Assembly: GCF_018420025.1 (NCBI RefSeq)
Contig: NZ_JAEDAM010000046.1
Location: forward strand, 1-9,073
Direction: 5' to 3'
From: Candidatus Vampirococcus lugosii
Lineage (GTDB): Bacteria > Patescibacteriota > Gracilibacteria > Absconditabacterales > Absconditicoccaceae
Length of the DNA stretch: 9,073 bases
The position numbers and the translations under genes were made by a program. Within the stretch, counting starts at the first letter, position 1; the number at the start of each line of letters is the position of its first letter. The notes beneath the pieces are model-generated. The model was not told where the DNA came from, did not search any database, and saw only the letters and a list, made by a program, of their open reading frames with translations. Positions 1 through 9,073 of this stretch are shown piece by piece.

Positions 1-3000
1 ATTTTCATTTTCATATAAATCAATCAAAATTGTTTTATAATTCAATAAAGATTTATTATTGAATTCATAATTAATATTATGAAACTTTGATAAATTTGAG
101 TAAAATTTATTTATTTGAATAGGGGAGTATGGATTGAATTTATTATTTTCTGTTCATAAAATTCAAACTCAACATGTCCATCTAATACTTGAATCATAAA
201 TTCAATCTAAATTTCAAATATCTGTAATATAACATCATTTGTTTGCATTTAAATTAATTATTGAAGTATTATCATTTATAGATTTTATTAATTTTGCTAA
301 TTCTTTTTTTGTAATAATATTATCTAACTTATCAAATATATCTTCTTCTACTACTCAATTTTTTATATAATAATTTATAATATTTTCAATATTATTTTCA
401 TTTTTTTTATTTTTGTTTATTAATTTATTAATTTTTTCATAATTTTCATTAAATATATTATATATATAATCAAATTTTTTATAATTTTCAAAAATAATCT
501 CTTTATAAATAGGATTTCTTGTTTCTAAAAAATAATCTATTCATAATATCATATATTGATAATAAATTAACATTTCTTGATAATATTTATTTCAAGATAA
601 AATTTTATCAAATTTATTAAAATTTATTATTTTATTAAATAAATATAATTTTTCTTTTAATTCTTTATTTTCAATTTTTATTCTTTTATTTATGTTTTTT
701 CATTTTTTTTCATAAATTATTTTTTCTAAAATTTTATTTATAGCTTCGTTTTTATTATTTTTTTCTAATTTTTTATTTTTTTGATCTTCTTTTACTTTTT
801 TATTTTCCTGTTTGTCATTTTTTTTATCTTTATCTTCTTTTTCTTTATTTTCTTCTTTTTTATCTTTATTTTGATTATTTTCTTCCAATTTTTTATCTTT
901 TTGATTTTCTTTTGGTACTGTCCATCTTGTTCATCCTCAACCTCAAGAAATTCTCTTTTTACAAGAATTTCAAAATTTTGTATATCAAGAATTGCAAGTT
1001 ATTTCCCAATCAGACCAATTTCAATTATGCCAAGTTCTTTTTTTGAATCATCAACAAATATTTTCTTTTTGAGTTTTTCAAACACATTTATTATTTTTCA
1101 ATAAATAATTTTCATCACAAGTTATTTCCCAATCAGACCAATTTCAATTATGCCAAGTTCTTTTTTTGAATCATCAATCAACATTTTCTTTTTGAGTTTT
1201 TCAAACACATTTATTATTTTTCAATAAATAATTTTTATCACAAGTTATTTCCCAATCAGACCAATTTCAATTATGCCAAGTTCTTTTTTTGAATCATCAA
1301 TAAATATTTTCTTTTTGAGTTTTTCAAACACATTTTCAATTTTCACTATGTTCATTATCTCATAAACAAATAGGAAAATATCATTTATATAAGTAATTAT
1401 TTATATTTTTAGCAATAAATGTCTGATCCCAATTATTTTTATCTACTTTTCTTATGTTTTTTATTAACTCATCTATACTTCAAGATTTATTTATAAAATC
1501 TAGATAACTTCCTAAACTTCTACTTTCATCATAAAAATAATATTTTTCATTATTCGCATTATTTTCATATTCATTTTTCCAATTATCAAAGTTTATTCTG
1601 CTTCATATTTTCAAATAAAAAGAATTATAATCAGATTTATTATAATAAATATTATTTTTGAAATTCCATTTATCAATATGTTCATAATCAATAGCTCTTA
1701 TAAAATCATCTTCTCAATCAAAAGATAATATATTTCCAGAAAAAATCATATTTTCTATTTCTCAAAGTTTTCAATTTATTCATTCATAATTATGATCTAA
1801 ATATTCAATTTGTAATCAAATTCAATTTTTTAAATTATGAATAATATTTCAATTTATTGAAACATTTTTTGAAATTCAAGACGAAGAAATTCAATAAACA
1901 TTATTTATTTGATTTTCTTCTTGATTTATAATTAGATTATTTTTTACTTTTCATCAGTCCCAATCAGATATTCAAATTGCCCATCATAAATTTCTATTTG
2001 TAGGTCTAGGCCATCAAATATTAGTAAATATATTATTTTCTATATTTATATCTTGCCAACGAAATTCTGAAGTTAGCCAATCAGATCTTGTATTTCATCA
2101 CATACTAATTCAAATTTCTCATCAAATATATAAATTATTTTTTAATAAAATATTCCAAGATCAAACTGAGCCATCTCAAGTATTAGAAGTAAATTTTGTT
2201 CCTATACTTGCTCATCTAGAAAAAATATTGCCACTAAATACAGAATCAAAAATTCAACTAGCATATACATTATGATTAAACATTGTTGCTTTTCCGTGTC
2301 ATCAAGATCAATCTTGTGAATACCATCAATTATGATCAAAAATATTTTCTTCAAGATTTGCACTTAAACTTGATAAATATAATCATTGAGAGTGTCAGTT
2401 TCAATCACTATAATTATTTAAAATTGTATTTCTTCTAAAATCAAGTCCCCAAATAGTTGTATCATTATTTCAATATCCAGAAATTACATTACTTGTATAA
2501 TAAGAAAATTTATTTCATTCTAACAATATTCATTTTCATTCTCAAACTATTCTCAAACCTCTACTTCAATTAATTCAAGTAAATTCTTCACTATCAGGAT
2601 TTCTTGTATGAGCATAAAATTCTATTCAAGAAATAACTAAATTTCTAAATTCTCAAGTTATAGAAAATCATTGTTCTTTTCAAGTTTTAAATAAAGGCAT
2701 TTTTTTTCATGTTCAATAACTTGTAATTACAAAAGGATTTGATTTTGATTCTCAAAATTTATTTAAATTTCAAAATCATTCATAAAATACACTTCATTTT
2801 TTTATTAATAAAAAATCATTTGAATTATTTCTAATTAAGGAATAAGCTTTCTCAAAAGAATTACAAGAAATTATATTTTGTGGTAAATAAATATTTTCTC
2901 AAATTTCATTTTTTGAATAAGATTTACATTTTTCATCATTTCAATCATTACTTAAATAAACTATTCTTGAATTTTCTGAAGCTTCTAAAATAGTCCATCA

Positions 3001-6000
3001 ATCATTATCTTTTGGTAAATTTAAAAAATATTTTGAGCTATCAACTTTTTTCCTTGGATCAACAGGAACTGTATTGTGATTTTTGTTTACACAAATTGCT
3101 CATAATCAATTATTTTTATTTTCATAATCAAAATTATCAAATTTTTCATCTCAAAAATCAAATCTTTTTGAAATTGCTCTTTCTTCTCAATTTTCATCAG
3201 CAGTCCAAAGATGAAGTCTTGTTCAATTTTGATTTAAAAATCATAAGTCATTGCGAAATCAAGCAAGTCATAAATTATTTATTTTATTATCAATATTTTC
3301 AAAATCTTTATTTTTTGGTAAAGTCCAATTTTTTCATAATAAAGAACAAATTCAATTATTATTTTCTCCAAAAGCAGTTTTCCAAGTATAAAGTCAATAA
3401 AAATCATCAGGACAATTTTTATTAGTACAAGTTGATTTTGACTGTATTATATAAGAATTTTCTCACCAATTATTACATTTTGCTCATCAAGAAAAACATC
3501 TTTTTCAAATTCAAGTATGTTTTACTAATTCTTGAAGCCATAAATTTCAATCTTTCATAATTTCAATATTATAATTATAATCTATTCATTCAATATTTAC
3601 TTTTAATATTCATTTATCTCAAATTTTTGTTCAATCTCAATTAGTCCATTTAATAGTATTTTCTTGAAAAGAAAAGTTTTCTATTTTTTCTCAAACACTT
3701 ACAAATACTGGACTTGTTCAAATTTCTAAATTTATATTATTATCATTTATATTTATTATTTCTTGAAAATAATTTATACTATCAGTTCAAAGTTTTTCAA
3801 AAAGTGCTTTATTGTAATCATTTATTTGTAAATCATAATTTCTTGTTTGTCAGTTTTCAATATTTGGATCCCAAATAGCAAAAGTTTTTTTATCATTTTC
3901 TTTTGATTTAAAAGAAAAAATATATAAATCTTCATCTTCAGAAATAATTTTATCAAAATACATATCTCACAATATTTTTTTTAAACTTATTACAGAATAA
4001 TAAGATTGTTTTGGAGTCCAATCTCATTTTGGTCAAGTAAGTCAAGAACTTGAATGTTTAGTAGTATTTTCAGGATTTACATCTCTTAACATATACATAG
4101 AAATTTTATCAAGTCATGTAGATAATCATATCAAATATCATCTAACAATCCAATTTGCTTGATTTTGTTCATTAATAGCAGTATATTCAGATTTAGGATT
4201 AGTATCCCAACCAAATTCTGTAAGCCAGACTTGTTTATCAGGATAATTTGTATTTCTCCATAAAACTATTTCTCTTAATCTTTCAAAATAATCATTTTTT
4301 TCAGGAGCTTTATCAGTATTATAAGAATGAAAATTAATTACATCAGGAACAAATTTTTTATCATCACGATTTGCTTCAAACCATATTTTCATAAGATTTA
4401 AATAATTTGTCATACTTGAATATCAAACTAATCATCACATAACTAATTTTGAATTAGGATCAGCATTTTTAATTCAAACATTATCTCATAATTTTCATTC
4501 ATGTCAGTCATAATCAGCACTTAACATTGTAGCAAATTCATAAGGAGAAAAGTAAGCATCTCTTCAAGCCCAGTTTTTGTTTGGTTCATTAAAATTTTCA
4601 AAATATTTAATATATCCAAGTCATGATTTTTTTTCTTGATTATCAGCAAGTAATAATTTATCTTCATCAACTTTATTACTTCAATATCTTGCCACAAACT
4701 GAAACATATGTTTTGCATGTTCAATATATGAAGCAGGATCCAAAGGATCTTTTCATTCTTTTATAGGTTTATTATTATGATTTGAATATTCTTTTCAATC
4801 TCATAAAATCCAATTAGCATTTCATTGAATAGCTGGTATTACTTCAATTCATAATTCAGACAAATTTTGATAATAAGCATCAAAATTCCAAATATTATTT
4901 CCACTAGGATTAAACATTTTTTCATTTTTACTTGATCAGTCCCAAGTCATAGAATGATATTCTCTAATATGTCCAAAATTTTTTAATAAATCAATAGGAT
5001 CATCAATAAAAGCATTTAATCAAATAGATTCTCAAATATTTATTCAAAAATCAGGATTTTTTTCAACTGGTTCTTTATCTTTCAAATCTATTTCTTTATT
5101 TAAATATCAATATATTCAAATTTGTTTAATTCAAGAATCAGCATTATCAACGACTAATCTTAAATATCTAGTATTTATATTATCAACTTCTATTATTCTC
5201 CATTTATTATATTTATCAAGTTTTTGAGAAAAGACAAAATCCCATTCAAAAGCTTTTCAAGAATAAACTTTTAATTCTGGATTTCAATTTGAATCAAAAA
5301 ATCAAATATGAGTTATTGTATAATCTCATTTTAAATCTATAATTGCAGATTTTGGTAAATAATCTTTATTTCTAATAGCTTGCCAATTATCTCAAGTAAA
5401 AATTTTTTTTAATTTTTCTTGTGGATTATTTGGAACTTGATCTTGATTATCTACTAAACTATAAGCTTTTGTTATAAAATTATCATGATAATGAGAAATA
5501 TTTTCATCAAATATCATTGATTTATCAAGTTTAATTAATTTTGATTTTTGTGATTCAAGTTTTTCTATAAAATCAATCAAAGCATTATATTTATATCAAA
5601 CTTTTAAATCTTGATTTAAATGAGTTAAAGCTCACCAAGATCAATATTTTGATTGTTTTCATATATCAGTAAAATGTGCAAGTAATCATCATCAATTATC
5701 GCTCCAAGCATTTAACATTAATTCATATAAATCATAAATTCAAGGATTAGTATTTATTTGTTTAAAAAATTCTGTTACTTGTTTATCTTCTTGAGCATAA
5801 GATCAAAGTCAAGAAATATGTTGTCAACCTTCATAAGCTATTAAATTAAGTCAATATTTATCAGCTTTTTCTTTATGATATTTTATTTTTTGAGTTAAAC
5901 TAGGTATTCAAGATCAAGTAAAATATTTTTCTTCTTTTATTTGTTCAAAAGCTTTAGTAAATGCATTTTGTGGAAAATCTTCATTTATTCAATCTTTTCA

Positions 6001-7200
6001 ATCAAGCCAATCTTTTATAATATTTTTATTTTCTTCTTTTTGTAAGCTTCAATTAAAATAAGTTGTTATTGCATAAGAATCAATATTTTCATAACAAACT
6101 TCATTTCATTCTTCAACATAATAAGGACATTCCAAAATTTTTAATTCCATTCCTTCCCAAGCTGTTTGAGTACTTGCTACACAGTTAATTCTTGAATTAT
6201 CATTAAAAACTTGATTTTTGAAAATATTACAAATTTGATTAATTCTCATTCAGTGATATTGCATAAAAGCATCTGCTTTATCTTCTCACCATCTTTCTTT
6301 TCATTTTTTTAATCAATAATGTGCTTGATCAAACATCCAATTCCAAGTTTCGTTACTATATTCTATATAAGAAATTAAATTTTCATTTAAATTATTTTTT
6401 ATTGTTTCTGCAAAATTTTGAATATAATCATCTCAACTTGTATGATGAATTGTAAACCAAGGATTAGAATTTAGTTTATTTGATAATTTAATCATAATTT
6501 CAAGAGGAACTCATTTTGTTGACCAAATACGATCATTTATTTGGGGTCTTTTGTTCCAAGTTGATTGATCTATATCATTGTTTGTTCTCATCCAAACCAT
6601 AAATCTCAAAGTAGAAAAATCTTTTATTATATCAAGCCAATCAGGATTAAAAATTTCATTTTTTTCAAAATTTTTTTTAAATTTTTTGGGGATTATTTTA
6701 ATATTTCTTAAATGATTATTTTGATCAATATCTTTTATTTCAAGCCATAAATAATTATTATTTAATTTTATATGTTTTTCTCAATCTTTTTCTTGTAAAA
6801 TATCAGCTCAAGATATTTTTAAATCTCAATTTCATTCATAATAAATAATATATTCATCATAAGGTATCATTTCTTTTTGATTTCAATGAAAAATTATAGT
6901 CCTTGCATAATCAAAAACTATATCGTTCTCAAATCATTTTATCCATCAATTTTCATCCAAAATTAATTTATCACTTTCTTTAGTATCCCAAGAATTTCAA
7001 TTTTCCAAATTATCACAATTTGTATTTCACCATTCGCATCAAGTTTGCCAATTTGATGCTTGTTTCATAAAATCAATAAAAGGATATTGAGTAGACCAAT
7101 AACTTATTCCTTCTGGGTTCATTCATATAGAAGTATTATTTGCATAACTTGTATTTAGTGTAAATAAAATAAGTGTTAGTAGTAGGATTACTTTTTTCAT
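1..7200 (-). CDS. Giant secreted multidomain carbohydrate-active / adhesin-like protein, over 2400 aa. The 3' end lies beyond the left edge of the window. It is readable only if TGA is a sense codon (Gly, table 25).
   Basis: ATG at 7200..7198 is preceded by an in-frame TAA at 7212..7210. From there 2400 consecutive codons run down to position 1 with no in-frame TAA or TAG, but with about 177 in-frame TGA (hand count). The N-terminus is MKKVILLLTLILFTLNTSYA. Residue n corresponds to the codon whose highest coordinate is 7200-3(n-1). Domain evidence is listed in the sub-features. Confidence 0.9.
646..945 (-). other. Gly5 hinge followed by a K/E/N/D-rich low-complexity stalk (aa ~2086-2185)
   Basis: SGGGGGT is encoded as TGA GGT TGA GGA TGA (931-945). 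It is followed by KENQKDKKLEENNQNKDKKEENKEKEDKDKKNDKQENKKVKEDQKNKKLEKNNKNEAINKILEK... Confidence 0.7.
995..1335 (-). repeat. In-frame tandem repeat with a 123-bp (41-codon) period and about 2.8 copies, encoding a Trp/Cys-rich module
   Basis: Copies lie at 1213-1335, 1090-1212 and ~995-1089. The string caagttatttcccaatcagaccaatttcaattatgccaagttc recurs at 995, 1118 and 1241. Full copies differ by only a handful of bases. The protein unit is KCVGKTQKENI(Y/D/C)GGFKKRTWHNGNWSDWEITC(D/N)xNYLLKNN. Confidence 0.9.
1372..2988 (-). other. Right-handed parallel beta-helix (pectate-lyase-fold / PbH1-repeat) module with its N-cap and C-terminal tail (aa ~1405-1943)
   Basis: The cap is RIVYLSNDGNDEKC ... 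FLLIKKGSVFYEGF ... NPFVITSYGTGKKMPLF. Stacked turns of ~22-25 aa follow: LVISGIEFYA, LRIVGEGKGILLEGNKF, TTIWGLDFRRNTILNNY, GHSQGLYLSSLSANLEENIFDHNGW, ATMFNHNVYASGIFDSVFSGNIFSRG, WNILLKNNLYIGG, QDINIENNIFTNIG, GKVKNNLIINQ, KNVSINGNIIHNL, ENMIFSGNILSF. The tail is LGSYLDFINKSGSIDELIKNIRKVDKNNWDQTFIAKNINNYLYKGY. Confidence 0.65.
3085..3501 (-). other. Cys-containing lectin-like module resembling the Fibrobacter succinogenes major paralogous (FISUMP, TIGR02145-type) domain (aa ~1234-1372)
   Basis: Sequence: CFSGGAKCNNWGENSY..CTNKNCPDDFYGLYTWKTAF..GICSLLGKNWTLPKNKDFENI..LGLAGFRNDLGFLNQNGTRLHLWTADENGEERAISKRFDF..NNGLGAICV. The remembered family layout is YGrLYnW..A, then CP.GWhlP..eW..L, then GF.a.paG.R, then fWs, ending g.svRCv. 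This is a recognition-level call only. Confidence 0.4.
3691..5046 (-). other. Glycoside hydrolase module 2, a clan GH-A-like barrel plus a C-terminal beta-sandwich-like tail (aa ~719-1170)
   Basis: Motifs seen: IGLNAFIDDP, IREYHSMTWDG, FENFNEPNKNW (Glu872, codon 4585-4587), ADYDGHEGKLGDNVG, LVMGGLVG, VINFHSYN, VWLTEFGWDT (Glu995, codon 4216-4218), QANWIVRGYLIGL and SSGLTG..PKQSYYS. The tail is DLYIFSFKSKENDKKTFAIWDP...SPVFVSV. Confidence 0.65.
5104..5400 (-). other. F5/8 type C (discoidin / CBM32-like) carbohydrate-binding module (aa ~601-699)
   Basis: Sequence: FTGDNWQAIRNKDYLPKSAIIDLKGDYTITHIGFFDSNGNPELKVYSGKAFEWDFVFSQKLDKYNKWRIIEVDNINTRYLRLVVDNADSGIKQIGIYGY. This matches the remembered discoidin pattern: W...xxDLxxxxxIxxI, then Y.i..S.dg..W, then aRYlRl, and an ending of IxEIxvyG. 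Confidence 0.55.
5581..7128 (-). other. Glycoside hydrolase module 1, a clan GH-A-like (beta/alpha)8 barrel (aa ~25-540); family not assignable by eye
   Basis: Motifs seen: IGMNPEGISYWSTQYPFIDFMKQASNW, LRFMVWMRTNN, GVPLEIMIKLSN, PWFTIHHTSGDDY, YIEYSNETWN (Asn283-Glu284, Glu codon 6349-6351), LIAYEGGQH (Glu457, codon 5830-5832) and YGSWGAL. An Asn-Glu acid/base followed by a later Glu nucleophile is the GH-A layout. Confidence 0.6.
7141..7200 (-). other. Sec-type signal peptide of the giant protein (aa 1-20), with cleavage likely after SYA
   Basis: MKK is followed by the hydrophobic stretch VILLLTLILFTL and then NTSYA|NN, a small-x-small cleavage pattern. There is no Cys, so it is not a lipobox. 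Confidence 0.7.
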
Positions 7201-7220
7201 AAGTGTTTTTTAAAATGTAA

Positions 7221-7249
7221 ATTTTATCTAAAAAAAGCAATTTTACCAA
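7221..7249 (-). promoter_or_regulatory. Candidate sigma70-like promoter for the giant gene
   Basis: The minus strand reads TTGGTA (7249..7244), then 17 nt, then TAAAAT (7226..7221), about 20 nt upstream of ATG 7200. Such hexamers carry little information in DNA this AT-rich. Confidence 0.3.
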
Positions 7250-7470
7250 TTTTCAAATAAATAAATATTTCTAATTAAATTTCATTTTTTATATACTCAC
7301 ATGAAAAAATATTCATTATCAGTTGGTAAATTTAGATTATATAACCTAATCTTTATATCTTCCTTATCTTTTAAAAAAGATATATTTTCTTTTTTAACAT
7401 TTTCAGGAAAATCTCATAAATCATTTAAATGTGTATCTTCTTGGCAATAGCCTAATATTTTTATTATAAT
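7243..7470 (-). other. Open frame segment shifted +1 from the lipoprotein frame, overlapping and extending past the lipoprotein stop; possibly a frameshifted C-terminal extension
   Basis: 76 codons are free of TAA/TAG between TAG 7473..7471 and TAA 7245..7243: IIIKILGYCQEDTHLNDLGDFPENVKKENISFLKDKEDIKIRLYNLNLPTDNEYFFMGVYKKGNLIRNIYLFENW. The only ATG is at 7302..7300, 19 codons before the stop. Confidence 0.3.
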
Positions 7471-8761
7471 CTAATTCAATATAATCATCATTATATTTTG
7501 CATTTTCTAAATATTTGATAATATTATTTTTTTCAAATATATAAAAAATTTTACTTATTCATGGTGCTGGTTCTAAGCTTTCATACATATAAAAATTTGA
7601 TACTTTATCATTAAATTTAAAATTATTTGAATCTAAATTAAAATTAATATACAAATTCTCATTTTTATAATTTATTTCTAATAAGTTATTATATGGACTC
7701 ATATACTTAACTAAATTAAATTTATTTTCATCTAAATTTTCAAATTTATCTCCTAAAATTCTTAAAATATTTTTATTTAAAATATTTAAAATATCTATAT
7801 CTTTATTCTTAATTATTAAATTAATATTAAATCATTTATTAATAATATTATTAATTTTTTCAATTTCATTATTAGTAAAAAGGTATTTATAATATTGTTC
7901 ATTAAAAGTTATTTTATTATTTTGTAAATCAAACATTTTAAATGAAACTCAAAATGACTGATTTATAGATAATTTATAATCTTCAAAATATATTATATAT
8001 TCTGTTCAATTTCTTCAGTGATCTATTTCTTTCAACAACAAAAAATCATAATAAATAAAATTATTATGAAAAAATATAAAATAATATTTCTCATTACAAA
8101 TATTATTTTTACAATATATATAATATTTTCAGTTATTATCTAATAAATCTTTTTTCTCCTCAAAAACATACTCCAAACTATTATTTTTTTCCAAAAAATA
8201 ATTTTCACTTTTTATTTTTTCTCAATTTGAAAAAAATGAAAATTCAAAATTATTACACAAATTTCAATTATTTTTAGAAATATTATAAACAAAAGTTTCA
8301 TCTCATTTATTAAATTGTTGTAAAGTATAAGGATTATCTTCTCAACAACTTCTAACAATTATTTGATCTGGTTCTCATGATTTTATAGTTCAAATTAACT
8401 GATATTTTGGAATACAAAAATCGTCATAATTAAAAATATCTGTATTTTCTTTTAATATTTCAAACTTTTCTTTATCAATTATACAATTATTATAATCAAC
8501 TAATTCTTTTACTTCAAAATCAATTTTCATTAAATTTTCTTTATTTTCTTCTTCTATAACTTTTACTTCTTCATCAATTATTTTAGTTTTTCCCTCTTCA
8601 TCAATTTTATCTTCTTCAGTATATTGACTAACTTTTTCTTCTGATTTTTCATTTTCAACATTCAAATCATGATTACTTTCATCTTTAACCTTTCAACTTT
8701 CTTCTTGATTACAAGCTGATAAAATTAAAGTAAGTGTTATTAATAGGATTATTTTTTTCAT
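7394..8761 (-). CDS. Lipoprotein of unknown function (455 aa under table 25, with 15 in-frame TGA)
   Basis: ATG at 8761..8759 is preceded by an in-frame TAA at 8779..8777. The stop is TAA at 7396..7394, and no other TAA or TAG occurs in frame. The N-terminus MKKIILLITLTLILSAC has the lipobox L-S-A-C (Cys17 codon 8711-8713). An acidic E/K-rich linker (aa ~18-75) precedes an N/Y/F/K-rich body with scattered Cys. The gene is co-oriented with and directly upstream of the giant gene. Confidence 0.8.
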
Positions 8762-8793
8762 AATATTTTTTATTAATTATTTAAAATATAAAA

Positions 8794-8821
8794 TATATAT
8801 TTATAATAAATAAAAAAGCAA
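8794..8821 (-). promoter_or_regulatory. Candidate sigma70-like promoter for the lipoprotein gene
   Basis: The minus strand reads TTGCTT (8821..8816), then 16 nt, then TATATA (8799..8794). The TTGCTTTTTT decamer also occurs upstream of the giant gene (7240..7231). The information content is low. Confidence 0.25.
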
Positions 8822-8839
8822 ACATTTCTTTAATATATT

Positions 8840-8851
8840 CCCGCCCGGGCG
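8840..8851. promoter_or_regulatory. All-G/C block containing the perfect 10-bp palindrome CGCCCGGGCG; candidate operator or protein-binding site in the divergent intergenic region
   Basis: CCCGCCCGGGCG occupies 8840-8851, and the palindrome occupies 8842-8851. It is followed by A7 at 8854-8860. It lies 81 nt from ATG 8761 and 74 nt from ATG 8925, and 11 nt upstream of the -35-like TTGATT. It is the only GC-rich run in the window. Confidence 0.4.
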
Positions 8852-8862
8852 AGAAAAAAATA

Positions 8863-8890
8863 TTGATTTTGGTAAAGAAAAAATTATAAT
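8863..8890 (+). promoter_or_regulatory. Candidate sigma70-like promoter for the AAA-ATPase-like gene
   Basis: TTGATT (8863-8868), then 16 nt, then TATAAT (8885-8890), 34 nt upstream of ATG 8925. Confidence 0.4.
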
Positions 8891-8924
8891 GAAAAAGATT
8901 TAGTAATATTAAAAAAATAAAGAT

Positions 8925-9073
8925 ATGAAAAAAATAGCAATATGAATACAAGATTTTAAGAAATTAATAACAGATAATTATTATTATATAGACAAAACTA
9001 AAATAATATATAATTTGTTGATAAGTAATAATTATTATTTTTTGTCTAGACCAAGAAGGTTTGGGAAATCATT
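8925..9073 (+). CDS. N-terminus of a predicted AAA-ATPase-like protein (PF09820-type; family members usually carry a C-terminal PD-(D/E)XK nuclease-like domain); partial, continuing past the right edge
   Basis: The translation is MKKIAIGIQDFKKLITDNYYYIDKTKIIYNLLISNNYYFLSRPRRFGKS. This matches the remembered family N-terminus: PIGIQdF, then NYYYVDKT, then YYFLSRPRRFGKS. Gly7 is encoded by TGA at 8943-8945. Confidence 0.85.

What the first reader, a model, noticed from the sequence alone, without database searches (positions are those of the whole stretch)
1..9073. Stop-codon reassignment: TGA is read as glycine (table 25, Gracilibacteria / Absconditabacteria type)
In the minus-strand frame that starts at 7200, I counted about 177 TGA and no TAA or TAG over 2400 codons. 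TGA therefore cannot be a stop here. Composition distinguishes Gly from Trp. The ORF has only about 19 GGN codons, which would give 0.8% Gly without TGA and about 8% with it. It already has about 61 TGG codons, about 2.5% Trp, and reading TGA as Trp would push Trp to about 10%.

Motif context agrees with Gly:
- The second G of LIAYEGGQH is TGA (5824-5826).
- LVMGGLVG uses TGA three times (4423-4437).
- DNGGGLL is three consecutive TGA (5686-5694).
- YYEGNGDLKISGAD uses TGA for its three glycines.
- The independent plus-strand gene has TGA at the Gly of the family-conserved IGIQDF motif (8943-8945).

This single fact turns an apparently gene-poor window into three dense genes. It also places the sequence in a candidate-phyla-radiation lineage.
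Basis: partly seen in the sequence, partly recalled or inferred. Interest (0 to 1): 0.9.

Follow-up and report, generated by a model that had tools for sequence, protein, structure and literature searches.

The report
TGA read as glycine (code 25)

Summary
The minus-strand frame 7209..1 is open for 2403 codons with no TAA or TAG, and holds 177 TGA, 61 TGG and 19 GGN.

The interpretation, TGA = Gly and not Trp, is strongly supported.
- I masked TGA as X and aligned the giant protein to 114 homologues with normal Gly and Trp content. 131 of the 177 TGA sites are covered. The partner residue is Gly in 52% of confident cells and Trp in 0.35%. That matches the GGN control (55% Gly). TGG pairs with Trp in 61% of cells.
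- Substituting each of the 20 amino acids at TGA gives G +3482 bits over X, S +85 and W -3516.
- No other adequately sampled codon deviates from the standard code.

With TGA as sense the window holds three genes at 96% coding density:
- a secreted multidomain protein of more than 2400 aa with glycosidase-like and beta-helix domains;
- a lipoprotein;
- the start of a PF09820 AAA-ATPase.

The closest relative found is a BD1-5 family UBA6164 MAG: GC 0.21, 78% identity over the 49-aa ATPase start. Its locus carries a tRNA(UCA) with glycine identity elements. Comparable low-GC MAG loci use TGA for 66-86% of Gly codons, against 90% here.

This is genetic code 25, known since 2013 and confirmed by proteomics. 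It is a new sequence of a known kind, of low novelty.

The parts
1..7200 (-). Gene 1: a secreted multidomain protein of more than 2400 aa. The ATG is at 7198-7200 and the 3' end runs off the window. It has 177 in-frame TGA (Gly), 61 TGG and 19 GGN. Domains, in protein residues: signal peptide; domain A 23-547 (clan GH-A-like TIM barrel plus beta-sandwich); a possible beta-sandwich module about 600-700, guessed from the sequence by eye and with no significant family hit; domain B 735-1173 (PslG/GH39-like, with NEP and TEFG motifs); a weak FISUMP-like match at residues 1254-1309; a right-handed beta-helix within the homologue-covered stretch 1346-1958; three 41-aa Cys-rich repeats; a K/E/N-rich linker; and an uncharacterised C-terminal part.
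   Evidence: ORF and codon counts. Homologues. PslG match. FISUMP match at 23.7 bits, below the 41.65-bit cutoff. No Pfam hit for the 600-700 stretch or any other segment. Beta-helix assignment rests on names and PF13229 in the homologues. Fold of the domain A family.
7394..8761 (-). Gene 2: a 455-aa lipoprotein with MKKIILLITLTLILSAC lipobox, 15 in-frame TGA, no TGG, and a TAA stop at 7394-7396. No homologues were found in the libraries searched, so it gives no independent test of what TGA means.
   Evidence: Pfam LPAM_1 at 22.7 bits, above the 20-bit cutoff. No informative family or phage match.
8925..9073 (+). Gene 3: the first 49 codons of a PF09820 'predicted AAA-ATPase', cut off by the window end. 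The TGA at 8943-8945 sits at the family-conserved Gly of IGIQDF.
   Evidence: PF09820 scores 71.6 bits with G, 67.8 with X and 67.3 with W. The same motif with TGA occurs in 9 low-GC code-25-type MAG loci.
5824..5826 (-). TGA encoding the second Gly of the family-invariant Y-E-G-G-Q motif, which I read as the putative nucleophile region of domain A.
5686..5694 (-). Three consecutive TGA codons (DNGGGLL). The homologue consensus here is GGG.
4423..4437 (-). TGA TGA TTA GTT TGA, giving GGLVG in domain B. It aligns to 'MGGLAS' in P0002.
6802..6843 (-). YYEGNGDLKISGAD, with all three Gly encoded by TGA. Two of the three (6832-6834 and 6826-6828) are invariant Gly columns in the domain A family.
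995..1335 (-). A 123-bp tandem repeat, 2.8 copies at 97% identity. It encodes the three 41-aa Cys/Trp-rich repeats, and the TGA codons are conserved in each copy.
8762..8924 (.). A 163-bp AT-rich divergent intergenic region between gene 2 and gene 3. Promoter-like matches here are no more frequent than in shuffled sequence.

Best explanation
The window is chromosomal DNA, or possibly DNA of a resident mobile element, from an organism that uses genetic code 25: UGA is decoded as glycine and is not a stop.

Shown here:
- UGA occupies positions where standard-code homologues have Gly.
- UGG alone stands for Trp.
- TAA ends the one gene whose stop codon lies in the window.
- UGA supplies about 90% of all Gly codons in a sequence of 20.5% GC.

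Inferred from the literature and from a relative's locus:
- A tRNA-Gly with anticodon UCA (G1:C72, C2:G71, G3:C70, U73) reads UGA.
- Release factor 2 has been lost, so UGA no longer terminates.
- AT mutation pressure then moved Gly codons from GGN (two G/C) to UGA (one G/C).

The organism most likely belongs to the code-25 clade of Patescibacteria (GTDB class JAEDAM01: BD1-5 plus Absconditabacterales), near the very low-GC BD1-5/UBA6164-type genomes.
For: 1. Frame statistics: 2403 open codons, chance about 10^-65.

2. Query masked with X at TGA, against 114 homologues with normal Gly and Trp content:
- 131 of 177 TGA sites are covered.
- Gly fills 1799 of 3467 high-confidence cells (51.9%) and Trp 12 (0.35%).
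- Background is G 9.1% and W 2.1%.
- The GGN control gives 54.9% G and the TGG control 60.6% W.
- All 16 TGA columns that are at least 80% conserved are Gly.

3. Substitution scan: G +3482 bits relative to X, better for 112 of 114 targets. The next best is S at +85. W scores -3516 and C -2699. The first 18 homologues gave the same ranking.

4. A second set of 10 standard-code metagenome loci: G 71 of 135 cells, W 2 of 135.

5. Domain A family: of 8 invariant Gly columns, 7 are TGA and 1 is GGT here. All 4 invariant Trp columns are TGG.

6. PF09820: +3.8 bits with G and -0.5 with W, relative to X.

7. A per-codon tally shows that no other codon with adequate sampling deviates from the standard code.

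8. Lineage:
- A DNA pattern that puts TGA at the PF09820 Gly found 9 genuine hits, all in MAG loci of GC 0.18-0.24 named Gracilibacteria, Patescibacteria UBA6164 or 'Peribacteria'.
- The best is L005 (UBA6164) at 77.6% identity over 49 aa.
- UBA6164 is placed in Gracilibacteria; BD1-5 by GTDB (PMC12093946).
- Eight of those loci use TGA for 66-86% of Gly codons. The ninth, L004 (1.4 kb), has only four Gly codons, all TGA.
- L005 4640-4718(-) is a tRNA(UCA) with G1:C72, C2:G71, G3:C70, U73 and an encoded CCA. These are the glycine identity criteria used in PMC8629427.

9. Literature:
- UGA=Gly in Absconditabacteria and Gracilibacteria, with GC 0.21-0.53 (PMC8629427).
- Proteomic validation (PMC4032931).
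- GTDB class JAEDAM01 uses table 25 (preprint 10.64898/2026.05.24.727570).
Against: - The window contains no tRNA, no prfB and no phylogenetic marker, so neither the decoding machinery nor the taxon is observed directly.
- All homologues of the giant protein come from organisms outside that clade. Lineage placement therefore rests on one 49-aa, highly conserved, multi-copy ATPase fragment plus composition.
- The window sequence is absent from the three collections scanned, tested with a single exact 50-mer.
- Only one stop codon (TAA) is visible, so exclusive use of TAA/TAG as stops is barely sampled.
- The 15 TGA in the lipoprotein gene have no homologue columns to test.
Confidence: 0.95

Rival explanations
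1. TGA is read as tryptophan (table 4), as in Mycoplasmatales and AT-rich insect endosymbionts, which also have GC near 20%.
For: GC is very low at 20.5%. UGA to Trp is the commoner bacterial reassignment (PMC8629427). The lipoprotein gene has 15 TGA and no TGG.
Against: - Trp sits opposite TGA in 0.35% of homologue cells, against 60.6% opposite TGG.
- Writing W at TGA lowers the score for all 114 homologues, by 3516 bits in total.
- Trp would reach 9.9% and Gly 0.8% of the giant protein.
- PF09820 loses 0.5 bit with W and gains 3.8 with G.
Confidence: 0.01
2. TGA is still a stop. The region would then be a decayed pseudogene, non-coding DNA, or a run of short ORFs.
For: Table 11 gives only ORFs of 137 aa or less.
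Against: - Homology to full-length domains runs unbroken, in one frame, across 131 TGA sites.
- No TAA or TAG occurs in 2403 codons, chance about 10^-65.
- The same TGA-at-Gly pattern appears in a second, independent gene.
Confidence: 0.005
3. The code is 25, but the DNA belongs to a phage, prophage or plasmid of a Gracilibacteria or Absconditabacteria host rather than to the core chromosome.
For: Code-25 phages and prophages dense in in-frame TGA are documented (PMC10746230). PF09820 ATPases are multi-copy in these MAGs: three loci in UBA6164.
Against: - No phage hallmark gene is present.
- The window has no DNA match to 50,697 phage records, and the lipoprotein has no protein match to them.
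- The 50-mer is absent from IMG/VR.
- Gene content (a secreted glycosidase-like giant protein and a lipoprotein) looks cellular.
Confidence: 0.08
4. The organism uses the Absconditabacterales variant of the code: UGA=Gly plus CGA/CGG=Trp.
For: This variant was predicted for Absconditabacteria and some Gracilibacteria (PMC8629427). Complete absence of CGA and CGG from 2905 codons fits the codons being rare or in the process of capture.
Against: - There are no CGA or CGG codons to test.
- Their absence is expected anyway at 20% GC, with GC3 at 7.8%.
- The nearest relatives found are BD1-5 type, not Absconditabacterales.
Confidence: 0.15

Closest known systems
NCBI genetic code 25 (Candidate Division SR1 / Gracilibacteria; GTDB class JAEDAM01 = BD1-5 + Absconditabacterales)
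   Same: - UGA is sense and sits at conserved Gly positions.
- UGG remains the only Trp codon, and the observed stop is TAA.
- GC is very low.
- Gly usage is dominated by TGA, as in low-GC BD1-5 MAG loci (66-86%).
- A relative's locus has a tRNA-Gly(UCA).
   Different: - GC of 0.205 sits at or just below the published range of 0.21-0.53.
- The TGA share of Gly codons (90%) is slightly above the comparison loci.
- The sequence and its proteins were not found in the collections searched.
- Clade membership could not be tested with marker genes.
Genetic code 4 (Mycoplasmatales/Entomoplasmatales and AT-rich endosymbionts: UGA=Trp)
   Same: A UGA stop-to-sense reassignment in an AT-rich genome. Table 11 gene calls collapse in the same way.
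   Different: The amino acid is Gly, not Trp. UGG stays abundant at 2.1% of codons instead of being displaced by UGA.
Absconditabacterales code variant (UGA=Gly, CGA/CGG=Trp; Shulgina & Eddy 2021)
   Same: UGA=Gly. CGN codons are nearly extinct and AGA is the main Arg codon (56 AGA against 4 CGN).
   Different: CGA and CGG do not occur at all in the three genes, so their meaning cannot be read here. The nearest relatives are BD1-5 type.
Code-25 phages and prophages of Gracilibacteria/Absconditabacteria (PMC10746230)
   Same: Dense in-frame TGA and almost no gene calls under code 11.
   Different: No phage genes and no phage database matches. The genes present are cell-envelope or secreted types.

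Membership tests
Genetic code 25 (UGA=Gly) | Long ORFs free of TAA/TAG but dense in in-frame TGA; coding density collapses under table 11 | tested here: met
   2403 open codons with 177 TGA. Coding density is 96% with TGA as sense, against ORFs of 137 aa or less under table 11.
Genetic code 25 (UGA=Gly) | TGA positions align to conserved Gly, not Trp, in homologues from standard-code organisms | tested here: met
   51.9% Gly against 0.35% Trp over 131 sites and 114 homologues. All 16 strongly conserved TGA columns are Gly. G scores +3482 bits and W -3516. Replicated on 10 metagenome loci.
Genetic code 25 (UGA=Gly) | UGG keeps its Trp meaning and all other codons are standard | tested here: met
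   TGG pairs with W in 60.6% of cells. In the per-codon tally, no other codon with enough columns deviates.
Genetic code 25 (UGA=Gly) | Genome encodes a tRNA(UCA) with Gly identity elements (G1:C72, C2:G71, G3:C70, U73) | not testable with these tools
   The window has no tRNA and its contig was not found. A tRNA of this kind is present in the closest relative's locus, L005 4640-4718.
Genetic code 25 (UGA=Gly) | Loss of release factor 2 (prfB) | not testable with these tools
   This needs the whole genome, and only 9 kb is available.
Genetic code 25 (UGA=Gly) | Genes terminate with TAA or TAG only | tested here: inconclusive
   Only one stop codon lies in the window: TAA at 7394-7396.
GTDB class JAEDAM01 (BD1-5 + Absconditabacterales) | Phylogenetic placement by rRNA or ribosomal-protein markers | not testable with these tools
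   The window has no marker gene. Indirect support: the best relative of the ATPase fragment is a UBA6164 (BD1-5) MAG at 77.6% identity, with matching GC and Gly-codon usage.
Absconditabacterales code variant | CGA/CGG at conserved Trp positions | tested here: inconclusive
   0 CGA and 0 CGG in 2905 codons.
Genetic code 4 (UGA=Trp) | TGA positions align to conserved Trp | tested here: not met
   12 of 3467 cells are Trp. W lowers the score for 114 of 114 homologues.

The most novel reading that the evidence does not exclude
The window could come from a lineage, or a mobile element, outside the known JAEDAM01 clade that acquired UGA=Gly independently. Alternatively it could represent an end-stage of codon capture within that clade. 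In that case UGA has almost completely replaced GGN (90% of Gly codons; GGG and GGC nearly extinct), leaving GGN codons free for later loss or reassignment. Without marker genes or the tRNA set, neither reading is excluded.
Probability: 0.05. Interest if true: 0.65.

Novelty: new member of a known kind. Interest (0 to 1): 0.2.

Why it matters
The practical value is correct annotation. Under the default bacterial code this window looks gene-poor. Under code 25 it yields three genes, one of them a giant secreted glycosidase-like protein typical of the surface arsenal of episymbiotic or predatory CPR bacteria.

Biologically it adds one more very low-GC example in which the reassigned stop codon has become the main glycine codon. 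It does not change what is known about code 25.

The 'mask the codon, substitute all 20 amino acids, tally homologue columns' check worked decisively on a single 9-kb window. That may be useful for triage of similar windows.

Tried and rejected
I used the word-indexed search instead: the X query gave 2 hits and the two G-substituted queries gave 17 and 96. All tallies were redone with the X-masked query to avoid circularity.
- Pfam finds no domain in the giant protein with TGA read as X, G or W, or when it is cut into segments. NCBIfam gave only a sub-threshold FISUMP hit.
- A profile of domain A has no PDB sequence match and no Pfam match. Only the predicted fold identified it as a clan GH-A-like barrel.
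- An exact 50-mer from the window is absent from genome contigs, viral contigs and metagenome contigs, so the source contig, its tRNAs and its prfB could not be examined.
- The search for related loci in metagenomes returned only distant relatives (26-44% identity) in standard-code contigs. No close ortholog was available for a direct TGA-versus-GGN synonymous-substitution test.
- The BD1-5 loci contain no relatives of the giant protein or the lipoprotein.
- The window DNA and the lipoprotein have no match in the phage collection.
- No Rfam family and no tRNA in the window.
- Rfam did not recognise the L005 tRNA(UCA) at the gathering threshold. ARAGORN did.
- Campbell et al. 2013 (PMC3619370) is not held in the library. 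Statements about it are second-hand, from papers that cite it.


Full report
**Observation.** The window is 9073 bp with 20.5% GC. Under the bacterial code it holds only seven ORFs of 60 aa or more, the longest 137 aa.

If only TAA and TAG count as stops, the minus-strand frame 7209..1 is open for 2403 codons and runs off the window. TAA and TAG make up 6.0% of codons in the other five frames, so an open frame this long has a chance probability near 10^-65.

- 5824-5826 is the second Gly of LIAYEGGQH.
- 4423-4437 is TGA TGA TTA GTT TGA, giving GGLVG.
- 5686-5694 is TGATGATGA.
- YYEGNGDLKISGAD (6802-6843) has all three Gly as TGA.
- 8943-8945 is the Gly of IGIQDF.

**Genes.** With TGA as sense there are three genes at 96% coding density.
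1. 7200..1 (-): a protein of more than 2400 aa with an N-terminal signal peptide.
2. 8761..7394 (-): a 455-aa lipoprotein. Pfam LPAM_1 scores 22.7 bits, above its cutoff. It has 15 TGA and a TAA stop.
3. 8925..9073 (+): the first 49 codons of a PF09820 'predicted AAA-ATPase'.

**Which amino acid?** To avoid circularity I wrote X at every TGA.

I first retrieved homologues with the X-masked query (2 hits). I then used two G-substituted queries, the whole protein and its C-terminal half, for sensitivity (114 proteins in all). All tallies were made from alignments of the X-masked query. All 114 homologues have ordinary Gly (6-14%) and Trp (0.6-2.9%) content. The named ones are Cyanobacteriota, Sulfurovum, Halarcobacter, Methylophaga, Gynuella, Naegleria and others. 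They are therefore independent of any code-25 assumption.

Column tally:
- 131 of the 177 TGA sites are covered by homologue alignments.
- In 3467 high-confidence cells the partner residue is Gly in 51.9% and Trp in 0.35%. Background is G 9.1% and W 2.1%.
- The window's own GGN codons pair with Gly in 54.9% of cells, and its TGG codons with Trp in 60.6%.
- All 16 TGA columns that are at least 80% conserved are Gly.

Substitution scan: writing each of the 20 amino acids at TGA and summing phmmer scores gives G +3482 bits over X, better for 112 of 114 targets. S scores +85, A -147, C -2699 and W -3516, and W is worse for every target. The first 18 homologues gave the same ranking.

Further checks:
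- A second set of ten standard-code metagenome loci gives G 71 of 135 cells and W 2 of 135.
- In the domain A family alignment, 7 of the 8 invariant Gly columns are TGA here and 1 is GGT. All 4 invariant Trp columns are TGG.
- The independent plus-strand gene scores 71.6 bits against PF09820 with G, 67.8 with X and 67.3 with W.
- A per-codon tally shows no other adequately sampled codon departing from the standard code.
- CGA and CGG never occur in the 2905 codons. The Absconditabacteria-type CGA/CGG-to-Trp change (PMC8629427) can therefore be neither seen nor excluded.

**Codon usage.** TGA supplies 193 of 215 Gly codons (90%). The rest are GGA 15, GGT 4, GGC 2 and GGG 1. GC3 is 7.8%. Total Gly is 7.4% and Trp 2.1%, both normal values.

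**Origin.** A 50-mer from the window is absent from the genome, viral and metagenome collections, and the window's proteins are not in the protein database.

I then searched 185,579 species genomes for the PF09820 N-terminal motif with TGA at the Gly position (pattern checked on the window; scan). Of 24 matches, 12 are genuine PF09820 starts.
- Nine of these lie in MAG loci with GC 0.18-0.24, named Candidatus Gracilibacteria (two MAGs), Patescibacteria group bacterium UBA6164, and one 'Candidatus Peribacteria' MAG.
- The remaining three lie in contigs that otherwise look standard-code. They are probably pseudogenes or errors.
- The best match is L005 (UBA6164), at 77.6% identity over the 49 residues.
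- GTDB places UBA6164 in Patescibacteria; Gracilibacteria; BD1-5 (PMC12093946).
- By a crude ORF count, eight of those loci use TGA for 66-86% of their Gly codons. The ninth, L004, is too short to estimate. The window's 90% is therefore the high end of a known pattern, not an outlier.

L005 also carries a tRNA with anticodon UCA at 4640-4718(-). ARAGORN labels it SeC only because of the anticodon. Its sequence shows G1:C72, C2:G71, G3:C70, discriminator U73 and an encoded CCA. These are the criteria for tRNA-Gly(UCA) used by Shulgina and Eddy (PMC8629427). This is evidence from a relative, not from the window's own genome.

**Mechanism.**
- Shown: UGA is a glycine codon here, UGG is Trp, and TAA terminates the one complete gene.
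- Inferred from the clade's literature and the relative's locus: a dedicated tRNA-Gly(UCA) decodes UGA, RF2 is absent, and AT pressure has driven Gly codons from GGN to UGA.

**What is known.**
- UGA=Gly in SR1/Absconditabacteria and Gracilibacteria/BD1-5 dates from Campbell et al. 2013 and Rinke et al. 2013, both cited in PMC8629427.
- It was validated by proteomics in a BD1-5 enrichment: 97 Gly-specific peptides against 3 Trp-specific (PMC4032931).
- It is NCBI table 25. GTDB class JAEDAM01 is treated as table 25, with hundreds of genomes (preprint 10.64898/2026.05.24.727570).
- The published GC range is 0.21-0.53 (PMC8629427).
- Heavy use of TGA as a Gly codon in these bacteria is already noted (PMC10746230).
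- Code-25 phages exist (same paper). This window has no phage genes and no phage matches.

**The giant protein (side result).** Pfam recognises nothing in it.
- Domain A (residues 23-547) belongs to an unannotated family. It often occurs in tandem in large surface proteins of marine bacteria, and has invariant S-N-E-x-W-N and Y-E-G-G-Q motifs.
- An AlphaFold model of a homologue domain, built from 10 sequences, has mean pLDDT 81. It matches clan GH-A TIM-barrel glycosidases (GH53, GH10, GH51, GH79, GH5/26) at Foldseek E 1e-6 to 1e-4, with modest TM-scores of 0.36-0.55.
- Domain B (735-1173) is weakly PslG/GH39-like (E 2e-4).
- After it come a sub-threshold FISUMP-like match and a right-handed beta-helix shared with about 96 homologues.
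- Then come three 41-aa Cys-rich repeats, encoded by a 123-bp tandem repeat at 995-1335.
- A K/E/N-rich linker and an uncharacterised C-terminal part follow, running to the window end.
- The likely role is a secreted or surface polysaccharide-degrading and binding protein. This is inference only.

**Verdict.** Lineage remains indirect because the window holds no marker genes, tRNA or prfB. The phenomenon is established knowledge, and the window is a new sequence of a known kind. Interest is low (0.2).

The only routes to something new are an origin outside JAEDAM01 or a true near-extinction of GGN codons. Neither can be judged from 9 kb.

Noticed in passing
window 5560-7140 (-), protein residues 23-547; homologues P0001, P0003, P0004, P0006, P0008-P0011, P0042: Domain A of the giant protein belongs to a widespread family with no Pfam or PDB sequence match. 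The family is often duplicated in tandem within one protein. It has invariant SNExWN and YEGGQ motifs, and a predicted fold that matches clan GH-A TIM-barrel glycosidases. It may be an unclassified glycoside hydrolase family.
   Followed up: partly
window 1-7200 (-): All detectable homologues of the three large domains (30-44% identity) are from standard-code organisms. The named ones are largely marine taxa (Halarcobacter, Sulfurovum, Methylophaga, Gynuella, Cyanobacteriota), and none is from CPR. This suggests old horizontal acquisition followed by near-complete recoding of Gly codons from GGN to TGA.
   Followed up: no
window 995-1335: A 123-bp tandem repeat, 2.8 copies at 97% identity. It encodes three 41-aa Cys/Trp-rich repeats (CVGKTQKEN..GGFKKRTWHNGNWSDWEITC) with no family match.
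   Followed up: partly
L005 4640-4718 (-) (Patescibacteria group bacterium UBA6164, DIUG01000022.1): A tRNA with anticodon UCA and glycine identity elements (G1:C72, C2:G71, G3:C70, U73, encoded CCA). ARAGORN calls it tRNA-SeC, and Rfam misses it at the gathering threshold.
   Followed up: yes
L021 6138-6193 (Bacillota MAG S9M_St_35), L019 3433-3488 (Hungatella MAG), L003 169-224 (Bacteroidia MAG): PF09820 genes with an in-frame TGA at the same conserved Gly, in contigs that otherwise look standard-code (TGA is 1-18% of TGA+GGN in long ORFs). They may be pseudogenes, sequencing errors or mis-binned DNA.
   Followed up: no
L007 and L014 (MAG named 'uncultured Candidatus Peribacteria bacterium' SRP144503_co3_68): These contigs use TGA as a sense codon at Gly positions, with GC 0.21-0.24 and TGA at 66-76% of Gly codons. 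The MAG behaves like a code-25 BD1-5 genome, so its NCBI name is probably wrong.
   Followed up: no
window, all three genes: CGA, CGG, CTC, CTG, CCG, ACC, ACG and GCC are absent from the 2905 codons, and GC3 is 7.8%. The Arg-to-Trp reassignment of CGA/CGG reported for Absconditabacteria cannot be assessed here.
   Followed up: partly
window 896-916 (-), protein residues 2096-2102 (approximate coordinates): The Gly run in 'SGGGGGT' is written TGA GGN TGA GGN TGA. The reassigned codon alternates with standard Gly codons within one poly-Gly linker.
   Followed up: no

Follow-up and report, generated by a model that had tools for sequence, protein, structure and literature searches.

The 9,073-bp stretch that we analysed (the window) is an entire contig of Candidatus Vampirococcus lugosii, and its giant gene probably encodes a Sec-exported multi-enzyme polysaccharide depolymerase at the surface of this bacterium. 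Three secreted units that stand alone elsewhere (module A, modules B+C, and module E) appear to be fused in frame behind a single signal peptide, with a lectin-like module D between C and E; E is followed by three Cys/Trp repeats and then by a glycine hinge, a charged stalk of ~85 residues and a lineage-specific tail. The original prediction had cited Candidatus Vampirococcus as an example, and it is the source lineage.

Under translation table 11 the longest ORF in the whole ~9 kb was 143 aa. With TGA as sense, a single open frame of 2,403 codons ran from 7209 to 1. A single ORF of over 2400 aa at positions 1-7200 had been predicted; its extent held (2,400 codons from the ATG, open off the window, in code 25), but the prediction left out the strand, and the gene lies on the minus strand. 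No stop codon occurs before the window edge, and the frame is open through nt 1, the contig end. TAA and TAG make up 4-8% of codons in the remaining five frames, so the chance of 2,400 open codons is of the order of e^-100. The ORF uses 177 TGA codons versus 19 GGN. When module A was aligned with 18 homologous segments, near-invariant Gly columns with Gly in the query were TGA in eight of nine cases and GGT in the ninth, and near-invariant Trp columns were TGG in six of six. Judged by this alignment, TGA encodes Gly rather than Trp, as predicted for table 25.

Features of the window, with the basis for each call
Feature	aa	nt	Strand	Basis
Giant CDS		1..7200	minus	2,400 codons from first ATG 7200, code 25 (TGA=Gly)
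Sec-type signal peptide MKKVILLLTLILFTLNTSYA	1-20	7141..7200	minus	rule-based call from sequence
Module A, clan GH-A-type (beta/alpha)8 barrel + inserted beta-sandwich	21-550	5551..7140	minus	homologues, AF2, Foldseek
Module B, discoidin-like (F5/8 type C) beta-sandwich	~551-712	5065..5550	minus	PF00754 sub-gathering match + family support
Module C, second GH-A barrel + C-terminal beta-sandwich, PslG/GH39-like, PF11790-like	~713-1185	3646..5064	minus	sequence/profile matches
Module D, Cys-containing, FISUMP-like	1186-1392	3025..3645	minus	sub-threshold TIGR02145 match
Module E, right-handed parallel beta-helix	1393-1941	1378..3024	minus	homologues, PF13229, AF2, Foldseek
Module F, three tandem 41-aa Cys/Trp repeats	1942-2085	946..1377	minus	TRF
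Gly5 hinge + K/E/N-rich low-complexity stalk		661..945	minus	sequence composition
Module G, N/I/K/Y-rich tail, 220 aa	2181-2400	1..660	minus	13.5% GC
Upstream neighbour MBS8122151.1, 455-aa lipoprotein, lipobox LSAC (context only)		7394..8761	minus

The protein is deposited at NCBI as MBS8122150.1/WP_213349410.1 under the name 'hypothetical protein'. Its size agrees with that of VAMP_134_102, the second largest V. lugosii protein at 2,400 aa (Supplementary Table 1 of Moreira et al. 2021, PMC8080830), and it is almost certainly this member of the giant surface proteins. The supplementary tables label VAMP_134_102 "NAD(P)-dependent dehydrogenase", a label taken over from best DIAMOND hits in 2014 databases (PMC8080830). 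That label is all that speaks for a dehydrogenase, a reading to which we give almost no credence: it is absent from the NCBI name, and searches of Pfam, NCBIfam and PDB with the whole protein and its segments, at E values up to 10, found no Rossmann-type or dehydrogenase family, effectively refuting the label.

With the window protein itself as query, no module scored above a curated Pfam or NCBIfam threshold, and fold assignments were carried over from homologues at 35-48% identity. By family and structure searches, most of the predicted modules were supported at the level of fold or family. The signal peptide MKKVILLLTLILFTLNTSYA was judged present by rule, as predicted; read directly it has no lipobox Cys, and no second signal-like hydrophobic core was found elsewhere in the protein.

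Sequence search placed module A in a large family (25-35% identity), for which no sequence relative was found in Pfam, NCBIfam or PDB. The AF2 model of a 35%-identical homologue (segment P0003, pLDDT 87) bore out the predicted first GH-A-like barrel, and its top Foldseek neighbours in the PDB were all GH-A enzymes (GH53, GH5, GH1, GH10 and GH26). With these retaining glycosidases the family model shares the (beta/alpha)8 barrel, an invariant NE after the fourth strand and an invariant Glu after the seventh; it differs in its low similarity (TM ≤0.55, identity ~10%) and in an extra beta-sandwich inserted after the first strand. The candidate acid/base is N283-E284 in IEYSNETWNW (nt 6366-6337) and the candidate nucleophile E457 in LIAYEGGQH (nt 5844-5818). 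Of 44 near-invariant columns in the family, the window's module A retains 38, NE and YEGG among them. The model supports a clan GH-A-type barrel of an unclassified family. No relationship between modules A and C was detectable.

The discoidin-like module and the second barrel had been listed as independent modules. That separation did not survive, as homology indicates that B and C belong together as a single conserved unit, standalone in other organisms (>120 homologues, identity up to 48%), but both fold calls stood. The discoidin-like call rests on a weak direct match to PF00754 (E=0.0024, 18.4 bits, under the gathering score), on PF00754 matches in 3 of 42 family members and on a match of the B+C family profile to the solved 'putative chitobiase' domains 2kd7/3ggl (E~0.005). 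For the barrel and its beta-sandwich tail, PslG and GH39wh2 were the best PDB sequence matches; the family profile also matches GH39wh2 (5JVK), PslG and heparanase, and PF11790 (annotated GH128) was matched in 15 of 42 members. The PslG match is weak (E=5.5e-4, 20 bits, aa 895-1111) and spans the nucleophile motif (WLTEFGW; PslG WSTEWGW) into the C-terminal beta-sandwich. PslG and GH39wh2 (CAZy GH39, clan GH-A; PDB 4ZN2, 5JVK) each combine a barrel with a beta-sandwich (PMC6933502), and module C resembles them in this and in the NE(P) acid/base motif. Unlike them, module C does not match the GH39 Pfam model, and on its N-terminal side it carries a discoidin-like domain, which is absent from PslG. 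Its N871-E872 lies within YFENFNEPNKNW (nt 4605-4570) and E995 within VWLTEFGWDT (nt 4230-4201); the NE and E (TEFG) columns are invariant in the alignment, window row included. B+C family members bear dockerins (often), T9SS tails, FN3 and SLH, which are accessories of secreted polysaccharide degraders.

For module D the FISUMP-like call was right in that a TIGR02145 match exists (E=6.4e-5), but its 23.7 bits fall below the cutoff of 41.65. The FISUMP core is FYGLYTWKTAF...GICSLLGKNWTLPKNKDF (nt 3402-3301); Pfam gave no match, and there were no homologues among the matches listed. The predicted right-handed beta-helix of module E was supported by PF13229 matches in 9 of 44 family members, by the beta-helical AF2 model of a homologue (P0019, pLDDT 88) and by its Foldseek neighbours. 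Homologues (n=56, 30-41% identity) are mostly standalone secreted proteins of ~600 aa. The conserved core comprises YAHTRNP, HSQGLYL, LEENIFDHNGWY (nt 2355-2320) and ATMFNHNVY, and the family's invariant columns, FDHNGW block included, hold in the window row. PL6 chondroitinase B/alginate lyases, HK620/P22 tailspike endoglycosidases, GH136 and the alginate epimerases AlgE4/AlgG share fold and overall size with module E, at a distance (E ≥2e-6, TM ≤0.53); unlike them, members of the module E family share an invariant FDHNGW/HSQGLY/NHN block of their own, and candidate mechanisms are lyase, hydrolase and epimerase. Some of the neighbours are epimerases or an adhesin (the beta-helix protein PfbA), not depolymerases. 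The structural neighbours are so distant (TM ≤0.55, ~10-16% identity) that they reveal neither an activity nor a substrate.

Could the enzyme-like folds merely be carbohydrate-binding surfaces for host attachment? The giant proteins have been assigned to recognition and attachment (PMC8080830), PfbA is a neighbour of E, and modules B and D are lectin-like. We nevertheless regard a non-catalytic adhesin as improbable, since each of A, C and E retains its family-invariant putative catalytic residues (the NE/E pair in either barrel, the polar block in E), which would be unexpected after loss of catalysis; the near-invariant positions kept by module A argue the same way.

The C-terminal region was as predicted in most respects. 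The three 41-aa repeats proper (aa 1957-2079, nt 1332-964) were recovered by TRF with a period of 123 bp, 2.8 copies and 97% matches; at the DNA level repeats 1 and 2 share 98% identity, and no family match was found, Pfam included. The Gly5 hinge (aa 2086-2090, nt 945-931) is encoded by TGA GGT TGA GGA TGA, and the charged stalk (aa ~2096-2180, ~85 residues) is 34% K, 18% E and 18% N. A tail of at least 215 aa without a recognised family had been predicted, and module G has no match in Pfam or NCBIfam. An SLH identity for it was unsupported by these searches, and no anchor motif was found in the giant protein, whose retention at the surface we assume. A second contig carries a copy of module G, 96.6% identical, that ends eight residues further (ENENINLK). 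The gene would therefore probably be ~2,408 aa long, so the predicted continuation off the window is real in that the frame is open at nt 1 but probably amounts to only ~8 codons.

The genome was obtained from amplified mini-consortia (MDA/MALBAC) and short reads, with contig sets merged across amplifications (PMC8080830), and a chimera of several genes could arise in this way. Other organisms encode A, B+C and E in separate genes, the contig terminates in low-complexity sequence, and the near-duplicate tail lies on a contig that starts within the tandem repeat. Such an artefact is nonetheless very unlikely: one frame runs throughout 7.2 kb, every junction coincides exactly with a domain boundary (module E begins with LNLPKDNDGWTIL, the mature N-terminus of its standalone homologues), internal signal-peptide remnants are absent, and codon usage, GC3 and TGA-Gly usage are even over all modules. 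The order repeat, hinge, stalk, tail is independently confirmed by the twin contig.

Multimodular secreted CAZymes (cellulosomal, Caldicellulosiruptor-type) combine several catalytic and carbohydrate-binding modules with linkers behind one signal peptide. The giant protein is likewise modular, and its B+C homologues often bear dockerins; it differs in its bearer, an obligate predator with a 1.3-Mb genome (PMC8080830) and no sugar use. Its set of modules was found together in no other protein or genome searched. The ten giant V. lugosii proteins, which include VAMP_134_102, were collectively proposed to be membrane-localised and the source of the fibrous cell surface, and most are said to bear interaction or adhesion domains; VAMP_134_102 is also among the horizontally acquired genes (PMC8080830). 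Its size links our protein to that group, but of the domains named for it (WD40, TPR, PKD, saposin, DUF11, integrin and fibronectin; PMC8080830) none was found here; there are three enzyme-type carbohydrate-active modules instead. The combination had been put forward as an undescribed architecture; the protein is deposited and the general idea of a giant surface protein is published, and what is new is confined to the enzyme reading at module level.

A host-envelope attachment or degradation machine had also been proposed. A surface or host-interface role is reasonable; the substrate, and host versus self, we can only infer. The enzymes might act on the thick fibrous glycan layer of Vampirococcus itself, for example separating stacked daughter cells or releasing apical cells, much as PslG acts on its producer's own Psl exopolysaccharide. 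Among solved structures PslG is nearest to module C in sequence, and one standalone B+C homologue sits in a polysaccharide cluster with glycosyltransferases and an ABC exporter. In V. lugosii, stacked cells have a 20-50 nm fibrous layer between them and the genome has several glycosyltransferases (PMC8080830). Two further homologues, however, occur in unrelated contexts (SusC/D with a sulfatase; GH39, sortase and esterases), dockerins on many family members point to catabolic use, and the presence of three different catalytic families would fit a target of heterogeneous make-up. We consider this self-directed role possible but rather unlikely. The genomic contexts of homologues are mixed overall and point to no particular substrate.

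V. lugosii lives as an epibiotic predator, with ~100 nm of fibrous gap between its cell and the host (PMC8080830). In the depolymerase reading that we prefer, barrels A and C would be retaining glycosidases, beta-helix E would cleave or modify polysaccharide, and stalk and tail would keep the enzymes off the cell, inside the fibrous surface layer. By cutting extracellular glycans they may clear a way through, or reshape, the zone rich in polysaccharide that separates predator from prey. The most plausible targets would be capsule, EPS or LPS on the Halochromatium side, with the predator's own matrix as an alternative. Because V. lugosii lacks sugar catabolism, with glycolysis beginning only at 3-phosphoglycerate (PMC8080830), the role would be access or remodelling rather than nutrition.

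The window has a GC content of about 20%, and under translation table 11 its longest open reading frame does not exceed 143 aa. Once TGA counts as a sense codon, the minus strand has one open frame of 2,403 codons, which runs from window position 7209 to 1. Its first ATG lies at 7200, three codons past an in-frame stop, and no further stop is reached by nucleotide 1. TAA and TAG together account for 4–8% of codons in the remaining frames, so that the probability of an accidental frame of such length is on the order of e^-100. The giant single ORF of the original prediction is therefore real, with 2,400 codons from the ATG at 7200 when TGA is sense.

We aligned module A, the N-terminal barrel of the encoded protein, with 18 homologous segments from organisms that use the standard code and examined which codons fall in conserved columns. 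All nine near-invariant glycine columns in which the query has glycine were encoded by TGA (8) or GGT (1), while every near-invariant tryptophan column was encoded by TGG, indicating that TGA specifies glycine (code 25) and not tryptophan (code 4). The giant ORF contains 177 TGA codons versus 19 GGN and 61 TGG, and TGA supplies about 90% of the glycines across the gene. Exact table-25 translations of both the giant ORF and the ORF upstream of it match NCBI records. Table 4 was ruled out by the alignment and by the absence from NCBI records of the table-4 translation of the upstream ORF. Code 25, as originally proposed, is thus upheld by two lines of evidence, the alignment and the exact-translation match.

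Exact protein matches of both ORFs to records of Candidatus Vampirococcus lugosii show that the window is a complete contig of the assembly published for this organism, and the lineage originally suggested is correct. A 62-mer of the window DNA had no match in the genome, metagenome and viral collections. The 2,400-aa translation is MBS8122150.1, which carries the NCBI title "hypothetical protein, partial". By its matching size, we link this record to VAMP_134_102, which ranks among the ten longest proteins predicted for V. lugosii. At 2,400 aa, VAMP_134_102 ranks second in size among the proteins of the genome in Supplementary Table 1 of the genome description; two supplementary tables give it the name "NAD(P)-dependent dehydrogenase", and Supplementary Data 1 counts its gene among 126 for which horizontal acquisition was inferred (Moreira et al. 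2021, PMC8080830). The ten largest proteins were proposed to be membrane-localised, to form the fibrous cell surface and to take part in host recognition, and WD40, TPR, PKD, saposin, DUF11, integrin and fibronectin domains were named for most of them (PMC8080830). The words "glycoside hydrolase" and "polysaccharide" are absent from the main text of that paper, which lists murein hydrolases, hemolysin and phospholipase for Vampirococcus and no polysaccharide-acting enzyme (PMC8080830). None of the searches with the giant protein turned up a dehydrogenase or Rossmann-type domain. The dehydrogenase label on the second-largest protein of the genome is without support and should be corrected.

The same list of horizontally acquired genes also contains a "pectin lyase, putative" (VAMP_102_119) and a "nitrous oxidase accessory protein" (VAMP_46_157), both of the beta-helix type, along with several glycosyltransferases and one sulfotransferase (PMC8080830). 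These entries hint at a wider acquired glycan toolkit in V. lugosii.

Pfam and NCBIfam models were run on the whole giant protein and on seven segments of it. None matched above threshold, so that the modules were assigned from homologues, profiles and structure models. The folds of modules A and E were approached by modelling close homologues and transferring the result to the window protein by alignment. The module calls of the original prediction proved largely right: the models of relatives support the barrel of A and the beta-helix of E, and the discoidin-like module B and the FISUMP-like module D lie below curated thresholds.

Features of the window, with residue numbers referring to the giant protein
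Feature	Residues (aa)	Window position	Strand	Basis
Upstream lipoprotein MBS8122151.1 (455 aa)		7394-8761	minus	ORF with TGA as sense
Module A (GH-A-like barrel)	21-550	5551-7140	minus	Homologues and structure model of a relative
Module B+C (discoidin-like module, second barrel and beta-sandwich)	~551-1185		minus	At least 120 homologues, family profile
Module D (FISUMP-like)	1186-1392		minus	Sub-threshold TIGR02145 match
Module E (beta-helix)	1393-1941	1378-3024	minus	Homologues and structure model of a relative
Module F (repeats)	1957-2079		minus	TRF: 123-bp period, 2.8 copies

Module A matched 17 database proteins at 25–35% identity, several of which carry two or three copies and one of which is from Naegleria gruberi. 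The motifs EYSNE.WN and YEGG are invariant in the family alignment. An AF2 model of a 35%-identical relative (segment of P0003; pLDDT 87.4, pTM 0.89) showed a (beta/alpha)8 barrel with an inserted beta-sandwich. All significant Foldseek neighbours of this model in the PDB were clan GH-A enzymes, of families GH53, GH5, GH1, GH10 and GH26, although these neighbours are distant (E from 7e-6, TM no higher than 0.55, about 10% identity). Module A is accordingly predicted to have a clan GH-A-type (beta/alpha)8 barrel fold, the model being that of the relative and not of the window sequence. If the N-terminal GxNL strand is taken as beta-1, the invariant N268/E269 of the model follow the fourth strand (262-266) and E438 of YEGG follows the seventh (433-436). 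Their window counterparts are N283/E284, at the position of the acid/base NE motif, and E457, at that of the nucleophile; these residues are among the 38 of 44 near-invariant family columns that module A of the window retains.

The family shares its fold and the placement of NE and E with the retaining enzymes of clan GH-A, but it has no sequence relative in Pfam, NCBIfam or the PDB, whether searched with the window sequence, the family profile or standalone members. In ten compact members of the family, the module region likewise gave no Pfam or NCBIfam match. In an exhaustive profile search the family numbered 11,836 cluster representatives at E<=1e-3, of which 5,423 also passed E<=1e-30. 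Its proteins often contain 2–6 copies of the module, in fusion with RTX, PKD, Calx-beta or GH9 modules. We also considered whether the two barrels are duplicates; an hhalign probability of 0.2% places A and C in different families.

Modules B and C form one conserved unit, with at least 120 homologues at up to 48% identity. Many of these stand alone as proteins of about 665 aa; in others the unit is joined to dockerins, FN3, T9SS tails or SLH domains. Module B of the window scored 18.4 bits against PF00754 (gathering score 28.2; E=0.0024), and 3 of 42 family members matched this model, the best at 1.5e-5. The B+C family profile also matched the solved "putative chitobiase" domains 2kd7/3ggl (E~0.005). 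Module C matched PslG (E=5.5e-4) over residues 895-1111, a region that spans WLTEFGW, and in the PDB the family profile matched GH39wh2 (5JVK, E=0.014), PslG (0.21) and heparanase. PslG and 5JVK both belong to GH39, and in each a beta-sandwich follows the barrel at the C-terminal end (PMC6933502). In the family alignment, the NE of FENFNEP and the E of TEFG do not vary in any row, that of the window included. PF01229 was matched neither by module C nor by the family members searched. PF11790 (Glyco_hydro_cc), which is annotated alongside GH128 (PMC9830802), did not match the window sequence; 15 of 42 close family members did match it, with a best E of 1.7e-7.

One standalone B+C homologue, from Pontibacter akesuensis (P0170; locus L093, 10001-12004), lies among GT2, GT4 and PMT_2 glycosyltransferases, a polysaccharide deacetylase, GtrA and an ABC-2 exporter, a setting that echoes the location of PslG in the psl operon. 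The neighbours of two other homologues are SusC/D with a sulfatase in one case, and a GH39 with a sortase and esterases in the other.

Module D matched TIGR02145 (FISUMP) at 23.7 bits (cutoff 41.65; E=6.4e-5) over model positions 31-83 of 176, about a third of the model. It thus fails the curated cutoff and full coverage of the FISUMP model, and Pfam gave no match either; the likeness is real but partial.

Module E has 56 homologues at 30–41% identity, most of which are secreted, standalone and about 600 aa long. Some relatives carry T9SS tails, and relatives are common in marine metagenome contigs. The blocks FDHNGW, HSQGLY and NHN are invariant in the family, the window row included. Of 44 family members, 9 matched PF13229. 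The window sequence gave no Pfam match of its own, and the family has no sequence relative in the PDB. The AF2 model of P0019, a 40%-identical relative (pLDDT 88.1), formed stacked three-strand coils, and on the strength of this model module E is predicted to be a right-handed parallel beta-helix. PDB neighbours of the P0019 model included PL6 lyases, the HK620 and P22 tailspikes, GH136, alginate epimerases, GH87, RbmB and the adhesin PfbA. All were distant, and the resemblance to PL6 lyases is one of fold alone (best E=2.2e-6, TM 0.48). A phage-depolymerase origin of E was rejected, as viral structures were no nearer than cellular ones and tblastn on phage genomes returned nothing.

Downstream of E lie the three 41-aa Cys/Trp repeats of module F, the first two of which are 98% identical in DNA. 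The Gly5 hinge that follows (window 931-945) reads TGA GGT TGA GGA TGA, with reassigned and standard codons alternating. The stalk is composed of 34% K, 18% E and 18% N, and the tail, module G, is 220 aa long, rich in N, I, K and Y, and encoded at 13.5% GC. Searches with the tail gave no family match. By eye, G resembled the SLH repeats of P0147, an SLH-bearing protein, but an SLH anchor was rejected since three sub-segments gave no PF00395 match at E up to 10. No TM-like segment was found past the signal peptide within the window protein.

A second partial protein of the same genome, MBS8122082.1 (357 aa, on a 9,342-bp contig), falls in the same 90%-identity cluster as the giant protein. It begins at the contig edge inside the third Cys/Trp repeat and covers residues 2052-2400 of the giant protein (window 1-1047) at 96.6% identity, with 12 substitutions and no gaps. 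A 1,071-nt product that starts in mid-repeat without a Met on a 9.3-kb contig implies that this twin is cut at its 5' end and terminates at a real stop. Beyond the end of the window it has just eight more residues, ENENINLK, and by this comparison the full giant gene probably encodes about 2,408 aa. The genome assembly draws on three mini-consortia whose DNA was amplified, with MDA and MALBAC contig sets merged (PMC8080830), so the twin may be either a paralogue with a common tail or a redundant variant contig.

Because the DNA was amplified, and because other organisms encode A, B+C and E separately, we considered whether the giant ORF is a chimeric misassembly of several genes. Such a chimera is hard to reconcile with the uniform GC3, Lys/Asn/Ile codon choice and TGA-Gly usage found in every module, or with 7.2 kb of sequence uninterrupted by a frame break. 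Each module junction coincides exactly with a domain boundary. In standalone E proteins a signal peptide is followed by L(T/N)LPKDA(N/D)GWTIF, and the giant protein has LNLPKDNDGWTIL at the boundary of D and E; an internal signal-peptide-like hydrophobic core occurs nowhere in the protein. The twin contig independently shows the order of repeat, hinge, stalk and tail. Together these data argue against misassembly.

The combination itself had been put forward as undescribed, and this set of modules was not found together in any other protein or genome searched. In a whole-protein search of 5.8 billion sequences, every match covered 24% of the query or less. Scans of GTDB genomes returned only relatives of A (23–33% identity) and scans of JGI metagenomes only relatives of E, these DNA scans depending on a small number of 8-mer peptides matched exactly. 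Gene calls made with table 11 break code-25 genes into pieces. A composite query of modules B–D, F and G returned 476 matches, the best 120 of which were dominated by B+C, and weaker homologues of D, F and G may exist.

The gene upstream of the giant gene is on the same strand, 193 bp away. Its product, MBS8122151.1, has the lipobox LSAC, an acidic low-complexity linker and then a Cys-containing body rich in N, Y and K; apart from the lipid-attachment motif, it matched no family. Promoter-like sites in the window were at chance level (31 versus 25.7±5.3), no terminator was found, and there were no tRNA or Rfam matches.

The giant protein thus combines a signal peptide, three enzyme-type modules with intact family-invariant residues, two lectin-type modules and a long spacer. 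In the mechanism that we propose, barrels A and C would act as retaining glycosidases, helix E would cut or modify polysaccharide, and the stalk and tail would keep these enzymes within the fibrous surface layer. Glycolysis in V. lugosii runs only from 3-phosphoglycerate onwards (PMC8080830), so released sugars would have no nutritional value, which argues for the breaching of a barrier or the remodelling of a matrix. Fibrous material is found both in the gap of about 100 nm to the host and in the 20–50 nm between stacked predator cells (PMC8080830), and either zone could be the substrate. Genomic context was of no help in choosing a substrate, the neighbourhoods of six homologues being uninformative or inconsistent.

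We favor a host-directed depolymerase. The main rival is that the giant protein remodels the predator's own matrix, as might be expected from the one B+C homologue that sits in a polysaccharide biosynthesis and export cluster; the other B+C homologues, which adjoin SusC/D and sulfatase genes or GH39, sortase and esterase genes, speak against it. A host-directed role could take the form of a predator "glycan drill", in which a stalk-mounted array of three depolymerases clears the polysaccharide layer of about 100 nm on Halochromatium for contact by Vampirococcus. We consider this reading rather unlikely. It would liken the giant protein to phage tailspike depolymerases, as their cellular counterpart. 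Were it true, A and E would be large and so far uncharacterised families of CAZymes, and the repeat, stalk and tail, present in two diverged genomic copies, would be a lineage-specific surface-display module common to several proteins.

The protein was already deposited, and the literature already lists it as a giant, horizontally acquired one, in a set suggested to make up the cell surface. New here are its interpretation as a fusion of three carbohydrate-active enzymes, the finding that the dehydrogenase label needs correcting, and the placing of A and E in large unmodelled families. The outcome is a useful, testable re-annotation and not a new kind of system. Whatever the role of the giant protein itself, the A and E families are candidate new CAZy families, the former with more than 11,000 sequence clusters in bacteria as well as a member in Naegleria, and the latter similarly without a model. 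A triple glycanase displayed on the surface would give the ultra-small predators of the CPR a way through the outer glycan layers of their prey. This reading can be tested with recombinant modules.
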